Positions 1 through 64,000 of a stretch of 64,000 bases of DNA are shown here, in pieces. The position numbers and the translations under genes are program-made. Under the pieces are notes generated by a model, which worked only from the letters and a program-made list of their open reading frames with translations, was not told the DNA's origin and searched no databases. The stretch comes from Chloroflexota bacterium. GTDB taxonomy: Bacteria; Chloroflexota; UBA11872; VXOZ01. The stretch spans positions 448,001-512,000 of the forward strand of contig CAXXVD010000005.1 of assembly GCA_963662335.2 (NCBI GenBank), read 5' to 3'. Every line of letters begins with the position of its first letter. Positions within the stretch are counted from its first letter, which is position 1.

Positions 1-1
1 C

Positions 2-2554
2 GGTCACGCCCGGCGGCAAGTCCAGGGCGTCGATCTTCGCCTGAATCTGCTCGCCAATCACCTGCGTGTCATCCACGGTGAGGTCGCCGCTGATGCTCGC
101 CGAGCGCAGGCCGTCGGTGCGGGTGATGGTCACCGGCCCCGGCGCCACCCGCACGGTGGCGATCTCGCTCAGCGGCGCAACCCCCGCCGGGCCGGCGATC
201 ATGAGCGCGCTAATTGTCTCGACGCTATTGATCCCCCTTGCGGCCCCGCTCAAGACTACGTCCACCGGACTGCCGCCCAACTCGACCTGCGTCACCGTCT
301 GCCCCACCAGAAACTGGTTGATCTGAAAGGCGACGGTCTGGGCGCTCAGGCCCAGCGCCGCGGCCCGCTCCGGATCGACCTCCACGACCACCTCGTCCCG
401 CGCCTCGCTCACGTCGCTCCTGACGTCCTCGACGCCGTCGATTGTTGCCAATTCGGCCTCGAGCGCGAGCGCGATGGGCGCAATGTCGCCGTAGTTGTTG
501 CCCGTGATGCTAATCTCCAGCCCCGCCGCCGGGGGGCCGCCGCCTACGTCGTTGATGCTGATGCGGCGATCATCCGTGCTTGGCAGCCGTTCACGCAAAT
601 ACCCCAATATGTCCTCGGGCGCGTCCTCCTTCAGGCTGATGAACACTGCGGCCTGGTTGAAGCTCGCCGCGAAACTCTGACCGCCGGAGCGGTTGGTCGC
701 GCCCACGGTGCTGTCGTAGACGTCGGCTACTGGCGCGATTTCGCTCTCTATGTCGCTGACCGCGGCCAGGGTAGCCTCAGGCGGCGTGCCCGGCGGCAGC
801 ACCATGTTGATCGTGACGAATTCCGTATCGCCGGCAGAGAAGAGATTGATCGGAATGAAGCGCAAGAGACCCAGACTGCCGACGGCAATCACGATGGCGG
901 CCAACAGCGTGAGCGCCTTGTGCCTCAGCGACCAGCGCAGCATGGGCACGTAGATGCGCTGCATCCACGTCTCCGTCTCCGGGATTTCCTCTCCCTCGCC
1001 CACGCCCTCCGGCAGGTCTCCCGGCCGGAGCAGATACGCGCCCAGCACGGGCACGGCGGTAAGCGAGACCACCAGGGAGGCGATCAACGCAAAGCTGACC
1101 GCCAACGCGAACGGAAAGAAGAACGCCCCCACGAGACCTTGTATGAAAGCCAGCGGCGCGAACACGACAATCGTCGCCAACGTGGAGGCCGTGATGGCGG
1201 GGCCCACTTCCACCGTCGCTTCCAGCGCGGCGCGCCAGCGGTCCCGGCCGACCTCGATGTTGCGGTAGACGTTTTCCAACACGACGATGCTGTCGTCTAC
1301 CACCCTGCCGACCGAAATCGCCAGGCCGCCCAACGTCATGAAGTTCAGCGCAAGCCCCTGCCAACTCATGAGCAACACGGCGGTGAAGATGCTGAGCGGG
1401 ATCGAAAGCACGATCACCAGTGTGGGCCGCAGCGTGCGAAACACACCCCGCAACACGCTGGGGCGCACGGTGAGGAAGAACAGGAAGACCACAATCGAGG
1501 CGAAGCTCAGGCCCAACACCGCTTCGCGCTCCAGCGTGTCGATCTGGGCCTGGATCTGGGGGCCGTCGTTGTAGACGATCACCACGTCCACGTCCGGCGG
1601 CAGGATGTCCAGGTTCGCCACCGCTTCTTCAACGGCGGTCGTCACGTCGATGGTGTTCGCGTCCGGGTCCTTGAATAGGGAGACGTTGATGCTGGGCTTG
1701 CCGTTGGTGCGGGAGATGCTGCGCGCCAGGCCCGCGCCCAGCCGCACGTCCGCCACGTCGGCCAGCCGCACCGGCGGCTGCGGTCCGGCAGCCTGCGCCG
1801 GCGGTCCCGTGAAACCGCGCGGAATCACCAACTCTCGCAATTCATCCAACGACTCCAGCCTGTGCGTGGTCTTTACCGGCAGCACCTGGCCGCCGCTCGT
1901 TATCGCCCCGCCGGGAAACGTGATGTTGTTCTCCCGCAGCGCCTGCGAGACCTGGAAGAGCGACACGCCCCGCTCCAACAAGAGGTCCGGGTCTACCGTG
2001 ATGAGAATGCGCTGTTCGACGTCGCCGGTAACTTCTATATTCGCGATGCCGTCGATGCCGGTGAGTTCCGGCAAGATGCCGGTCTCGAGGATCTCTTGCA
2101 ACTCGACGATTTCACGCTCACCGGAAACGCTGAGGCGAATTACCGGGAAAGAATCCGGGTTGATGCGGCCGACGATCGGCTGGTTGACGCCGTCCGGGAA
2201 GCGCAGTCCACTCACCCTGGAGTTGATGATGTTCTCCACTTCCTCCATGTCCGTGCCAAACTCGAACGTGGCGATGATGACGGACTGGTTCTCGGTGGAG
2301 ATTGACTGCATGGTGTCCAGGCCGTCGATGCCCGCGACCGCGTTCTCCACCGGCACGGTGACGTTTTCGGCAACCGACTCCGGATTGGATGAGGGATAGA
2401 ACGTCGTAACCGTAACCAGCGGAAACTCCACCTCCGGGAAGAGCTCCACCGGCAGGCGGCCATAGGTGAATATGCCCGACGCCAGCACGAGAATGACGGC
2501 AAGGACCGTAACGGAACGGCGGCGCAAGGCGAGATTGGTGATGAACGCGATCAA
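2..2554 (-). CDS. Efflux RND transporter permease, AcrB/AcrD/AcrF family (3' part runs off the window start)
   Basis: Manual minus-strand translation from TTG at 2554 (GGAGG RBS upstream): MIAFITNLALRRRSVTVLAVILVLASGIFTYGRLPVELFPEVEFPLVTVTTFYP..., later LAISVGRVVDDSIVVLENVYR (RND TM4 DD motif). Absent from the ORF track because it has no stop inside the window. Confidence 0.93.
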   Translation of the reverse strand, partial: MIAFITNLALRRRSVTVLAVILVLASGIFTYGRLPVELFPEVEFPLVTVTTFYPSSNPESVAENVTVPVENAVAGIDGLDTMQSISTENQSVIIATFEFGTDMEEVENIINSRVSGLRFPDGVNQPIVGRINPDSFPVIRLSVSGEREIVELQEILETGILPELTGIDGIANIEVTGDVEQRILITVDPDLLLERGVSLFQVSQALRENNITFPGGAITSGGQVLPVKTTHRLESLDELRELVIPRGFTGPPAQAAGPQPPVRLADVADVRLGAGLARSISRTNGKPSINVSLFKDPDANTIDVTTAVEEAVANLDILPPDVDVVIVYNDGPQIQAQIDTLEREAVLGLSFASIVVFLFFLTVRPSVLRGVFRTLRPTLVIVLSIPLSIFTAVLLMSWQGLALNFMTLGGLAISVGRVVDDSIVVLENVYRNIEVGRDRWRAALEATVEVGPAITASTLATIVVFAPLAFIQGLVGAFFFPFALAVSFALIASLVVSLTAVPVLGAYLLRPGDLPEGVGEGEEIPETETWMQRIYVPMLRWSLRHKALTLLAAIVIAVGSLGLLRFIPINLFSAGDTEFVTINMVLPPGTPPEATLAAVSDIESEIAPVADVYDSTVGATNRSGGQSFAASFNQAAVFISLKEDAPEDILGYLRERLPSTDDRRISINDVGGGPPAAGLEISITGNNYGDIAPIALALEAELATIDGVEDVRSDVSEARDEVVVEVDPERAAALGLSAQTVAFQINQFLVGQTVTQVELGGSPVDVVLSGAARGINSVETISALMIAGPAGVAPLSEIATVRVAPGPVTITRTDGLRSASISGDLTVDDTQVIGEQIQAKIDALDLPPGVT

Positions 2555-2857
2555 GATAACCTCCACACGGTGTGTTGGATTAATGTGCTCTTACTTCTAG
2601 TATACTCAACAATTCGCTTCTCGTGTGGCTTTCGCTATCGAGATTTCCCATTTCGGCGAACGCGCGGCGGGCCGGGAGCGCGGAGACGGCGGGCGCGGTG
2701 CTTGCGTCCGGCGGCGAGCGGCGAATGTCTAACGGTGTGGGCAACGAACGCGACTCATGCGAATGGACGCGCGACGCGGCGCGGGAATCGGTGGCGTTGC
2801 GGCCCGCGCGGAATGGCTCTATGTAGTGACCGGCTGCGCTGGAGGAGCGCGATACGC

Positions 2858-3631
2858 ATGAAGATTCTCTTGGACCCTGGACACGGCGGACGGGACCCCG
2901 GCGCGGTGGGCGCATTGCCCGGCGTCGAATCGGCGCAGCGCCTGCACGAGAAGGACGTTACGCTGGCGGTAGCGCGCCAGGCCGCCAAGCTGCTGCGAGA
3001 ACGCGGCTACACCGTGCTGCTGACCCGCGAGACCGACGAGTACGTGCCCTTGCACGCCCGCACCGGCCTGGCGCTGGCGGAGCAGGCGGACGCCTACCTC
3101 AGTATCCACGCCAACGCCGGCGGCGGCACGGGCTGCGAGGTCTGGTACCAGGAAGGGGACGATTCGTCGCGGGCCTTTGCCGCGGCCCTGGAAAAGGGCA
3201 TCCAAGACGTGGACGTGGTGCCCAACCGCGGCCTGAAAGCCGGCAGCGCCGCCACCCGCACCAACTGGTACACCTTCTCGCAACTGGCCAACGACGCGCT
3301 GCTGGAACTGGCCTTTCTCGACCACCCGCACGACGCGCGGCAGCTTGCGCAACACGCCGACCGCTTCGCCGAGGGCATCGCGAACGCCATCGAGGCGCAC
3401 CTGCCGCTGGTGGAGAAAGAGTATGCCGATTGGCAGACCGAGAAGCGGCAAATCATCGCCCAGCGGGACGCCATGCTTGCCGAAATCTACGCGGAACTGA
3501 TGGCCGACCGCACCGACCTGGCCTACGCCATTCGCCTGGCCAACGGCGGCGAGAACCCCGACGACCTGGGCGGCATGACCCGCGCCGAACGGCTGCGGGA
3601 ACTGAACGAGAAGTGGGCCGGGAAGATCTGA
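2858..3631 (+). CDS. N-acetylmuramoyl-L-alanine amidase (Amidase_3), no signal peptide, helical C-terminal extension
   Basis: MKILLDPGHGG, HEKDVTL, YLSIHAN and LLELAF retain the Zn ligands and catalytic Glu; GGAGG upstream of ATG 2858. Confidence 0.9.
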   Translation: MKILLDPGHGGRDPGAVGALPGVESAQRLHEKDVTLAVARQAAKLLRERGYTVLLTRETDEYVPLHARTGLALAEQADAYLSIHANAGGGTGCEVWYQEGDDSSRAFAAALEKGIQDVDVVPNRGLKAGSAATRTNWYTFSQLANDALLELAFLDHPHDARQLAQHADRFAEGIANAIEAHLPLVEKEYADWQTEKRQIIAQRDAMLAEIYAELMADRTDLAYAIRLANGGENPDDLGGMTRAERLRELNEKWAGKI

Positions 3632-3720
3632 GAGCGCCCCGAGACATCCATGCACGTCCGGCGCGCGGGCCGCGCCGGACACAACCTGTCGCGCCACATC
3701 CGACAGAGAGGAGAGAAGAC

Positions 3721-3990
3721 ATGACTGGTTTCGAATTGGCCGGCCTGGGCAGCATCACCGTGGGCGTACGCATCGTGGTTTCCGCCCTCAAGCACGCCGG
3801 GCTGCCCAAGCGCTACGCGCCGATTACGGCGGTGATTCTCGGCGCTATCGCCGGCACTATCGGCGGCAACCTCACCGGCGCGGAGTGGTTCACCAGCCTC
3901 GTGCTGGGCATTCTCGCCGGCGGGTCCGCCGTGGGCCTCTACGAAATCGGCCGCCACGCCACCAATCGCAACGCCAACCCACAGCCGTAG
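3721..3990 (+). CDS. Holin-like small membrane protein (89 aa)
   Basis: Three short hydrophobic segments, LKHAGLPKRYAPITAVILG...GILAGGSAVGLYE pattern and polar C-tail typical of phage holins; directly downstream of the amidase; purine-rich RBS before ATG 3721. Confidence 0.72.
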   Translation: MTGFELAGLGSITVGVRIVVSALKHAGLPKRYAPITAVILGAIAGTIGGNLTGAEWFTSLVLGILAGGSAVGLYEIGRHATNRNANPQP

Positions 3991-4179
3991 GGGCAGGCCT
4001 TGTGCCTGCCCCCGTTGCGCCTGCGCCTTGTGCCCGCCCATGTATTCACCGTAGGGGCAGCGCCTTGTGCCTGCCCTCCGTAGGGCCAGTCCCTTGTGCC
4101 TGCCCCGTTTCTGCCGTAGGGGCAGCGCCTTGTGCCTGCCCACGTAGCCACCGTAGGGGCAGCGCCTCGCGCCTGCCCC
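3987..4179 (+). repeat. Cluster of 5 GTAG-type REP-like palindromes (GTAGGGGCAG.CCTTGTGCCTGCCC)
   Basis: Copies start at about 3987, 4051, 4080, 4116 and 4153, plus a partial copy near 4023. Confidence 0.9.
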
Positions 4180-4202
4180 GAAACGACCCGGCACGCACAC
4201 AA

Positions 4203-4240
4203 AAGGCTTAGGGGCACGACATGTCGTGCCCCTAAGCCTT
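4203..4240. terminator. 38-bp perfect palindrome, probable terminator / REP-derived hairpin
   Basis: AAGGCTTAGGGGCACGACATGTCGTGCCCCTAAGCCTT downstream of amidase-holin. Confidence 0.6.
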
Positions 4241-4344
4241 CGTGGTGGATATTCGCGTCCCGCAGTCGCCTCAACGATGTTCACAAAGTTGATAGGTCAC
4301 ACGCGCATTAGTATTGTCAAGAGCATCTTTGCTGTTGAGACTGC

Positions 4345-4359
4345 CATAGTGCTACTATG
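4345..4359 (+). promoter_or_regulatory. Inverted repeat overlapping an extended -10; putative TA autoregulatory operator
   Basis: CATAGT-GCT-ACTATG contains TGcTACTAT, about 30 bp upstream of the antitoxin ATG. Confidence 0.5.
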
Positions 4360-4391
4360 TAGTTGGATAGATTGACGTGCTATGAGCCATC

Positions 4392-4643
4392 ATGCGAAAA
4401 ATTCGAGCGACAGAATCAAAGGCGCATCTCGCCGCTCTCCTGCGCAACGTCGAGCGTGGCGAAACCGTCGCCATCACGCGCCATGGCAATACGATTGCCC
4501 ATCTTGTACCTGCCCATGCGCAAGACTCTGAATTGCGGCGGGCCGCCGTGGCGCGCTTCCGGCAGCGCCGGCTGCGGTGGCGGCGCGCAGCGATGACCAC
4601 ACAAGAAATACTGGATGCCCGGCATGAGGGTCATCGTTCGTGA
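4392..4643 (+). CDS. Type II toxin-antitoxin antitoxin, Phd/YefM family
   Basis: MRKIRATESKAHLAALLRNVERGETVAITRHGNTIAHLVP is the prevent-host-death N-terminal fold; ends in ...EILDARHEGHR like VapB partners. Confidence 0.9.
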   Translation: MRKIRATESKAHLAALLRNVERGETVAITRHGNTIAHLVPAHAQDSELRRAAVARFRQRRLRWRRAAMTTQEILDARHEGHRS

Positions 4644-4702
4644 GCGTCCTCCTTTTCAATTCGTCCGCGGCCGCGGCCGGCACTTCAAGGCAGAGACCAT
4701 AA
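4640..4702 (+). pseudogene. Possible 5' remnant of a VapC/PIN toxin
   Basis: GTGA overlap with the antitoxin stop; reads VSVLLFNSSAAAAGTSRQRP*, resembling the PIN beta1 hhhD[AST]S motif but with Asn and an early stop. Confidence 0.4.
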
Positions 4703-4802
4703 CGCTAGTTGACCCCGACTCCAGTGCCAAAGCGATGGAAAACCGCGGGGGAGCGCCGTTTTGGCCAAAGTCGCGGGCTTCATCTCGCGAACGGAGCGCA
4801 CA

Positions 4803-6668
4803 ATGGTAGAAAAGCATCGCCGGCGATCCTTCTTCCAACGCGTGCCGGAAACGTTGCAGCTATGCCGCCTGGCCGTATGGCTGGCGTGGCGGGCGCATCC
4901 GCCGCTGGCCGTCCTCACGTTGCTGCTGCTCGTGCTGCAAGCGGCGCTGCCGCCGGTGCAACTCCTGTTCTCCCAGGCCCTGGTGGAGCGGCTCACGTTC
5001 GACCTCGGCTTGACCGCGCAGATCCCGGATCTGGCGCGCCGGCTGCCCTTGGCCGCCTGGATTGGGCTCGCGGCCGGAGCGGTGGCGCTCGTCCAATTCA
5101 TCCAACCGCTTTCCGCCACGCTGCAATCCATCGCCAGCGATCGCATTACGGGTTTCGCGGCCGGCGAACTCATGCGCACCGCCAACCGCTGGCAGGGGCT
5201 GGCGCGGTTCGAGAACCCGGCAATTGCCGACGACCTGGCCCACGCCCGCCGCTACGTGCGCGGCAGCGGCATAACGATCATGAATTACGGCACCCGCGCC
5301 GCGCTCGCCGTGTTCACCGCCGCCGGCGCGGCGCTGGTGTTGGCAACGCTTCACCCACTCGCGCCGCTCCTGCTGGCGCTCTGCACGCTGCCCGCCCTCG
5401 CCCAACGGTGGGACTATGGCGACCGCATGGGCAGCCACCTCTACATGCAATCGCCGCAGGCGCGCCAACTCCAGTACTACCGCGACATGATGCTCACGCC
5501 TGAACCCGCCAAGGACGTGCGCTTCTACCACTTGAACGAGTTCTTCACCCGGCGCTACGCGGCAATCTTCGACCGCGTGATGACCGAACTTGACCGTCTG
5601 CGCCGCGCGCTCGTGCCGCGCGTCACCCTGGCCGGCTTGCTCGCGGCCTTGGCCGTTGGCGGCGTCTGGCTCTGGCTCGCCTGGCGCATCTATCTCGGTG
5701 AAGAGACGCTGGGCGCGTTCGTGCTCTACGGCGGCGCGGCGGCTCTTTTCCACCAGCAACTCCTGGCAATTGGCCTCGACCTGGGCTTCTTCCCCCTGGC
5801 CTTTGGCGCGTTGCGTCCGTTCCTGCGGATGCTGGAAGCGCCGCCGGACCTGCCCGCGCCAAGCCGGCCGCAACCGGCCCCGCGCCCCATACACCGCGGT
5901 ATCGTCTGCGAGGGCGTGCGCTTCGCCTATCCGGGCAGCGACGCGCCGGTGCTGGAGGATGTCTCGTTCCACCTGGAGCCCGGCCAATCCACGGCGCTTG
6001 TGGGCCGCAACGGGGCCGGCAAGACCACGCTGATCAAGCTGCTGCTGCGCTTCTACGACCCCACGGCGGGGCGCATCCTGCTCGACGGCGTCGACCTGCG
6101 AGAATACGACCTGGCCGACCTGCGCCGCGAGATGGGCGTGATTTTCCAGGATTTCGTCCGCTACGAACTCACCGCCGGCGAGAATATCGGCCTGGGAGAG
6201 GTAGACGCGCTCCACGACGCCGCGCGCGTAGAGGCCGCCGCCGCCCGCTCCGGCGCGGACGCGGTCGTCAGCCGCCTGCCGCAGGGACTTGACACCCAAG
6301 TAGGCCGGCAGTTCGGCGGGCGCGAACTCTCCGGCGGCGAGTGGCAGCGGCTGGCGCTGGCGCGCGGGTTCATGCGCGACGCCGCCCTCATCGTGCTGGA
6401 CGAACCCACCGCTTCTCTGGACGTGGAAACCGAGTATGCGGTCTACCGGCAATTCCACGACCTCACGCGAGACAAGATTACGGTTCTCATCAGCCACCGC
6501 TTCTCCACGGTGCGCATGGCCGACCGCATCCTGTATCTGGCCGATGGGCGCATTGCCGAAGCGGGCAGCCACGAGGAACTCATCGCCCAGGACGGCGAGT
6601 ACGCCCGCCTCTATCGGATGCAGGCCGAACAGTACGCCGCAGCAGCGCAAAAGGAAGACACCGCGTGA
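4803..6668 (+). CDS. ABC exporter, fused TMD + ATPase (subunit 1)
   Basis: Walker A GRNGAGKT, signature ELSGGEWQR, VLDEPT, ISHR; N-terminal hydrophobic helices. Confidence 0.93.
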   Translation: MVEKHRRRSFFQRVPETLQLCRLAVWLAWRAHPPLAVLTLLLLVLQAALPPVQLLFSQALVERLTFDLGLTAQIPDLARRLPLAAWIGLAAGAVALVQFIQPLSATLQSIASDRITGFAAGELMRTANRWQGLARFENPAIADDLAHARRYVRGSGITIMNYGTRAALAVFTAAGAALVLATLHPLAPLLLALCTLPALAQRWDYGDRMGSHLYMQSPQARQLQYYRDMMLTPEPAKDVRFYHLNEFFTRRYAAIFDRVMTELDRLRRALVPRVTLAGLLAALAVGGVWLWLAWRIYLGEETLGAFVLYGGAAALFHQQLLAIGLDLGFFPLAFGALRPFLRMLEAPPDLPAPSRPQPAPRPIHRGIVCEGVRFAYPGSDAPVLEDVSFHLEPGQSTALVGRNGAGKTTLIKLLLRFYDPTAGRILLDGVDLREYDLADLRREMGVIFQDFVRYELTAGENIGLGEVDALHDAARVEAAAARSGADAVVSRLPQGLDTQVGRQFGGRELSGGEWQRLALARGFMRDAALIVLDEPTASLDVETEYAVYRQFHDLTRDKITVLISHRFSTVRMADRILYLADGRIAEAGSHEELIAQDGEYARLYRMQAEQYAAAAQKEDTA

Positions 6669-6693
6669 ACATGCTGCAAAGAATGGCGCTCGT

Positions 6694-8589
6694 ATGAACA
6701 CGCTGCTGAGGAAACTACGGCAATTCTGCACCGCCCTCTTCTCCCTCTCCCGCTGGGAGAGGACCAGGGTGAGGGTCGGCAAGCAACTTCAGGACGTCCG
6801 GTCAACCACCGTGCTCCTGGCGCGGGGCCTGGCCATGGTGCTGTCGCCGGCGCCGGGCGTGGCGGCCCTCTACCTCTCGTTGGGGCTCCTGACCGCGGTC
6901 TTGCCCGTGGCGCAGGTGTGGGTGGGCAAAGTGCTGCTGGACCAGCTTGCCCTGGCAGTGGGCGGCGCCGCGATCGCGCTCTCCGCCGTCTTGCTGATCG
7001 CCGCGCTCTATGCGTTGACGATGGCCGCGCAGTCGGCGCTGGAGCCCGTGCAGGAAGCGCTCACCGCCTCGCTGCAAGACCGGGCGGTGGGCGGATTCGA
7101 CCGCCGCCTCCTGGCCGCCGGCGGCCGCCTGGTCGATCTCTACCAGGTTGAGCGCCCGTCATTTCAGGACAAACTCGAGCACGTCACCCTCGGCAGCCAC
7201 GTCATTCCCGGTCTGGCGCCGCTGCTGCAAAGCGGCCTGCGCCCCACCCTGACGTTGCTGGGTTTGCTCCTCCTGCTCGTGCCGCTCCACCCGCTGATTC
7301 CCCTCGCGCTCCTGCTCGTAACCGTGCCCTATCTGCTCAGCGAGCGGCGCATGGCGGACAGCCGCCAAACGGCCCTGGCCAAGTATTCGCGCGCCGCCCG
7401 CGAAATGGACTACTACTTCCAGGTTACGACCGAACCCCAACCGGCCAAGGAAGTGCGGGTCTTTGGCCTGGGCGGCTTCTTCCTGCAACGCTTTGAGGAG
7501 CGGCGCATACAGGCCCTGCGGGAACTTGATCGGGTGCGGTTCGTCCACCTGCGCAGCAGCGGCTTCTTTGGCGCGCTCTACGCCGCGGCCCTGGGCGGCG
7601 GCTTCTGGTACGTGGCGGCCCAGGCCGGCGCGGGAAACTTGACCATTGGCGACATTGCCCTCTATCTCGGGGCAATCGTCCAGGCCGAAGCCGCGCTCCG
7701 CCTCGTGAGCGTCTGGTCCGGCCGGTTCTACGCAATCACCCTGCGGCTGGAGACGATCTTCAACTTCCTCGACCACAGCCGGCCGCAGATTGCCCTGCCC
7801 GCGCCCGCGGCGGCGCGAGACGCCCCCGCCCTGCTGCAACAGGGTATTGCGCTGCGCGACGTGACGTTCCAGTACCCCGAGGGCGATTCCGACGTGCTGC
7901 GGGCCGTCAGCGGGACGCTGCCGGCCGGCAAGGTGACGGCCCTGGTGGGCGTCAACGGCGCCGGCAAGAGCACCCTTGTCAAACTCATCACGCGCATGTA
8001 CGACCCAGTGGATGGAGATATTCTGCTGGACGGCCAGCCCTTGCATGCTTACGACTTGGAGAGCCTGCGGCAGCGCATCGCCGTGGTCTACCAGGACTTT
8101 GCCCAGTTTGCCTTGAGCCTGGGCGAGAACATCGCGGTAGGCGAGGGCGGACTGGATGCGAACGACGAGCGCATGCGCCAGGCGGCGGCGTGGGCCGGGG
8201 CCGACCAGGTGGCAGCCAGTCTAGAGAAGGGCTACGACACGCAACTCACCCGGCGTTTTGCCGGCGGCGTGGAACTCTCCGGCGGCGAGTGGCAGAAGGT
8301 GGCGCTGGCGCGGGGCTTCATGCGCGACGCCGCTTTCGTCATCCTGGACGAGCCGACCGCCGCCCTGGACGCCGAGGCCGAGTACCACCTCTTCCGACGC
8401 TTCCGCGAATTGGTCGCCGGCAAGACCGCGCTTATCATCTCCCACCGCTTCTCCACCGTGCGCATGGCGGATCACATCCTCGTCCTGGAAGACGGCGCCA
8501 TCATCGAAAGCGGCTCCCACCCGGAACTCATGGCCGCCAACGGCCGCTACGCCGCGCTCTACGACATGCAAGCGAGTTGGTACCGCTGA
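6694..8589 (+). CDS. ABC exporter, fused TMD + ATPase (subunit 2, paralogue)
   Basis: GVNGAGKS, ELSGGEWQK, ILDEPT, ISHR; start codon uncertain (ATG 6694 chosen). Confidence 0.92.
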   Translation: MNTLLRKLRQFCTALFSLSRWERTRVRVGKQLQDVRSTTVLLARGLAMVLSPAPGVAALYLSLGLLTAVLPVAQVWVGKVLLDQLALAVGGAAIALSAVLLIAALYALTMAAQSALEPVQEALTASLQDRAVGGFDRRLLAAGGRLVDLYQVERPSFQDKLEHVTLGSHVIPGLAPLLQSGLRPTLTLLGLLLLLVPLHPLIPLALLLVTVPYLLSERRMADSRQTALAKYSRAAREMDYYFQVTTEPQPAKEVRVFGLGGFFLQRFEERRIQALRELDRVRFVHLRSSGFFGALYAAALGGGFWYVAAQAGAGNLTIGDIALYLGAIVQAEAALRLVSVWSGRFYAITLRLETIFNFLDHSRPQIALPAPAAARDAPALLQQGIALRDVTFQYPEGDSDVLRAVSGTLPAGKVTALVGVNGAGKSTLVKLITRMYDPVDGDILLDGQPLHAYDLESLRQRIAVVYQDFAQFALSLGENIAVGEGGLDANDERMRQAAAWAGADQVAASLEKGYDTQLTRRFAGGVELSGGEWQKVALARGFMRDAAFVILDEPTAALDAEAEYHLFRRFRELVAGKTALIISHRFSTVRMADHILVLEDGAIIESGSHPELMAANGRYAALYDMQASWYR

Positions 8590-8663
8590 CAACTTCCTTT
8601 CTCCAATTTGCGCAGGAGCGCCCAACAGCGGGGAACAACCCGGCGCTCAACGCTCCCGGCCCT

Positions 8664-8694
8664 CTCCGGTAGCGCAGGTTTGCAACCTGCGTCC
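8664..8694 (+). repeat. GTAG-type REP-like element (CTCCGGTAGCGCAGGTTTGCAACCTGCGTCC)
   Basis: Identical copy at 27113-27143; near-identical inverted copy at 17243-17268. Confidence 0.88.
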
Positions 8695-8845
8695 GCCGGC
8701 TGCGTTGCCGCAAACTCGCTCATGCGCGCGGTAGTTGACGACCGCACCCTACCCCGACGCCCGCGCGGAGGCCGCCGGTCAAGCGTCTCGCAAAAGGCGC
8801 GACAAAATAACTTATGAAAAATACCCCCATGTACCGCGTATTCAC

Positions 8846-8899
8846 TTGACGTATCTTCATAGCACATTTTATAATCATAAAGTATCTACTTACTATGAT
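8846..8899 (+). promoter_or_regulatory. Sigma70-type promoter with downstream imperfect inverted repeat
   Basis: TTGACG (8846)-18 nt-TATAAT (8870) in an AT-rich patch; ATCATAAAGTA..TACTTACTATGAT at 8874-8899. Confidence 0.65.
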
Positions 8900-8959
8900 G
8901 GATTGTGCGCTTGGCAATGCGCGAGCGCGCTGAGTTGAAAGCCATTGGCGGGAGCACAC

Positions 8960-9865
8960 GTGAGTCAACCCCTCATCGAGGCGCAGAACCTCACCAAGCA
9001 CTACGGCAAGACGATCGCGCTGCACGACGTAGACATGCGGGTGCGCGCCGGCATCACCGGCCTGCTGGGGCCGAACGGCGCCGGCAAGAGCACGGCCATG
9101 AAGCTCTTCCTGGGTTTGCTCAGACCCACGGCCGGCGCGGCCACGGTGCTGGGAGAAGCGCCCTACGACAACGTGGCCATTCGCATGAGACTGGGCTACA
9201 TGCCGGAACACGACTGCCTGCCCGACTTCCTCACGGCGTCCGAGTTTCTCAGCCACATGGCCCAGGTGAGCGGCATCCCGCCCAAGCACGCCCGCACCCG
9301 CGCCGCGGACATGCTCCGGCACGTGGGACTGGACGAGGAACGCTACCGCCACCTCAGAGAGTACTCCACCGGCATGAAGCAGCGCGTCAAGCTGGCGCAA
9401 GCCCTGGTGCACGACCCGGTCATGGTGCTACTCGACGAACCGACCGCCGGCCTCGATCCCGCCGGACGGGAAGAGATGCTAGGGCTCGTGCGGCGCACCG
9501 GCCAGGAATTCGGCATCAACATCATGCTTTCGTCCCACCTTATGGGCGACGTGGAGAGCACGTGCGACCGCATCATCGTGATCGAAGGCGGCAGCATCAT
9601 CGAGCAGGGCGACGTGTCTGAGTTCACGCAGGAAACCGAGACGTTCTACATCGATGTGGACGACCGCAGGGAGGAGTTGATCGCCGCGCTCCAGGACCTG
9701 GGCATTCAGTCGAGGATTGCCGGGGCGTCGGTTGCCGTCCGGTTGCGCAGTGAAGATCAGCTTGACGACATCCGGGACGCTCTCGCGCAGACGCAGGCTC
9801 GCTTGCGCAGACTTGCCCCCAGCCGCGGCGAGCTTTCAGACATCTTTCGGAGGAACACGGGGTGA
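8960..9865 (+). CDS. ABC-2 type transporter ATP-binding protein
   Basis: GPNGAGKS, YSTGMKQR, LLDEPT, SSH. Confidence 0.93.
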   Translation: MSQPLIEAQNLTKHYGKTIALHDVDMRVRAGITGLLGPNGAGKSTAMKLFLGLLRPTAGAATVLGEAPYDNVAIRMRLGYMPEHDCLPDFLTASEFLSHMAQVSGIPPKHARTRAADMLRHVGLDEERYRHLREYSTGMKQRVKLAQALVHDPVMVLLDEPTAGLDPAGREEMLGLVRRTGQEFGINIMLSSHLMGDVESTCDRIIVIEGGSIIEQGDVSEFTQETETFYIDVDDRREELIAALQDLGIQSRIAGASVAVRLRSEDQLDDIRDALAQTQARLRRLAPSRGELSDIFRRNTG

Positions 9866-10818
9866 GCCAAGCGCAAGCCGAAATCTACGATCTTGGGTAC
9901 CAGCACTACGACGGGCCGCGCGGCGGCAGAACGCAGGCCTTCCGGTCGCTGTGGGTCAACAGCTTTCGCACCATTCTGGGACTGGGGCGCGGCGGACGCG
10001 CCAAGGTCCTGCCGGCGCTCATGGCGCTCTTCGTCATCGCGCCGCCGGCCGTCTTGCTCGTGCTAGCGGCAATGCTGCCCGTAGCGGAACAGGTGAGCCA
10101 CGCCGATCTCTACACGCTAACGTCAATGCTACTGCTGCTCTTTTCAGCCATCATCGCCCCGGAACTGCTCATACCTGATCGGCGAAATCGTGTCACTACC
10201 CTCTACCTGGTGCGACCGCTCACAGCCTTCGATTACGTCATTGCTCGTTGGTCTGCTTTTCTCACGGTAACGCTTCTGGTCACGCTATTCGGGCAAGTGC
10301 TCGTACTTATCGCTAACTCACTGGCGGCTGAACAAGCAAGAGCATTCCTGCAAGAAAACTGGCTCGACATACCGCGATTCATCTTGGCAGGCGTCATCAT
10401 TACCGTTTTCGTTACCACCATTCCCATGGCGGTGGCGGCGTTTACCGAGCGGCGCGCGTATGCCGCCGCGTTTGTCATTGCCGCCTTTGTGATCACTACG
10501 CCTATGTCGGGACTGCTCACGACCGAATGGTGCGAAAGCTCGGTCACGTTTGCCGTCGAAAACGGAGAGGTTGTCGAAGAGGCGGGTGCAGAAGAGTGCC
10601 GACGCGTAACCGGCGACTACGCCAAATGGTTCGTGCTGCTCGACGTTGGCCGCGCGCCCACGCATCTTGCCGACATGATATTCGACGATGACACCCCGGA
10701 TGACGCCTCCATCCTCGTGGCAGAACTGCCGCCGGCCGTGCCCATTGCCTGGTACGGTCTGCTGGTTATCGGACCGGGCGCATTGCTGCTGTGGCGGTAC
10801 CGGAGAATGAGCATATGA
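9862..10818 (+). CDS. ABC-2 type transporter permease
   Basis: IYDLGYQHYDGPR start, LYLVRPL motif, multiple TM helices, GTGA coupling to the ATPase. Confidence 0.88.
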   Translation: MSQAQAEIYDLGYQHYDGPRGGRTQAFRSLWVNSFRTILGLGRGGRAKVLPALMALFVIAPPAVLLVLAAMLPVAEQVSHADLYTLTSMLLLLFSAIIAPELLIPDRRNRVTTLYLVRPLTAFDYVIARWSAFLTVTLLVTLFGQVLVLIANSLAAEQARAFLQENWLDIPRFILAGVIITVFVTTIPMAVAAFTERRAYAAAFVIAAFVITTPMSGLLTTEWCESSVTFAVENGEVVEEAGAEECRRVTGDYAKWFVLLDVGRAPTHLADMIFDDDTPDDASILVAELPPAVPIAWYGLLVIGPGALLLWRYRRMSI

Positions 10819-11744
10819 CCGCCTCGCAAGACCCAGTCATTTCTGTGGAAAGCGTTTCGAAATGGTACGGCAGCGTTGTGGCCGTCAATGAGGTTTCGTT
10901 CGGAATTGAGCCGGGCGTCACCGGCCTGCTGGGGCCCAACGGCGCCGGCAAGACCACCCTTCTCAAGATGATCGAGGGCCTCGCCGCCCCGTCGGACGGC
11001 GCGGTGACCATCTTTGGCGAAACGCCGCGCAACAACCCGGACCTGTTTAGGCGCGTCGGCGTCATGTCGGAGCATGAAGCGGTCTACGGCTTCCAGACCG
11101 GCCGGCAATTTGTGGCGTGGTCCGCCAAGCTGCACGGCGTCACGGCCATTGCGGAAGCAACCGCCCGCGCCATCGAGCGCGTGGGCCTGAGCGACGCGCA
11201 AGACCGGCCGCTGGGCACCTACTCGCGCGGCATGAGGCAACGCATGAGACTGGCGGCGGCAATCGTGCACGAACCGGAAGCGATCATCCTCGATGAACCG
11301 CTGAACGGCACCGACCCGCGCCAACGCATCGAGTTCCACGACCTCATGCGCCAACTGGCGGACGAAGGCCGTACGATCCTGATCTCCTCGCACATTCTCG
11401 AAGAGGTCGAAACGCTCGCCGACCGCATTCTGCTCATGGTGAGCGGCAAGTTGGCCGCTTCCGGCGACTACCGCGCCATTCGCGCCAAGCTGGACGAGCA
11501 GCCTTACAACGTGCGCATCGTCTCCAGCGACCCGCGCCGGTTGGCGGCGGCGCTCATCGAGCTCGAGAGCATCGAATCGGTCGCTCTGGGCGCAGACAAC
11601 GACGTAATCGTCTTGAGCAAGAACGTGGCTGTCCTGCAACGCTCGCTCCCCCGCATCGCCAAAGACCGCGGCATTCGCCTCGAGCGGGTTGAGCCGCTGG
11701 ACGAATCGCTCGAGAGCGTCTTCAGCTACATCGTGGAGGGCTAG
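10815..11744 (+). CDS. ABC-2 type transporter ATP-binding protein
   Basis: GPNGAGKT, YSRGMRQR, ILDEPL, SSH; ATGA coupling. Confidence 0.93.
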   Translation: MTASQDPVISVESVSKWYGSVVAVNEVSFGIEPGVTGLLGPNGAGKTTLLKMIEGLAAPSDGAVTIFGETPRNNPDLFRRVGVMSEHEAVYGFQTGRQFVAWSAKLHGVTAIAEATARAIERVGLSDAQDRPLGTYSRGMRQRMRLAAAIVHEPEAIILDEPLNGTDPRQRIEFHDLMRQLADEGRTILISSHILEEVETLADRILLMVSGKLAASGDYRAIRAKLDEQPYNVRIVSSDPRRLAAALIELESIESVALGADNDVIVLSKNVAVLQRSLPRIAKDRGIRLERVEPLDESLESVFSYIVEG

Positions 11745-12467
11745 ATGGCTGAGATATTTCTTCTCTCCCTGCGGCAGCTTATGGGGCGGTGGCGCGTGCT
11801 CGTCATCCTGCTGCTCGCCGCGCTGCCAACGCTCCTCGTGCTGCTGATCAGATGGATCGGCGAGGGCGATATTGCCTTTCATGAAGAGTTCGTTGGCCTC
11901 ATCATCGACGTCATGATCACCGGCGGCATCATGCCCATCGTGACCATGACGCTGGCCGCCGCGGCCTTTGGCAACGAACTGGAAGACAAGACGCTCTACT
12001 ACCTTGTCCTCAAGCCGGTTGCGCGGCTTTCGATCGTGGCGGCCAAGCTGCTGGCGGTGCTGGTGGTTGCCCTGCCGCTGGTGGTGGCGAGCGGCGTCGC
12101 GGCGTCGGCCCTGGTGGGCGCGGAGGCCCGCATCCTGGGCACGCTCGCGCTCGCGCTGGCGGCGGGCGTGACCGCCTACGCGACAATCTTCACCTTTGCC
12201 GGTCTCCTCACCCCGCGCGCGCTGGCCTACGGCTTGGTGTACGTGCTGGTGTGGGAGGGCCTGCTGAGCACCATCGTGAGCGGCGTGCGCTACCTCAGCG
12301 TGCGCGGCTATACGCTGGCGCTGCTCCACGGCCTTGACGAGACCGGCTTCAGCGACTTGGCGGAGCGCGTCATCGAATTTCCCGCCGCCATCGTCGGCAC
12401 CAGCGCCGTGATCGTGGTCTTCTTCCTGCTGGCGCTCTACCGCCTGCGCACCATGGACGTGCCTTAG
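11745..12467 (+). CDS. ABC-2 type transporter permease
   Basis: ELEDKTLYYLVLKPVAR motif, about 6 TM helices, abuts the ATPase gene. Confidence 0.88.
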   Translation: MAEIFLLSLRQLMGRWRVLVILLLAALPTLLVLLIRWIGEGDIAFHEEFVGLIIDVMITGGIMPIVTMTLAAAAFGNELEDKTLYYLVLKPVARLSIVAAKLLAVLVVALPLVVASGVAASALVGAEARILGTLALALAAGVTAYATIFTFAGLLTPRALAYGLVYVLVWEGLLSTIVSGVRYLSVRGYTLALLHGLDETGFSDLAERVIEFPAAIVGTSAVIVVFFLLALYRLRTMDVP

Positions 12468-12592
12468 GGGCCGATGGGCTAGACGATGTGGCGTACCACA
12501 GCTTAGGGCTGTGAAGACTCGCTGTGTGTTCTGTCCGTTCAGTAATTGCTGGCTGCGGACCACGTCGCGCCGGAGATAACCAGTCTTCGCGC

Positions 12593-13339
12593 TCATTGCA
12601 AGAGATAGGGAGCTAATTCAGAAAGCGATGTGACTTCCAAATCAGGTTGAGCATCATTCTTGTTACGTACTGAACCGTCCCGATTCAGCCACACCGAGGT
12701 AAGACCGGCCCCATTCGCTCCAGCAACGTCAGCCGCCAGGCTATCCCCCACGTGCCATACATGCTTGCCGGATACACCAAGATCCTCAAGCGCAAAAGTA
12801 AACGCACGCTTGTCCGGTTTGGCTATGCCAGTCTCCCCAGAGATGGAGAAGGCGCTGAACAAATCGGCAATTCCCATAGCCTCGATCTTGTTTCGCTGTG
12901 TGTCGGCGGCGCCATTCGTCACCAGAGCTATTGGGACCCGTGCCTGCCGCACTGCCGCAATCAGTCCCGCTACGTCCCCGAATGGCTGATAAGAATCCCA
13001 GGCAAAGCGCACGTGTGTCTTGGCTGCAAATTGAGCGAGTGATTCCTCGTTGTAGCCACACGCCTGAAGTGTCCTGCGCCAGGTTTCAAGCGTGAGTTCG
13101 GCGCCGCTCAATCTGCCGAGTGTCCAAGCGCCATGGGTCTCTGGTCCAAAGGCGCTGAACACCGCGCGATTGGCCTCCTGCAGTCGCTTGGCCTCTAGTT
13201 CCGGCCGCAGCGACGCAAGCTCCTCGCACGTGCGAACGACGGATTGCGGAAATGAGCTACCGTCCAGCAGTGTATCGTCCAAATCAAGAAGAAGCGCGAC
13301 TATTCGTTTCACGTACAGCCTCAGCGAGAACTCGCTCAA
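12593..13339 (-). CDS. HAD-superfamily hydrolase (subfamily IA)
   Basis: DLDDTL, VTNG, AKPD and HVGDSLAADVAGA motifs; start may be GTG at 13312. Confidence 0.9.
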   Translation of the reverse strand: MSEFSLRLYVKRIVALLLDLDDTLLDGSSFPQSVVRTCEELASLRPELEAKRLQEANRAVFSAFGPETHGAWTLGRLSGAELTLETWRRTLQACGYNEESLAQFAAKTHVRFAWDSYQPFGDVAGLIAAVRQARVPIALVTNGAADTQRNKIEAMGIADLFSAFSISGETGIAKPDKRAFTFALEDLGVSGKHVWHVGDSLAADVAGANGAGLTSVWLNRDGSVRNKNDAQPDLEVTSLSELAPYLLQ

Positions 13340-13392
13340 ACTTCGTAGAGCGGAGGCACATCTCTCTACGGATCGCTCAACCCTGTACTATC

Positions 13393-14319
13393 TCACCCGG
13401 TCTCGATTCGACCGAAGTCCCGCAGCGTCCGCAGCGTCCGCAGCGTAATGCGCGCCTGCCACTCTCGTTTGGCAATCTCCCAGGCCGCCGGGGGTTGGTC
13501 TTCCCACGAGAAGGTGGGCGACCACGCGCCGTCCGCGCCCTGCTGCTCGAGCTCGTAGTCCAGGTTCATCGCCACCGCATCCGCCAGCCCGGCCGCCAGC
13601 GGCGCATCCGGCGACGGCGCCACGTCCAAGGGCCTGAGCACGTAGCCGCTCAATTGCTCCCGCTCCCGGGCGACGCCGCGCTCCGCGGCCGCGGCCACTT
13701 TCGCCCAAATGCGCTCGCGTAGAGACCGGGGCAGCGCTTCGGTCTGCGCCAAGCTGGCAAAGCAGAGCACGTCGTGCATCTCCATCTCGTCCGGCAGCGA
13801 GTCCAGGTGCGCGAAGACCGCCGCCGTCAACGTCTCGACTAGCGCCGGCGGCACGAGCGCGCTATAGTCGTGCAAGTACCCCACAATCTCAACCCGTGGA
13901 TTCACCAGGAATCCCCCAAAGCCCGCCGCGCTCGCCGCGTAGTCCCACCAGGGCGCATGGGGCGCGTCTTCAACTTCCGGCGGCACAATCGGCCACACCT
14001 GCCGGGACTCGTCGTAGGTTTCAAGCAGATACGCCATTCCCCGCCGCACCATCTCGTGCTCCGCGGGCACGCCCAATGACCGGAAGTTCTGAAACGCCAC
14101 CGTCGTCGCAATCACCGACGACGCCGGTGTCCTGAGATCCGGTTCCAGACCGTGCCCGAAACCGCCGTCCTCGTTCTGGTACGCCGCCAGCGCCGCGAGC
14201 ACGCCGTCCGCAGCCCCGCCATCGAAGTGGAAAGCCAAGAGCGCCCGGTCTAAGTCCCTTCCCTGTTCCCTGACGAAAGCCTTTGCTCGCTGAAATGCCG
14301 CCTGCGTCAGTTTCTGCAT
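13393..14319 (-). CDS. Prenyltransferase/squalene-oxidase-repeat-like conserved protein
   Basis: YQNEDGGFGHGLEPD and QQGADGAW QW-like repeats, HAPWW motif. Confidence 0.72.
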   Translation of the reverse strand: MQKLTQAAFQRAKAFVREQGRDLDRALLAFHFDGGAADGVLAALAAYQNEDGGFGHGLEPDLRTPASSVIATTVAFQNFRSLGVPAEHEMVRRGMAYLLETYDESRQVWPIVPPEVEDAPHAPWWDYAASAAGFGGFLVNPRVEIVGYLHDYSALVPPALVETLTAAVFAHLDSLPDEMEMHDVLCFASLAQTEALPRSLRERIWAKVAAAAERGVAREREQLSGYVLRPLDVAPSPDAPLAAGLADAVAMNLDYELEQQGADGAWSPTFSWEDQPPAAWEIAKREWQARITLRTLRTLRDFGRIETG

Positions 14320-14628
14320 CGTCCCTCCTTATCTCCACCCGCATGCCATCGAGCGCACAGTCTCAATTGCGTCCAAACGCATAACTTTGGAGAATGCGCA
14401 GCCGGTTCACTCCATAGTATCCTATCTTCCCTTGCCAAATGAACGCCCATAGGACACGCAGCCGCCACTAGTCAAGTCCTTGACAATTGCGCCGGCCTCA
14501 GTGTCGCTGCTATACTGCGGGCGAAGCGGCTCGATGGAGCGGAAGGAGGTGGCGTACAGCGCAGCGTGGGCCGCACAGAGACCAGTGTCTTTCCACAGAC
14601 GGTCTATTCCTCTTAGAGGAGGGTAACG

Positions 14629-15975
14629 ATGGCGAATACACTTTCTCGGCGCACAATCCTGCGCGGCGCGCTGGTGGGCGGCGCGGCCGCGTTTGCGGCG
14701 GCCTGCGGCGCGGTGCCGGTGGCGACGGAAACGGCGGAAGCCCCCGACGCGCCCAAGGCGGCGGAGGCCGCGCCCAAGGACGAAGGCCCCAAGACGATCA
14801 ACTTCCTGCACGTGCTGGAAGGCCAGAACGAGACCTGGCGCAACGGCTGGGCGGAGGTGGTAGAGACGTTCGAGGCGAAGAATCCCGACCAGAAGATCGC
14901 GATTGCCGACTCTGCGTTTGGCGAACTGCCGACCAAAGCGGCGGCGGCCCAGGCCGGCGGCATCAAGTTCGACATCATCTACGGCTACTTTGGCTGGGTG
15001 GGCACCTTTGTCGCGGGCAACATCGTCCAGCCCCTCGATCCCATCATTGCCACGGACCCCGAAATCGACCCCGCCAACTTCCACGAGGCCGCCAAGTGGA
15101 TCCACAAAGGCCAGAACTACGGCGTGGCCTGGTGGATCAACTCGCGGGAGATCTGGTACAACAAGAGCCTGATCGTCAACGCCGGTCTCAAGACCCCGAC
15201 CGAGCTCGAGGCCGAGGGCAATTGGACCTGGGATGCCGCTTTGGAAGCGGCCATCAAGCTGACCAAGGTCGAAGGCGATGAAGTCGTGGTAGGCGGCATG
15301 GGCACCCAGCCGCACGTTCCCTCTGTGCTGACGTACTACTCCTGGGCGTGGGGGGCCGAATTCTGGAATCCGGATTGCACGCAGGCCGGCTTCGGTAGCG
15401 ATGCCTTCCGCGAGGCGGTGCAGTTCCAAGCGGATACCTTCACCAAGCATCGCGTGCAGGGCGGCAACTATTTCGAGGGCAACACGGCTATCTATCACAC
15501 CGGTCACTTCCAGATCCGGCGCATCAACGAGCAGGTCACGCCGACGAACCTGTTCGAAGTCGGCATGGCGCCGACTCCAAATGGGCCCGGCGGGCGTAAA
15601 GCCGCCTATGCCGTGGTCGCCATCCACCTCGGTTCTCAGGCGGAAAACGCCGAGGGCGGCTGGGAGTTCATCAAGCACACGGTGATCGGCGACCTGCAGG
15701 AGATCTGGATCCCGCAGGGCGGCGGCCGCTACCCGGCGGACCTGCGCCGCGAGCCGATTACGACCAAGGACTATGAGGACGCCAGCGTCTATAAGACGAT
15801 GGCGGCAGTCGCCAACGCGACGCCCACGCTCATCCAACAGGGCGACTTCAACGACATCTGGCGCAACGAGACGTGGCCGGCAATCTTAGAAGGCGCTATC
15901 ACGGTGCCTGAAGCGCTACAGAAGACGCAGGACCAGGTCCAGGGTTGGCTGGACGACCGCGGTTGCCTCTGGTAG
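14629..15975 (+). CDS. Extracellular solute-binding protein (ABC, carbohydrate family), Tat lipoprotein
   Basis: SRRTIL twin-Arg, AAACG lipobox, Ala/Pro/Glu linker, WYNKSL and WTWD motifs; GGAGG RBS; TGCTATACT extended -10 at 14508-14516. Confidence 0.9.
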   Translation: MANTLSRRTILRGALVGGAAAFAAACGAVPVATETAEAPDAPKAAEAAPKDEGPKTINFLHVLEGQNETWRNGWAEVVETFEAKNPDQKIAIADSAFGELPTKAAAAQAGGIKFDIIYGYFGWVGTFVAGNIVQPLDPIIATDPEIDPANFHEAAKWIHKGQNYGVAWWINSREIWYNKSLIVNAGLKTPTELEAEGNWTWDAALEAAIKLTKVEGDEVVVGGMGTQPHVPSVLTYYSWAWGAEFWNPDCTQAGFGSDAFREAVQFQADTFTKHRVQGGNYFEGNTAIYHTGHFQIRRINEQVTPTNLFEVGMAPTPNGPGGRKAAYAVVAIHLGSQAENAEGGWEFIKHTVIGDLQEIWIPQGGGRYPADLRREPITTKDYEDASVYKTMAAVANATPTLIQQGDFNDIWRNETWPAILEGAITVPEALQKTQDQVQGWLDDRGCLW

Positions 15976-15985
15976 ACCCGACGAA

Positions 15986-16021
15986 AGAACCAGGGGAACA
16001 CGGCCGTGTTCCCCTGGTTCT
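15986..16021. terminator. 36-bp perfect palindrome after SBP gene
   Basis: AGAACCAGGGGAACACGGCCGTGTTCCCCTGGTTCT. Confidence 0.65.
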
Positions 16022-16126
16022 CTGCTTAATGCAATACTCGTACTGGGCCTGCGGGCGCGCGTGCGCCGGCGAGTGAAAGGGGCCCAAACTGCGCCTGGCA
16101 CCTTTGCAAACAGGGAGAAGCGAACC

Positions 16127-17056
16127 ATGGCTCGCCTGGCAAACGTTGCGGTCTGCTCCACGCCAAATACGGTTCTTGGCGAGAGCGACGAAGAGCGTTA
16201 CGAATTCAACCTGAGTAAAGCGGAGGAACTGCTCCACGAGGCCGCCGCGCAAGGGGCGGACATCGCCTGCCTACCCGAGGCGTTTCCCGTGCGCGGCATC
16301 GCATCCGGCGGCACTGACGAACGCTGGTACGAGCCCGTGCCCGGCGGCGAGACCTACCGGCGCATGGCGGCGGTGGCGCGGCAGCGCGGCATGTACGTCG
16401 TGGCGCCCATTCTCGGCATGGAAGACGGCCGGCGCCGCAACGTGGCCATGGTCATCGACCGCAACGGCGAGTACGTCGGCGGCTACAACAAGGTCCATAT
16501 CACGGTCACAGAGGATGAAGCGTGGGGCATCACCCCCGGCGACTCCTGGCCGGTTTTCGACCTGGACTTCGGCAAGATCGGCGTCACCATCTGCTACGAC
16601 GTCTTCTTCCCGGAGGGCTACCGCATCCTCGCACTCAAGGGCGCGGACGTCATCTACCATCCCACCATGTACAGCATGTACGGCGAGGTGGGCTGGGAGG
16701 CCGTCATACAGTCCCGCGCAATCGACAACTGCCTCTACGTCTGTCCGGTGAACTACGGCTTCACCGACCATGAGCCCTGGATGCCGGGCATGTGCCTGAA
16801 TCGCAGCAGCGTGATTGGGCCGGACGGAATCTCCCTGGCCGACCGCGGCCGCTACTGGGGCGTGGCCATGGCCGCGCTCGACCTCGACCGCCCCCGCATG
16901 GTCTACCGGGGCGGCTCGACGGGCCTCGCCAGTTTCCGTGAAGACGCCTGGAACCACCGCCGGCCGGATACCTACCGGGAACTCTTGGACTACGGATATT
17001 GGGTAGACGGTCAGGGCCGGCAGGCGGCTGCGCAACCGGCTGAGGTAGAGGCCTAG
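16127..17056 (+). CDS. Carbon-nitrogen hydrolase (nitrilase superfamily)
   Basis: Glu-Lys-Cys triad in CLPE, YNKVH, ICYD. Confidence 0.92.
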   Translation: MARLANVAVCSTPNTVLGESDEERYEFNLSKAEELLHEAAAQGADIACLPEAFPVRGIASGGTDERWYEPVPGGETYRRMAAVARQRGMYVVAPILGMEDGRRRNVAMVIDRNGEYVGGYNKVHITVTEDEAWGITPGDSWPVFDLDFGKIGVTICYDVFFPEGYRILALKGADVIYHPTMYSMYGEVGWEAVIQSRAIDNCLYVCPVNYGFTDHEPWMPGMCLNRSSVIGPDGISLADRGRYWGVAMAALDLDRPRMVYRGGSTGLASFREDAWNHRRPDTYRELLDYGYWVDGQGRQAAAQPAEVEA

Positions 17057-17156
17057 GTTCCCCGACTCGCCACCAGAACACCTGGGCTCGGTCGATGTAC
17101 TCTTGCCAGCGCGAGAGCGAGCCCCGCTGAAAAGCCGTAGCGCGAGGGCTTCTCCC

Positions 17157-17318
17157 CAATGGTGTCGCATTAACGTAGCGCGGGGGCTTGTCCACCGCCG
17201 GAGCAATTGAAACTGACACGTAAAGGATTGCCCTAACAGCTTCGCAGGTTACAAACCTGCGCTACCGGGGAATTTGGACGCGAGTTTTGCCGCCGTGCTG
17301 TTTAATGCGACAGCATTA
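17157..17318. mobile_element. Putative 162-bp MITE with IS4-like ends inserted in a REP
   Basis: Ends CAATGGTGTCGCATTAA / TTAATGCGACAGCATTA (15/17 inverted match); flanked by GGGCTTCTCCC (17146-17156) and GGGCTTGTCCC (17319-17329). Confidence 0.55.
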
Positions 17319-17448
17319 GGGCTTGTCCCCCGCCTCTTAACGAGTGTGGCAAAGACCGTCTAAGGTTATGAGATCCGATCCCTCTTGTCGCGGCGGTTCA
17401 CAGCTGATGCCGCAGATGTAGCAATCTTTCTTGAAAGGAGACAGTCGC

Positions 17449-18117
17449 ATGCTCATCGACACCGACGATTTCGTCACACAGCGCATCGCTGCGGACGAAA
17501 CGCTTGAACCGGAGAAGACCGCACTCATCATCATCGACATGATGAACCGCTTCTGCAATCCGGTGTGGCTGGCGCAGGGCGACCACCAAAGAGCCGAGTG
17601 GTTCGCGCGCGAGCTTGATTGCGTGATACCCAACGTCACCGACGCGCTCCACACGTTTCGCGCGGCCGGCGCGCTTATCGTCCACGCCGTCTGCGCCCGG
17701 TGGACGCTGGACAAACGCGACGCCCCGCTGCACATGCGCGCACGAGACTATGACCTCTTCGATACTCCCGCCATGTCGGTGATCGACCAGTTAGCGCCCC
17801 TGCCCGGCGAAATCCTGATCCGCAAGACAACCGGCTCCGTCTTTACCGGCACGGGCCTGGAATACCTGCTGCGCCAAGCCGGCATCGAAAACGTGGCGCT
17901 CTGCGGCCAGTACGGCAGCGCCTGCGTCTTCTACTCCCTGATACAAAGCCGGGAATTCGGCTTCAAAAAGCGGCTCTGGCTGGAGGACTGCATCCTCTAT
18001 GGCAGTGAAACGAGTAAGCACCTCTTCCCCGCCCTGGTCGGCCAGCATTGGGCCACATTGGCAAACCGGGAAGAGGTAAGCCGCGCGCTCGCGCCGGTCG
18101 CCGCAGCAGCCGGCTAA
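17449..18117 (+). CDS. Isochorismatase-family cysteine hydrolase
   Basis: IIDMMN (Asp), IRKTT (Lys), SACV (Cys); AGGAG RBS. Confidence 0.9.
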   Translation: MLIDTDDFVTQRIAADETLEPEKTALIIIDMMNRFCNPVWLAQGDHQRAEWFARELDCVIPNVTDALHTFRAAGALIVHAVCARWTLDKRDAPLHMRARDYDLFDTPAMSVIDQLAPLPGEILIRKTTGSVFTGTGLEYLLRQAGIENVALCGQYGSACVFYSLIQSREFGFKKRLWLEDCILYGSETSKHLFPALVGQHWATLANREEVSRALAPVAAAAG

Positions 18118-19135
18118 GCAAGGCAGGAACGGAGAAAGAGCTACCGGTGGATTCACACTGCAAGTGCAACACCTGTTTCAAGAACACTTCGGTTGGCGTT
18201 TGAAAGTCAAGACACTTGCGCGGGGTGTGGTTATAGGCCTGCACCAGTTGCGCAAAGCGGTCTGCGGAGACCGTCGCCAGGTCGGTCTTGCGGGGCAGCA
18301 CCCGCCGCAGGCGCCCGATGGCGTTTTCGACGCCTCCTTTCTGCCAGGGGGCGCGCGTGTCGCAGAAGAAGGTTTGTACGCCCAAGTCGTGGAGGCGGTA
18401 ATGGCGAGCGAACTCGGTGCCGTTGTCGAAAGTGGCGGTCTGCCGCCAGTCCGGCGGAACCAGCGCCAGCAGGTCGCGCATGGCGCTGGCGATCGGCTCT
18501 GCGGCCTTGCCGTTGGTGCGGGTGGCCAGCAGCAGGCGCGAATGGCGCTCGTGCAGGGTCAAGACCGCTTGACCGCCTCTGCCAAAGAGCATCAGGTCTA
18601 CCTCCCAGTGACCGGGTGTTTGCCGGTCCGCCGCCGCCGCGGGGCGCTCTGCCAAGGGCCGCCGGTGCGCGATGAACGAGGCCGGACTGCGTCTGCTGCG
18701 CTTGCGCCGCCGCCGCGCCGTCCGCCCCTGGGGCAGCAGGTCTGCCCACGAGTAGTCCTTGGTGCGCGCAATCTGCCCGTAGATGAAGCGATAGATGCTC
18801 TCGTGAGAGATCACCGGCGCGCACCTGTCATGCGCCAAGCGCCCCGACACTTCCTCCGGCGACCACCCCAATGCCAAGCGCTCCAGCACATCCTCCCGCA
18901 ATTCCGCGTCTCGCTCCAGCCGCATGCCGCGACAGCGACGTGCTTCGGCCTGCTCCTGCGCATACTCCGCTTGATACCCTGCTTGCCGCGAACTGTTGCG
19001 TTTTACCTCCCGCGAAATCGTCGACGGCGAGCGACCAAGAGCTGTAGCGATTTTGGCTTGCGTGAGTCTCGCGGCCTGAAGTCCGGCCAACTGACACCGC
19101 TCTGCATACGTGAATTGTGTGTATGATCTTCCCAT
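17963..19135 (-). CDS. IS30-family DDE transposase (reading frame runs past the IS end)
   Basis: HTH LGRSPSTISREVKRN, SHESIY, GHWEVD, TFDNGTEF, PWQKGGVEN, NHTPRKCL. Confidence 0.93.
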   Translation of the reverse strand: MGRSYTQFTYAERCQLAGLQAARLTQAKIATALGRSPSTISREVKRNSSRQAGYQAEYAQEQAEARRCRGMRLERDAELREDVLERLALGWSPEEVSGRLAHDRCAPVISHESIYRFIYGQIARTKDYSWADLLPQGRTARRRRKRSRRSPASFIAHRRPLAERPAAAADRQTPGHWEVDLMLFGRGGQAVLTLHERHSRLLLATRTNGKAAEPIASAMRDLLALVPPDWRQTATFDNGTEFARHYRLHDLGVQTFFCDTRAPWQKGGVENAIGRLRRVLPRKTDLATVSADRFAQLVQAYNHTPRKCLDFQTPTEVFLKQVLHLQCESTGSSFSVPALLSRLLRRPARARGLPLPGLPMWPNAGRPGRGRGAYSFHCHRGCSPPARAAF

Positions 19136-19179
19136 GGCAACACCTTAGCATGATGTTGCACTTCACCTGTGAGTCTACC
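18146..19179 (-). mobile_element. IS30-family insertion sequence, 1034 bp
   Basis: 26-bp imperfect TIRs GGTGGATTCACACTGCAAGTGCAACA (18146-18171) and TGTTGCACTTCACCTGTGAGTCTACC (19154-19179), 20/26 match; 3-bp duplication ACC at 18143-18145 and 19180-19182. Confidence 0.93.
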
Positions 19180-19237
19180 ACCCTCTTGTGGCAGGACTGC
19201 CGCGAAACGATCAAGTGAACGAAAGGAGTTACCAGCA

Positions 19238-19906
19238 ATGGAACAAGCGTCTCAGTCTGAGGAGAAGATTTGGTCGCCAAGAATCTGTGAGTCGAAAATT
19301 CGAAAGGTCGGGTGCGAACCGTTTCACGTGGGCGACAAGAATGTCGAATTCACTATCCGCGACTACTGGCGCTGGGCACACTCCGACTTGTTGGATAACA
19401 CCGCACGAGGCGTTCTAGCTGAGTTCCTGGTCGCCTATGCGCTCAGGCAAACGAATAAGCTTCGTCGTGAGTGGGGCGCGTTCGACCTCAGAACCAAGAG
19501 CGGACATAGAGTAGAGATAAAGAGCGCAGCCTACGCCCAGAGTTGGCCACAGCGCAAGCCGTCAAAGATCAACTTCGATATCGCTCCTCGATCGGAAATG
19601 TGGGATCCAGAGACGAACACTTACTGCCAATTCTGCACACCCAAGCGTGTCGCGGACGTCTATGTCTTCTGCCTACTCGGCCAGTGCGACGGCCCCTATC
19701 CAGACCCCATGGACATAAGACAGTGGAAGTTTTACGTGCTCGCCAAGGAGGCATTGGACAAGAAGTCCATGAGTCAAAAGAAGATTGCTCTCAATCCGCT
19801 CAAGGCACTCGTGCGACGGCCGACAAAAGGGGGCGCGACCACGTTCGATGAGTTAGCGTGCGTCATCGAGGACGTGTCAAACGAAATATCGCCAACCAAG
19901 CCCTAG
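19238..19906 (+). CDS. Hypothetical protein, putative PD-(D/E)xK nuclease fold
   Basis: RGVLAEFLV...FDLRTKSGHRVEIKS fits E...D-x(8-10)-ExK; AGGAG RBS; visibly lower GC than neighbours. Confidence 0.62.
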   Translation: MEQASQSEEKIWSPRICESKIRKVGCEPFHVGDKNVEFTIRDYWRWAHSDLLDNTARGVLAEFLVAYALRQTNKLRREWGAFDLRTKSGHRVEIKSAAYAQSWPQRKPSKINFDIAPRSEMWDPETNTYCQFCTPKRVADVYVFCLLGQCDGPYPDPMDIRQWKFYVLAKEALDKKSMSQKKIALNPLKALVRRPTKGGATTFDELACVIEDVSNEISPTKP

Positions 19907-20091
19907 GCCTTGGTTGACCGTCAAGTTCGCTTGCAACCTTTCGCACGGCCACAGACACCCGCTGAAGAGAGGGTGTAGAGAGGGTGCAGTAACTGACAAT
20001 ACCAAGCGATTCCAAGAGTCAGCCAGATATTTGGTGCAACTACATTTGCATCCCTATACCGCACTTGAGCTGAAACACCTTATGCCAGTAA

Positions 20092-20124
20092 CCGTTCATC
20101 CTTCGACAGGCTCAGGACGAACGG
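20092..20124 (+). repeat. REP-like element (CCGTTC..CCTTCGACAGGCTCAGG.CGAACGG family)
   Basis: Same core at 35291-35378, 41873-42050, 43511-43638, 57431-57455 and 59138-59240. Confidence 0.85.
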
Positions 20125-20145
20125 CTACTGGCTCACCTCACGTTC

Positions 20146-20475
20146 TTACTTCCACTCGTCGTCCGACGGCCAGATATTGGAACTCCCCGCGCCCGCGCCG
20201 GCTCCCGGCGGCCGCTCCTCCATCCAGTCCTTGACCGTATCCCGCCACGTGATGAAGTGGGGCGTCTGCAGGTGCGCCTGGAACGCCGCCTCGTCCACGT
20301 AGACCTCGTAGAGCCAGATGCGGTTCGGGTCGCCGCCGTCCTGGACCACGTCGAACCGCAGGCAACCGGGCTCGTCGTTCACCGAGCCCTTCGCGTCACC
20401 CAGCATCGCCTCGATGAAGGCGTCCTTGTAGCCTTCCTTGATCTGTATCGGCGCGACGATGATGTACATGCTCAT
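20146..20475 (-). CDS. Putative quinol monooxygenase (ABM/LsrG-like)
   Basis: EPGCLRFDV, LYEVY, AHLQTPHF motifs. Confidence 0.9.
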   Translation of the reverse strand: MSMYIIVAPIQIKEGYKDAFIEAMLGDAKGSVNDEPGCLRFDVVQDGGDPNRIWLYEVYVDEAAFQAHLQTPHFITWRDTVKDWMEERPPGAGAGAGSSNIWPSDDEWK

Positions 20476-20580
20476 GCCTCCTTATGTAATCTACTCGCTT
20501 GGTCCCGCTGGCCGCAACTACGCCCATGATACCGCTTGCCGCGTGCCGCGTTCAAAGGCGAGTGGATTGCGGCCAAGTCT

Positions 20581-20609
20581 TTGACAACCGGCGTTTGCCG
20601 TACTAGAGT
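20581..20609 (+). promoter_or_regulatory. Sigma70-type promoter
   Basis: TTGACA-17 nt-TAGAGT upstream of the gene at 20728. Confidence 0.6.
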
Positions 20610-20727
20610 CATAGCAATTCCGCTTTACGTCCAAAGCAACCTAACAGCCAACGCTTGCGCGCAGGACAAGAGACTTAGTTTTGCCAGCCACGCCATTCTA
20701 CGGCACTAGAGGAGGTCACGATTCACC

Positions 20728-22110
20728 ATGATACGACTCACCGACGAGCAGATGCGCGACTTCATCCGCAACGGGTACGTCGCGGTCAAGACCGGGCATC
20801 CCCGTGAGTTCCATCAGGATGTCTGGAACCAGACGGAGGCCCTCTTCGAGGAGGACGGCAATCCCGGCAACAACCTGATGGCCAGGATTCCCGCCATCCG
20901 CCAGATCCTCGACGATCCGGCCGTGGACGGCGCGCTGGCCGGCGTGCTGGGCAACAATTACTTCGTTCACCCGCACCGCCACTGCCATTACCGGCCGCCC
21001 CACAGCGAGGGGCAGCAGATACACCGGGATTCCTTCACCCGGCGGCGGCACCGCACCCGCTGGCTCTTGGCGATGTACTATCCCCAAGATACGACGGTCG
21101 AGATGGGCCCCACCGGTGTGCTGCCGGGCACGCACTACTACAACTGGCTGGTAGGCCCGATCGGCTGCAACATGCGGCTGGACACCACCGAGGGCGAGGT
21201 GCCGGTGGTGGTGGAGGCCGGCACGGTATTGATGGTGCACTACGACCTCTGGCACCGGGGCATGGGCAACACCACCGGCAAGAAGCGCTACATGATGAAG
21301 TTCATGTTCGCCCGCATCGAAGAGCCGCGGGAACCGAGTTGGGATAGCCAGGACAGCGCGTGGGCCGACGATGACGAGAGCGCGCTCAACGGCGTCTGGA
21401 GCCACACGTGGCGCTGGTACACGGGCGCGGCCAACAACGGCGCGCCGTCCGCCAACGGCAACGGCTCCATACCGGAGTTGATCGCCAACATCAAGGTGGA
21501 CGACGAGACTACCTGCCTGGCGTCCGCCTACCAATTGGGCTCGCTGGGCGAGGCGGCCATTCCCGCGTTGATCGACACGCTCCAGCACGAAAACGAAGCC
21601 GTGCGCCGCAACGCCAGTTACGCCCTCAGCACTATTGGCGCCGCCGCCGTGCCCGCCTTGCTGGACGCCAGCCGGGACGCAAACGAGGGGACGCGCAGCA
21701 TGGCGGTGGAGACTCTGGCCGACCTCGGCTTTCTCGGCAATGAGGTCATGCCGTATCTCCGCGTGGCGCTGGAGGATGACTCGATCGAGGTGCGCCGCCA
21801 CGTCGTGGACGCGCTCGGCATCTGCCTGCAGCATTCCGACAATGGCGTGCCGGCCCTGATCGATGCGCTTAGCGATGAGGATGAGTTCATGCGGCGCGGC
21901 GCGGCCCTGGCGCTCTCACGCATTGGCGCGCCGGCGGCGGAAGCCACACCCGCCCTGGCCCATGCCCTAAACGACGAGAACCGCTACGTGCGCGGCAAGG
22001 CCGTCCACGCGCTCCAGCGCATCGGCACGCCGGAGGCCCAGGACGCCCTGGTGCACTTCCTGCTGACCTCCCAGTGGTGCTATTCCACCAACAAGGACAG
22101 CCTGTACTAG
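20728..22110 (+). CDS. Phytanoyl-CoA dioxygenase-like (PhyH) domain fused to HEAT/PBS-lyase repeats
   Basis: QMRDFIRNGYV, IHRD and HYDLWHRG (HxD...H); C-half repeats of the type AIPALIDTLQHENEAVRRNASYALSTIG. Confidence 0.88.
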   Translation: MIRLTDEQMRDFIRNGYVAVKTGHPREFHQDVWNQTEALFEEDGNPGNNLMARIPAIRQILDDPAVDGALAGVLGNNYFVHPHRHCHYRPPHSEGQQIHRDSFTRRRHRTRWLLAMYYPQDTTVEMGPTGVLPGTHYYNWLVGPIGCNMRLDTTEGEVPVVVEAGTVLMVHYDLWHRGMGNTTGKKRYMMKFMFARIEEPREPSWDSQDSAWADDDESALNGVWSHTWRWYTGAANNGAPSANGNGSIPELIANIKVDDETTCLASAYQLGSLGEAAIPALIDTLQHENEAVRRNASYALSTIGAAAVPALLDASRDANEGTRSMAVETLADLGFLGNEVMPYLRVALEDDSIEVRRHVVDALGICLQHSDNGVPALIDALSDEDEFMRRGAALALSRIGAPAAEATPALAHALNDENRYVRGKAVHALQRIGTPEAQDALVHFLLTSQWCYSTNKDSLY

Positions 22111-22157
22111 GCGCTGGACCGTACCGCCGGTATGGTCCCCAATGATGGTTCACTAAT

Positions 22158-22211
22158 GTAGCGCGGGGGCTTGTCCTCCGCCGCGCGGCGGAGGACAAGC
22201 CCCCGCGCTAC
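22158..22211. repeat. Inverted doublet of GTAGCGCGGGGGCTTGTCC REP-like element
   Basis: GTAGCGCGGGGGCTTGTCCTCCGCCG..CGGCGGAGGACAAGCCCCCGCGCTAC between convergent genes. Confidence 0.9.
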
Positions 22212-22266
22212 GGCCTTTCAGCAGCGCCTTCGATTCCCTCTCCCTGGCTGACAGGGGTAGGCACTT

Positions 22267-22358
22267 GTCATTCCGAGCGGAGCGAGGAATCTAAAGATGC
22301 TAGATTTGCATGGCGGTGCTCTAGATTCCTCTCTCCGCTGCGCTCCGTTCGGAATGAC
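22267..22358. repeat. GTCATTCCGAGCG.AGCGAGGAATCT inverted doublet
   Basis: Six doublets of this family in the window (22267, 27214, 45033, 50691, 52247, 59436). Confidence 0.9.
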
Positions 22359-22446
22359 GAGTGAAGTCCGCTATTGAATGCATACCCACTTCAGTTCTCC
22401 CTTTGGGAGAGAGTTCGGGTGAGGGAAGACGCGGCGCCCGCAGCGC

Positions 22447-22881
22447 CTACGAACGGCCGCCCTCCTGCCAGAAGCGCCGTCCGATTAAGAGCGTAAGCAC
22501 CACCAAGAGCGCGTCCACGATGGGAAAATAGATGACGTGGGACGTAACCGCGTCGCCGGTTTCGCTTTCGATGTTGAGGCTCCAGAACCACTCCCAATAG
22601 AAGAGCATCGCCAGGACGATTGAGCCGTAGAAGGCAAGGCTCACGCGCAGATGCTCGATGGTGTTAGAGTCGCCCGCCTCCCGCGCGGCATGGTCGCGCC
22701 GCATCAGTAAACCCTTCACCAGCATGATCAGCGTAGCCAACGCCATGGGGTAATTGAGGACTCTCCATACCGGATAGTCCAGAGACCCGTCGTGGTAGAG
22801 CGGCGTCGCAATCAGGTTGGCCCATGCCAGGAACCCGACGGCCATGAGAAAGACGGCCAAGACCCGATGCGCCAGTGCCAT
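22447..22881 (-). CDS. Hypothetical 4-TM membrane protein
   Basis: Four hydrophobic segments; AGGAGG RBS upstream. Confidence 0.75.
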   Translation of the reverse strand: MALAHRVLAVFLMAVGFLAWANLIATPLYHDGSLDYPVWRVLNYPMALATLIMLVKGLLMRRDHAAREAGDSNTIEHLRVSLAFYGSIVLAMLFYWEWFWSLNIESETGDAVTSHVIYFPIVDALLVVLTLLIGRRFWQEGGRS

Positions 22882-22929
22882 TGTGCTTTTCCTCCTAGCT
22901 GGGCTGCCGCCGGATATTCCAGCGTCTCT

Positions 22930-24321
22930 CTAAACGGCCACCCCGCTTGCCAGACGCACTTCGCTCTCCAGGAACAGCGTGCCCTGCTGCCGCTGCCGCG
23001 CGGAGAGTTGGCCCCGCGGATCGCAGACCACCACCAGGCGCTCCGTGCCTTCGGGTATGCGGACGAGCACGTCGCACGCCGCCTGCTCGCGCCCGATCAC
23101 CGTGGGAACCAGCGCGTGGCCGATTTGCACGCCGCCGCCCGCGTCCAACGGCCCATCGAAGACCATCACCGCCACGTCGTGGGCGTCCGCCACGCCCCGG
23201 TTAGCCAGCGTCACCCGCGCGCGTCCAAGTCCCCGGTCTAATTCCGATATTTCAACATCAGCGATCTCCAGGTCGCACTCCACCCGTGCCACGGAGACGG
23301 CGGCGTGAGCGTCGATGAGGCCGTGGCCGAGAAACGGATTCCAGCCCGCGCCGCCCGGCTGATGGGCCGTATTGCGCAGCGCCATGCGCACCTCATCCGC
23401 GGTCAAGCCCGGCTGCCGCGACCACACGAGCGCCGCCAGGCCGGACACGTGTGGTATCGCCATGCAGCCGCCGGACCACTCCGCGTAGCCGCCGTGCTCG
23501 GCTGAAATCGTGCTCAGCACGCCATATTCGGCTTGGGGGTGCTCCCCGAGCGCCGCCGCCATCACGCGCTCCTCCGCCAAAGGCAGGATGCGCCGGGAAG
23601 GATCATTGGCGAGGTCGTAGTCGCGCCAGCCGGACGGCGCCGCCACTTCAGTCAAGTCGCCGTAGTCGCTGAAGTCGGCCATGCGCCCGCTCCTGTCGGC
23701 GGAGGCCACGTTGACCACGCCCGGACAGAGCGCCGGGTACTTGGCCACGTTGTGGGCCTGGTTGCCGCCGGTGGCGTTAACGATTAGCACGTTGTGCCGC
23801 TGGGCATAGCGACACGCCTCCGGCAGGTCTTCCGCATCCGGCGGCGTCCAGGCGCTGTAGAGCGTGGGCAGGCCATGCTTGATGGTGTACATGTAGCCCA
23901 CGTCGCTCAGGTTGATCACCCGCGCGCCCTCGTCCACCGCAAAGCGGATTGCCCGCGCCAGTTCCCGGTCGTCGTAGGTGTTCGCGCGCACCGGCAGGAT
24001 GCGGCACTCCGGCGCGACGCCGGCAATGCCGATGCCGTTGTCCGCCCGCGCCGCAATGATGCCGCAGACGTGCGTGCCGTGGTCGGTGGAGTCCTTGTGC
24101 GTGCGGGGCCGCGACGTGTCGTCGAGCGTATCGTCATCGTCCCACAGGTCCCAGCCCGGCAGAAACTGTCCCGCCAGGTCCGGGTGCCCCACGTCGATGC
24201 CCTTCTCGATGACGGCCACCACCACGTCGGGACTGCCGCGCGTAATCTCCCAGGCCTGGGGCGCATCGATGAGGTGTAGCCCCCACTGCTGTTCAAATAG
24301 GGGGTCATTCACAGGCGTCAT
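22930..24321 (-). CDS. S8/subtilase-family protein with non-canonical Glu-His-Cys triad and C-terminal CARDB-like Ig domain
   Basis: PVNDPLFEQQW, VAVIEKGID, DHGTHVCGIIAA, GIAGVAP, VINLS, WSGGCMAIPHVSGLAAL, GHGLIDA; C-terminal DLEI...VTLANRG...VVCDP. Alternative start 24339. Confidence 0.9.
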   Translation of the reverse strand: MTPVNDPLFEQQWGLHLIDAPQAWEITRGSPDVVVAVIEKGIDVGHPDLAGQFLPGWDLWDDDDTLDDTSRPRTHKDSTDHGTHVCGIIAARADNGIGIAGVAPECRILPVRANTYDDRELARAIRFAVDEGARVINLSDVGYMYTIKHGLPTLYSAWTPPDAEDLPEACRYAQRHNVLIVNATGGNQAHNVAKYPALCPGVVNVASADRSGRMADFSDYGDLTEVAAPSGWRDYDLANDPSRRILPLAEERVMAAALGEHPQAEYGVLSTISAEHGGYAEWSGGCMAIPHVSGLAALVWSRQPGLTADEVRMALRNTAHQPGGAGWNPFLGHGLIDAHAAVSVARVECDLEIADVEISELDRGLGRARVTLANRGVADAHDVAVMVFDGPLDAGGGVQIGHALVPTVIGREQAACDVLVRIPEGTERLVVVCDPRGQLSARQRQQGTLFLESEVRLASGVAV

Positions 24322-24458
24322 GGCGGTATTCCTCTTCATTTGCAGGCGACGGCTTCTCTTCCAGCGAATCTCGCTGGCCTCGCAAGGCTAGGCGTGCCCT
24401 CACTATGGCCTGTGCAAGAGAGCGCGTCAATCCACGCACTCGAGTCTCGTGGCTCCAC

Positions 24459-24486
24459 TTGACGGCAGCGTTCCGCATAGTACACT
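24459..24486 (+). promoter_or_regulatory. Sigma70-type promoter for SBP gene
   Basis: TTGACG-16 nt-TACACT. Confidence 0.5.
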
Positions 24487-24650
24487 ATCTGTGTGAGAAA
24501 CGGCGTTCCGCAGAGCGCCACCTCTGCACGCAGCGGAAGGAGGGGCAACGCAGACGGATTTGGCAAATCTGCACTTCGGCACGCCGCGCGGTTCGCGTTG
24601 GCTTGGATGTGCCGGAACGATGAATCCTAATCACACGAGGGGGATACGCA

Positions 24651-26096
24651 ATGCCATTTACTCGTAATCGCATGACGCGACGCCACATGCTGGCGGGTAC
24701 CGGCGGGGTGCTGGGCGCGCTCGCGCTGGCGGCCTGCGGCACGGCCATGCCGACGGGAGACGGCGACGCGCCGGCGGCGGAGGAAGAAGCGGCGCCCAAG
24801 GCCGAAGAACAGAAACCCATGGAGAAGGTCACGGTTTCCGTTAGGTGGATCTCCAACGACCTTACCCTGGTTGAGCCTTTCTACGAGAATCTCGTTGTGG
24901 CGCGATTCTACGAGAACTACGACAACATCGAGCTTGACTGGGTGGGCGACACCTACCGCGACACCATGAGCCAACTCAATACCCAGTTGGCCGCCGGGGA
25001 CGCGCCCGATGTCTTCCACAACGACGGTGTCTTCTTTGCGCGCAACCGCGACGTGGGCTACATTCGCTCGCTGACCGAGTACACCAAGCGCGACGGCGCT
25101 CAGCTTGAGGGCATCCGCGGCCCCGAGTTCTTCAGCGATGAGAAGCAGGACGTGTATGGCGTCTCCATGGGTGTTGGTTGCGCGGCGTTCGCCTACAACA
25201 CCGACATCTTCGACCGCTACGGCATCAACCGATTGCCGGCTGAAGGCATTGATTGGAACCCGGGCGACGGCGGCACGTTGCTGGAAATCGCTTCCGACAT
25301 TACCGCCAAGGGTCAGAACGAAGATCCCAGGATCTGGGGATGGTTCAATAACAAGCAGGCCACGTTCGACATCCTCGGCATGCTGCTCCAAAACGGCACA
25401 AATTTCCTTTCCGATGACTATCGCCGTTCGAGAGCGCACGAGGCAGAGTTCATTGACGTTATCCAGTTCCTGTGGGACTTGGAGTTCAAACATCGGGTCG
25501 CGCCAGATCCCGATGAACGCGCTGAGTTCAACGCTTCGATTCCTGAGGGCACGACGTATCATGGCCCGTTCGCCTGGCAGCGGTCAGCCATGATGAACCT
25601 CGGCCTCGGCCAGTCCGGCTCCTGGGGTTCGCCGGAACCGGAAAAACTGCCCATCGTCGCGGTACAGTACATCCAAGGTCCGGCGAACAACAAGGTGCCG
25701 GGCGGCGGACGCGTGGTCGAGATGTGGGGCAGCACCGAGGTGCCCGACGAGGCCTGGGAAGTCATGAAGTTCCCCTTGGTCGACCATGAGATTCAGGTGG
25801 GGGTCTTCTCTATCCTCCGCGACGGCTTGCCGGCCAACACCAACACGTGGGACGATGCGCGGTTGCTCGAGAAGAGCGGCCGTCCGCCGCGCGAGGTGGA
25901 AGCCTACATGGCCCCGCTCAAGGAAGGCCGCGGCCAGTACTGGCAGGTCAACGGCGTGTGGCTTGAGTGGTGGCGCGCGTTCCGTGGCAACATGAACCGC
26001 GCGTGGGCACTAGAGGTCACCGTCGAGGAAGCCATGCAGCAAGCAAGCAAAGAGTCTCAGGCTGTGCTGGACGAGTACTACGCCAGCCAGGACTAA
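24651..26096 (+). CDS. Extracellular solute-binding protein (ABC, carbohydrate family), Tat lipoprotein
   Basis: TRRHML, LAACG lipobox, LAAGDAPDVF, AYNTDIF. Confidence 0.9.
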   Translation: MPFTRNRMTRRHMLAGTGGVLGALALAACGTAMPTGDGDAPAAEEEAAPKAEEQKPMEKVTVSVRWISNDLTLVEPFYENLVVARFYENYDNIELDWVGDTYRDTMSQLNTQLAAGDAPDVFHNDGVFFARNRDVGYIRSLTEYTKRDGAQLEGIRGPEFFSDEKQDVYGVSMGVGCAAFAYNTDIFDRYGINRLPAEGIDWNPGDGGTLLEIASDITAKGQNEDPRIWGWFNNKQATFDILGMLLQNGTNFLSDDYRRSRAHEAEFIDVIQFLWDLEFKHRVAPDPDERAEFNASIPEGTTYHGPFAWQRSAMMNLGLGQSGSWGSPEPEKLPIVAVQYIQGPANNKVPGGGRVVEMWGSTEVPDEAWEVMKFPLVDHEIQVGVFSILRDGLPANTNTWDDARLLEKSGRPPREVEAYMAPLKEGRGQYWQVNGVWLEWWRAFRGNMNRAWALEVTVEEAMQQASKESQAVLDEYYASQD

Positions 26097-26119
26097 GTTC
26101 CTGCTCGATTTGGCAAGTG

Positions 26120-26149
26120 AACGAGGAGGGTCGTACGACCCTCCTCGTT
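26120..26149. terminator. 30-bp perfect palindrome after SBP gene
   Basis: AACGAGGAGGGTCGTACGACCCTCCTCGTT. Confidence 0.65.
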
Positions 26150-26184
26150 GCGTTTAGTGCGCCTGTCAGACCTGCAAACGCTTA

Positions 26185-26260
26185 TCCGTCATTCCCGCGC
26201 ACGCGGGAATCCATCTTCGCCCCCCAGCCGGTGGACTCCCGCGTGCGCAGGAATGACGGA
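26185..26260. repeat. CGTC-type REP-like doublet (CCGTCATTCCCGCG...GGGAATCCA)
   Basis: Inverted pair; related doublet at 43372-43447. Confidence 0.85.
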
Positions 26261-26374
26261 GGCTGCCGCGCTATCTTCAGAGCAATGGCGGAGTCCCCAA
26301 GCGCCCGTCCGCGCGCAAAGCTGATACCATAGCAAGTAGCGGCATCAGACTACAGCGAGAGGCCCGGCAGCAGC

Positions 26375-27088
26375 GTGACGCCAATCCTTACCGCCCTGAT
26401 CGCCCTTGGCGCCGGCGTCGCCTCATTTCTCTCGCCCTGCGTCCTGCCGCTGGTGCCGGCCTACGTCGGCCACCTGGCGGGCACAAGCGTATCCGAAGAG
26501 CGGGACACCCAGGCGACGCTGCGCACGGTGGCCCACGCCGCCTGCTTCGTGCTGGGGTTTTCCGCCGTCTTCGTGCTGCTGTGGACGTCCGTCGGCCTGG
26601 TCGGCTATGCGATACAGGGGTACACCTTCTACCTGCGCTACGTTGGCGGCGTCATCCTCGTCATCCTGGGCCTCCACGTTGCCGGCATTCTGCGGCTGCG
26701 CTGGCTGAACCAGGAGCGGCGCATCTACGTCGATCGCGGCCGCCCGCGCAACTTCCTCACCTCGTGGCTCGTGGGCGTCACCTTTGCCGCCGGCTGGACG
26801 CCCTGCATCGGGCCCATCTTGGGCGGCATCATCGCGCTTGCCGGGACGCGCGAGACCTTAGGCGAGGGCTCGCTGCTCCTGGCGCTCTACTCGGCCGGCC
26901 TCGGCATCCCGTTCTTGCTCACGGCAATCGGCCTGTCGCGCGCGGTCCCACTCCTGCGCTGGCTAAACCGCCACGCCCACACGGTCGAGGTGGCCAGCGG
27001 CGGCCTGCTCATCGTCATCGGCGTGATGATGTTCATGAATACCTTCGCCCAACTGGCGCGCTACTTCACCTGGATTCCGGTCTTCTAG
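26375..27088 (+). CDS. ccdA: Cytochrome c biogenesis thiol-disulfide transporter CcdA
   Basis: SFLSPCVLPLVPAY and GWTPCIGPILG motifs. Confidence 0.92.
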   Translation: MTPILTALIALGAGVASFLSPCVLPLVPAYVGHLAGTSVSEERDTQATLRTVAHAACFVLGFSAVFVLLWTSVGLVGYAIQGYTFYLRYVGGVILVILGLHVAGILRLRWLNQERRIYVDRGRPRNFLTSWLVGVTFAAGWTPCIGPILGGIIALAGTRETLGEGSLLLALYSAGLGIPFLLTAIGLSRAVPLLRWLNRHAHTVEVASGGLLIVIGVMMFMNTFAQLARYFTWIPVF

Positions 27089-27213
27089 CGGGACGCAATT
27101 GGGCATGCCCCACTCCGGTAGCGCAGGTTTGCAACCTGCGTCCATCGCGGAAGGAGATGACCCAGGCTTGCTAGCATCGCAGTGCGGAGTTCCCTGTCAT
27201 TGCTACCCTACCT

Positions 27214-27281
27214 GTCATTCCGAGCGCAGCGAGGAATCTAGGGTACAGGCGCCGTAGATTCCTCGCTGCGCTCGGAATGAC
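27214..27281. repeat. GTCATTCCGAGCGCAGCGAGGAATCT inverted doublet
   Basis: Perfectly paired arms. Confidence 0.9.
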
Positions 27282-27327
27282 AATTGGGCGCTCGGAAAGA
27301 CAGCCGGTAAAACACTACCACCAAAAG

Positions 27328-27360
27328 AAAAACGCGGGACAACGATGTGTCCCACGTTTT
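27328..27360. terminator. Probable bidirectional intrinsic terminator
   Basis: AAAAACGCGGGACA...TGTCCCACGTTTT between convergent ccdA and the oxidoreductase gene. Confidence 0.6.
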
Positions 27361-27390
27361 CCCATTAAGCCCGCATTCTACACGCCGGGG

Positions 27391-30174
27391 TCACGGCACG
27401 CGATACACCTCCGCCGCCGGCTTCACCGGACGCGGCATCCACAGCGGCCGCCGCAGCGCATCGGAACCCTCAGCCGGCCGCGCCTTCTTCAGCCACTCCA
27501 AATAGACCTCGTGGGATTTGCCGGTATCCACGAACACGTCCCCGTATTGGTCGTCGGCGCCCGCCGTCTCCACCCGCACTTTCTGGTGCCAGCAGTGCAT
27601 GCCGCTCACCGGGTCCGGGTGCACCGGAAACGTCAGGTTCTGGTGCACGCCCGATTCCTTCCACCAGATGCGCTCGGAGTCCGGGTCGTCGCTTTTGAAC
27701 GGCCCCACGCCCTCGACTTGACGCATGAACCACTGCCCCGCGCCAACACTCTTCAGGTCCACGTGCGCCGTAGACCAGCGCTCGCCGCCGCTCTCCTTGG
27801 AGAGCCGCCAGCGCCCCAGGTGGTGCGAACAGGCCACGATACCGGGCCGGATGCCCTCGGTGACCCACACGCGAATGACGAAGTAGCCGATTTCGGTATT
27901 CACGCGTGCCAGGTCGCCGGTCGCGAACGCCAGCCGTTCCGCGTCCTGCGGATGCACCCACAGCGGATTGGTGTGCGAAATCTCGTAGAGCCACTTGGCG
28001 TTGCCGGCCCGCGTGTGGATGAGCGTCGGCAGGCGGAACGTGGGCAGCAGCACGTACTCGCCCTGGCTGTGGTCGATGTTCTCCCGGTGCACGTGGCTCT
28101 TGATGTACGTTGGCACGGCGTATTCCGGCCACTTGAAGTCCCGCAGCGTATCGGAAAAGAACTCCAGCTTGCGCGAGGGCGTATGAAAGCCTTCAACCGC
28201 CGTGCCGTCCACTTCCACGCCCAGCACCTCGCCGTTCTTCCGCACCTGCTGGGTCACCGGGTCGACCTCAGCGCCCTCAAGGTCCTCGTCTGACAGCGGG
28301 TTTTCATGCACCGCGTAGGTATCGCGCTTCACCTCGAACGCGCCGTACTTGCGCATGTACGCCAGCGGCGTTAGCTCCTCAGCGGCCGCCGCTTCCGGCA
28401 GACCGGGCACGCTATTCTCGAAGATCCATTGGTAGTATTCGCTGATGGTCAGCTTCTCACCGGGGCGGTAGGGTGATTCGAAGAACTCGCGCACGCCCAG
28501 GCTGCCGTCCGGGTCGATGCGCCACGAAAGCTCGATCCAGAATTCGTCCTCTTCCCAGACCTCGCCGGGATTCGCTTCGTAGGTAAACTCGACGGCATCG
28601 CCGTTCTTCTCGCGCGCCACCCGCAGCACCGGCTGCCGGAAGGCGATCCACGCGCCCGCCTGGGTCTCCTGGCTCATGAGGTCGTGGCGCTCCGCGCCGT
28701 TGCCCATGGGCAGCACGTAGTCCGCGAACCACGCCGTCTCGCTCCACACCGGCGTCAGCGCGGCGTGCACGCCGATTTGCTCTTCGTCGCTCAGCATCTC
28801 GATCCACGACGCGCCGTCGGGATTCGTCCACACCGGGTTGTAGACGCGGGTGAAGTAGGTGTCCACCTTGCCGCGCCCCTCTTTGAGGAAGTGCGGCAGC
28901 AGAATGCTCATCTCGTGGTGCGCCAGGGGGTACTCCCGCGGCCACAGAAGCTCGCTCCACACCTGCTGCGGCGGCGGTTTGATATAGGGCGCGGGGGCGA
29001 ATTTGTTCCAACTGTTGGGGGAGGTGCCGCCGCGCGTGCCGATGCTGCCGGTCAACACGCCGAGAAACGTCAGGCAGCGCGAGACCTGCCAGCCGCCTTC
29101 ATTGCCGGAGGCCGCGCTGCGCCACACGTGGCTGGCAAAGGCCGTGCCCGCCGCGGCAATGTCGCGCGCCACCGCGACGATCTGGCCGGCGTCCACGCCG
29201 CTCTCTTGCGCCGCGAACTCCGGTGTGTAAGAGGCGTAGAATTCCTTGATAGCGGCGATGAAGTTGTCGAACGTCGCATCCGTGCCGGGATGCTCGGCGC
29301 GCATGTACTGCTGCCAGTTCAGCCACTTCTCCATGAAGTCCCGGTTGTAGCGGTCTTCCTGCAAGATGACGTTCGCCATGGCCAGCAGGATCGCCGGTTC
29401 CGAACCCGGCCAGGACGAGAGCCAGTAGTCCGCGCGCGAGGCCGTATTGGAAAGCCGGGTGTCGATGACGGCGATCTTCGCGCCGGAGAGTTTGCCCTCG
29501 ATGATGCGCTGGGCGTGGGGATTGAAGTAGTGTCCGGTCTCCAGGTGGGCGCTGATCAGCAGCATGAAGCGGGAGTTGGCGTGGTCGGGCGAGGGCCGGT
29601 CCGCGCCCTGCCAGAGCGTGTACCCCAAGCGCGCGGCGGAGGAACAGACGTTCGTATGGCTGTTGTGGCCGTCCACGCCCCAGGCCTGGAGCACCCGGTC
29701 CATATAGCCGTCGTGGCCGGGACGCCCCACGTGGTACATCACCTCCGTGCGGCGGTCTTCCTGCAAGGCCGTGCGAATGCGCGCCGCCAACGTATCGAGC
29801 ACCTCGTCCCAGGTGGTGCGTTCCCACGCGCCCGACCCGCGCGGCCCGCTGCGCTTCATGGGGTAGAGGATGCGCTCCGGGTCGTGCACCTGGTTGATGG
29901 TCGCCGGGCCTTTGGCGCAGTTGCGGCCGCGGCTGCCGGGATGCGCCGGGTTGCCCTCGAACTTGCGAATGCGCATGTCCTCTTTGTCAATATACGCCAG
30001 CAGCCCGCACGCCGCCTCGCAATTGAAGCAGACCGTCGGCACCAACATGTAGTTCTTGGAGACGCGCCGCGGCCAAGCTTCCGGATCGTACTCGGTCCAG
30101 TCGTCCCACTGGTCTACCGGCGGGTAGTTCGCCAGTTGGCCCGATTCCGGAAACTGTGGCTTGAAGATCGACAT
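27391..30174 (-). CDS. Molybdopterin-dependent oxidoreductase catalytic subunit (DMSO reductase superfamily)
   Basis: CFNCEAAC...NCAKG Fe-S motif, RILYPMKR, TTWDE, HTNVC, ADYVLP, C-terminal WVHPQDA molybdopterin dinucleotide-binding domain; no Tat signal. Confidence 0.93.
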   Translation of the reverse strand: MSIFKPQFPESGQLANYPPVDQWDDWTEYDPEAWPRRVSKNYMLVPTVCFNCEAACGLLAYIDKEDMRIRKFEGNPAHPGSRGRNCAKGPATINQVHDPERILYPMKRSGPRGSGAWERTTWDEVLDTLAARIRTALQEDRRTEVMYHVGRPGHDGYMDRVLQAWGVDGHNSHTNVCSSAARLGYTLWQGADRPSPDHANSRFMLLISAHLETGHYFNPHAQRIIEGKLSGAKIAVIDTRLSNTASRADYWLSSWPGSEPAILLAMANVILQEDRYNRDFMEKWLNWQQYMRAEHPGTDATFDNFIAAIKEFYASYTPEFAAQESGVDAGQIVAVARDIAAAGTAFASHVWRSAASGNEGGWQVSRCLTFLGVLTGSIGTRGGTSPNSWNKFAPAPYIKPPPQQVWSELLWPREYPLAHHEMSILLPHFLKEGRGKVDTYFTRVYNPVWTNPDGASWIEMLSDEEQIGVHAALTPVWSETAWFADYVLPMGNGAERHDLMSQETQAGAWIAFRQPVLRVAREKNGDAVEFTYEANPGEVWEEDEFWIELSWRIDPDGSLGVREFFESPYRPGEKLTISEYYQWIFENSVPGLPEAAAAEELTPLAYMRKYGAFEVKRDTYAVHENPLSDEDLEGAEVDPVTQQVRKNGEVLGVEVDGTAVEGFHTPSRKLEFFSDTLRDFKWPEYAVPTYIKSHVHRENIDHSQGEYVLLPTFRLPTLIHTRAGNAKWLYEISHTNPLWVHPQDAERLAFATGDLARVNTEIGYFVIRVWVTEGIRPGIVACSHHLGRWRLSKESGGERWSTAHVDLKSVGAGQWFMRQVEGVGPFKSDDPDSERIWWKESGVHQNLTFPVHPDPVSGMHCWHQKVRVETAGADDQYGDVFVDTGKSHEVYLEWLKKARPAEGSDALRRPLWMPRPVKPAAEVYRVP

Positions 30175-30257
30175 TGCGAGAAAACTCCTCTCGCTTAGCG
30201 CCTTGACATAGTTAACGTGAGACCGCTAATGCGCCCTCGATACGTGTCATGCAATTC

Positions 30258-30425
30258 GTAGCGCGGGGGCTTGTCCCCCGCCTCTCGCTCGTCCGACAGT
30301 CCCGTAGCGCGGGGGCTCGTCCCCCGCCTCTTGGCACGTCCCGCTATCCCGTAGCGCGGGGGCTTGTCCCCCGCCTCTTGGCACGTCCCGCTATCCCGTA
30401 GCGCGGGGGCTTGTCCCCCGCCTCT
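30258..30425 (+). repeat. Tandem array of four GTAGCGCGGGGGCTTGTCCCCCGCCTCT REP-like units (46-47 bp period)
   Basis: Starts 30258, 30304, 30351, 30398; the last two linkers are identical (TGGCACGTCCCGCTATCCC). Confidence 0.92.
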
Positions 30426-30437
30426 TCGCTCAATCGT

Positions 30438-32039
30438 CTAACTCAACGGCTGCGCCTGTCCCGCGCGCACCCAAATATCCTCGAAGAGCAACAGCCCCAC
30501 CAGTGCGCACGCCCCGGCCGCAACGGCCGCCACCGGCGCCAGTCCCAGCGACACCGCAATCAGCAACGCCACCGGCGCCGCGTGTCCCAGGCCAACCACG
30601 CCGACCCAGAAACGCTGAGAATACCGGCCGCGCACGATCATGTGCACCGCTTTGGCGGCGTCGCGCGTGCCGTGGGGCAGCCAGAGTTCGCCCACCCCGA
30701 TGACGAAGAGATTGGCAATCAGACTCCACAGCAGCACGGTGCGCAGGAATTCTTCCGTTTGTGCGGTGGTCTCCACGACTGTCCCCAGAATTGCCAGCGA
30801 CGCCGCGCCCGCCAACGCCGCCTGCACCAGCAGGTGCACGGGCAACGCCGGACTCAGCCACAGGTCGCGCGCTTTCGACTGCGCAAAGAGAAAACCGGTA
30901 TAGATCGCGGCCAATATCGCCAACACGCCGCCCGGCCACCAGAGAACCTGCGTCAGGCCTCCTGCGCCGGCCAGCGCGGCCAGCAGGCTCAGGCCCACCA
31001 CCACCCCAAAGAACAGCAAGATATACGTGCCAATCGCAACCCACGACCGCCACTGCGGACGAGTGAGCAGCGTGTAGAAGCGGTCCGGGCGCTTGAGGTC
31101 CCAAATCAAGAGGCCGGCCGTAATCGCCAGAAAGATCAGGGCCAGGATGGGGCCGCCCCACGCCAGCAGGGGATTCTCGCTCACCAGGCCCAGCGCCAAA
31201 CCCGCGGCCGGCAGCAGGAACGCGCCGGCGGCGATTGATTTCGTCCAAATGTACGCGCTCACCTTCCAGCCCCACGGCGACGGGTGTTCCACGTCGTAGA
31301 CCGTCTTGGCGGACTTGGCAACCAGGTCTTGCAGCAAGGTCTCGCTGTCGGCCAGGCTCGACGCCCCGTTGCCGTTGGCGCTGCCATGGCCGTTGCTGCG
31401 GCCATCGCCGTGGCCGTTACCGTTGGCGTTGGGCATCTCGTTCCAGATGCCGTATTCTTCGGCCGGCGTCGCCGCCGACGGCGTGAGCGTGCTCTCGTCG
31501 GCGTCGATGTAGAAGAGCTTCGGCACGGTGCCCTTTTCCGGTTTGCGCACCTGCACCGGCTCGCGCGAAATCAGTTGCGAAATATAGGTCGTGGGGTCGT
31601 CCAGGTCGCCCGAAACGATCGCCTGCGTCGGACAGACCACCTGGCACGACGGCTCCAGGTTCATCTCCACGCGGTGGGCGCAGAAATTGCACTTGGCGGC
31701 GGTATGGGTGTCCGGGTCGATGTGCAGCGCGTCGTACGGACACGCCTGCAAGCACATCTTGCAGCCAATGCAGCGCTCGGGATCGAAGTCTACGATGGCG
31801 TCCTGCGTGCGCCGGTACAATGCCGTGACCGGACACGCCGTGATGCAGGGCGCGTCGTCGCAGTGATTGCAGCGCAGCACGGTAAAGTGGCGGCGGTTAT
31901 TGGGGAACTGTCCCGTCTCGACGTACTTCACCCACGTGCGGTAGACGCCCAAGGGCACGTCATGCTCGGACTTGCACGCCACGGTGCAAGCATGGCAGCC
32001 AATTCACTTGCGATTGTCGATGAGAAAGCCGAATCTCAT
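30438..32039 (-). CDS. Fused 4Fe-4S (NrfC/DmsB-like) + NrfD/PsrC membrane anchor; in-frame TGA at codon 12, candidate selenoprotein
   Basis: From ATG 32039: MRFGFLIDNRK-TGA-IGCHACTVACK, then CNHCDDAPCITACP, CIGCKMCLQACP, CNFC...CQVVCP; NrfD part PWGWKVSAY, DLKRPDRF, YTGFLF. Confidence 0.9.
31961..32003 (-). promoter_or_regulatory. Candidate bacterial SECIS hairpin
   Basis: Immediately 3' of the UGA: stem GCUUGCAC/GUGCAAGU with loop CGUGGC beginning 21 nt after UGA. Confidence 0.55.
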
Positions 32040-32117
32040 GGCGTTTCCTGTGCGCGGCGGGGCGTCACTCTCGCGCTCTAGTATACAGAACTGCTTGCAA
32101 AGCTACCACAATGCCGC

Positions 32118-33149
32118 CTACGAAAATGCAGGGGCGTCGAGTTCGTCGCGGGGCGCGCGCTCCAGCAGTTCCGCCGCCGCTTGGGTCACCGTAGTGCCGC
32201 TAAAGAGCACGTTGTACAGCAACTCGGTGATCGGCAGTTCCACGTCCAAGCGCCGCGCCAGGCCTACGGCGGCGCGGGTGGTGGGCACGCCCTCGGCCAC
32301 GTTGGTCATTGATGACAGAATGTCATCAAGAGGCTTTCCTTGCGCCAGTTGCTCGCCGACGTGCCGGTTGCGGCTCTGCCGGCTGGCGCAGGTTGCCATG
32401 AGGTCGCCCAGGCCGGCCAAGCCCGCGAACGTGAGCGGCTGCGCGCCCATGGCCACGCCCAGCCGCGCCATTTCGGCCACGCCGCGGGTCAGCAGCGCCG
32501 CCTTGGCGTTGTCGCCCAGACCCAAGCCGTCGCAGATGCCGGCCACGATCGCCATCACGTTCTTCAGCGCCCCGCCCAACTCGACGCCGGCAACGTCGCC
32601 GCTGGTGTAGATGCGAAAGCGCGGCAGCATGAGCAGCGCCCGCGCCTGCCGGGTGAGGGCGGCGTCGGTCCCGGCGAGCACCGCGGCCGCGGGGCGGCCC
32701 TCGGCAATCTCGCGGGCCAGGTTTGGGCCGGAGAGCGCCAACACCATACCGGGCGGGAGTTCCGTCAGTTCATCCCGTATCAGCGCCGACATGGTCGCGC
32801 CGCTCGCGACGTCCAGGCCTTTTGTGGCGGAGACTAGCGCGAAGTCAGCCGAGTTCGCCGCCAGCGCGCGCAACTGCGGCGCAAGCCAGCGGAGATTCCG
32901 GCGCATCGCTTCGGAGGGAACCACCAGCAGTACCAAGCTGCAATCCGCCAGCGCCTCCACCGGGTCGCTCATAATCTGCACGGCAGGGGGTATCGGCACG
33001 CCCGGCAAGAAGCGCCTGTTCTCGCCCGCCCGCCGCAATGCCGCTGCCTCGCCGCCGTCGCGGGCAAGCCAGCGGACGGCGCGGCCCGCCTGCGCCAGTT
33101 GCACCGCCAACGTGGTGCCCCACGTGCCTGTGCCGACAATCGTAATCAC
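32118..33149 (-). CDS. gpsA: NAD(P)H-dependent glycerol-3-phosphate dehydrogenase
   Basis: GTGTWGT, SATKG, LSGPNLA, GGALKNV, GLGDLMATC, SRNR. Confidence 0.95.
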   Translation of the reverse strand: MITIVGTGTWGTTLAVQLAQAGRAVRWLARDGGEAAALRRAGENRRFLPGVPIPPAVQIMSDPVEALADCSLVLLVVPSEAMRRNLRWLAPQLRALAANSADFALVSATKGLDVASGATMSALIRDELTELPPGMVLALSGPNLAREIAEGRPAAAVLAGTDAALTRQARALLMLPRFRIYTSGDVAGVELGGALKNVMAIVAGICDGLGLGDNAKAALLTRGVAEMARLGVAMGAQPLTFAGLAGLGDLMATCASRQSRNRHVGEQLAQGKPLDDILSSMTNVAEGVPTTRAAVGLARRLDVELPITELLYNVLFSGTTVTQAAAELLERAPRDELDAPAFS

Positions 33150-33176
33150 GGCATCTCTTCGCTGTCCGGCTGCCCC

Positions 33177-34133
<957 letters not shown>

Positions 34134-34208
34134 CTATGAATTTGCATCCTATGCTACGCGCGTGCCCGAAAGACGAGAGGAATCCCACCCCATGATAGCA
34201 GAGGCATC

Positions 34209-35243
34209 ATGATCAGGCTTGAAGACCTCGACTACGCGCTGCCGCCGGACTACATTGCGCAACACCCGTGCGAGCCGCGCGACGCGGCGCGCTTGCTGGT
34301 ATACCGGCGGGGCGCCGGTGACATTCAACATAGCCGGGTCGCTAGTCTAAGCGAGTTTCTGCAACCGGGCGACCTGCTGGTGGCCAACGATACCCGCGTG
34401 ATGCCGGCGCGGCTCATTGGCAAACGGGAACTCAGCGGCGGCAAGGTCGAGGCGCTCGTATTGCGTCCACACGAGCACGGCTGGTGGGAGGCCCTTGTCC
34501 GGCCCTCGCAGCGTCTCAAGTCCGGCGTCCGCATCGTGCTGGAGAGCGCGGACGGCAAGAACCGGGACGTCGTCGAGGTTGGCGAGCGGCTGCCCCACGG
34601 CAAGCGGCTCGTGCGCTTTCACGCAGACCCCACCGCCGTCATCGAGCGCCACGGCGCGCTGCCGCTCCCGCCGTACATCCGCGAACCGCTGGCGGACCCG
34701 GACCGCTACCAGACCACCTACGCCCGCGTGCAAGGCTCCGCCGCCGCGCCCACCGCCGGGCTCCACTTCACGCCCCGGCTCATCCAGGAAATCGAGGCAT
34801 ACGGCGCGCGCTTCGCCTTCATCACGCTCCACGTCGGCCTGGACACCTTCCAGCCCATCCGGGAAGCAGACCCGCTCCAACACGCCATTCATCGCGAATA
34901 CGTGGAAGTGCCCTTGGAAACGGCGAGCCTGATTCAAGAGACCAAAGCGCGCGGCAAGAGAGTGATCGCGGTCGGCACAACCAGCGTACGCGCCCTGGAG
35001 AGCGCCGCCGGCGCGCCGGGTTTCGTGCGGCCTTACACCGGCGAGACGAGCCTCTATATCTACCCCGGCTACACGTTCCGCGTCGTGGACGGCATCATGA
35101 CGAACTTCCACCTGCCCCGCTCGACCCTACTGCTGCTCGTGGCGGCGTTTGTCGGCCTGGACGAACTGAAGCGCATCTACCAAACCGCGATTGACGAAAG
35201 ATACCGCTTCTACAGCTTCGGCGACGCCAGCCTGCTGCTCTAA
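34209..35243 (+). CDS. queA: S-adenosylmethionine:tRNA ribosyltransferase-isomerase
   Basis: NDTRV, LPPYI, YQTTYA, AAPTAGLHF, VGTTSVRALE, TNFHLP, YSFGDA. Confidence 0.96.
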   Translation: MIRLEDLDYALPPDYIAQHPCEPRDAARLLVYRRGAGDIQHSRVASLSEFLQPGDLLVANDTRVMPARLIGKRELSGGKVEALVLRPHEHGWWEALVRPSQRLKSGVRIVLESADGKNRDVVEVGERLPHGKRLVRFHADPTAVIERHGALPLPPYIREPLADPDRYQTTYARVQGSAAAPTAGLHFTPRLIQEIEAYGARFAFITLHVGLDTFQPIREADPLQHAIHREYVEVPLETASLIQETKARGKRVIAVGTTSVRALESAAGAPGFVRPYTGETSLYIYPGYTFRVVDGIMTNFHLPRSTLLLLVAAFVGLDELKRIYQTAIDERYRFYSFGDASLLL

Positions 35244-35290
35244 GCGCCTGAATGCGATCTCCTCGGAGAGTGCGGACATTCCAGCAGAAG

Positions 35291-35378
35291 CCGTTCGTGC
35301 TGAGCCTGTCGAAGCATGAACTGCTATCCGCCAACGTACGGCGGCAACGCTCACCCTTCGACAGGCTCAGGGCGAACG
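35291..35378. repeat. REP-like doublet (CTGAGC.TGTCGAAG / CTTCGACAGGCTCAG)
   Basis: Inverted pair between convergent queA and pcrA. Confidence 0.85.
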
Positions 35379-35422
35379 TTGCCCGAGCAGACAAGCCAAT
35401 CGTCAACACGCACGTGGGGCGG

Positions 35423-37618
35423 CTACGCCAGCTTCTCCAGCGGGGCGAATGAGGCGGAGAGGCGCTTGATGCCAATATCAGGAAAGACAACGGTCACCTC
35501 TTCATCGAAGTCGGTGATCTTGCCGCTCACCACCGTCCCTTCGCCAAAGGCCGCGTGCCGCACGCGCTCGCCGTCGCGGAACTTTCGTTCGTCCGCGTCA
35601 CGCTTGCGCGGGGGACGGGCTGCGGCTTGCGACCCTTGCCAGGCGGCCTCCACCGGCGGCTGGGCCTGCACAGTCGGCCCGGTCACCAGTTCCGGCGGCA
35701 ATTCGGTGATGAAGCGGGAAGGAATTCGTCCCAGCGATTGGCTGCTGTAGCGGCGCGCCGCGTAGAGCAGGTGAAGCCGCTCCTTGGCGCGGGTGAGGGC
35801 CACGTAGCAGAGCCGCCGCTCTTCCGCCATCTGTTCGGGATCATCGAACGAGCGGATGTGCGGAAAGAGTTCTTCCTCCATGCCCGTCACGAACACCGCC
35901 GGGAACTCCAGCCCCTTGGCGTTGTGCATCGTCATGAGGGTCAGCCCCCCGTCCGCCTCCATGCGGTCCACGTCGGCCACCAGCGTTGCCTCGTGCAGGA
36001 AGTAGCCCACGCCTTCGGGCGGCTCGAGGCTGTCGAAGCGCGCGGCGGCGGCAACCAACTCGTCCAGGTTCTCCTCCCGCTCAATCGCCTCTTCGACATT
36101 CTCGTTCTTGCGGACGTGTTCCAGATAGCCGCTCTCCCGTATCACCACCTTGACAAACGCGCTCAACGTCTGGCGCTCCATCTCCTGGCGCAAGACGCTC
36201 AACAAACGGCCGAGATTCTCCAGGGCGGCCCGCGCCCGGGCCGTCACCGGCAACGGCTCCTCGATCTCGCCCGCCCCCAGGCGCAGCAGCGCCGCGGCCG
36301 GCGGCGCGCCTTGCATCTCCGACCAGAGCATGAGCGCCGCCAGCGTCTTGGCGCCAATGCCGCGCGGCGGCATATTCACGATGCGCCCAAAGCTCACGCT
36401 GTCGTTCAAATTGTAGACCACGCGCAAGTAGGCGAGCGTGTCCTTTACCTCCCGCCGTTGGTAGAAGGCCACGCCGCCCACCAACTGATAGGGAATGCCG
36501 AAGTGCACCAGCGCGTCCTCCAGCGCCCGCGACTGGGCGTTGGTGCGGTACATCACGACGCAGTCGCGCAGGCCCAGGCCCTCGTCTTGCAAGCGGCGCA
36601 CGCCATTGACCACCAGGCGCGCTTCATCCTCTTCGTCCAGCGCCGGCATCACCACCAGCGGCGCGCCCTGCCCCTGGGTCGTCCAGAGCCGCTTTTCGCG
36701 GCGGTGCGGCAGGCGGCTGATAATGCCGTGGGCGGCATCCAGGATGTTCTGGGTGGAACGATAGTTCTGTTCCAGCTTGACGACGGCGGCGTCGGGGTAC
36801 TCGCGCTCGAAATTGAGGATATTGCGCACGTCGGCGCCGCGCCAACTGTAGATGCCCTGGTCGTCGTCGCCCACCACGCAGATGTTGCGGTACTTGGACG
36901 CCAGCAGCCGCACCAACTCATACTGGGCGTGATTCGTGTCCTGGTACTCATCCACCATGATGTAGCGGAAGCGTTCCTGGTAGTGCTCCAGCACGTCGGG
37001 GTGCTCGCGCAGGATGCGCACCGCGAACATGATGAGGTCGTTGAAGTCAAGCGCGTTTGCCTTGCGCAGCGTCTCCTGATAGCGCCGGTACACCCTGGCG
37101 GCGGCCTCCTCGAACGGCCCCTGCGCGTGCTCGGCAAACTGGTGCGCCGTAATGAGTTCGTCCTTGGCGCGGGAGATGGCGTTCAAGACCGCGCGCGGAC
37201 TGAGGCTCTTTTCGCCGATGCCCAGCGACTTGAGCGTCTCTTTCACCACCGCCAACTGGTCGGCGTCGTCGTAGATGGTGAAGCCTTCTTCCCAGCCCAG
37301 CCGCCGCAATTCACGGCGCAACATGCGCGAGCAGAAGGCGTGAAAGGTGCTCACGTGCACGTTTTCGCCAATGGGTCCGACCAGTTCCCGCACCCGCTCC
37401 CGCATCTCCCCGGCGGCCTTGTTCGTGAAGGTGACGCCCAGGATCTGCCACACCGGCACGCGCTCGGCGAGCATGAGGTACGCGATCCGGTGGACGATCA
37501 CGCGCGTCTTGCCGGATCCCGCGCCGGCCAGGATGAGCACCGGCCCGGCCGTGGTCGCGACCGCGCGCTGCTGCGGCTCGTTGAGATTTGCCAACAGAGA
37601 ATCCGGATTGGTGACCAT
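35423..37618 (-). CDS. pcrA: UvrD/PcrA ATP-dependent DNA helicase
   Basis: AGAGSGKT, FTNKAA, VDEYQDTN, QNYRST, YRTNAQSR, HNAKGLEF, YVALTRA, C-terminal Tudor-like VRHAAFGEG. Confidence 0.93.
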   Translation of the reverse strand: MVTNPDSLLANLNEPQQRAVATTAGPVLILAGAGSGKTRVIVHRIAYLMLAERVPVWQILGVTFTNKAAGEMRERVRELVGPIGENVHVSTFHAFCSRMLRRELRRLGWEEGFTIYDDADQLAVVKETLKSLGIGEKSLSPRAVLNAISRAKDELITAHQFAEHAQGPFEEAAARVYRRYQETLRKANALDFNDLIMFAVRILREHPDVLEHYQERFRYIMVDEYQDTNHAQYELVRLLASKYRNICVVGDDDQGIYSWRGADVRNILNFEREYPDAAVVKLEQNYRSTQNILDAAHGIISRLPHRREKRLWTTQGQGAPLVVMPALDEEDEARLVVNGVRRLQDEGLGLRDCVVMYRTNAQSRALEDALVHFGIPYQLVGGVAFYQRREVKDTLAYLRVVYNLNDSVSFGRIVNMPPRGIGAKTLAALMLWSEMQGAPPAAALLRLGAGEIEEPLPVTARARAALENLGRLLSVLRQEMERQTLSAFVKVVIRESGYLEHVRKNENVEEAIEREENLDELVAAAARFDSLEPPEGVGYFLHEATLVADVDRMEADGGLTLMTMHNAKGLEFPAVFVTGMEEELFPHIRSFDDPEQMAEERRLCYVALTRAKERLHLLYAARRYSSQSLGRIPSRFITELPPELVTGPTVQAQPPVEAAWQGSQAAARPPRKRDADERKFRDGERVRHAAFGEGTVVSGKITDFDEEVTVVFPDIGIKRLSASFAPLEKLA

Positions 37619-38040
37619 AGGGATAATTTCGCGCAACGACAGAGAGGCGCCAGCCAAGAAGAGTGGAAGAAGAGAGGCGCGTCTCACCCGCCTCCCGTAG
37701 GATTGTATCATCGTCTCGGCCGTCGCGCACCTGGCCTCGGTCTCAGTTCGCGGAATCCGGCAGATGCCAGTGTCCCTAATTCCTAGCAACTTTCTAGGAA
37801 ATACAGCCAAATCAGATTGACTCGCCCTCAGAGGTTTAGGTACCTTAACTGCGACACAGGCAGTTGAATAAACTTGCAGCGCTATGTGCGCGGAGCGAGA
37901 GGCGTCATCGCCCCCGCGCGTCTGCGGCATTCGCTGAATTGCCTGCTAGCTGACACGTGTGCCCCGAGGCCCCGCCGCGCACGACAGTAGTCAAACAGTA
38001 TGCAGCCTGGCTGCATGGAAAGGAATCATTTGCCGTGCGC

Positions 38041-39084
38041 ATGAATCGTCGTACCCTTCTCAAGTCGTCACTGGCGTTGGCGCCGGTTGCGCTTGGGGCA
38101 GCCTGCGGGAGAGTGTCAGTCACTACCGGCGAGGACGCGGACACGCCCGCGGCCGAGCCGTCCACGCTTACCGTCTATTCCGGTCGCAACGAAAACCTCG
38201 TCGGGCCGCTTCTGGAGCAGTTCGCGCAGGATACCGGCACGGAAATCCAGGTCAAGTACGGCGGCGGCGCCGAAATCGCGGCGACCATCCTGGAGGAAGG
38301 CGACAATAGCCCCGCGGACGTGTTCTACGCCCAGGACGCCGGCGCGTTGGGCGCGCTGCAAGCCGAAAACCGCCTGGCCCCGCTGCCGGACTCAATCCTC
38401 GACGCGGTCGAACCCCGCTTCCGCTCGCCGCAGGGTCTCTGGGTCGGCGCTTCCGGCCGCGCCCGCGTGGTGGTGTACAATACGGAGAGCGTGCAACCGG
38501 CGGACCTGCCGCCTTCGGTGCTGAACTTCGTGGAACCGGCGTGGAAAGGCCGCATCGGCTGGGCGCCGACCAACGGCTCGTTCCAGGCGTTCGTCACCGC
38601 CATGCGCGTGACGCTGGGCGAAGACCGGACCCGCGCCTGGTTGGAAGGCATCAAGGCCAACGAGCCAAAGGTCTATCCCAAGAACACGCCCACGGTGCAG
38701 GCCGCCGTGGACGGAGAAATCCATGCCGGGTTCGTTAACCACTACTACCTCTTCCGCATTCGCGCCGAGCAGGGCGCCGTGCCGGCGGAGAACTACTTCC
38801 CGCCCAACGGGGACCTGGGTTCGCTGGTCAACGTGGCCGGCGCGGGCGTGATTGCGGGCGCGCGAAACGTGGCGGCCGCCGAGGAGTTCGTGGCCTACCT
38901 GCTCTCGCAGCCGGCCCAGGAGTACTTCTCTGAGAGCACCTATGAGTACCCCCTGGCCCATGGCGTGGCCGCCCATCCGGATCTGCCGCCGCTCGCAGCT
39001 ATCGAGACGCCGGACATCGATCTCAGCGACCTGGCCGACTTGCGCGGCACGCTGGAACTCCTGCAAGACGTGGGACTGATCTAG
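38041..39084 (+). CDS. Fe3+ ABC transporter substrate-binding lipoprotein (FutA/FbpA-like)
   Basis: NRRTLLK, GAACG, VYSGR, SPADVF, VNHYY, YEYP. Confidence 0.92.
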   Translation: MNRRTLLKSSLALAPVALGAACGRVSVTTGEDADTPAAEPSTLTVYSGRNENLVGPLLEQFAQDTGTEIQVKYGGGAEIAATILEEGDNSPADVFYAQDAGALGALQAENRLAPLPDSILDAVEPRFRSPQGLWVGASGRARVVVYNTESVQPADLPPSVLNFVEPAWKGRIGWAPTNGSFQAFVTAMRVTLGEDRTRAWLEGIKANEPKVYPKNTPTVQAAVDGEIHAGFVNHYYLFRIRAEQGAVPAENYFPPNGDLGSLVNVAGAGVIAGARNVAAAEEFVAYLLSQPAQEYFSESTYEYPLAHGVAAHPDLPPLAAIETPDIDLSDLADLRGTLELLQDVGLI

Positions 39085-39099
39085 CCGCGGAAAGGACAC

Positions 39100-40746
39100 A
39101 TGGCGACTTCGTCGAAGACGGGGCTCCTTGGGGCGCTGAACGAAGCGCTGCAAGGCGGCCGGCGGACTTTGCGGTCTGCCGGCCCGCCGCTGCCTCTCCT
39201 GGCGCTGAGCGGCGTGGTGGCAATTGGCATCATGCTGCCGCTCGCCTACCTGGCGCTGCGGGCGGCCGGCGCCGGCGATGAACTCTGGCGTCTGCTCTTG
39301 CGGCCGCGCACCGCGCTCATTCTCTTCAATAGCGTCGCCCTGGCCGCCGCGGTAACCGCCGGCGCCGTCGCCATCTCCGTGCCGCTGGCCTGGCTGGTGG
39401 CGCGCAGCGACCTGCCCTGGCGGCGCGCCTGGACAGGACTCCTGATCGTCCCCCTGGCCGTGCCCAGCTACGTGGGCGGCTTCGTGCTCATCGGTGCATT
39501 GGGGCCGCGCGGGATGCTGCAACGCCTGCTGGAGCCACTCGGCGTGGAGCGCCTGCCGGAAATCTACGGCTTTGGCGGCGCCTGGCTTTCGCTCACGCTC
39601 TTCACCTATCCCTACGTCTTCCTCGTCGTGCGCGCAGCCCTGCAAGGCATGGATCCCGCCCTGGAGGAGGCCTCGCGCAGCCTGGGACAGAGCGGCTGGA
39701 CCACGTTCCGCCGCATAACCCTGCCCCAACTGCGGCCGGCGATCGCCGCCGGCGGCTTGCTGGTGGCGCTCTACACCCTCAGCGACTTCGGCGCGGTCTC
39801 GCTGCTCCAGTTCGACACGTTTACCCGCGTTATCTATGTGCACTACCAAGGCTCGTTCGACCGGCACCTTGCCGCCGGCCTGGCGCTGGTGCTCGTTGTC
39901 ATCACGTTGCTGGTCCTCACCTTGGAGCAGCGGAGCCGGGGGCGCGCCGACCACTACGGCAGCCCGCGCGGCGGCCGGTCGTCCGCCCAGGGCCGCGTAC
40001 CGCTGGGCAGATGGCGGCTGCCGGCAAGCGTCCTCTGCCTGGGCGTCGTCTTGCTCGCGGTCGTCATGCCCGCGCTCACGGTCGGCTACTGGCTGCTGCG
40101 CAGCGTGGCGCACACGCCGAACTTCAGCGCGCTGCCCGGCCTGGCGTGGAATACGCTGTGGGTCTCCGCCGCGGCGGGATTCTTGGCGGTAGCGCTGGCC
40201 CTGCCGGTGGCGTACCTTACCGCGCGCTACCCCCGCCGCCTCACGCGCCCCTTCGAATACGCCGTCTATCTTGGCTACGGCTTACCCGGCATCGTCATCG
40301 CCCTCTCGCTGGTCTTCTTTGGCGCGAATGTCGCGCCCGGCATCTACCAGACGTTCTACCTGCTGATCGCGGCGTACTTGATCCGCTTCTTGCCGCAAGC
40401 GTACGGCAATCTCCGCGCCTCCATCCTGCAGGTGCACCCGGCGCTGGAGGAAGCCTCCCGCAGCCTGGGCCGCTCCTGGTTCGGCACGCTGCGCGCCGTC
40501 ACGTTGCCGCTGGTGCGCGGCGGCGCCACCGCGGGCGGCATCTTGGTCTTCATCACCACGCTCAAGGAACTTCCCATCACCCTCTTGCTGGGGCCAATCG
40601 GCTTCAAGACGCTGGCCACGGAAGTGTGGTCGCTGACCGCGGAAGGGTTCTTTGCCGCCGCCGCGCCCGTGATTCTCGTGCTGCTGGGCGTTTCCCTCCT
40701 CCCCACCTTGCTTTTGCAGGTAAGGTACCTTAATATAGACGCATGA
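39100..40746 (+). CDS. Fe3+ ABC transporter permease
   Basis: Two LEEASRSLG EAA loops, PLAVPSYV, KELP. Confidence 0.92.
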   Translation: MATSSKTGLLGALNEALQGGRRTLRSAGPPLPLLALSGVVAIGIMLPLAYLALRAAGAGDELWRLLLRPRTALILFNSVALAAAVTAGAVAISVPLAWLVARSDLPWRRAWTGLLIVPLAVPSYVGGFVLIGALGPRGMLQRLLEPLGVERLPEIYGFGGAWLSLTLFTYPYVFLVVRAALQGMDPALEEASRSLGQSGWTTFRRITLPQLRPAIAAGGLLVALYTLSDFGAVSLLQFDTFTRVIYVHYQGSFDRHLAAGLALVLVVITLLVLTLEQRSRGRADHYGSPRGGRSSAQGRVPLGRWRLPASVLCLGVVLLAVVMPALTVGYWLLRSVAHTPNFSALPGLAWNTLWVSAAAGFLAVALALPVAYLTARYPRRLTRPFEYAVYLGYGLPGIVIALSLVFFGANVAPGIYQTFYLLIAAYLIRFLPQAYGNLRASILQVHPALEEASRSLGRSWFGTLRAVTLPLVRGGATAGGILVFITTLKELPITLLLGPIGFKTLATEVWSLTAEGFFAAAAPVILVLLGVSLLPTLLLQVRYLNIDA

Positions 40747-41792
40747 GCATAAATGAAGTCGCAATCCGCTGCAAGAACATCACGAAGCGTTTCGGTTCGG
40801 TGGTGGCGGTAGACCGGGTTGACCTCACCGTTGCGCCCGGCGAGTTCCTTGGCCTGCTGGGGCCCAGCGGCTGCGGCAAGACGACGTTTCTCCGGCTCCT
40901 TGCCGGATTCGAAGCGCCTGATACCGGCACGATTGAAATCGGCGGCGTGCGCGTTGCCGGCCCCAGGCGCTGGATCCTGCCGGAACGGCGGCGCGTCGGC
41001 ATGGTCTTCCAGGACTACGCGCTCTTTCCCCACATGACGGTGGCCGAAAACGTGGCCTATGGCGTGCGCAAGTGGCCCAATCGGCGCGAGCAGGTCGGCA
41101 ACGTGCTGCGCCTGGTCGGTTTGGAAAACCTCCGCGAGCGGCTGCCGGGCGAACTCTCCGGCGGGCAGCAGCAGCGCGTGGCGCTCGCCCGCGCCCTGGC
41201 CCCGGAACCCGACGTGATCCTGCTGGACGAACCCTTCTCCAACTTGGACGTCGCCTTGCGCGCGCGCATTCGCGCTGAGACGCAGGAGATTCTTGCCCGC
41301 GCCGGCGCCACCGTCATCTTCGTCACCCACGATCAAGAGGAGGCGCTCAGCCTGGCCGACCGGGTGGCCGTCATGTGGGACGGCCGCATCGCCCAGGTGG
41401 GCGCGCCGGCGGAACTCTACCGCAAACCGGCCTGCCGGGAAGTCGCTGAATTCGTGGGCGGCGCAAATTTCCTCTATGCCCGCGCCGCCAACGGCCATGC
41501 GGATTGCGCGCTGGGCCGCTTCTCAACCAACGGCGCCGCGCACAACGGCGAACTCGACCTCATGTTTCGCCCGGAGGACATCGCCCTGAGCGCGGCTCCG
41601 GACGGCGCGTCGCAGGTGGTGGACGCCACGTTCTTCGGCCATGACAGCACCGTGACGATTCGCCTGGAAACCGGCGAACACGTCCAGGCGCGCCTGCTGG
41701 GCGCGCCGCTGGCGCCGGGTACCCGCGTCCACTGCCAGGTGACGGCTGAACCGCGCACCTTCGCGCGTCAACCTCAATCAGCGCCGGCATGA
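40743..41792 (+). CDS. Fe3+ ABC transporter ATP-binding protein
   Basis: GPSGCGKT, FQDYALFPH, LSGGQQQR, DEPFSNLD, TOBE-like C-terminus. Confidence 0.93.
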   Translation: MSINEVAIRCKNITKRFGSVVAVDRVDLTVAPGEFLGLLGPSGCGKTTFLRLLAGFEAPDTGTIEIGGVRVAGPRRWILPERRRVGMVFQDYALFPHMTVAENVAYGVRKWPNRREQVGNVLRLVGLENLRERLPGELSGGQQQRVALARALAPEPDVILLDEPFSNLDVALRARIRAETQEILARAGATVIFVTHDQEEALSLADRVAVMWDGRIAQVGAPAELYRKPACREVAEFVGGANFLYARAANGHADCALGRFSTNGAAHNGELDLMFRPEDIALSAAPDGASQVVDATFFGHDSTVTIRLETGEHVQARLLGAPLAPGTRVHCQVTAEPRTFARQPQSAPA

Positions 41793-41872
41793 CTAGGCCG
41801 GACGGCGTAAGGAATTGCTCACCACAGCCTTGTCAGGTTACAAATGCGGGAAGAAAGTATACGCCAAGCTCT

Positions 41873-42050
41873 CCGTTCGTGCTGAGCTTGTCGAAGCATG
41901 AGCGGAGAAGAGAGTGGTGAAAGCGTTCCCGTTTCTCCGCCGTTCACCGTTCGTGCTGAGCTTGTCGATGCATGAACGGAGAGAGGCGTGTGGAGAATTT
42001 TGACCCGCTTCCTCCGCCGTTCGCCCTTCGACGCTGCTCAGGGCGCACGG
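41873..42050. repeat. Three CCGTTCGTGCTGAGCTTGTCGAAG-family REP-like units
   Basis: Two direct copies plus one inverted copy. Confidence 0.85.
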
Positions 42051-42122
42051 CTTAGTGACGCTGTTCTTCGTTTGGGTGCTCAATTTCACCTTTGCTAAAG
42101 GCGGGAATCCCCTTACCGGCCC

Positions 42123-43280
42123 ATGGCACCGTATGACTGCGCCGCCCTGCGCGAAGCCATTCCAATTCTCCGTGACCGGGTTTATCTCAACACCGGCACG
42201 GAAGGCGTGCTCGCCGAACCGGTGCTCGCGGCGTACCAAGCGGCCATCGCCCGCCAGGAGCGTGAAGGCCACGTAGCGTTGGAGTGGCGCTACGCGGAAC
42301 TGGAATCCGCGCGCGCGGCGGTGGCGCGTTTGCTCAATGCGCACACCGATACGATTGCCTTCACCCGCAACGCCACCGACGGGCACAACCTTGTGCTGGA
42401 GGGCTTTGGCTGGCTGCCGGGGGACGAACTCCTGATCTCAGACCAGGAGCATCCCGCCTTGACCCATCCGGCCGCATATCTCGCGGACCGGAGCGGGCCG
42501 GTGGTGCGCGTCTTTACCGTTGACCCCGACCCGCGCGTCACGCTGCGGAACGTGCGGGAGCGCCTGAGCGCCAGCACGCGCTTCATCGCGTTCAGCCACG
42601 TAAGCTGCGAGAGCGGCATCCGGCTGCCCGCCAAGGAAATCTGCCGCCTGGCCTACGACCTCGGCGCGTGGTCGCTGGTGGACGGCGCGCAGTCCCTGGG
42701 GGCGATTCCCGTAGACGTGGCAGACCTGGGCTGCGACTTCTTCGTCAGCAACGGGCACAAGTGGCTCTGCGGCCCCAAGGAGACCGGCATCTTCTACGTG
42801 CACCCCGACCAGCGCGAAACCCTTGATGTGAGCGCAGTCGGGGCCGGCACGTTCGACCGCTTCACGTGGCGCGGCGAGAAGTTCGACTACGACCTGAAAC
42901 CGTCGGCGCGGCGCTTCGAGTTCGGCACCCGCAACCAAGCCGCGTACACCGGCCTGCGCAGCGCAATCGCCTGGTTGGAAGAACTGGGCATTGAGAATGT
43001 CTACGCGCACGTGCGGGGCCTCGTTCGGCAGGCGCGTGAGATTCTGGAGCAGACACCCGGCGTCACGGTGCTCACGCCGCGAGCCGCCGCGAAATCGGCC
43101 GGGCTCATCACGTTCAACCTGGACGGCCGGGAGCCGGCGGACGTCGCGCGCGCTCTCTGGCGCCAAGGCGTCATCACGCGCCACACCACCACGCCGCCCG
43201 GCATCCGCGCCTCGGCCGCGTACTTCAACACCGCGCGGGACTTCGAGCGGCTGGCGGCGGCGCTGCGCTCGCTCGACTGA
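42123..43280 (+). CDS. Class V PLP-dependent enzyme (CefD/EgtE/desulfurase-like)
   Basis: VYLNTG, EHPA, VDGAQ, SNGHKWLCGP, FEFGT. Confidence 0.9.
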   Translation: MAPYDCAALREAIPILRDRVYLNTGTEGVLAEPVLAAYQAAIARQEREGHVALEWRYAELESARAAVARLLNAHTDTIAFTRNATDGHNLVLEGFGWLPGDELLISDQEHPALTHPAAYLADRSGPVVRVFTVDPDPRVTLRNVRERLSASTRFIAFSHVSCESGIRLPAKEICRLAYDLGAWSLVDGAQSLGAIPVDVADLGCDFFVSNGHKWLCGPKETGIFYVHPDQRETLDVSAVGAGTFDRFTWRGEKFDYDLKPSARRFEFGTRNQAAYTGLRSAIAWLEELGIENVYAHVRGLVRQAREILEQTPGVTVLTPRAAAKSAGLITFNLDGREPADVARALWRQGVITRHTTTPPGIRASAAYFNTARDFERLAAALRSLD

Positions 43281-43371
43281 AAAGCCTTGCCCCGCGCTGA
43301 ACGCGGCGCGCGCCCTTGAATCCCCGCGCGCTTTCTGACACTGTAAAGCTGCGGGCGCGGACGGCTTCCCA

Positions 43372-43447
43372 TCCGTCATTCCGGCGAAAGCCGGAATCCA
43401 TCTTTACCGCGAGCGCCCTGGATTCCGGCTTTCGCCGGAATGACGGA
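43372..43447. repeat. CGTC-type REP-like doublet (CCGTCATTCCGGCGAAAGCCGGAATCCA)
   Basis: Perfectly paired arms. Confidence 0.88.
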
Positions 43448-43510
43448 GGCGGGAATCACCAAGGCTGTCCGCCGGCCACACAAGGGAATCAAGAGTGATT
43501 GAACATCTCT

Positions 43511-43638
43511 CCGTTCGTGCTGAGCTTGTCGAAGCATGAACGGAGAGATGTGTGTGGAGATATTCTACCCGTTTCCTGCGCCGTTCACCCTTCGACGACG
43601 CTCAGAGCTTGCCCCGTACTCGATACGGGGGCGAACGG
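43511..43638. repeat. CCGTTCGTGCTGAGCTTGTCGAAG-family doublet
   Basis: Closely matches the 41948-42050 doublet including the spacer. Confidence 0.85.
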
Positions 43639-43706
43639 TATGCGCGCATATTTACATGGCAATGACGGAGCGGGAAGTGTTGTTTTCATGGTAGCGACGG
43701 CGAGCA

Positions 43707-44900
43707 ATGTCCAATAGCCGGCGCACTGTGCGCATCCTCGTAACCGGCGGCGGTTCCGGCGGCCACGTCACGCCGGCGCTTGCCACCATCGATTCAATCG
43801 CGGCGCTGGCCGACCGCGACGGCGGCTGGCGGCCCGCCTTCCTCTACGTGGGCAGTTACGCGGGCGTAGAACGGCAGATGGCGGAGGCCGCCGGACTACC
43901 CTTCACCGCCATCGCCACCGGCAAATTGCGCCGCTCGCGGCATGTGCTCGGCCACTTCTCCTGGCGCAATCTCCTCGACGCGCTGCGGCTGCCCTGGGGC
44001 GTCCTGCAAGCGCTGTTAACAATCGTGCGCTTTCGACCCCACGTGGTTCTGAGCACCGGCGGTTTCGTCTGTGTGCCGCCGGCGCTTGCCGCCTGGCTGC
44101 TGCGCGTGCCGGTACTCACCCATGAACAGACGGTGCAGATGGGATTGGCGAACCGCATCGCCTCGCGCTTCGCGGCCCGCATTGCCTTGACTTACGAGTC
44201 CGCGCGTGACGAACTGCCGCCGCCCCTGCGCGCCAAGACGCTGCTCACCGGCAACCCGGTGCGCGCGGCAGTGTTCGGCGGCGACCCGGCAACCGCCCGC
44301 GCGCTCAGCGGGTTCACCGACGGCGATGCCCTGCCGACCGTCTACGTCACCGGCGGCGCTCAGGGCGCGCAGCACGTCAACCGGGCCGTGCAGGAGGCGC
44401 TGCCCGACCTCCTTGAAATGTGCCGCATCATTCATCAATGCGGCCGCCAAGCCAGCAGCGGCCTATCCGAGCGCGAACGGCTGGAGCGTGCCCGCGCCGC
44501 GCTGCCGCCGCCTCTGCAACCGCGCTACCACGTCATAGACTTCGTGACGGACGAGATCGGCCACGTCTACGCGCTGGCGGACCTCGTGGTCGGCCGCGCC
44601 GGCGCGGGCACGCTGGCGGAACTCTTCGCGCTGGGCAAACCGTCCCTGCTCATTCCCCTCGTGCCGACCGGCGGCGACGAACAGCGGCGCAACGCCCAGC
44701 ACGCCCAGCACGCCGGCGCGGCAGTCGTCATCGAACAAGATGACTTCAGCGGTGAACGCTTATGTAAAGCCGCGGGCGAACTCCTGGCAGACCCGGCGCA
44801 ACTGCAAACGATGGCGCGCGCCGCGAAAGACCTCGCGCAGCCCGACGCCGCGCAACGCCTGGCGGAAGCCGTGATCGCCTTGGCACATCAGGGCAATTGA
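43707..44900 (+). CDS. murG: MurG-like GT28 glycosyltransferase
   Basis: TGGGSGGHVTP, TGKLRR, STGGFV, HEQ, TGNPVR, GGAQGA, RAGAGT, EQRRNA. Confidence 0.85.
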   Translation: MSNSRRTVRILVTGGGSGGHVTPALATIDSIAALADRDGGWRPAFLYVGSYAGVERQMAEAAGLPFTAIATGKLRRSRHVLGHFSWRNLLDALRLPWGVLQALLTIVRFRPHVVLSTGGFVCVPPALAAWLLRVPVLTHEQTVQMGLANRIASRFAARIALTYESARDELPPPLRAKTLLTGNPVRAAVFGGDPATARALSGFTDGDALPTVYVTGGAQGAQHVNRAVQEALPDLLEMCRIIHQCGRQASSGLSERERLERARAALPPPLQPRYHVIDFVTDEIGHVYALADLVVGRAGAGTLAELFALGKPSLLIPLVPTGGDEQRRNAQHAQHAGAAVVIEQDDFSGERLCKAAGELLADPAQLQTMARAAKDLAQPDAAQRLAEAVIALAHQGN

Positions 44901-45032
44901 CCGGCAGAGCGACTCCGCAATCCTTGCATGCGCCAGGTAAGCCGTTGACGGTTGAGATGGGAAAAGCCCAAGTTGACGGTTGAGATTGGGTAAGCGCAAG
45001 AAGACACAACGCCTCGGCTGGCTCGGGCACAT

Positions 45033-45129
45033 GTCATTCCGAACGGAGCGCAGTGAGGAATCTCGTGCGGTTGTGCCGCGGGATGCATTGCGGCATGGAC
45101 CCTAGATTCCTCGCTGCGCTCGGAATGAC
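45033..45129. repeat. GTCATTCCG...GAGGAATCT inverted doublet
   Basis: Same family as 27214-27281. Confidence 0.88.
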
Positions 45130-45212
45130 AGCAGTCTTGCGTTTGGAATGACGGGAACAGTCTACATCGCCGCGTGGGAGTGGCGCTCTATCAACGCACT
45201 CCACAAATTGCG

Positions 45213-45761
45213 CTACTCTTCGTTCGCGGCATAGATACTGAACATCGAGTCGCCGTGCTGGCGGGATCGCAGCAGGCGCAGCCGGCCCCACTGCTCGGCG
45301 GGTAGATTCTTCTTCCAGTGTCCCACGACGACTATCGTGTGCTCGTGAATCACATTCGCCGCAGCCAGCGCCGGCAGCCAGTCTTCATGCGCCACCGTGT
45401 GGTAGGGCGGGTCGGCCAGAATGAGGTCGTACGGCTCGCGCAGGCGCGTGAGCGCGCCCGGCACGCGCCCCTGGATCACCCGCGCCCGCTGGTGCAGGGA
45501 CGCCGCGCGCAGGTTTTCGCGGATTGCGCGGCACGCGGCCGGCAGCGCGTCGACGAAATCGCACCACGCCGCGCCCCGGCTCAGGGCCTCGATCCCCAGC
45601 GCGCCCGTGCCCGCAAAGAGTTCCAGCACGCGCCCGCTTTCGCCGCGCTCGCCCAACGAATTGAAGATCGCCTGCTTGACTTTATCGAGCGTTGGCCGCA
45701 CCTGCGCCGTCTTGGGGGCGCGCAAACGCCGCCCGGCGGCCGTTCCACTGATGACGCGCAT
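45213..45761 (-). CDS. rsmD: 16S rRNA (guanine966-N2)-methyltransferase
   Basis: MRVISG, RPT, LFAGTGALGIEALSRGA, DPPY. Confidence 0.93.
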   Translation of the reverse strand: MRVISGTAAGRRLRAPKTAQVRPTLDKVKQAIFNSLGERGESGRVLELFAGTGALGIEALSRGAAWCDFVDALPAACRAIRENLRAASLHQRARVIQGRVPGALTRLREPYDLILADPPYHTVAHEDWLPALAAANVIHEHTIVVVGHWKKNLPAEQWGRLRLLRSRQHGDSMFSIYAANEE

Positions 45762-45793
45762 GTTCGGCCCCCATCTCCTGAAGCAGCGTCGCC

Positions 45794-46471
45794 CTAAATC
45801 GAGACGTGCGGAAAGTCTCGATAGAGCAATTCGGTCTGCACGCACAACCGGTAGAAGTAGCGGTCGGCCTGGATGACGAAGTCCGCTGCCTGAATACGTT
45901 GTTCGGCGACCCAGGCCTCATTGGGATGGCACCGCTGATTGCAGAGCGCCTTGACCGTAATGTAAGCGCGCTTTCCGGCGAAGAGTTCGAGTGCGCTTGG
46001 AACCGGCAATTCTACCAAGGCAGAAACCTCGGCCGGGTTCGGCGTGAAAGCGGCGAGCGGCAGGTTGGCCCGGTGCAGGAAGACATACTGCACCTCGTAG
46101 TCACGCACGCCCGGCTCCACGTCGCTCGCGGCCTGGCGCACCCCCAGCGGCACGAGTTCGTTCATGGCAAGGGTGAGGCCGATCTCCTCTTGCGACTCGC
46201 GCAGGGCATCTTCCACGGACTCACCCGCCGCCAGGTGTCCGCCGACGGTAGCGTCCAACTTCCCCGGCGACGTATCCTTGTTCTCCGCCCGCCGCTGGAA
46301 GACCACGTACGGCGTGCCGTTAGCATACTGTCCCACCACCCAGCAGTGAATTGCGCGGTGCCAATCGCCGTCCCGGTGCACGTCGGCGCGGCGCTTGCGC
46401 AGTCCCAGCGGACGGCCCAGCGAATCACACACGTCGAAAAGCTCATCCGGATCGGAGTAGGGATTGCTCAC
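45794..46471 (-). CDS. NUDIX hydrolase (IPP-isomerase-like subgroup)
   Basis: VHRDGDWHR, GGHLAAGESVEDALRESQEEIG. Confidence 0.88.
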   Translation of the reverse strand: MSNPYSDPDELFDVCDSLGRPLGLRKRRADVHRDGDWHRAIHCWVVGQYANGTPYVVFQRRAENKDTSPGKLDATVGGHLAAGESVEDALRESQEEIGLTLAMNELVPLGVRQAASDVEPGVRDYEVQYVFLHRANLPLAAFTPNPAEVSALVELPVPSALELFAGKRAYITVKALCNQRCHPNEAWVAEQRIQAADFVIQADRYFYRLCVQTELLYRDFPHVSI

Positions 46472-48942
46472 GATAGTTCGCTCTCCACCTGCCAGAAATC
46501 GGCCACGCGCTTGGCAAGCCCCGCGTGCTGCGGCTTGCTCAGCGTAGGGTCTCCCGCGAACAGCCTCTTGGCTTCCCGCCGCGCGAGTTCCAGCGTCGCC
46601 AGATCCGAGAGCTTGGCGACTTTGAGGGCGGGCAGACCGGCCTGGCGCGTGCCAAAGAACTCGCCCGGCCCGCGCAGCATCAGGTCCTGTTCCGCCAGCG
46701 CGAAGCCGTCGCGCTTCTCCTCCAGGATGCGCAGCCGTTCGTTCTCTACCGCATTGGCCGAGTCCGAGAGCAGCAGGCAGTATGACTTATGCTCGCCGCG
46801 TCCCACCCGGCCCCGGAACTGGTGCAGTTGCGCCAGGCCGAACCGCTCGGCGCTCTCGATCATCATCACCGTCGCGTTCGGCACGTCGATGCCGACCTCC
46901 ACCACCGGCGTGCTCACCAGGATGTCGGTTTCGCCGGCCGCGAAGGCGCGCATCACCTTCTCCTTCTGCCGGCTCGTCAACCTCCCGTGGAGCAAGTCAA
47001 CCGTGCACTGGGTGAACACCTCTTTTTGCAAACGCTTGAACTCGCTCTTGGCGGCGCGCACCTGTAGCGTTTCCGAATCTTCGATGAGCGGAAAGATTAT
47101 GAACGCCTGGCGTCCTTGGGCCACCTGCTTGTTGACAAAGCCGTAGACCTCGTTGCGTTTCTCCTGCGGCGCCCAGCGCGTCGCGATCGGCAAGCGGCCG
47201 GCGGGCAACTCGCGTATCGTGGATACGTCCAGGTCGCCGTAGAGCGTGAGCGCCAGCGAGCGCGGGATTGGCGTCGCCGTCATCACCAGCACGTGGGGAT
47301 TGCGCCCCTTGCGCCGCAAGACCGCGCGTTGCCGCACGCCGAACCGGTGCTGCTCGTCCGCGATTGCCAGACCCAGGTTGCCAAACACCACGTCGTCCTG
47401 GATCACGGCGTGGGTGCCTACCAGCAGGTGCAGCGCGCCGGCTTCCAGTTCCGCCAGCATCTCCCGCCGCCGTTTCTTGCGCGTGCTGCCGGTCAGCAGG
47501 GCGCAGCGCACGCCAAACGGCTCCAGGAAACGCCTGAAGGTGACGATGTGCTGCTCCGCCAGCACCTCCGTCGGGGCCATCACGACCGTTTGCAATCCGT
47601 GCTTGGCCATCTGCAGCGCCGCCGCCGCCGCGACCACCGTCTTGCCCGAACCCACGTCGCCCTGCAAGAGGCGGTTCATGGCCGCCGGTTTGCTCACGTC
47701 ATCGAGAATTTCCGTGAGCGCCTCCTGCTGGCCGTCCGTCAGCGCAAAGGGCAGCGACTCGAGGAACGCCTGGGTTAGCTCCGCGTCAACCGCCACCGGC
47801 ACGCCGGGCTGATCGAGTTGCCACTCCCGGCGGCGCAGCAGCGCCCCAAGCTGGATGCAGAAGAACTCGTCGAAGGCCAGCCGCTGCACCGCCCGCTGCC
47901 GCTGCCGCTCGTTAGCCGGAAAGTGCAACTGGCCCAGCGCCTCTTGCGCGCCCATGAGCGAATTGCGCACCAGGACTTCCTCCGGCACCACCTCTTCCAC
48001 CCCGTGCAGCGCCATGTCGAGCGCGGAGCGCACCCAGCGGCGCAGCCACTTGGCCGAGAGATTGGCCGTCAGCGGGTAGACCGGCACCAGGCGGCCCACG
48101 TGCAGCCCCTTCTCCGGGCTTTCGGCAAACTCGTACTCCGGCGAGCGCAATTCCAACCCTGAGCGGCTGATCTCCACCTTGCCCGCCACCGTCACGCGCC
48201 GCTTGTTCGTCAGGCTCTGCTGCAAGTACGGCTGGTTGAACCAGACCGCCCGGATGTAGCCCGTCTTGTCCGCCAGCGCCGCCTCGGTAATCGTCATGCG
48301 GCCCTGGGTAACGCGCCGGTTTTCCACCTGCATGACGTTCGCCACGAAGGTGGCCTCTTCGCCGGGCTTGAGATCGGCAATCGTCTTGATGAGGCTGCGG
48401 TCGATGTGCCGGTGCGGAAAGTGGTGGATGAGGTCGCCCAACGTGGTCAGGCCGAGCTTTTCCAGCCGCTTGGCGTCTTCCGTCTTTAGCATGGGCACAA
48501 CGGTGAGAGAAGAATCGAGAGCGGCGCGGGGCGACTTGGCGCGCGGCTTGCGCGGGCGGGCGGCGCGCTGCGCCGCCTTTTTCTGAGGGGCCGCCGGCGG
48601 CGGCTTGGCCGGGGCGGGCGCGGCAGCCGTACGCGGACCCCGCTCTTGTGGCTCGCCGCGCGGGGCGGCAGATTCCGCGCCGCCACCGAGGATTCGCAGC
48701 ACGTTCTTGACCCGCGCTTCCCGTTCCGCCGGGTCCAGCGCCTGGTAGCCCTCCAGCGCGCGCCCGATCTCGCCGAGGCTCCGGGCCTTCTCCGCGCCGC
48801 CGCGGGCGCTCTCCGCTTCCCAATTGGCGAGAAACCGCTCCAGGCCGCCAATCACCGCGCCGTCGTCATACCCCCGCCGCGCCTCTTGCCGCAGAATGCG
48901 GCGCAAGGTCTCGCTGCGGTCGCGCGGTGCGGAACGGAGCAT
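46468..48942 (-). CDS. recG: ATP-dependent DNA helicase RecG
   Basis: QGDVGSGKT, DEQHRFG, MTATPIPR, QLHQFRGRVGRG, RGPGE. Confidence 0.96.
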   Translation of the reverse strand: MLRSAPRDRSETLRRILRQEARRGYDDGAVIGGLERFLANWEAESARGGAEKARSLGEIGRALEGYQALDPAEREARVKNVLRILGGGAESAAPRGEPQERGPRTAAAPAPAKPPPAAPQKKAAQRAARPRKPRAKSPRAALDSSLTVVPMLKTEDAKRLEKLGLTTLGDLIHHFPHRHIDRSLIKTIADLKPGEEATFVANVMQVENRRVTQGRMTITEAALADKTGYIRAVWFNQPYLQQSLTNKRRVTVAGKVEISRSGLELRSPEYEFAESPEKGLHVGRLVPVYPLTANLSAKWLRRWVRSALDMALHGVEEVVPEEVLVRNSLMGAQEALGQLHFPANERQRQRAVQRLAFDEFFCIQLGALLRRREWQLDQPGVPVAVDAELTQAFLESLPFALTDGQQEALTEILDDVSKPAAMNRLLQGDVGSGKTVVAAAAALQMAKHGLQTVVMAPTEVLAEQHIVTFRRFLEPFGVRCALLTGSTRKKRRREMLAELEAGALHLLVGTHAVIQDDVVFGNLGLAIADEQHRFGVRQRAVLRRKGRNPHVLVMTATPIPRSLALTLYGDLDVSTIRELPAGRLPIATRWAPQEKRNEVYGFVNKQVAQGRQAFIIFPLIEDSETLQVRAAKSEFKRLQKEVFTQCTVDLLHGRLTSRQKEKVMRAFAAGETDILVSTPVVEVGIDVPNATVMMIESAERFGLAQLHQFRGRVGRGEHKSYCLLLSDSANAVENERLRILEEKRDGFALAEQDLMLRGPGEFFGTRQAGLPALKVAKLSDLATLELARREAKRLFAGDPTLSKPQHAGLAKRVADFWQVESELS

Positions 48943-48948
48943 AGCGCC

Positions 48949-50586
48949 TCATTCAAGGGTCAGCAGGTAGGGGTAGTGCGGCTGGCCGCCAAAGACGACC
49001 TCGATCTCAAGCGCCGGGAATTTGACGCCGAGCCGCTCGCTGAGCGCCTGCGCCTCATCTTCCGCTACGCCGGCGCCGTGGTAGCATGTGAGCAGTTCGG
49101 CGGTCTCCGGCCCCATGCGCGCGATCGCCGCCGCCAACGCGGCGTCGAGATCATCGTTCGCGGCGCACACCCGGTTGTTTGCCAGCGCCAGCCACTGGCC
49201 TTGCGCCACGGCCACGCCGTCCACGGTGGCGTCGCGGGTGGCCAGGGTCACCGCGCCGTACGGCGTGCCGGCGGCCGCCTCTTGCATCGCCGCTGCATTT
49301 TCTTCCGGCTCTTGGCCTTCCTGATACGCCATGAGCGCCGCGATGCCCTGCGCCATCGAAAACGTCGGCAGCACGTGCACGACGGTTTCCGTTAAGTCGC
49401 GCGTTTGCTCCGCTGAGAGAATGACGTTCTTGTCGTTGGGCAGGATGAGCACGTGGCGCGCATTGGCGGCCTCGATCGCGCGGTGGATATCCTGGGTGCT
49501 GGGGTTCATGGTGGGACCGCCGCTCACCACGGCCGCGCCCATCTCCTCGTAGATCTCCCGCAGTCCCGCGCCGTCCGCCACGGCCACCACGCACTGCGCC
49601 CGCGTTTCAGCCGGCGCCGCCGGCGGCGCCTCGATGCCGGGCAGGTCCCCGTCGGCCAGCGCCGATTGCAGCCGTTCGTACTGGTCGTCCATGTTGAAGA
49701 TTTCGATGCGGTGGAGGTGGCCCGCGCCGCGCGCCAGCGCGAGCACATCGCCGGGGTTCTCCGTGTGCACGTGCACCCGCACCAGGTCCTCATCACCCAC
49801 CACGACCACCGAATCGCCCCGTTCCGCCACCGCCTGGCGCATCTCCATCACGTCCAACGCCGCGCCGCTCACCAGGAAGCCCGTGCAGTAGCCGTAGAGG
49901 GTCTCCGTAACCGCGGCGATCTCCGGCAGCAAGGCGCGCTCGCCGGTGGGCAGGGCCACTGCCTCGACCGGTTCGCCGGTGGCGTAGCGCCGCGCCCCTT
50001 CCAGCAGAAGCCAGAGCCCCTGCCCGCCGGCGTCCACCACGCCGGCGTCTCGCAGCACGTCCAGCAACTGGGGCGTACGCGCCACGGAGCGTTCCGCCGC
50101 GGCAACCGCCGTTGCCAGCATCTCGCGTATCTCGGTACCCGGGCCGAGCGCCGCGCACGCTTCCGCCGTATCGCGCGCCACCGTGAGCATCGTGCCTTCC
50201 TGCGGCTCCTGCAGGGCCGCATAAGACGAGTCCGCCGCGGCGCGCAGCGCCCGCGCCAGCCCGCCGACCGAAATCTCGGCAGAATCCGCCAGCGCGTCCG
50301 CCACCCCGCGCAGGCACTGGGAAAAGATGACGCCGGAATTGCCCCGCGCGCCCATCAACGCGCCGCGATAGACCGCTTGCGCCACCTCACCGGCGTGGCC
50401 GCTATCCGCCGCCTTGCCGGCTTGCAAGGCGGCTTCCAACGTGAGGAGCATGTTCGTGCCGGTATCGCCGTCGGGCACGGGAAAGACGTTCAGCCGGTTG
50501 ATTTCCTCTTTATTGGCCGCCAGCAGATGGTAGCCGTACTCCAAGGCCCCAATCAGGCTGGCGCCGTCGCAGCGCGCTGCTGCCAT
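48949..50586 (-). CDS. DAK2-domain protein (fatty acid kinase FakA/YloV family)
   Basis: LNVFPVPDGDTGTNM, GARGNSG, VVDAGG, VHVHT, TMNPS, GGQPHY; start could be GTG 50619. Confidence 0.93.
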   Translation of the reverse strand: MAAARCDGASLIGALEYGYHLLAANKEEINRLNVFPVPDGDTGTNMLLTLEAALQAGKAADSGHAGEVAQAVYRGALMGARGNSGVIFSQCLRGVADALADSAEISVGGLARALRAAADSSYAALQEPQEGTMLTVARDTAEACAALGPGTEIREMLATAVAAAERSVARTPQLLDVLRDAGVVDAGGQGLWLLLEGARRYATGEPVEAVALPTGERALLPEIAAVTETLYGYCTGFLVSGAALDVMEMRQAVAERGDSVVVVGDEDLVRVHVHTENPGDVLALARGAGHLHRIEIFNMDDQYERLQSALADGDLPGIEAPPAAPAETRAQCVVAVADGAGLREIYEEMGAAVVSGGPTMNPSTQDIHRAIEAANARHVLILPNDKNVILSAEQTRDLTETVVHVLPTFSMAQGIAALMAYQEGQEPEENAAAMQEAAAGTPYGAVTLATRDATVDGVAVAQGQWLALANNRVCAANDDLDAALAAAIARMGPETAELLTCYHGAGVAEDEAQALSERLGVKFPALEIEVVFGGQPHYPYLLTLE

Positions 50587-50690
50587 CTGCGCCTCTTGTG
50601 TGGTTGTAGAATCAGACACGGCTTTCGCTTTCAATACTGCGACTAGCGAACTGCCCAGCTTTCGGGGGCAGGCGCCCAATCTCTCCGCCT

Positions 50691-50766
50691 GTCATTCTGA
50701 GGAGCGCAGCGACGAAGAATCTACTGCGCGCGCATCCCATAGATTCCTCGCTGCGCTCGGAATGAC
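50691..50766. repeat. GTCATTC...GAATCT inverted doublet
   Basis: Same family as 27214-27281. Confidence 0.88.
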
Positions 50767-50943
50767 AATAGTCACGGCCCGCCGCAACAGCTCAGAATCC
50801 TTCAGCAATTCCAACGGCGCACGCCATTGAGCACGCGGACAATTCTATGCTACTATTGGACACGTGGTACGCTCATCATAGCGACAGAATGAACGCGCGG
50901 TCAACACAGGAACCGACGACCAACCGAACTGAGGAAATCGCTC

Positions 50944-51156
50944 ATGGCAGTTTGTGAGATGTGCGGCAAGGGCGCGCAGGTAGGCCACAACATCCAGCAC
51001 CAGGCCTCCGGCCAGTGGCGCTACCGGGCCCCCAAGACCCGCCGCGTATGGAAAGCCAACGTCCAGAAAGTGCGCCTGCTCGTGGACGGGCAACTCAAGA
51101 AGGTCAGCATCTGCACCCGCTGCCTCCGCACCCAGGCCAAAGCCCCGGCGGTCTAG
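50944..51156 (+). CDS. rpmB: 50S ribosomal protein L28 (Cys-containing form)
   Basis: CEMCGK...GHN...TRRVWKANVQ...CTRCLR; divergent from the DAK2 gene. Confidence 0.95.
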   Translation: MAVCEMCGKGAQVGHNIQHQASGQWRYRAPKTRRVWKANVQKVRLLVDGQLKKVSICTRCLRTQAKAPAV

Positions 51157-51297
51157 CCGCCCCCGCGCGCCATTCTTTACGGCGAAGACTCTCGCCTAAC
51201 GCGGTTCGACAAACGCAGAAATTGCCTCATCCTGGGGAGAGGGTAAGAGCGCCGCCGCCAGGCATTCTCTTGGCCGGCCCACGGCGATTGGCCTACC

Positions 51298-52011
51298 TTA
51301 CCGCAAAGTCACCAGCACTTCGTTCCGCCGGAACCACGGAATCGTAAACGGCGGATCATACGTTGCGATCTTCCAATCACCCAGGTGTTCCAGGCCGCGC
51401 GCGTCCAGCCAGGCGGCCAGTCTTGCTCTGTGGCGCTCGGCGCTTTCGTTGCCGAGCCTGCCGCTGAAGCGGATGCTGGCGACTCTGCGCTCTGCCACCG
51501 CGCGAATCGTCACGCGCTTGTCGGTTGGCAGCGGGGCGGTGTCCGGCGTATAGCCTTCCGGCAGGATGAAGGCCATCGTCCAGGTGTCGATCTCTGCTCC
51601 GGCCAGCCTCTCGGCATTCGACCGCCCGCCGGACGGGCGCGGTTCCACCAGCACCGGCACCGTCATCGCCATCTCTTGCGACTTGGACGCGCCCGCGGGT
51701 TCGACCAGCACGGGCGTGGTCATATCCATGCTCTGCCGGCGGCGATTGGCGCCGGTAATGTAGCCGTAGAGCGGCGCAAACGAGCCATTCGTCGCCCGGT
51801 CGAAGGAGCCGGTCAGCGTCACTTCCGCCAGCACGTAGCCCGCGTAGTCGCGAATCTCGATGTTGCCGTCCTTCACGGCAACGTCGTATGCCGGCTGGCC
51901 GTATTCGCTGCCGAACAACGAACCAAACAGTATCGACCTGAAGAGAAACGCTCCGGATCCCAGTAAGACCAGCACAACCAGTGCCATCGCCGCGCTCCGT
52001 TTCCTGCCCAT
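51298..52011 (-). CDS. SOUL heme-binding family protein
   Basis: QPAY, EIRDY, LYGYITGAN, MTTPV/MTVPV, YDPPFTIPWFRRNEV. Confidence 0.9.
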   Translation of the reverse strand: MGRKRSAAMALVVLVLLGSGAFLFRSILFGSLFGSEYGQPAYDVAVKDGNIEIRDYAGYVLAEVTLTGSFDRATNGSFAPLYGYITGANRRRQSMDMTTPVLVEPAGASKSQEMAMTVPVLVEPRPSGGRSNAERLAGAEIDTWTMAFILPEGYTPDTAPLPTDKRVTIRAVAERRVASIRFSGRLGNESAERHRARLAAWLDARGLEHLGDWKIATYDPPFTIPWFRRNEVLVTLR

Positions 52012-52246
52012 TCGCGTCTTCCTTTTTGTTCAAGCCTTTATTTTCATTATTCCATAGAATCTAAGCTGATGCGCAGGCCGTTGGAGGGATAGCAAGGCTC
52101 GTTGGCGCAGGCCCTCTTCTTCCAGTGGAATCCTTTGGGTAGCTCTGCCAAACAGTTTCATTGGCGCGGGGCAAGCGCCGGTTCGCCCTTTACCTCAGCC
52201 CTCTCCTCGGCTGGCAGGGGCTGGTAGTCTATGATCGAATTTACGT

Positions 52247-52327
52247 GTCATTCCGAGCGCAGCGAGGAATCTATAGCGCATCCCTGCAAAACTAGCACCA
52301 TAGATTCCTCGCTGCGCTCGGAATGAC
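52247..52327. repeat. GTCATTCCGAGCGCAGCGAGGAATCT inverted doublet
   Basis: Perfectly paired arms. Confidence 0.9.
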
Positions 52328-52425
52328 ATGTGAATACTGCTGTCAGCCGTCCCGTCAGCGAATGGGAGCGCCTACCTTGCCGGCCGCGGCAGCGCCGCCA
52401 AAGCAGGAGGATCCACTCAAGCGCC

Positions 52426-53196
52426 ATGCCAGATTCGCCACAAAGCGCGCGTCCCGCCGTGCGGCTTGACCGTTTGCTGGTAGAACGGCGGTATTTTCCC
52501 AGCCGCGAGAAAGCCGCCTTCAGCATTCGCGCGGGCGGCGTGCAGGTGGATGGGCGCGTGCTCACCAAGCCGGCGGCGCCGGTGAATCCCGATGCCCGCA
52601 TCGAGGTTGACGCGGGGAGCGCGCTCCGCGTCGGGCGCGGTGAGCGCAAGTTGGCCGGCGTGCTGGAGCGCTTTGGCATCGATTGCGCCGGCAAGATCGC
52701 GCTGGACGTGGGCAGCGGGGCCGGCGGCTTCACGTGGCGGCTCCTAGAACAGGGCGCGGCGCGGGTCTACGCCGTGGACGTGGGCCGCAATCAACTTGAC
52801 CCGGCTCTGCGCGCCGACCGCCGGGTCACCGTCTACGAGCAGACCGACGTGCGCAGTCTCACGGCGCTGCCGGAAGCGCCCCACTTAGCCGTAATCGACG
52901 TCTCGTTCATCTCATTGTGGGCCGTGCTGCCGCCGGTAAGCGCCCTGGTCCGCCCCAACGCGGGCATCGTGGCCTTGCTCAAGCCGCAGTTTGAAATTGC
53001 CACCATTACACTGGGCAGAGGCGACTCGCCCCGAAACCGCCAGACGCGGCGGCGCATCCGGGACGCTTTCATAGACTGGTGCGCGCAAGCGGGATTTGCC
53101 GTGCGGGGCGAGGTGGAAAGTCCGCTGCCCGGCAAGCACGGCGCCCGTGAGACCTTCTTCCATCTCACGTCCACAGCGCGCGCCAGCCGGCCGTAG
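52426..53196 (+). CDS. tlyA: TlyA-family RNA methyltransferase
   Basis: S4 domain RLD...SREKA, LDVGSGAGGFT, AVDVG, DVSFIS, LKPQFE. Confidence 0.9.
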   Translation: MPDSPQSARPAVRLDRLLVERRYFPSREKAAFSIRAGGVQVDGRVLTKPAAPVNPDARIEVDAGSALRVGRGERKLAGVLERFGIDCAGKIALDVGSGAGGFTWRLLEQGAARVYAVDVGRNQLDPALRADRRVTVYEQTDVRSLTALPEAPHLAVIDVSFISLWAVLPPVSALVRPNAGIVALLKPQFEIATITLGRGDSPRNRQTRRRIRDAFIDWCAQAGFAVRGEVESPLPGKHGARETFFHLTSTARASRP

Positions 53197-53220
53197 CGCG
53201 GGGGCTTGTCCCCCGCCTCT
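53193..53220 (+). repeat. GTAGCGCGGGGGCTTGTCCCCCGCCTCT REP-like unit
   Basis: Identical to units at 30258-30425; overlaps the tlyA stop codon. Confidence 0.9.
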
Positions 53221-53299
53221 TGGCGTGATACGCGATCCCTGTCCCCGCCAACGCGCGTACAGAGCCGGCACGGTATCCGGGCGGAACTAACGGAATCGC

Positions 53300-54913
53300 C
53301 TAACTCGCCGCGTCGCCGGCGGCGGGTTCAGCCTGCGGCGCATCGGGCGCATCGGTCTCCGCCATGCCGCTCTCCTGCATCAAGGCGCTGAACGGATGGA
53401 GTTTGTGCAGGCAGTTGTTGCCGGTATCCGCCACGTACACGTGGTCCCGCTCGTCTACCGCAAGCCCGCAGGGATCCTCGAACTGTGCCCGCTGGCCCGC
53501 AACCAGCGTGCCCCATTGGAAGAGCGGTGCACCGGCGGCGGACAACTCCTGAATGCGGTTGTTCCACGTATCCGCCACGTAGATCCGGCCGCGCCGGTCG
53601 AGCGCAATGCCGTTGGGATTGCGGAACTGCCCCGGTTCAGTCCCCTCTTTGCCCCACTGCCGCGCCGGCGCGCCGGCAGCGGAGAGCTTCTGGATGCGGT
53701 GGTTGCCCGAATCGGTCACATAGAGCCAACCTTCGTGGTCCACGGCGATTCCCACCGGCGCGCGGAACTCGCCCGGTCCGTCGCCGTGCGCGCCCCACAC
53801 CGCCAGCAGTTCGCCGTCCTGCGAAAACTTCTGCACGCGGTGATTGCCGGTATCAGCCACGTAGACGTCGCCGTTGGCGTCAACCGTGATCCCGCTGGGC
53901 GTCCGAAACTGCCCAGGCTTGGCCCCCTGTTCGCCCCACTGCGCCAGCGGCTCACCCGTGGCGGAGAGCTTTTGGATGCGGTGATTCAGCGTGTCGGACA
54001 GGTACACGTGGCCATCGGCGTCAACCGTCAGGCCGCGCGGGGAGCGGAACTCGCCGGCCTTCTGCCCCGTCGTCCCCCACTGCGCCAGCGGTTCACCGGC
54101 GGGAGAAAGTTGCTGCACACGGTTGTTGAGCGTATCGACGACGAAAATGCTGCCCTGCGGGTCCAGCGCCAAATCGTGCGGAGAACTGAACTGGCCGGGC
54201 CGCGAGCCGCCCTCGCCCCAAATCGCGATGCTGCGGCGGCGTTGGCCGGACTGGACCCGGCGGTAGAGCCGCGCGGCCCACACCAGCGCTACAGCCAGCG
54301 CCACGAGGGCAACCGGCCACAGCCACAACACGCCCAGCAACAAGGGAAAGTCGTAGAGGGCGTGCAACACCACCGGCGCGAGCCACGCGATGAGCAGCGC
54401 TTTTCTCCGCCGCTCGGCGTTGAACACCGCCTGGGCAATGTAGTAGCCCATGATCGCGCCGATTGCGGCGTGGGCGGGCACCGAGCTAAGCGCGCGCAGC
54501 AACGCCCCCAGCGCGTCGCCTTCCAAAACGTAGGCGATATTTTCCAAGGCGGCAAAGCTCAGCGAAGCCACCACACCGTACACCACACCGTCGAACGGCT
54601 CCGCCAGCCGCTCCCGCCGGCAGGAGTAGTTGGAAAGCACAATGAACTTGAACGACTCCTGGAGGATTGCCGCGCCCAGAAACGCCTGGATCAGCGTAAC
54701 CAGAATGCGGTTGCCAGTGGCGTTGTAAACCAGAGTAAAGATTATCGAAATGGGAAAGGTCAAGATGATGACCGGCAGAATGGCAAGAATGCCGTAGCCA
54801 AAGGTGGCCCAGAGAATCGCGCGCGGCTGGGGAAACCGAGGGTGCGTGTGCAGCAGCCACATGATAGCGAGACCCGGCGCTGCCGCGGCGGTGAACATCA
54901 ATAGTGGTTGCAA
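53300..54913 (-). CDS. PrsW-family intramembrane protease domain fused to six NHL repeats
   Basis: QESFK, EPFDGVVY, FAALENIAY, PAHA, LHALYD; then six ~47-aa repeats of the type GQF.SP.G..VD..G.VYVADT.NHRIQK. Confidence 0.9.
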   Translation of the reverse strand: MQPLLMFTAAAAPGLAIMWLLHTHPRFPQPRAILWATFGYGILAILPVIILTFPISIIFTLVYNATGNRILVTLIQAFLGAAILQESFKFIVLSNYSCRRERLAEPFDGVVYGVVASLSFAALENIAYVLEGDALGALLRALSSVPAHAAIGAIMGYYIAQAVFNAERRRKALLIAWLAPVVLHALYDFPLLLGVLWLWPVALVALAVALVWAARLYRRVQSGQRRRSIAIWGEGGSRPGQFSSPHDLALDPQGSIFVVDTLNNRVQQLSPAGEPLAQWGTTGQKAGEFRSPRGLTVDADGHVYLSDTLNHRIQKLSATGEPLAQWGEQGAKPGQFRTPSGITVDANGDVYVADTGNHRVQKFSQDGELLAVWGAHGDGPGEFRAPVGIAVDHEGWLYVTDSGNHRIQKLSAAGAPARQWGKEGTEPGQFRNPNGIALDRRGRIYVADTWNNRIQELSAAGAPLFQWGTLVAGQRAQFEDPCGLAVDERDHVYVADTGNNCLHKLHPFSALMQESGMAETDAPDAPQAEPAAGDAAS

Positions 54914-54953
54914 TACGGCCTCCCGAAATCTTGCCGCCGCAATACGCGAATCA

Positions 54954-57314
54954 TCAGGCTTGCACTTCTATCCAGACGGGACTCGACCACGCCCGCGGGC
55001 CCCAGGCGGGCGCGACGTTCGATAGATGATTGCGCCAAGCCATGGATTGCTCCACCCACAGGTAGTAGAAATGCGGCCCAGGCGCGGCGTCTTCGTCCGT
55101 ATATCCGCCGGCAGCCTGCGCCTCATCCGCCTGCCAGGTTTTGATCGCTTTGCCGTCCCGCAGGAGAACCACCGTTGCCGGCGCGTCCGTAAGCTGCGCC
55201 TGCCAGCGGACATCCGGCGCGGATTCGGTCCTGCCCGCGCCGCCCATGAAGACGTCAGACACCCACAGTTGCAAGGCGATGCGAGAGCCGTCAGTGGCAA
55301 AGCAGCGGTGTTGGCGCAGGGCATCCAGAATGGCGGGGCGCGTCAACTCCTCCGCGTAGATACCGGTCAGCCCGCCGCCGGTTCCCGCCGTGCGCCGGTG
55401 GCCGTCGCTGCAGCCGATGAAGCCGAGCCTGCGCCCGCTCAGCAGCGTCTGGTGAATCTTCTCCCGGTACGCCGGATCTAGCATGTGCACCCGCCAGCCG
55501 GAGCAGACCTCCATGTTCGTTTCGGTCCACGAGTCCGACAGGAACTCCCAGTGTTCGTGGTGGGGGTGCAGGATCGCGCCGTGCTCTTCCGCATGAGCCG
55601 CCAGCGCCGCCAGCGGTTCCCCTTCCACCTCGGTATAGCGCAGGAGCGGCAGGTCTTCTTCGCCCGCAATCACCGTGCGGTGGTTGGAGGTTCGTCTGCC
55701 CGTAGCGCGGCTCATCTGCGACCACTCGAACGCCGGCAGCAGCACCAGGTCGTCCAGGTGGCCGAAGTGGCGGGCAAAATGGTAGTCCAGGTCGTATTCC
55801 GATGACGTGAGGCTAAGCAGGTGCTTGTCATTGTCGGAGATCGCCATGCAGTCCAGATGCGCCAGGTCGCGGGCGTAGGCGATAAGCTCGTCCACGTAGC
55901 CTTCCGCGTCGGCGGAATGGGTTGAGTGCACGTGCAGGTCGGCCCAGTAGAGGGAAAGTTCCGTTTCCCGTGCTTCCTCCGCTGCCGCATCATCCTCGCT
56001 ATCGAGGATGCGCGCGCTTGGCCTGGGCTCGAGTTGCGGCTCATCCACCGTCACCGGCCGCCAGCCGTACCACGCGCCTTCATCATGAAAGACCGGCGCT
56101 TCAGCCGGGTCATAGACGGCCAGGCACACGTCTTCCACCGAGACCTCCGGCGCCACCCGCGCCGTCAGCCACAGGTCTGCGCGCCCGCCGGCCTCAGCAA
56201 CCGGCGTGTAGTAGCGCGGGCCGCTCGCGATGGCGCGAATTTCGCGCGCCACCGGCGCTGGCTGGGCCGCCGAGCATTCAATGTGGCGCCCGCAGAGCAC
56301 GCCGCCGGTTGTGGTGGTGCTGCCGTTCGGCAGTTGCTTCCGTTCCCAGAGCAGGCGGACGCCGCCGTCCGGGTGCGCGACGAGCAGCGGTTTGCGCCGC
56401 CGGCCGAGATACCCCCACACGCCGAGACCCTGCCACTCCAACATGCCCCAGGCCAGCACGCCGAGGTCCGGCGAGCCGCCGGTATCATGCACCGGTTCCC
56501 AGCGCCCGCGCGCGCGCCGCGCCACCCGGGCCACGGGCCATTGGTCGAGCACGTTGGCGTCGCTGACCACCTCTTGCCGGCAGAGCCACGCAAGCCAGGG
56601 CTCGCCGTTGGCATCGAGGGTGAGCGAGGGCGCGAGTTGCCAGGCATCCGCCGTCACCATGGGCGTGGCCGCGGCGCGCTCGCTGACGACCTCGCGCATA
56701 GTCACCGCACCGTCATGCGCCACGAAGGCCGCGTGGATCGCGAACGTCCTGCCGTCATATGCGTCCCAGACTACCCAGCAGCCGTCCGCCGCCACCGCCA
56801 CTTCCGGCCGCTGCACCCAGCCGGGCGCGGCGGTCACGTCCACCGGCGCCGACCAGCCCGCGCCGCCGTTCACGGCAAGCCGGATGACGTACGCGCCCGG
56901 TGAAGCCGCCTCACACCAGACCGCCGCCATGCGTCCATCAGCAGAATCGGCGTGCAGGGAGACCACGAAACCCGCGCTCCCCAGCGGCTGCGGCGGCTCC
57001 CAGCCGGATTCAGAACGCGCGGAACCAACAACGGCATACGATTGGTCGGCGTCCCGGCTGATCCACACGCACTGCGGCGCGTCTTGCACCACGCCGACGT
57101 GCGGCGAGTGGTTTCTGCCGCCCGCAGGCGTGAGCGTCTCTATTGGCGTCAGCGCGTCGCCGTGCAGCGCCCGGGCATAGATCCGTTCTTCATCCTGCCG
57201 GTATCCCTGCCAGACGGCCCAGGTCGTTTCGCCGCTCTGCACCGCATGAGGCGTATGGCACTCGATGCTATCCAACTCGGCCGATAGCACCGCGTGTTGC
57301 GTAGGCTTCGTCAT
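54954..57314 (-). CDS. Large PHP-like (CehA/McbA/DUF3604-type) metallohydrolase with N-terminal beta-rich region
   Basis: YWADLHVHSTHSAD, FEWS, HPH, GFIGCSDGH, GLTGIYA, FATDG, AWSSPVWI. Confidence 0.78.
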   Translation of the reverse strand: MTKPTQHAVLSAELDSIECHTPHAVQSGETTWAVWQGYRQDEERIYARALHGDALTPIETLTPAGGRNHSPHVGVVQDAPQCVWISRDADQSYAVVGSARSESGWEPPQPLGSAGFVVSLHADSADGRMAAVWCEAASPGAYVIRLAVNGGAGWSAPVDVTAAPGWVQRPEVAVAADGCWVVWDAYDGRTFAIHAAFVAHDGAVTMREVVSERAAATPMVTADAWQLAPSLTLDANGEPWLAWLCRQEVVSDANVLDQWPVARVARRARGRWEPVHDTGGSPDLGVLAWGMLEWQGLGVWGYLGRRRKPLLVAHPDGGVRLLWERKQLPNGSTTTTGGVLCGRHIECSAAQPAPVAREIRAIASGPRYYTPVAEAGGRADLWLTARVAPEVSVEDVCLAVYDPAEAPVFHDEGAWYGWRPVTVDEPQLEPRPSARILDSEDDAAAEEARETELSLYWADLHVHSTHSADAEGYVDELIAYARDLAHLDCMAISDNDKHLLSLTSSEYDLDYHFARHFGHLDDLVLLPAFEWSQMSRATGRRTSNHRTVIAGEEDLPLLRYTEVEGEPLAALAAHAEEHGAILHPHHEHWEFLSDSWTETNMEVCSGWRVHMLDPAYREKIHQTLLSGRRLGFIGCSDGHRRTAGTGGGLTGIYAEELTRPAILDALRQHRCFATDGSRIALQLWVSDVFMGGAGRTESAPDVRWQAQLTDAPATVVLLRDGKAIKTWQADEAQAAGGYTDEDAAPGPHFYYLWVEQSMAWRNHLSNVAPAWGPRAWSSPVWIEVQA

Positions 57315-57516
57315 GCTCTCATCCTATCCACGGCCTTCACTTCAGGTAGGCGCTTGACATGAACCGTCACTCTCGTTGCGTATGACTCTGGAAACCGAAC
57401 CAATACGCTCCGTTTGCTTCATCGCTCCGCGCTTCGACAGGCTCAGCGCGAACGGAGTGTGTTGGCGCTCGTCATTGAGGCGCTTTCGGTTAGTAGGCTT
57501 GCAGCCGCGACCGCCG

Positions 57517-59103
57517 TTACGCCTGGCCAAGGTCCTTGAGGATTTCGTGCGCCGCGTTGTGCCCCGGCACGCCGCTAATCTCGCCGCCCGGATGCTGGCC
57601 CGCGCCGCAGAGGTAGAGGCCGGGCAGCGGCGCCCGGTAGTGGGAAATCTCAGGCAGCGGCCGGTTCCACACCAGATGCTCGCCGGTATGCTGGACGTGC
57701 CAAATGCAACCGTCGGTCAAGCCGTTCTCGCGTTCCAGGTCGAGCGGCGTGCGCAGCTTGTAGTCACGGAGCGACCGCCGGAAGTTCGGCGCATATTCCG
57801 TGATCTGGTCGATGAGTCCTTCCGCCACCTGCTCGCGCGCTTCATCCCACGTTGTGCCCTGCAGTTTCGCCGGAGCCGGATAGATCCAAATCGACGCCGT
57901 GTGGTATCCCGGTTGGGTCAGGCTCTCGTCGACCGCCGATGGAATCGAGTAGCTGATCAATGGCCGCCGCGGCGGGCGTCCGGCCTCCAGGTCATCGTAA
58001 TTGGCGCACATCTTGGCGCGATCGAGACTTATCACCACGGCCCCCTTGCTAGGCAATTCAGGATCGCCGTCCCAGGCGGTCCATTGCGGCAACTCGGAAA
58101 TCACCGCAAGGAACTTGTAGCAACTGACGTGGGTGATCATGCCCTGGATGCGCTTGCGAAAGCCGCTATCCAGGTGCGCCGCGGACATGAGACGCAAGAA
58201 CGTCCCCTTGGGGTCAAGGTTAGAGGCCACCACCCGGCTACGCACTTCTTCACCACCGTTCAGCCGAATACCGACGACCTCTCCACCTTCCACCAAGAAC
58301 TCCTCGACCTCGTGGTCGGTGTGGACTGTCACCCCCGCCTCTTCGGCGGACTCTCGAAACAGGCGGCTGATCACACCAACTCCACCGCGCACGTAGCCGT
58401 TCGGCGGCTTGATGCCCGTCTCCTCGTCAACCGCGTTCAAGGAAGCGTAAGCGAACTGAAAAGCAAATGGATTTCTGCCGATAGCGCCCGCCTCGTAGGC
58501 CAAGCGGTCCTTGAGTTTCCCATCCGGCAGCAATTCGTCCTGGAGAGCGTATATTCGGGTCGTCAATGCTTTTTCAAGCACGTCGGCCGCGGGAGTGCCG
58601 GCAATTGTAGCGCGCACTTCATCGAGTGAGGGCGGCGGCTGCAACCGATAGGGCGAAATAGCGCGGTGCAAAGTGTTCTTGAAATCCCCGTAGCGGCGTT
58701 GTCCTTCTTGCTCTTCCCGCGTCAGGTGAAGGGCGCAATTGCGGGGTGAATCATGCGTCTTCGGCCCAAAATACGTCCCGTCGGGCATTAGCTGGATACC
58801 CTGGCGCGGGATGACCTCCATGCCGCGTTCGAGCAGTTGAAAGTCGCGGTAGATCTTGGGCTGGATGCCGTGCACCATGTGGGCGCAGGTGGAAAACTTG
58901 AAGCCCGGCCACAGTTCTTCGGTAATCGCCGCGCCGCCGGTGAACGAACGCCGCTCGAACACGTGCACGCTGAGACCCGCGCGCGCCAGGTACGTCGCGG
59001 CCACCAGGCCGTTGTGCCCGCCGCCGACTACGGCTACGTCAATGTCACCTGCCACGGATTGCTCCTCTATCTCTCGGCGCACGTTCAAACGAGTGCGCTT
59101 CAT
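57517..59103 (-). CDS. FAD-dependent oxidoreductase, phytoene-dehydrogenase-like
   Basis: GGGHNGLVAA, GGAAITEE, RTPLDLE, LYLCGAGQHPGG...GHNAA. Confidence 0.9.
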   Translation of the reverse strand: MKRTRLNVRREIEEQSVAGDIDVAVVGGGHNGLVAATYLARAGLSVHVFERRSFTGGAAITEELWPGFKFSTCAHMVHGIQPKIYRDFQLLERGMEVIPRQGIQLMPDGTYFGPKTHDSPRNCALHLTREEQEGQRRYGDFKNTLHRAISPYRLQPPPSLDEVRATIAGTPAADVLEKALTTRIYALQDELLPDGKLKDRLAYEAGAIGRNPFAFQFAYASLNAVDEETGIKPPNGYVRGGVGVISRLFRESAEEAGVTVHTDHEVEEFLVEGGEVVGIRLNGGEEVRSRVVASNLDPKGTFLRLMSAAHLDSGFRKRIQGMITHVSCYKFLAVISELPQWTAWDGDPELPSKGAVVISLDRAKMCANYDDLEAGRPPRRPLISYSIPSAVDESLTQPGYHTASIWIYPAPAKLQGTTWDEAREQVAEGLIDQITEYAPNFRRSLRDYKLRTPLDLERENGLTDGCIWHVQHTGEHLVWNRPLPEISHYRAPLPGLYLCGAGQHPGGEISGVPGHNAAHEILKDLGQA

Positions 59104-59137
59104 ACACCGTCATTGCTTTGAAAATGGCGAAACCGAG

Positions 59138-59240
59138 CCATTCGCCCTGAGCATCGTCGAAGGGTGAACGACGTGTCACGTGAACAACCGCTCCCAACTC
59201 TCTCCCCTCCGTTCATGCTTCGACGCGCTCAGCACGAACG
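59138..59240. repeat. CTGAGC..GTCGAAG-family doublet (reverse orientation)
   Basis: Reverse complement of the 43511-type doublet. Confidence 0.8.
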
Positions 59241-59312
59241 AAGAGGGAGAATCGCATTCATTCCCTTGCGCGGCCTGCAGACGGTCATGACGATTGCCGT
59301 GATCCCGGCAAT

Positions 59313-59369
59313 GTCAACTCCGTCCTCCCCGGTCAACTCCGTCCTCCCCGGTCAACTCCGTCCTTCCCG
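59313..59369 (+). repeat. 19-bp tandem repeat x3 (GTCAACTCCGTCCTCCCCG)
   Basis: Three consecutive copies, the third with mismatches. Confidence 0.85.
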
Positions 59370-59435
59370 ATTTCGCGGGAAGAACAGTCAGAGAACTATC
59401 TCTCATTCCGAACGGACAGCAGCGCCTAGCCCGCT

Positions 59436-59536
59436 GTCATTCCGAACGGAGCGCAGCGCAGTGAGGAATCTCGTGTGCCACGCACACCAATCTCGCGCGG
59501 CGCCGGCCCTAGATTCCTCGCTGCGCTCGGAATGAC
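59436..59536. repeat. GTCATTCCG...GAGGAATCT inverted doublet
   Basis: Same family as 45033-45129. Confidence 0.88.
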
Positions 59537-59619
59537 ACTCACCGTCCCGCCTAAGCCAACAGGCGGTGTCCACGCTGCCTGCCGCGCGAAACGGCCCGGC
59601 GCATGAGCGGTTCGAGAGC

Positions 59620-61041
59620 CTAGATGCCAAGCTCCTTACGCCAGTCCTCGGCGATTATGTTCATTTGCTCTTCAGCCGTGGCCAGCGCTTCCTGAATGCC
59701 CACCTCGCCGTTCCAGATCGAGCCGACCCAGCCGCCCGTCAGCACTTGCTGACGCATTTGGTCGGAACCGGGCACGCCAAAGCCCAGAGTCGAGGTGCGG
59801 TACTGCATGTTCTCGGACATGTGGAGCACGAACGGGTCGTTCTCGTGGAACTCCTCGGAGAGCGTCGCCGACTTGCGCACCGGCACCCGGTCGAAGGTTT
59901 TGGTGAACGCCAGCGTGTTCTCCGGCCGCGCCAGATACTCCAGCCACGCGAACGACTCTTCCGCCGCTTCCGTCCAGCCGGAGACCATGTGGATCCACGA
60001 GCCGCCCAGGCTCACCTGGCGGACGGCATTGGCCGGCAGCGGGAAGCCCGTGTAGCCAAATTCGTAATCCGGGTCGATCGGGCGTATCTGCTGCTTGCGC
60101 TCGGCGTACGTCATGTAGATGCTGGCGCACTTGGCGTTGATGAGCGCCGCGCCCCGGTCTCTGCCGGAAGGCCGCGCTGATTCCTGGAACTCCTTGATGG
60201 CGGCAAAGCCGTCCTGCAGGTCCCACAGCCGCTTGACGAACGTAAAGGCCTCGATGCCCTCAGGCGTATTGAAGGTCATCTTGGTGCGGTCTTCGTTGGT
60301 GCGGCTGCCGCCAAGCTGCAGCAGGGGCAGCATGAAGAGCCACGTGCCGTTGGAGCCCCAGTCCGGCGGAAAGCCCGCGACCGTCAGTTTGCCCGCGGCG
60401 TCCTTCTGCGTGGTCTTCTGGATGGCCTCCTCGAAATCGTCCCACGTCTGCGGCCCCACCGCCGGGTCCAGGCCGCCCTTGATGTAGAGATCGATGTTCA
60501 TGTAGAGCACGCGCATGTCGGGGCCGTAGGGCATGCCGAACACGCGGCCGTCGCGCCACACCACCGGCTCCATCAGGCCTTCCCAGACGTCGTTCATGTC
60601 GAGGCCCGTGAGTTTGATGTAGTCGTTCAGGGCGAGAATCGTGCCCTGCAAGCCCCGGTCGACGGGCGTGCCCTCGCCGCCGGTCACCACGTCGTACGGG
60701 ATGTTGCCGGCGGCCGCGGCCGCGAAGGCCTCGTTGCGGTTGCCCGTGTACGGCTCTACCAACAGGTTGATGTTGGGGAACTCCTCGCCAAAGGCCATGA
60801 CGAGGCCGTTCGACACGTGCCCTTCCTCATGGAACTTGAACGCGGGATTGGGCACGAAGACGACGTCCACCGGTTCCGCCGGCGCCGGCGCGGCTTCAGC
60901 CTTCTGCTCCGCGGGTTTCTCGGCCTCCATCTCCGGCTGAGCCGGCGCTACACCGCACGCGGCCAGAGCGGCCACCATCGGCACGCTGCTCGCGCCAATG
61001 AGCATCTTCCGCCGGGTAAGCGTTGCTACTTGCTTGGACAT
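59620..61041 (-). CDS. Extracellular solute-binding protein (ABC, carbohydrate family), Tat lipoprotein
   Basis: TRRKML, LAACG, GMPY, LYMN, PQTWDD; GGAGG RBS. Confidence 0.9.
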   Translation of the reverse strand: MSKQVATLTRRKMLIGASSVPMVAALAACGVAPAQPEMEAEKPAEQKAEAAPAPAEPVDVVFVPNPAFKFHEEGHVSNGLVMAFGEEFPNINLLVEPYTGNRNEAFAAAAAGNIPYDVVTGGEGTPVDRGLQGTILALNDYIKLTGLDMNDVWEGLMEPVVWRDGRVFGMPYGPDMRVLYMNIDLYIKGGLDPAVGPQTWDDFEEAIQKTTQKDAAGKLTVAGFPPDWGSNGTWLFMLPLLQLGGSRTNEDRTKMTFNTPEGIEAFTFVKRLWDLQDGFAAIKEFQESARPSGRDRGAALINAKCASIYMTYAERKQQIRPIDPDYEFGYTGFPLPANAVRQVSLGGSWIHMVSGWTEAAEESFAWLEYLARPENTLAFTKTFDRVPVRKSATLSEEFHENDPFVLHMSENMQYRTSTLGFGVPGSDQMRQQVLTGGWVGSIWNGEVGIQEALATAEEQMNIIAEDWRKELGI

Positions 61042-61228
61042 GGTTCGTCTCCTCCCACTTCTTGCGCTCTTGCTACATCACACACGGTCCTCGACGCGCG
61101 CGCCTCCTTTCGTACGGACTGTCAACCGCGAGACACCGACGCGGCAGATTCCGCTTGCCTGAGAGTATACCACGCTCCGCGTCTTGCAAATCAGGCAGCC
61201 CCCAATGGGTCCGAAACTCACACCAAGC

Positions 61229-62077
61229 CTATTCCTTGCGCCCCGCGCCGATCACCGCCGCCATTGGCAGGCGAATGCGGCCGGCTTTGGCAAAAGCCGT
61301 CACGCCGCTTAGCACCGCTTCACGTATCGCGGCCTGCGCCGCCGGCGTTTGGGCCTGCAAGAGCGCGCCGGTGCGCACCGCGCCGTGGTAGAACGTCTCG
61401 TAAAGGGTATCCGCCTGCGGCAACTCCCACGCGACCCGCGCTTGCTCCACCGTTGGGGCGCTGAAACCCGCCCCGGCGAGGGCGCGCTCGCACTCAGCCG
61501 GCTCGCTGAAGCGGAAGAAAGGCGGGCCGTCCGGCAGCGCCACGTCCATGACGCCGTGCTCCGCGATGGCGTCGAGCATGAGCTTGAAGCCCAGGCACGA
61601 ATCCGGGGCCGCCCACACGCTAAAGGCAACCCGGCCGCCCGGCCGCAGCACCCGGTATGCCTCCGCCAGCGCCTGCTCCGGCCGCGCCAGGTGCAGCAAG
61701 CCAAAATTCATGACCACCGCGTCGAAGTCGGCATTGGGAAACGGCAATTCCTCGGCGCTGCCGACGTGGAACGCAAGCGCGGGATACCGCCGCCGCGCCA
61801 CCGCTACCGCCGCCTCCGCAAAGTCAACGCCCACGGCGGTGGCGCCTCGTTCCGCCGCGGCCGCCGCCGCATAGCCGGGCCCGCTCGCCACGTCCAGCAC
61901 GCGCGACCCCGCCGCCGCACCGGCGGCGTCAAGCAAAGGCGGAATGAAGCGCGTGGTCAGCGCCGCGAAATAGCGGTCATAGTCGTCTGCCACGCGCTCC
62001 CATCCCGCTCTCTCGAATTCATGGAACGCCTGCGCGTCAACACGCGCGCTCGGTTCTGCTTGGCCAGGCCCTGACAT
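61229..62077 (-). CDS. Class I SAM-dependent methyltransferase
   Basis: VLDVASGPG, GVDF, AEELPF, RVLRPGG; AGGAG RBS. Confidence 0.92.
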   Translation of the reverse strand: MSGPGQAEPSARVDAQAFHEFERAGWERVADDYDRYFAALTTRFIPPLLDAAGAAAGSRVLDVASGPGYAAAAAAERGATAVGVDFAEAAVAVARRRYPALAFHVGSAEELPFPNADFDAVVMNFGLLHLARPEQALAEAYRVLRPGGRVAFSVWAAPDSCLGFKLMLDAIAEHGVMDVALPDGPPFFRFSEPAECERALAGAGFSAPTVEQARVAWELPQADTLYETFYHGAVRTGALLQAQTPAAQAAIREAVLSGVTAFAKAGRIRLPMAAVIGAGRKE

Positions 62078-62341
62078 GCCCATCTCCTTCCGCAGGCTGC
62101 AAATTCCCACACCATTGTAATGCGGCAACCGGCAAAATACCCGTCTGGCGTCCAGGGGCCGCCGCAGCCTGCAAACGCGCTCCGGCGCGGCGTGTACGCC
62201 CCGTGCCAAAGGATGCTATAGTATGGAATGAACCTACGCGCAGAGTGTGCGGGTTGGCGCGCCCCGCCCCTTACGCGAGCGGGACTTGCCCCCGTGTCGG
62301 CGCGCGTGAAATTCAACCGGCAAAGGGATAGGCGACTGCGC

Positions 62342-63253
62342 ATGTGCGGCATAATTGGCTTTCTCGACAAGAAGAGCAACGGCGCGACGCCGGTTGGCGC
62401 TACCGTGCTTACGATGCTCGACGCCTTGGCCTGCCGCGGGCCGGATTCAGCCGGCGTGGCGCTCTACACCGGCACGGGCAACGGGCACACCGTCCTGCGC
62501 GTCAAGCTGGGCGAAAACGGCGACTTCGGCGGACGGCGCGAGAACATCACGGAACGAGTCCAGGCCCTTGGCGAGATCCTGGAATCATCGACCAACGAGG
62601 AGTACCTGCGGCTCGCACTCGACTTTAAAGGCGATCCGCGCGAGCTCAGCGCCCTGATCGAGGCGGAAGCCGACAACGTGGAAGTCGTGAGCATGGGCGA
62701 CGCGTTGGAAATCGTGAAGCAGGTAGGCTCTCCGGAGAATCTCGAGGAGACGCACGCCGTTTCCCGCATCACCGGCACCCACGGCATCGGGCACACGCGC
62801 CTTTCCACCGAATCGCGGGTGGACCTGAGCCACTCGCAGCCCTTCTGGGCACACGGTACGCCGGATCTCGCGGTGGTGCACAACGGCCACATCACGAACT
62901 ACCACAATTTGCGCCGCCGCTACGAGCAGCACGGCGTGCGCTTCTACACCGACAACGACTCTGAGATTATCGGCGTCTATCTGGCCGACCGGCTCTCGCA
63001 GGGCATGTCGCTGCGCGAGGCGCTAACGGCTTCCCTCTACGACCTGGACGGCTCCTTTAGCTACCTGGCCGCCACCAAGGACGAATTGGGCTTTGCCAAA
63101 GACCGCTTTGCCCTCAAGCCGCTGCTCTTTACCGAGACCGACGAGGCCGTGGTGGTCGCCACCGAGGAGATTGCCATCGAGAACGCCTTTCCCGGCATCG
63201 GCGGCGTGCGCGAAGCGCAAGCGAAGGAAGTGCGGGTATGGCAGTTGAACTAG
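62342..63253 (+). CDS. Class II glutamine amidotransferase-like subunit (GlxB/MgsA-like)
   Basis: MCGI N-terminal Cys, RGPDSAG, GHTRLSTES, HNGHITN, DSE, DGSF. Confidence 0.87.
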   Translation: MCGIIGFLDKKSNGATPVGATVLTMLDALACRGPDSAGVALYTGTGNGHTVLRVKLGENGDFGGRRENITERVQALGEILESSTNEEYLRLALDFKGDPRELSALIEAEADNVEVVSMGDALEIVKQVGSPENLEETHAVSRITGTHGIGHTRLSTESRVDLSHSQPFWAHGTPDLAVVHNGHITNYHNLRRRYEQHGVRFYTDNDSEIIGVYLADRLSQGMSLREALTASLYDLDGSFSYLAATKDELGFAKDRFALKPLLFTETDEAVVVATEEIAIENAFPGIGGVREAQAKEVRVWQLN

Positions 63254-63951
63254 ATTGCGCCGGCAAGTCCATTCGCGAAATCAATACGGCAATCAAGGAG
63301 CACATCGCAAACGGAGAATCAGAGGTGCTGGTGCGCAATCCCGGCGCGCGGCACAATCTCGGCGTGGCCTTGCTCCAACCCGCCACCGTGACCTTCGACG
63401 GCAGCGTGGGCTACTTCTGCGGCGGCCTGATGGACGGCGCCACGGTGGAGATAAACGGCAGCACCGGCTGGGGACTGGCGGAATCGATGCTCTCCGGTAC
63501 CGTCATCGTCCGCGGCAGCGCCGGCAACGGGGCCGCGGCCACCATTCGCGGCGGCACCGTGGTCATCCACAAGCACGCGGCCGCCCGCGCCGGCGTGGCG
63601 ATGAAAGGCGGCCTGCTGCTCATCGGCGGCAACTGCGGCTACATGGCCGGCTTCATGGGCCAGCGCGGCACGATCGTCGTCTGCGGCGACGTGGGCGAGG
63701 CGTTCGCCGACTCTATGTACGAGACCGTCTGCTACGTGGGCGGCAAGATCGCCGACCTGGGCAATGACACGGTCGTTGAGGCTCCCGCCGCTGAGGACCT
63801 GGTGTATCTGGAAGCCACGTTCGCCGAGCACTTGCCGGAACGGCAGGCAGAACTGATGGCGCGCCTTTCCGGCTTCAAGAAGATCGTCTCCGGGCGGCGG
63901 TTGTGGAATTTCGATAAGGCCGATTGGGAAGCCTGGCAGCAAGTCGTGTAG
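63238..63951 (+). CDS. GXGXG-motif glutamate synthase C-terminal-like subunit (GlxC/MgsB-like)
   Basis: IREIN, GSVGYFCGG, GWGLAESM, GYMAGFMGQRG, DSMYE, RRLWNF. Confidence 0.87.
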   Translation: MAVELDCAGKSIREINTAIKEHIANGESEVLVRNPGARHNLGVALLQPATVTFDGSVGYFCGGLMDGATVEINGSTGWGLAESMLSGTVIVRGSAGNGAAATIRGGTVVIHKHAAARAGVAMKGGLLLIGGNCGYMAGFMGQRGTIVVCGDVGEAFADSMYETVCYVGGKIADLGNDTVVEAPAAEDLVYLEATFAEHLPERQAELMARLSGFKKIVSGRRLWNFDKADWEAWQQVV

Positions 63952-63953
63952 GC

Positions 63954-64000
63954 ATGGAGAGCGGATTTCTTCGTCAATACATTGAAGAGGATACAACCAA
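63954..64000 (+). CDS. 5' end of next gene (possibly GlxD/MgsC), truncated by window
   Basis: ATG 2 nt after the preceding stop, open to window end (MESGFLRQYIEEDTT); identity inferred from synteny only. Confidence 0.35.
   Translation, partial: MESGFLRQYIEEDTT

Follow-up and report, generated by a model that had tools for sequence, protein, structure and literature searches.

We show that the 64,000-nucleotide stretch of Chloroflexota DNA analysed here (hereafter, the window) encodes an S8 homologue that, judged by its residues, would not be a serine peptidase. In place of the Asp-His-Ser triad that defines S8 serine peptidases, the protein carries Glu39-His81-Cys286 and, with the oxyanion residue included, its Glu39-His81-Asn187-Cys286 set corresponds to Asp32-His64-Asn155-Ser221 of subtilisin. 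We estimate a probability of roughly 60% that the enzyme is a thiol-subtilase active in the cytoplasm, with hydrolysis of imported peptide or amide compounds a likelier role than ligation. Residue patterns and phylogeny further suggest that it represents one branch of a larger, unrecognised natural group of Cys-subtilases. Subtilisin is the textbook serine protease, and the exchange of its Ser221 for Cys is the classic swap that wrecks amidase activity and enables peptide ligation; to our knowledge, clan SB is treated as serine-only.

The gene and the parts of its product are located in the window as follows.

22930..24321 (-): thiol-subtilase coding sequence, 463 aa plus stop, with a PF00082 match
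23290..24321 (-): S8 catalytic domain, residues 1-344, with a mature-type N-terminus; Pfam match at residues 32-334, AF2 model
23842..23895 (-): insertion 1, approximately residues 143-160, immediately following the substrate-binding segment; pLDDT 72-78
23527..23628 (-): insertion 2, approximately residues 232-265, between the 'APSG' strand and the nucleophile helix; pLDDT 61-82
22933..23289 (-): C-terminal beta-sandwich, residues 345-463, Ig/CARDB-like by fold only and conserved through the clade

The S8 domain is the sole Pfam match of the protein (PF00082, E 8e-45, 153.8 bits versus a cut-off of 21.8). Counted from the first ATG, the open reading frame 22930..24339(-) would give 469 aa, six residues more than the start at 24321; we preferred the latter because 12 orthologues begin M-x-(x)-VNDPLF. 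The gene is intact, and purifying selection acts on it. A comparison of 13 orthologous genes (78 pairs, of which 70 had a finite dS), of the kind that an earlier, sequence-only reading of this DNA had proposed, gave a median dN of 0.094, dS of 1.11 and dN/dS of 0.079, which, together with the intact frames and with coordinated changes kept across relatives, bears out that reading's view of an intact gene that is not decaying.

The active-site residues are encoded at the following positions.

24205..24207 (-): Glu39, GAG, at the catalytic Asp32 position; GAG in 10/13 and GAA in 3/13 orthologous genes
24079..24081 (-): His81, CAC, the equivalent of catalytic His64 (HGTHV); invariant in 30/30 alignment rows
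23761..23763 (-): Asn187, AAC, the equivalent of oxyanion-hole Asn155 (GGN); invariant in 30/30 alignment rows
23464..23469 (-): Gly285-Cys286, GGC-TGC, where Thr220 has become Gly and the Ser221 nucleophile Cys; TGC in 13/13 orthologous genes
23452..23454 (-): Pro290, CCA, the equivalent of Pro225, retained here; Pro in 5, Gly in 7 and Ala in 1 of 13 orthologues

When aligned to thermitase (1tec) with HMMER, 'aviekgid' lies opposite 'aivdtgvq' and 'sggcmaiphv' opposite 'sgtsmatphv'; therefore, Glu39 occupies the Asp32 site and Cys286 the Ser221 site, while the HGTHV motif is retained with His81 at the His64 site. The motif changes noticed from the letters alone were all seen as described, namely VAVIDSGID to VAVIEKGID (Glu39 codon GAG at 24205-24207), GTSMAxPHV to GGCMAIPHV (Cys286 codon TGC at 23464-23466), and the altered S1/oxyanion segments INLSDVG and NATGGN. 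Of the two features expected of a subtiligase-like enzyme, the window protein has Cys at 221 (Cys286) and lacks a small residue at 225 (Pro290), a position at which 8/13 orthologues have Gly or Ala. The Cys and Glu codons are each a single base away from a Ser and an Asp codon, respectively, but we found nothing in favour of an assembly or sequencing artefact, or of a decaying gene. Such an explanation is refuted by the orthologue residues and codons: TGC and Glu are each found in 13/13 independent genomes, reading frames are intact, the dN/dS is that given above, and the same residues appear in dozens of metagenome clusters. Because every orthologue examined carries them, the Glu and Cys changes are neither chance nor error.

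Searching 1.84 billion representatives exhaustively with HMMER, and adding a word-based search, we obtained 266 homologous proteins, a set whose counts take in related sequences and are not independent. Cys-type sequences make up 33 of the 266 (29 full-length E-H-N-C proteins, 2 fragments and 2 D-H-N-C proteins), and the remaining 229 proteins scored at the nucleophile column all have Ser, nearly all within an Asp-His-Ser triad; the nearest Ser-type matches carry the labels Chloroflexi, Limnocylindria and Actinomycetota. Rather than being a lone outlier among D-H-S homologues, the window protein shares E-H-N-C with 29/29 close full-length relatives (94-40% identity), only two more distant Cys-type proteins pair Cys with Asp, and the nucleophile column holds Cys in 33/33 Cys-type sequences, so that neither of these two findings, which had been named beforehand among those fatal to the idea, was obtained. 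When genome contigs were searched with the clade alignment, the 80 loci obtained were all of the generic Ser-type S8 kind (26-37% identity), with no clade member among them. Further changes accompany the nucleophile: Gly occupies position 220 in 31/33 Cys-type sequences, where 253/262 Ser-type domains have Thr; Ser or Thr occurs at position 33 in only 2/31 versus 249/266; and position 126 is Asp or Asn in 26/31, compared with Leu in 145 of the Ser-type domains. At position 225, Pro is found in 21, Gly in 8 and Ala in 4 of the 33 Cys-type sequences, which gives Gly or Ala in 12/33 versus 24/262 Ser-type domains. Taken at the level of sequence, these active-site changes are coordinated and conserved, with no sign of decay.

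The AF2 model of the catalytic domain (pLDDT 90.4, pTM 0.92) matches thermitase 1tec in Foldseek with an E-value of 1.1e-23 and a TMt of 0.90. In the model, E39 ends strand 34-39 and H81 and C286 start helices 78-90 and 285-302, which are predicted to be the canonical triad positions. Insertion 1, which corresponds to a 17-residue gap in thermitase and is common to the whole clade, follows a substrate-binding segment that reads SDVG in the window protein versus SLG in subtilisin, and insertion 2 is modelled with a single helix, 251-257. The C-terminal domain had been called CARDB-like. This description is borne out only in part. The model is a beta-sandwich (pLDDT 89.5) for which the highest TM among the matches listed belongs to the CARDB structure 3idu_B (E 7.5e-4, TMq 0.61, TMt 0.65), but the best Foldseek E-values go to GH3 FnIII-like domains (7.3e-5, TMq 0.50). 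CARDB is present in 15% and 86% of the members of the two nearest ESM Atlas clusters, and residues 345-463 match no Pfam family, CARDB PF07705 included, even at E<=10.

The only other S8 match in the genome that contains the window is also of the Cys type, a D-H-N-C paralogue. Among the matches listed, its homologues have Cys and Asn in 120/120, in a set that came from a word-indexed search and may favour sequences sharing the GGCMA word; they span several phyla and are labelled "serine peptidase". The most frequent motifs of this paralogue family are GGCMA[SA]GF, with Gly at 225, ten residues are missing from the paralogue at the Ca-loop position in a BLAST alignment, and the best PDB match of the paralogue profile is the mycosin 4j94 (1.1e-18). 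In a 62-row tree, the three named Cys groups and P0134 form one clade with an SH-aLRT of 100; P0134 is the only Ser member of this clade, and Cys is present in P0392, the protein most closely related to it (57% identity). The sequence-only reading had missed both this wider group and the paralogue in the same genome. Full-text literature searches found no report of natural Cys-subtilases, and the passages of PMC7200643 that mention a 'catalytic cysteine' concern other enzymes.

A protein of this kind could also have kept the fold and lost the chemistry, serving as a pseudo-enzyme in binding, scaffolding or redox-sensing. Passages of PMC6642262 and PMC7921005 indicate that Ser-to-Cys exchange usually cripples hydrolases, S8 pseudoproteases such as CspA and CspC are described in part of PMC7200643, and the substrate-binding segments of the window protein are remodelled. 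However, all four catalytic positions are retained (30/30 rows keep His and Asn, and Cys is found in 33/33 sequences and in 120/120 of the listed paralogue homologues), the accompanying changes adjoin the nucleophile, and the gene evolves with a dN/dS of 0.079. Moreover, the homologue list contains degenerate S8 domains, such as P0136 and P0115, and these lost several catalytic residues at once. We consider it quite unlikely that the protein is non-catalytic, and catalytic competence of the window protein remains our favoured reading.

Two neighbours of the gene in the window were considered in this context.

24651..26096 (+): SBP_bac_1 solute-binding lipoprotein, divergent neighbour; Pfam 2.1e-11
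22447..22881 (-): membrane-protein ORF of 144 aa, 48 bp downstream on the same strand

The SBP_bac_1 gene adjoins the thiol-subtilase gene in 11/11 same-genus genomes, an adjacency that is trivial synteny given the shared genus, and the link between the two genes is weak because the 3.2 Mb genome has 74 SBP_bac_1 matches. As SBP_bac_1 is also a sugar/polyamine-type rather than a peptide-type family, the suggestion that an orphan SBP imports the substrate of the enzyme is weak. The 144-aa membrane ORF has no Pfam hit and no tblastn match in 12 orthologous loci; it is not conserved beside the gene and is probably outside the system. Likewise, the downstream PhyH-HEAT gene was discarded as a partner, being missing from all 12 orthologous loci. 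In the 11 same-genus genomes, the gene lies between two SBP paralogues, with M14 carboxypeptidase-like, DAO and sarcosine-oxidase-type genes nearby. In another genome, G398, both Cys paralogues lie 14 kb apart within one gene island that also holds an M24 peptidase, amidohydrolases, a CN-hydrolase, isochorismatases, a polysaccharide deacetylase, oxidoreductases and an ABC importer. A polysaccharide deacetylase recurs at 6/35 metagenome loci of the paralogue family. The M24 peptidase adjoins the paralogue in the window's own genome and the orthologue in G398, two genomes only, and as a conserved partner it was rejected (0/35 metagenome loci of the paralogue family). The neighbours are catabolic (hydrolases, oxidoreductases and transporters) and not biosynthetic. 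Context evidence is weak here: the genomes are packed with SBP (74 matches) and DUF3604 (27 matches) paralogues.

This context bears on the possibility that the protein naturally acts as a peptide ligase, transpeptidase or acyltransferase, in which an amine and not water would resolve the thioester acyl-enzyme, as in engineered subtiligase and peptiligase. According to the parts of PMC7921005 concerned with engineering, S221C favours aminolysis, Gly or Ala at 225 raises the ratio of synthesis to hydrolysis, and the Ca-loop was deleted in the parent of peptiligase. Natural counterparts can be recognised in the 12/33 relatives with Gly or Ala at 225, the frequent GGCMA[SA]GF motifs of the paralogue family, and the ten residues that the paralogue lacks at the Ca-loop position by BLAST. 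The window protein nevertheless keeps Pro290 and has no evident activated acyl donor, and the neighbourhoods examined contain no precursor-peptide, ATP-grasp, NRPS or RiPP genes, with hydrolases, oxidoreductases and importers in their place. We regard ligation as an unlikely activity for this protein. A broader proposal, to which we assign a small but real chance, is that Cys-subtilases evolved once, long ago, as cytoplasmic enzymes with the same room-making changes that engineers introduced (a small residue at 225, Gly at 220 and, in one branch, loss of the calcium loop), and that some or all may be acyl-transfer enzymes such as ligases, transpeptidases or cyclases; the Glu-His-Cys branch would then be a further tuned variant. 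With regard to the original claim of a new activity rather than decay, the conserved and coordinated changes speak against decay, while the catabolic neighbourhoods and the lack of peptide-biosynthesis genes in them count against the ligase and acyltransferase versions of the new activity.

Nothing precedes the mature-type PVNDP..QW start of the window protein that would qualify as a signal peptide or prodomain, as had been noticed before: the stop-to-stop frame of 485 aa leaves at most 22 residues upstream of M1, and Pfam finds only S8. We propose a cytoplasmic location because the frame is too short to accommodate a signal peptide, because the genome (96% complete) has no match to the Pfam I9 prodomain (PF05922), and because N-termini are mostly short across the E-H-N-C and paralogue families. 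The E-H-N-C family is not strictly cytoplasmic, because one distant member, P0027, bears a Tat-like leader (SRRQFLL...ASA) before the same mature start. This twin-arginine-like sequence and the exported lipoprotein SBP encoded next door would fit a protease with an extracellular role, exported by a Tat or a non-classical route. We consider export of the window protein very improbable, as its frame is too short for a leader, 12 orthologues begin at the mature N-terminus, and a free catalytic thiol is poorly suited to an oxidising exterior.

In the mechanism that we favour for a cytoplasmic thiol-subtilase, Cys286 would act as the nucleophile paired with His81, Glu39 would replace Asp in orienting His81, and Asn187 would form the oxyanion hole. 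A serine site may have been refitted for the larger sulfur and a different substrate: Thr220 has given way to Gly and Leu126 to Asp or Asn, the Ser/Thr33 partner is lost, the constraint on Pro225 is relaxed, and two insertions flank the cleft. The protein would fold without a prodomain and remain in the reducing cytoplasm, as a thiol nucleophile needs. The E-H-N-C branch of the window protein and the larger D-H-N-C branch, to which the paralogue in the same genome belongs, would constitute a Cys-subtilase group of single origin. The likeliest reaction would be hydrolysis of amide or peptide bonds in imported small compounds, within catabolic gene islands, and peptides that are unusual or contain D-amino acids, as well as amino sugars bearing acyl groups, are candidate substrates. 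Neighbouring M14, M55, M24, deacetylase, DAO and MR_MLE genes would also be in keeping with muropeptides, gamma-linked peptides and N-acyl amino sugars. Competence in amide hydrolysis is an assumption, because engineered Ser-to-Cys subtilisins are poor amidases according to the relevant section of PMC7921005; we assume it from the apparently long co-evolution of the site.

With a conserved natural Cys group present in several phyla, clan SB would join the folds that can use either nucleophile, and the second-shell changes that accompany the swap in nature (Gly220, Glu32 and a small residue at 225) would become apparent. Such a group would also supply prodomain-free templates that fold in the cytoplasm for peptide-ligase engineering, and expose an annotation error ('S8 family serine peptidase') that would mislead studies with mechanism-based inhibitors and probes.

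Among known systems, the window protein shares the fold and domain order of thermitase and subtilisin (S8A, PF00082; 1tec sequence E 1.8e-37), including the mature-type N-terminus, the His64 motif, the Asn155 oxyanion residue and the Met222-Ala223 context. It differs from them in having Cys for Ser, Glu for Asp, Gly220 for Thr, Lys33 for Ser/Thr and Asp126 for Leu, as well as two insertions and an added C-terminal beta-sandwich. Classical secreted subtilisins have a signal peptide and an I9 prodomain that acts as a folding chaperone, and the window protein has neither. Bacillus ISPs (PDB 2x8j, E 1.2e-23) are S8 proteases without a signal peptide and are intracellular, as proposed here; in contrast to the window protein, they retain Asp-His-Ser and have no C-terminal beta-sandwich, and they are more distant than thermitase. 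ISPs also have a short inhibitory N-terminal extension. The best NCBIfam match is mycosin TIGR03921 (213.2 bits, below the 278.75 equivalog cut-off). Mycosins, the S8 proteases of type VII secretion, combine an Asp-His-Ser triad with a signal peptide and a membrane anchor. The PatA/PatG cyanobactin protease/macrocyclase model TIGR03895 scores 60.6 versus the required 421 bits, at residues 81-222 only, which places the protein outside that family.

The window protein has Cys221 on a subtilisin fold in common with thiolsubtilisin, subtiligase, peptiligase and omniligase, engineered S221C enzymes that may additionally carry P225A and the Ca-loop deletion. A small side chain at 225, described in a portion of PMC7921005 as creating space for the sulfur of Cys221, can be likened to the Gly or Ala of 12/33 relatives, just as the Ca-loop deletion can be likened to the 10-residue gap of the paralogue family (BLAST); with Gly220 in 31/33 as well, the parallel is stronger than had been claimed. 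We found no description of Glu32 or Gly220 for engineered S221C enzymes. In contrast to the engineered ligases, the window protein is natural, ancient and under purifying selection, keeps Pro225 and lies in a catabolic gene context.

A natural precedent for the chemistry comes from an unrelated fold. The 3C-type proteases of picornaviruses, which belong to clan PA and not SB and process viral polyproteins, have a Cys-His-Glu/Asp arrangement on a chymotrypsin fold, a natural Ser-to-Cys swap accompanied in several cases by Glu as the third member, and are fully active in the cytoplasm. By analogy, these enzymes suggest that a Cys-His-Glu triad such as that of the window protein can work.

The S8-fold protein P0001 is encoded on the minus strand of the window by one open frame.

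22930..24339, minus strand: open frame of the P0001 gene, start at 24321, 463 aa
23452-23454, minus strand: codon of Pro290, the equivalent of subtilisin Pro225, retained as Pro in P0001

The start M-x-(x)-VNDPLF is common to P0001 and 12/12 extracted orthologues, and since the stop-to-stop frame is 485 aa there is no space for a signal peptide or a prodomain, in agreement with the sequence-only reading. Pfam gave no I9 prodomain match in the P0001-bearing genome (96% complete). Peptidase_S8 is the sole Pfam match in P0001 (E 8e-45 over residues 32-334; 153.8 bits, threshold 21.8), and the best solved relative found by HMMER is thermitase, 1tec (E 1.8e-37); among PDB profile matches, no solved structure belongs to the P0001 family or to that of its paralogue. 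In the thermitase alignment, Glu39 (codon GAG) lies over the catalytic Asp and Cys286 (TGC) over the catalytic Ser, with HGTHV (His81) and the GGN asparagine (Asn187) retained, so the earlier observation of Glu and Cys at triad positions of an S8 fold stands. An AlphaFold2 model from an 85-row alignment (pLDDT 90.4, pTM 0.92; TMt 0.90 against thermitase) places Glu39 at the usual strand end and His81 and Cys286 at the usual helix N-termini. Residues 345-463 are predicted to form a beta-sandwich that Foldseek matches to FnIII-like domains of GH3 enzymes and to a CARDB domain, the latter with the top TM (0.61/0.65) among the matches listed; the description of this region as CARDB-like thus holds at the level of fold but not at that of Pfam, where it has no match.

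A word-indexed search combined with exhaustive HMMER over 1.84 billion representatives yielded 266 proteins, in which every S8 domain was aligned to P0001 and scored at the catalytic columns. Cys occupies the nucleophile column in 33 of these proteins and Ser in the remaining 229 scored. All 29 full-length Cys-type relatives at 94-40% identity carry Glu-His-Asn-Cys (E-H-N-C); two further proteins are fragments bearing the Cys, and another two, P0029 and P0129, carry Asp-His-Asn-Cys (D-H-N-C). His81 and Asn187 are invariant in a 30-row alignment of the clade. On these alignments P0001 is no lone outlier among D-H-S homologues. Its gene is present as a single copy in 13 of 401 sampled genomes of the phylum (its own, 11/11 others of the genus and 1/3 of a genus in another family) and the remaining 388 gave no match. 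Across the 13 orthologous genes, median dN is 0.094, dS 1.11 and dN/dS 0.079 (78 pairs, 70 with finite dS); the Glu39 column is GAG or GAA and the Cys286 column TGC in 13/13. Decay, which the earlier reading had also doubted, and sequencing error are both excluded by this ratio and by the retention of Glu and Cys. That the exchange of two triad residues has left P0001 non-catalytic is, beside such constraint, improbable.

The Cys nucleophile is accompanied by further changes, whose counts describe the clade and not separate events because the relatives are not independent: position 220, where Thr aids the oxyanion hole, is Gly in 31/33 Cys-type sequences versus Thr in 253/262 Ser-type domains; Ser or Thr directly follows the catalytic acid in 2/31 versus 249/266; Asp or Asn stands in place of Leu126 in 26/31 Cys-type sequences; and position 225 is Gly or Ala in 12/33 versus 24/262. 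Among the 13 orthologues, the Pro225 column holds Pro in 5 (CCN), Gly in 7 (GGN) and Ala in 1 (GCG); Pro to Gly within one genus takes two base changes, with Ala a possible intermediate. According to the available text on engineered subtilisins, S221C renders the acyl-enzyme more readily aminolysed, P225A eases crowding from the bulkier thiol, and a Gly or Ala residue at 225 yields a favourable balance of synthesis to hydrolysis (PMC7921005).

The only other S8 match in the same genome is P0271, a second Cys-type subtilase with D-H-N-C.

G000:C1:467926-469263, minus strand (L002, 1105..2445; L143 and L160, 9424..10764): P0271, Cys-type paralogue, 446 aa

P0271 shares 32% identity with P0001 (E 2e-47) and bears the motifs AVIDLG, GHHAF, TADNRG and EGGCMAS, no signal peptide, a first insertion resembling that of P0001 and a C-terminal beta domain. 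Among its homologues, collected by a word-indexed search that may favour shared words, Cys and Asn are present in all of the 120 listed (the best 120 of 180 at E<=0.001), and the commonest nucleophile motifs are GGCMA[SA]GF, with Gly or Ala at 225. These proteins are labelled 'S8 family serine peptidase' in their sources, which include Armatimonadetes, Verrucomicrobia, Kiritimatiellae, Isosphaeraceae and Anaerolineae, among others. The genes for P0001 and P0271 share exactly the same 13 of the 401 genomes.

In a quick IQ-TREE maximum-likelihood tree (62 rows, 432 columns), the E-H-N-C group (support 94, 13 rows), the small D-H-N-C group (100, 3 rows), the paralogue group (100, 18 rows) and P0134 form a single clade (SH-aLRT 100), the branching at whose base this tree does not settle. 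P0134, the only Ser member, is truncated in its C-terminal domain and reads GQSAAAPH versus GQCMAAPH in its nearest relative, P0392 (57% identical, Cys); either reversion to Ser or decay of this copy may account for it. Given this lone, truncated member, it would be simplest to suppose that Cys arose once and was later reversed to Ser. Glu at position 32 is restricted to P0001's branch and would therefore have been acquired after Cys. A distant E-H-N-C member, P0027, is extended at its N-terminus by about 60 residues that include a twin-arginine-like leader (SRRQFLL...ASA), so some members of the family may be exported folded.

Within the genus, an SBP_bac_1 lipoprotein gene is transcribed divergently from the P0001 gene (adjacent in 11/11), and beyond it lie a CcdA/DsbD-type gene and then an alternative-complex-III-like cluster (10-11 genomes).

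27391-31982, minus strand: molybdopterin-oxidoreductase-like gene (927 aa) and fused FeS/NrfD-like gene (514 aa), which we take to be this cluster
about 17000-22930 (orthologous side, L102 1-9100): synteny is lost here, the break coinciding exactly with the 3' end of the P0001 gene
20728-22110: PhyH+HEAT fusion
17963-19135: IS30-like transposase
G398, C1:1451498-1452805, plus strand, and 1466593-1467981, minus strand (L159, L107): both Cys-subtilase genes, 14 kb apart

Of the 11 other genus loci, 10 conserve the 927-aa protein at 91-94%, and locus L106 gave no match. On the other flank, the 11 other genus genomes have another SBP gene, a paralogue with 58% identity to that of the window, followed by M14 carboxypeptidase-like, glutamine-synthetase-like (GlnA-like), DAO and sarcosine-oxidase-alpha-like (SoxA-like) genes; in the window this flank instead carries a 144-aa membrane ORF and the PhyH-HEAT gene, with the transposase nearby. 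In G398, the only gene-bearing genome of the sample outside the genus, the two Cys-subtilase genes are separated and surrounded by an island with hydrolases (M24 peptidase, CN-hydrolase, two Amidohydro_2, two isochorismatases, polysaccharide deacetylase), oxidoreductases (PhyH, DAO, 2-hydroxyacid dehydrogenase, GFO/IDH/MocA), an ABC importer (SBP and permeases), DUF3604, a DegT aminotransferase, a xylose-isomerase-like protein and a sulfotransferase. The P0271 gene is flanked by M24 and polysaccharide deacetylase genes, with two DUF3604, APH and SBP nearby, and 35 metagenome loci of its family recurrently contain URO-D-like (8), polysaccharide deacetylase (6), DegT (6), DUF3604 (5) and GFO/IDH/MocA (5) genes. 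Both SBP_bac_1 and DUF3604 are greatly expanded in the P0001-bearing genome (74 and 27 matches in 3.23 Mb), so adjacency to them carries little weight and base rates are needed. No peptide-biosynthesis genes were found in the neighbourhoods of the genus, G398, the genome's own paralogue or the 35 metagenome loci. Because the neighbours are catabolic, we favour a hydrolase of imported compounds; the most interesting rival, a ligase or transpeptidase that would draw on the ready aminolysis of a thiol acyl-enzyme, appears unlikely.

The full catalytic set, the refitted second shell and the strong purifying selection lead us to argue for a working cytoplasmic Cys-His-Glu enzyme that would fold without a prodomain. 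Judging by the altered S4-S1 walls and the two insertions, P0001 may act on something other than extended polypeptides. Natural Cys-His-Glu triads, as read in P0001, are active in picornavirus 3C proteases on a chymotrypsin fold, which makes amide hydrolysis by P0001 plausible. As a joint statement, that P0001 works in the cytoplasm as a Cys-His-Glu enzyme hydrolysing imported compounds of peptide or amide type has a probability of about 0.6.

P0001 shares its fold with thermitase but has Glu and Cys in place of the catalytic Asp and Ser. The full-text literature searched, represented mainly by abstracts, reports engineered thiolsubtilisins and no natural ones; relative to that literature, natural Cys-subtilases would be new. 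In our reading of the BLAST alignment, the P0271 family lacks 10 residues (RADNGIGIAG of P0001) at the position of subtilisin calcium loop 75-83, the loop that, in the text available, was removed from peptiligase's engineered, Ca-independent parent (PMC7921005). Engineered S221C thiolsubtilisins, as described there, have Cys at 221 as P0001 does, whereas P0001 is natural and retains Pro at 225.
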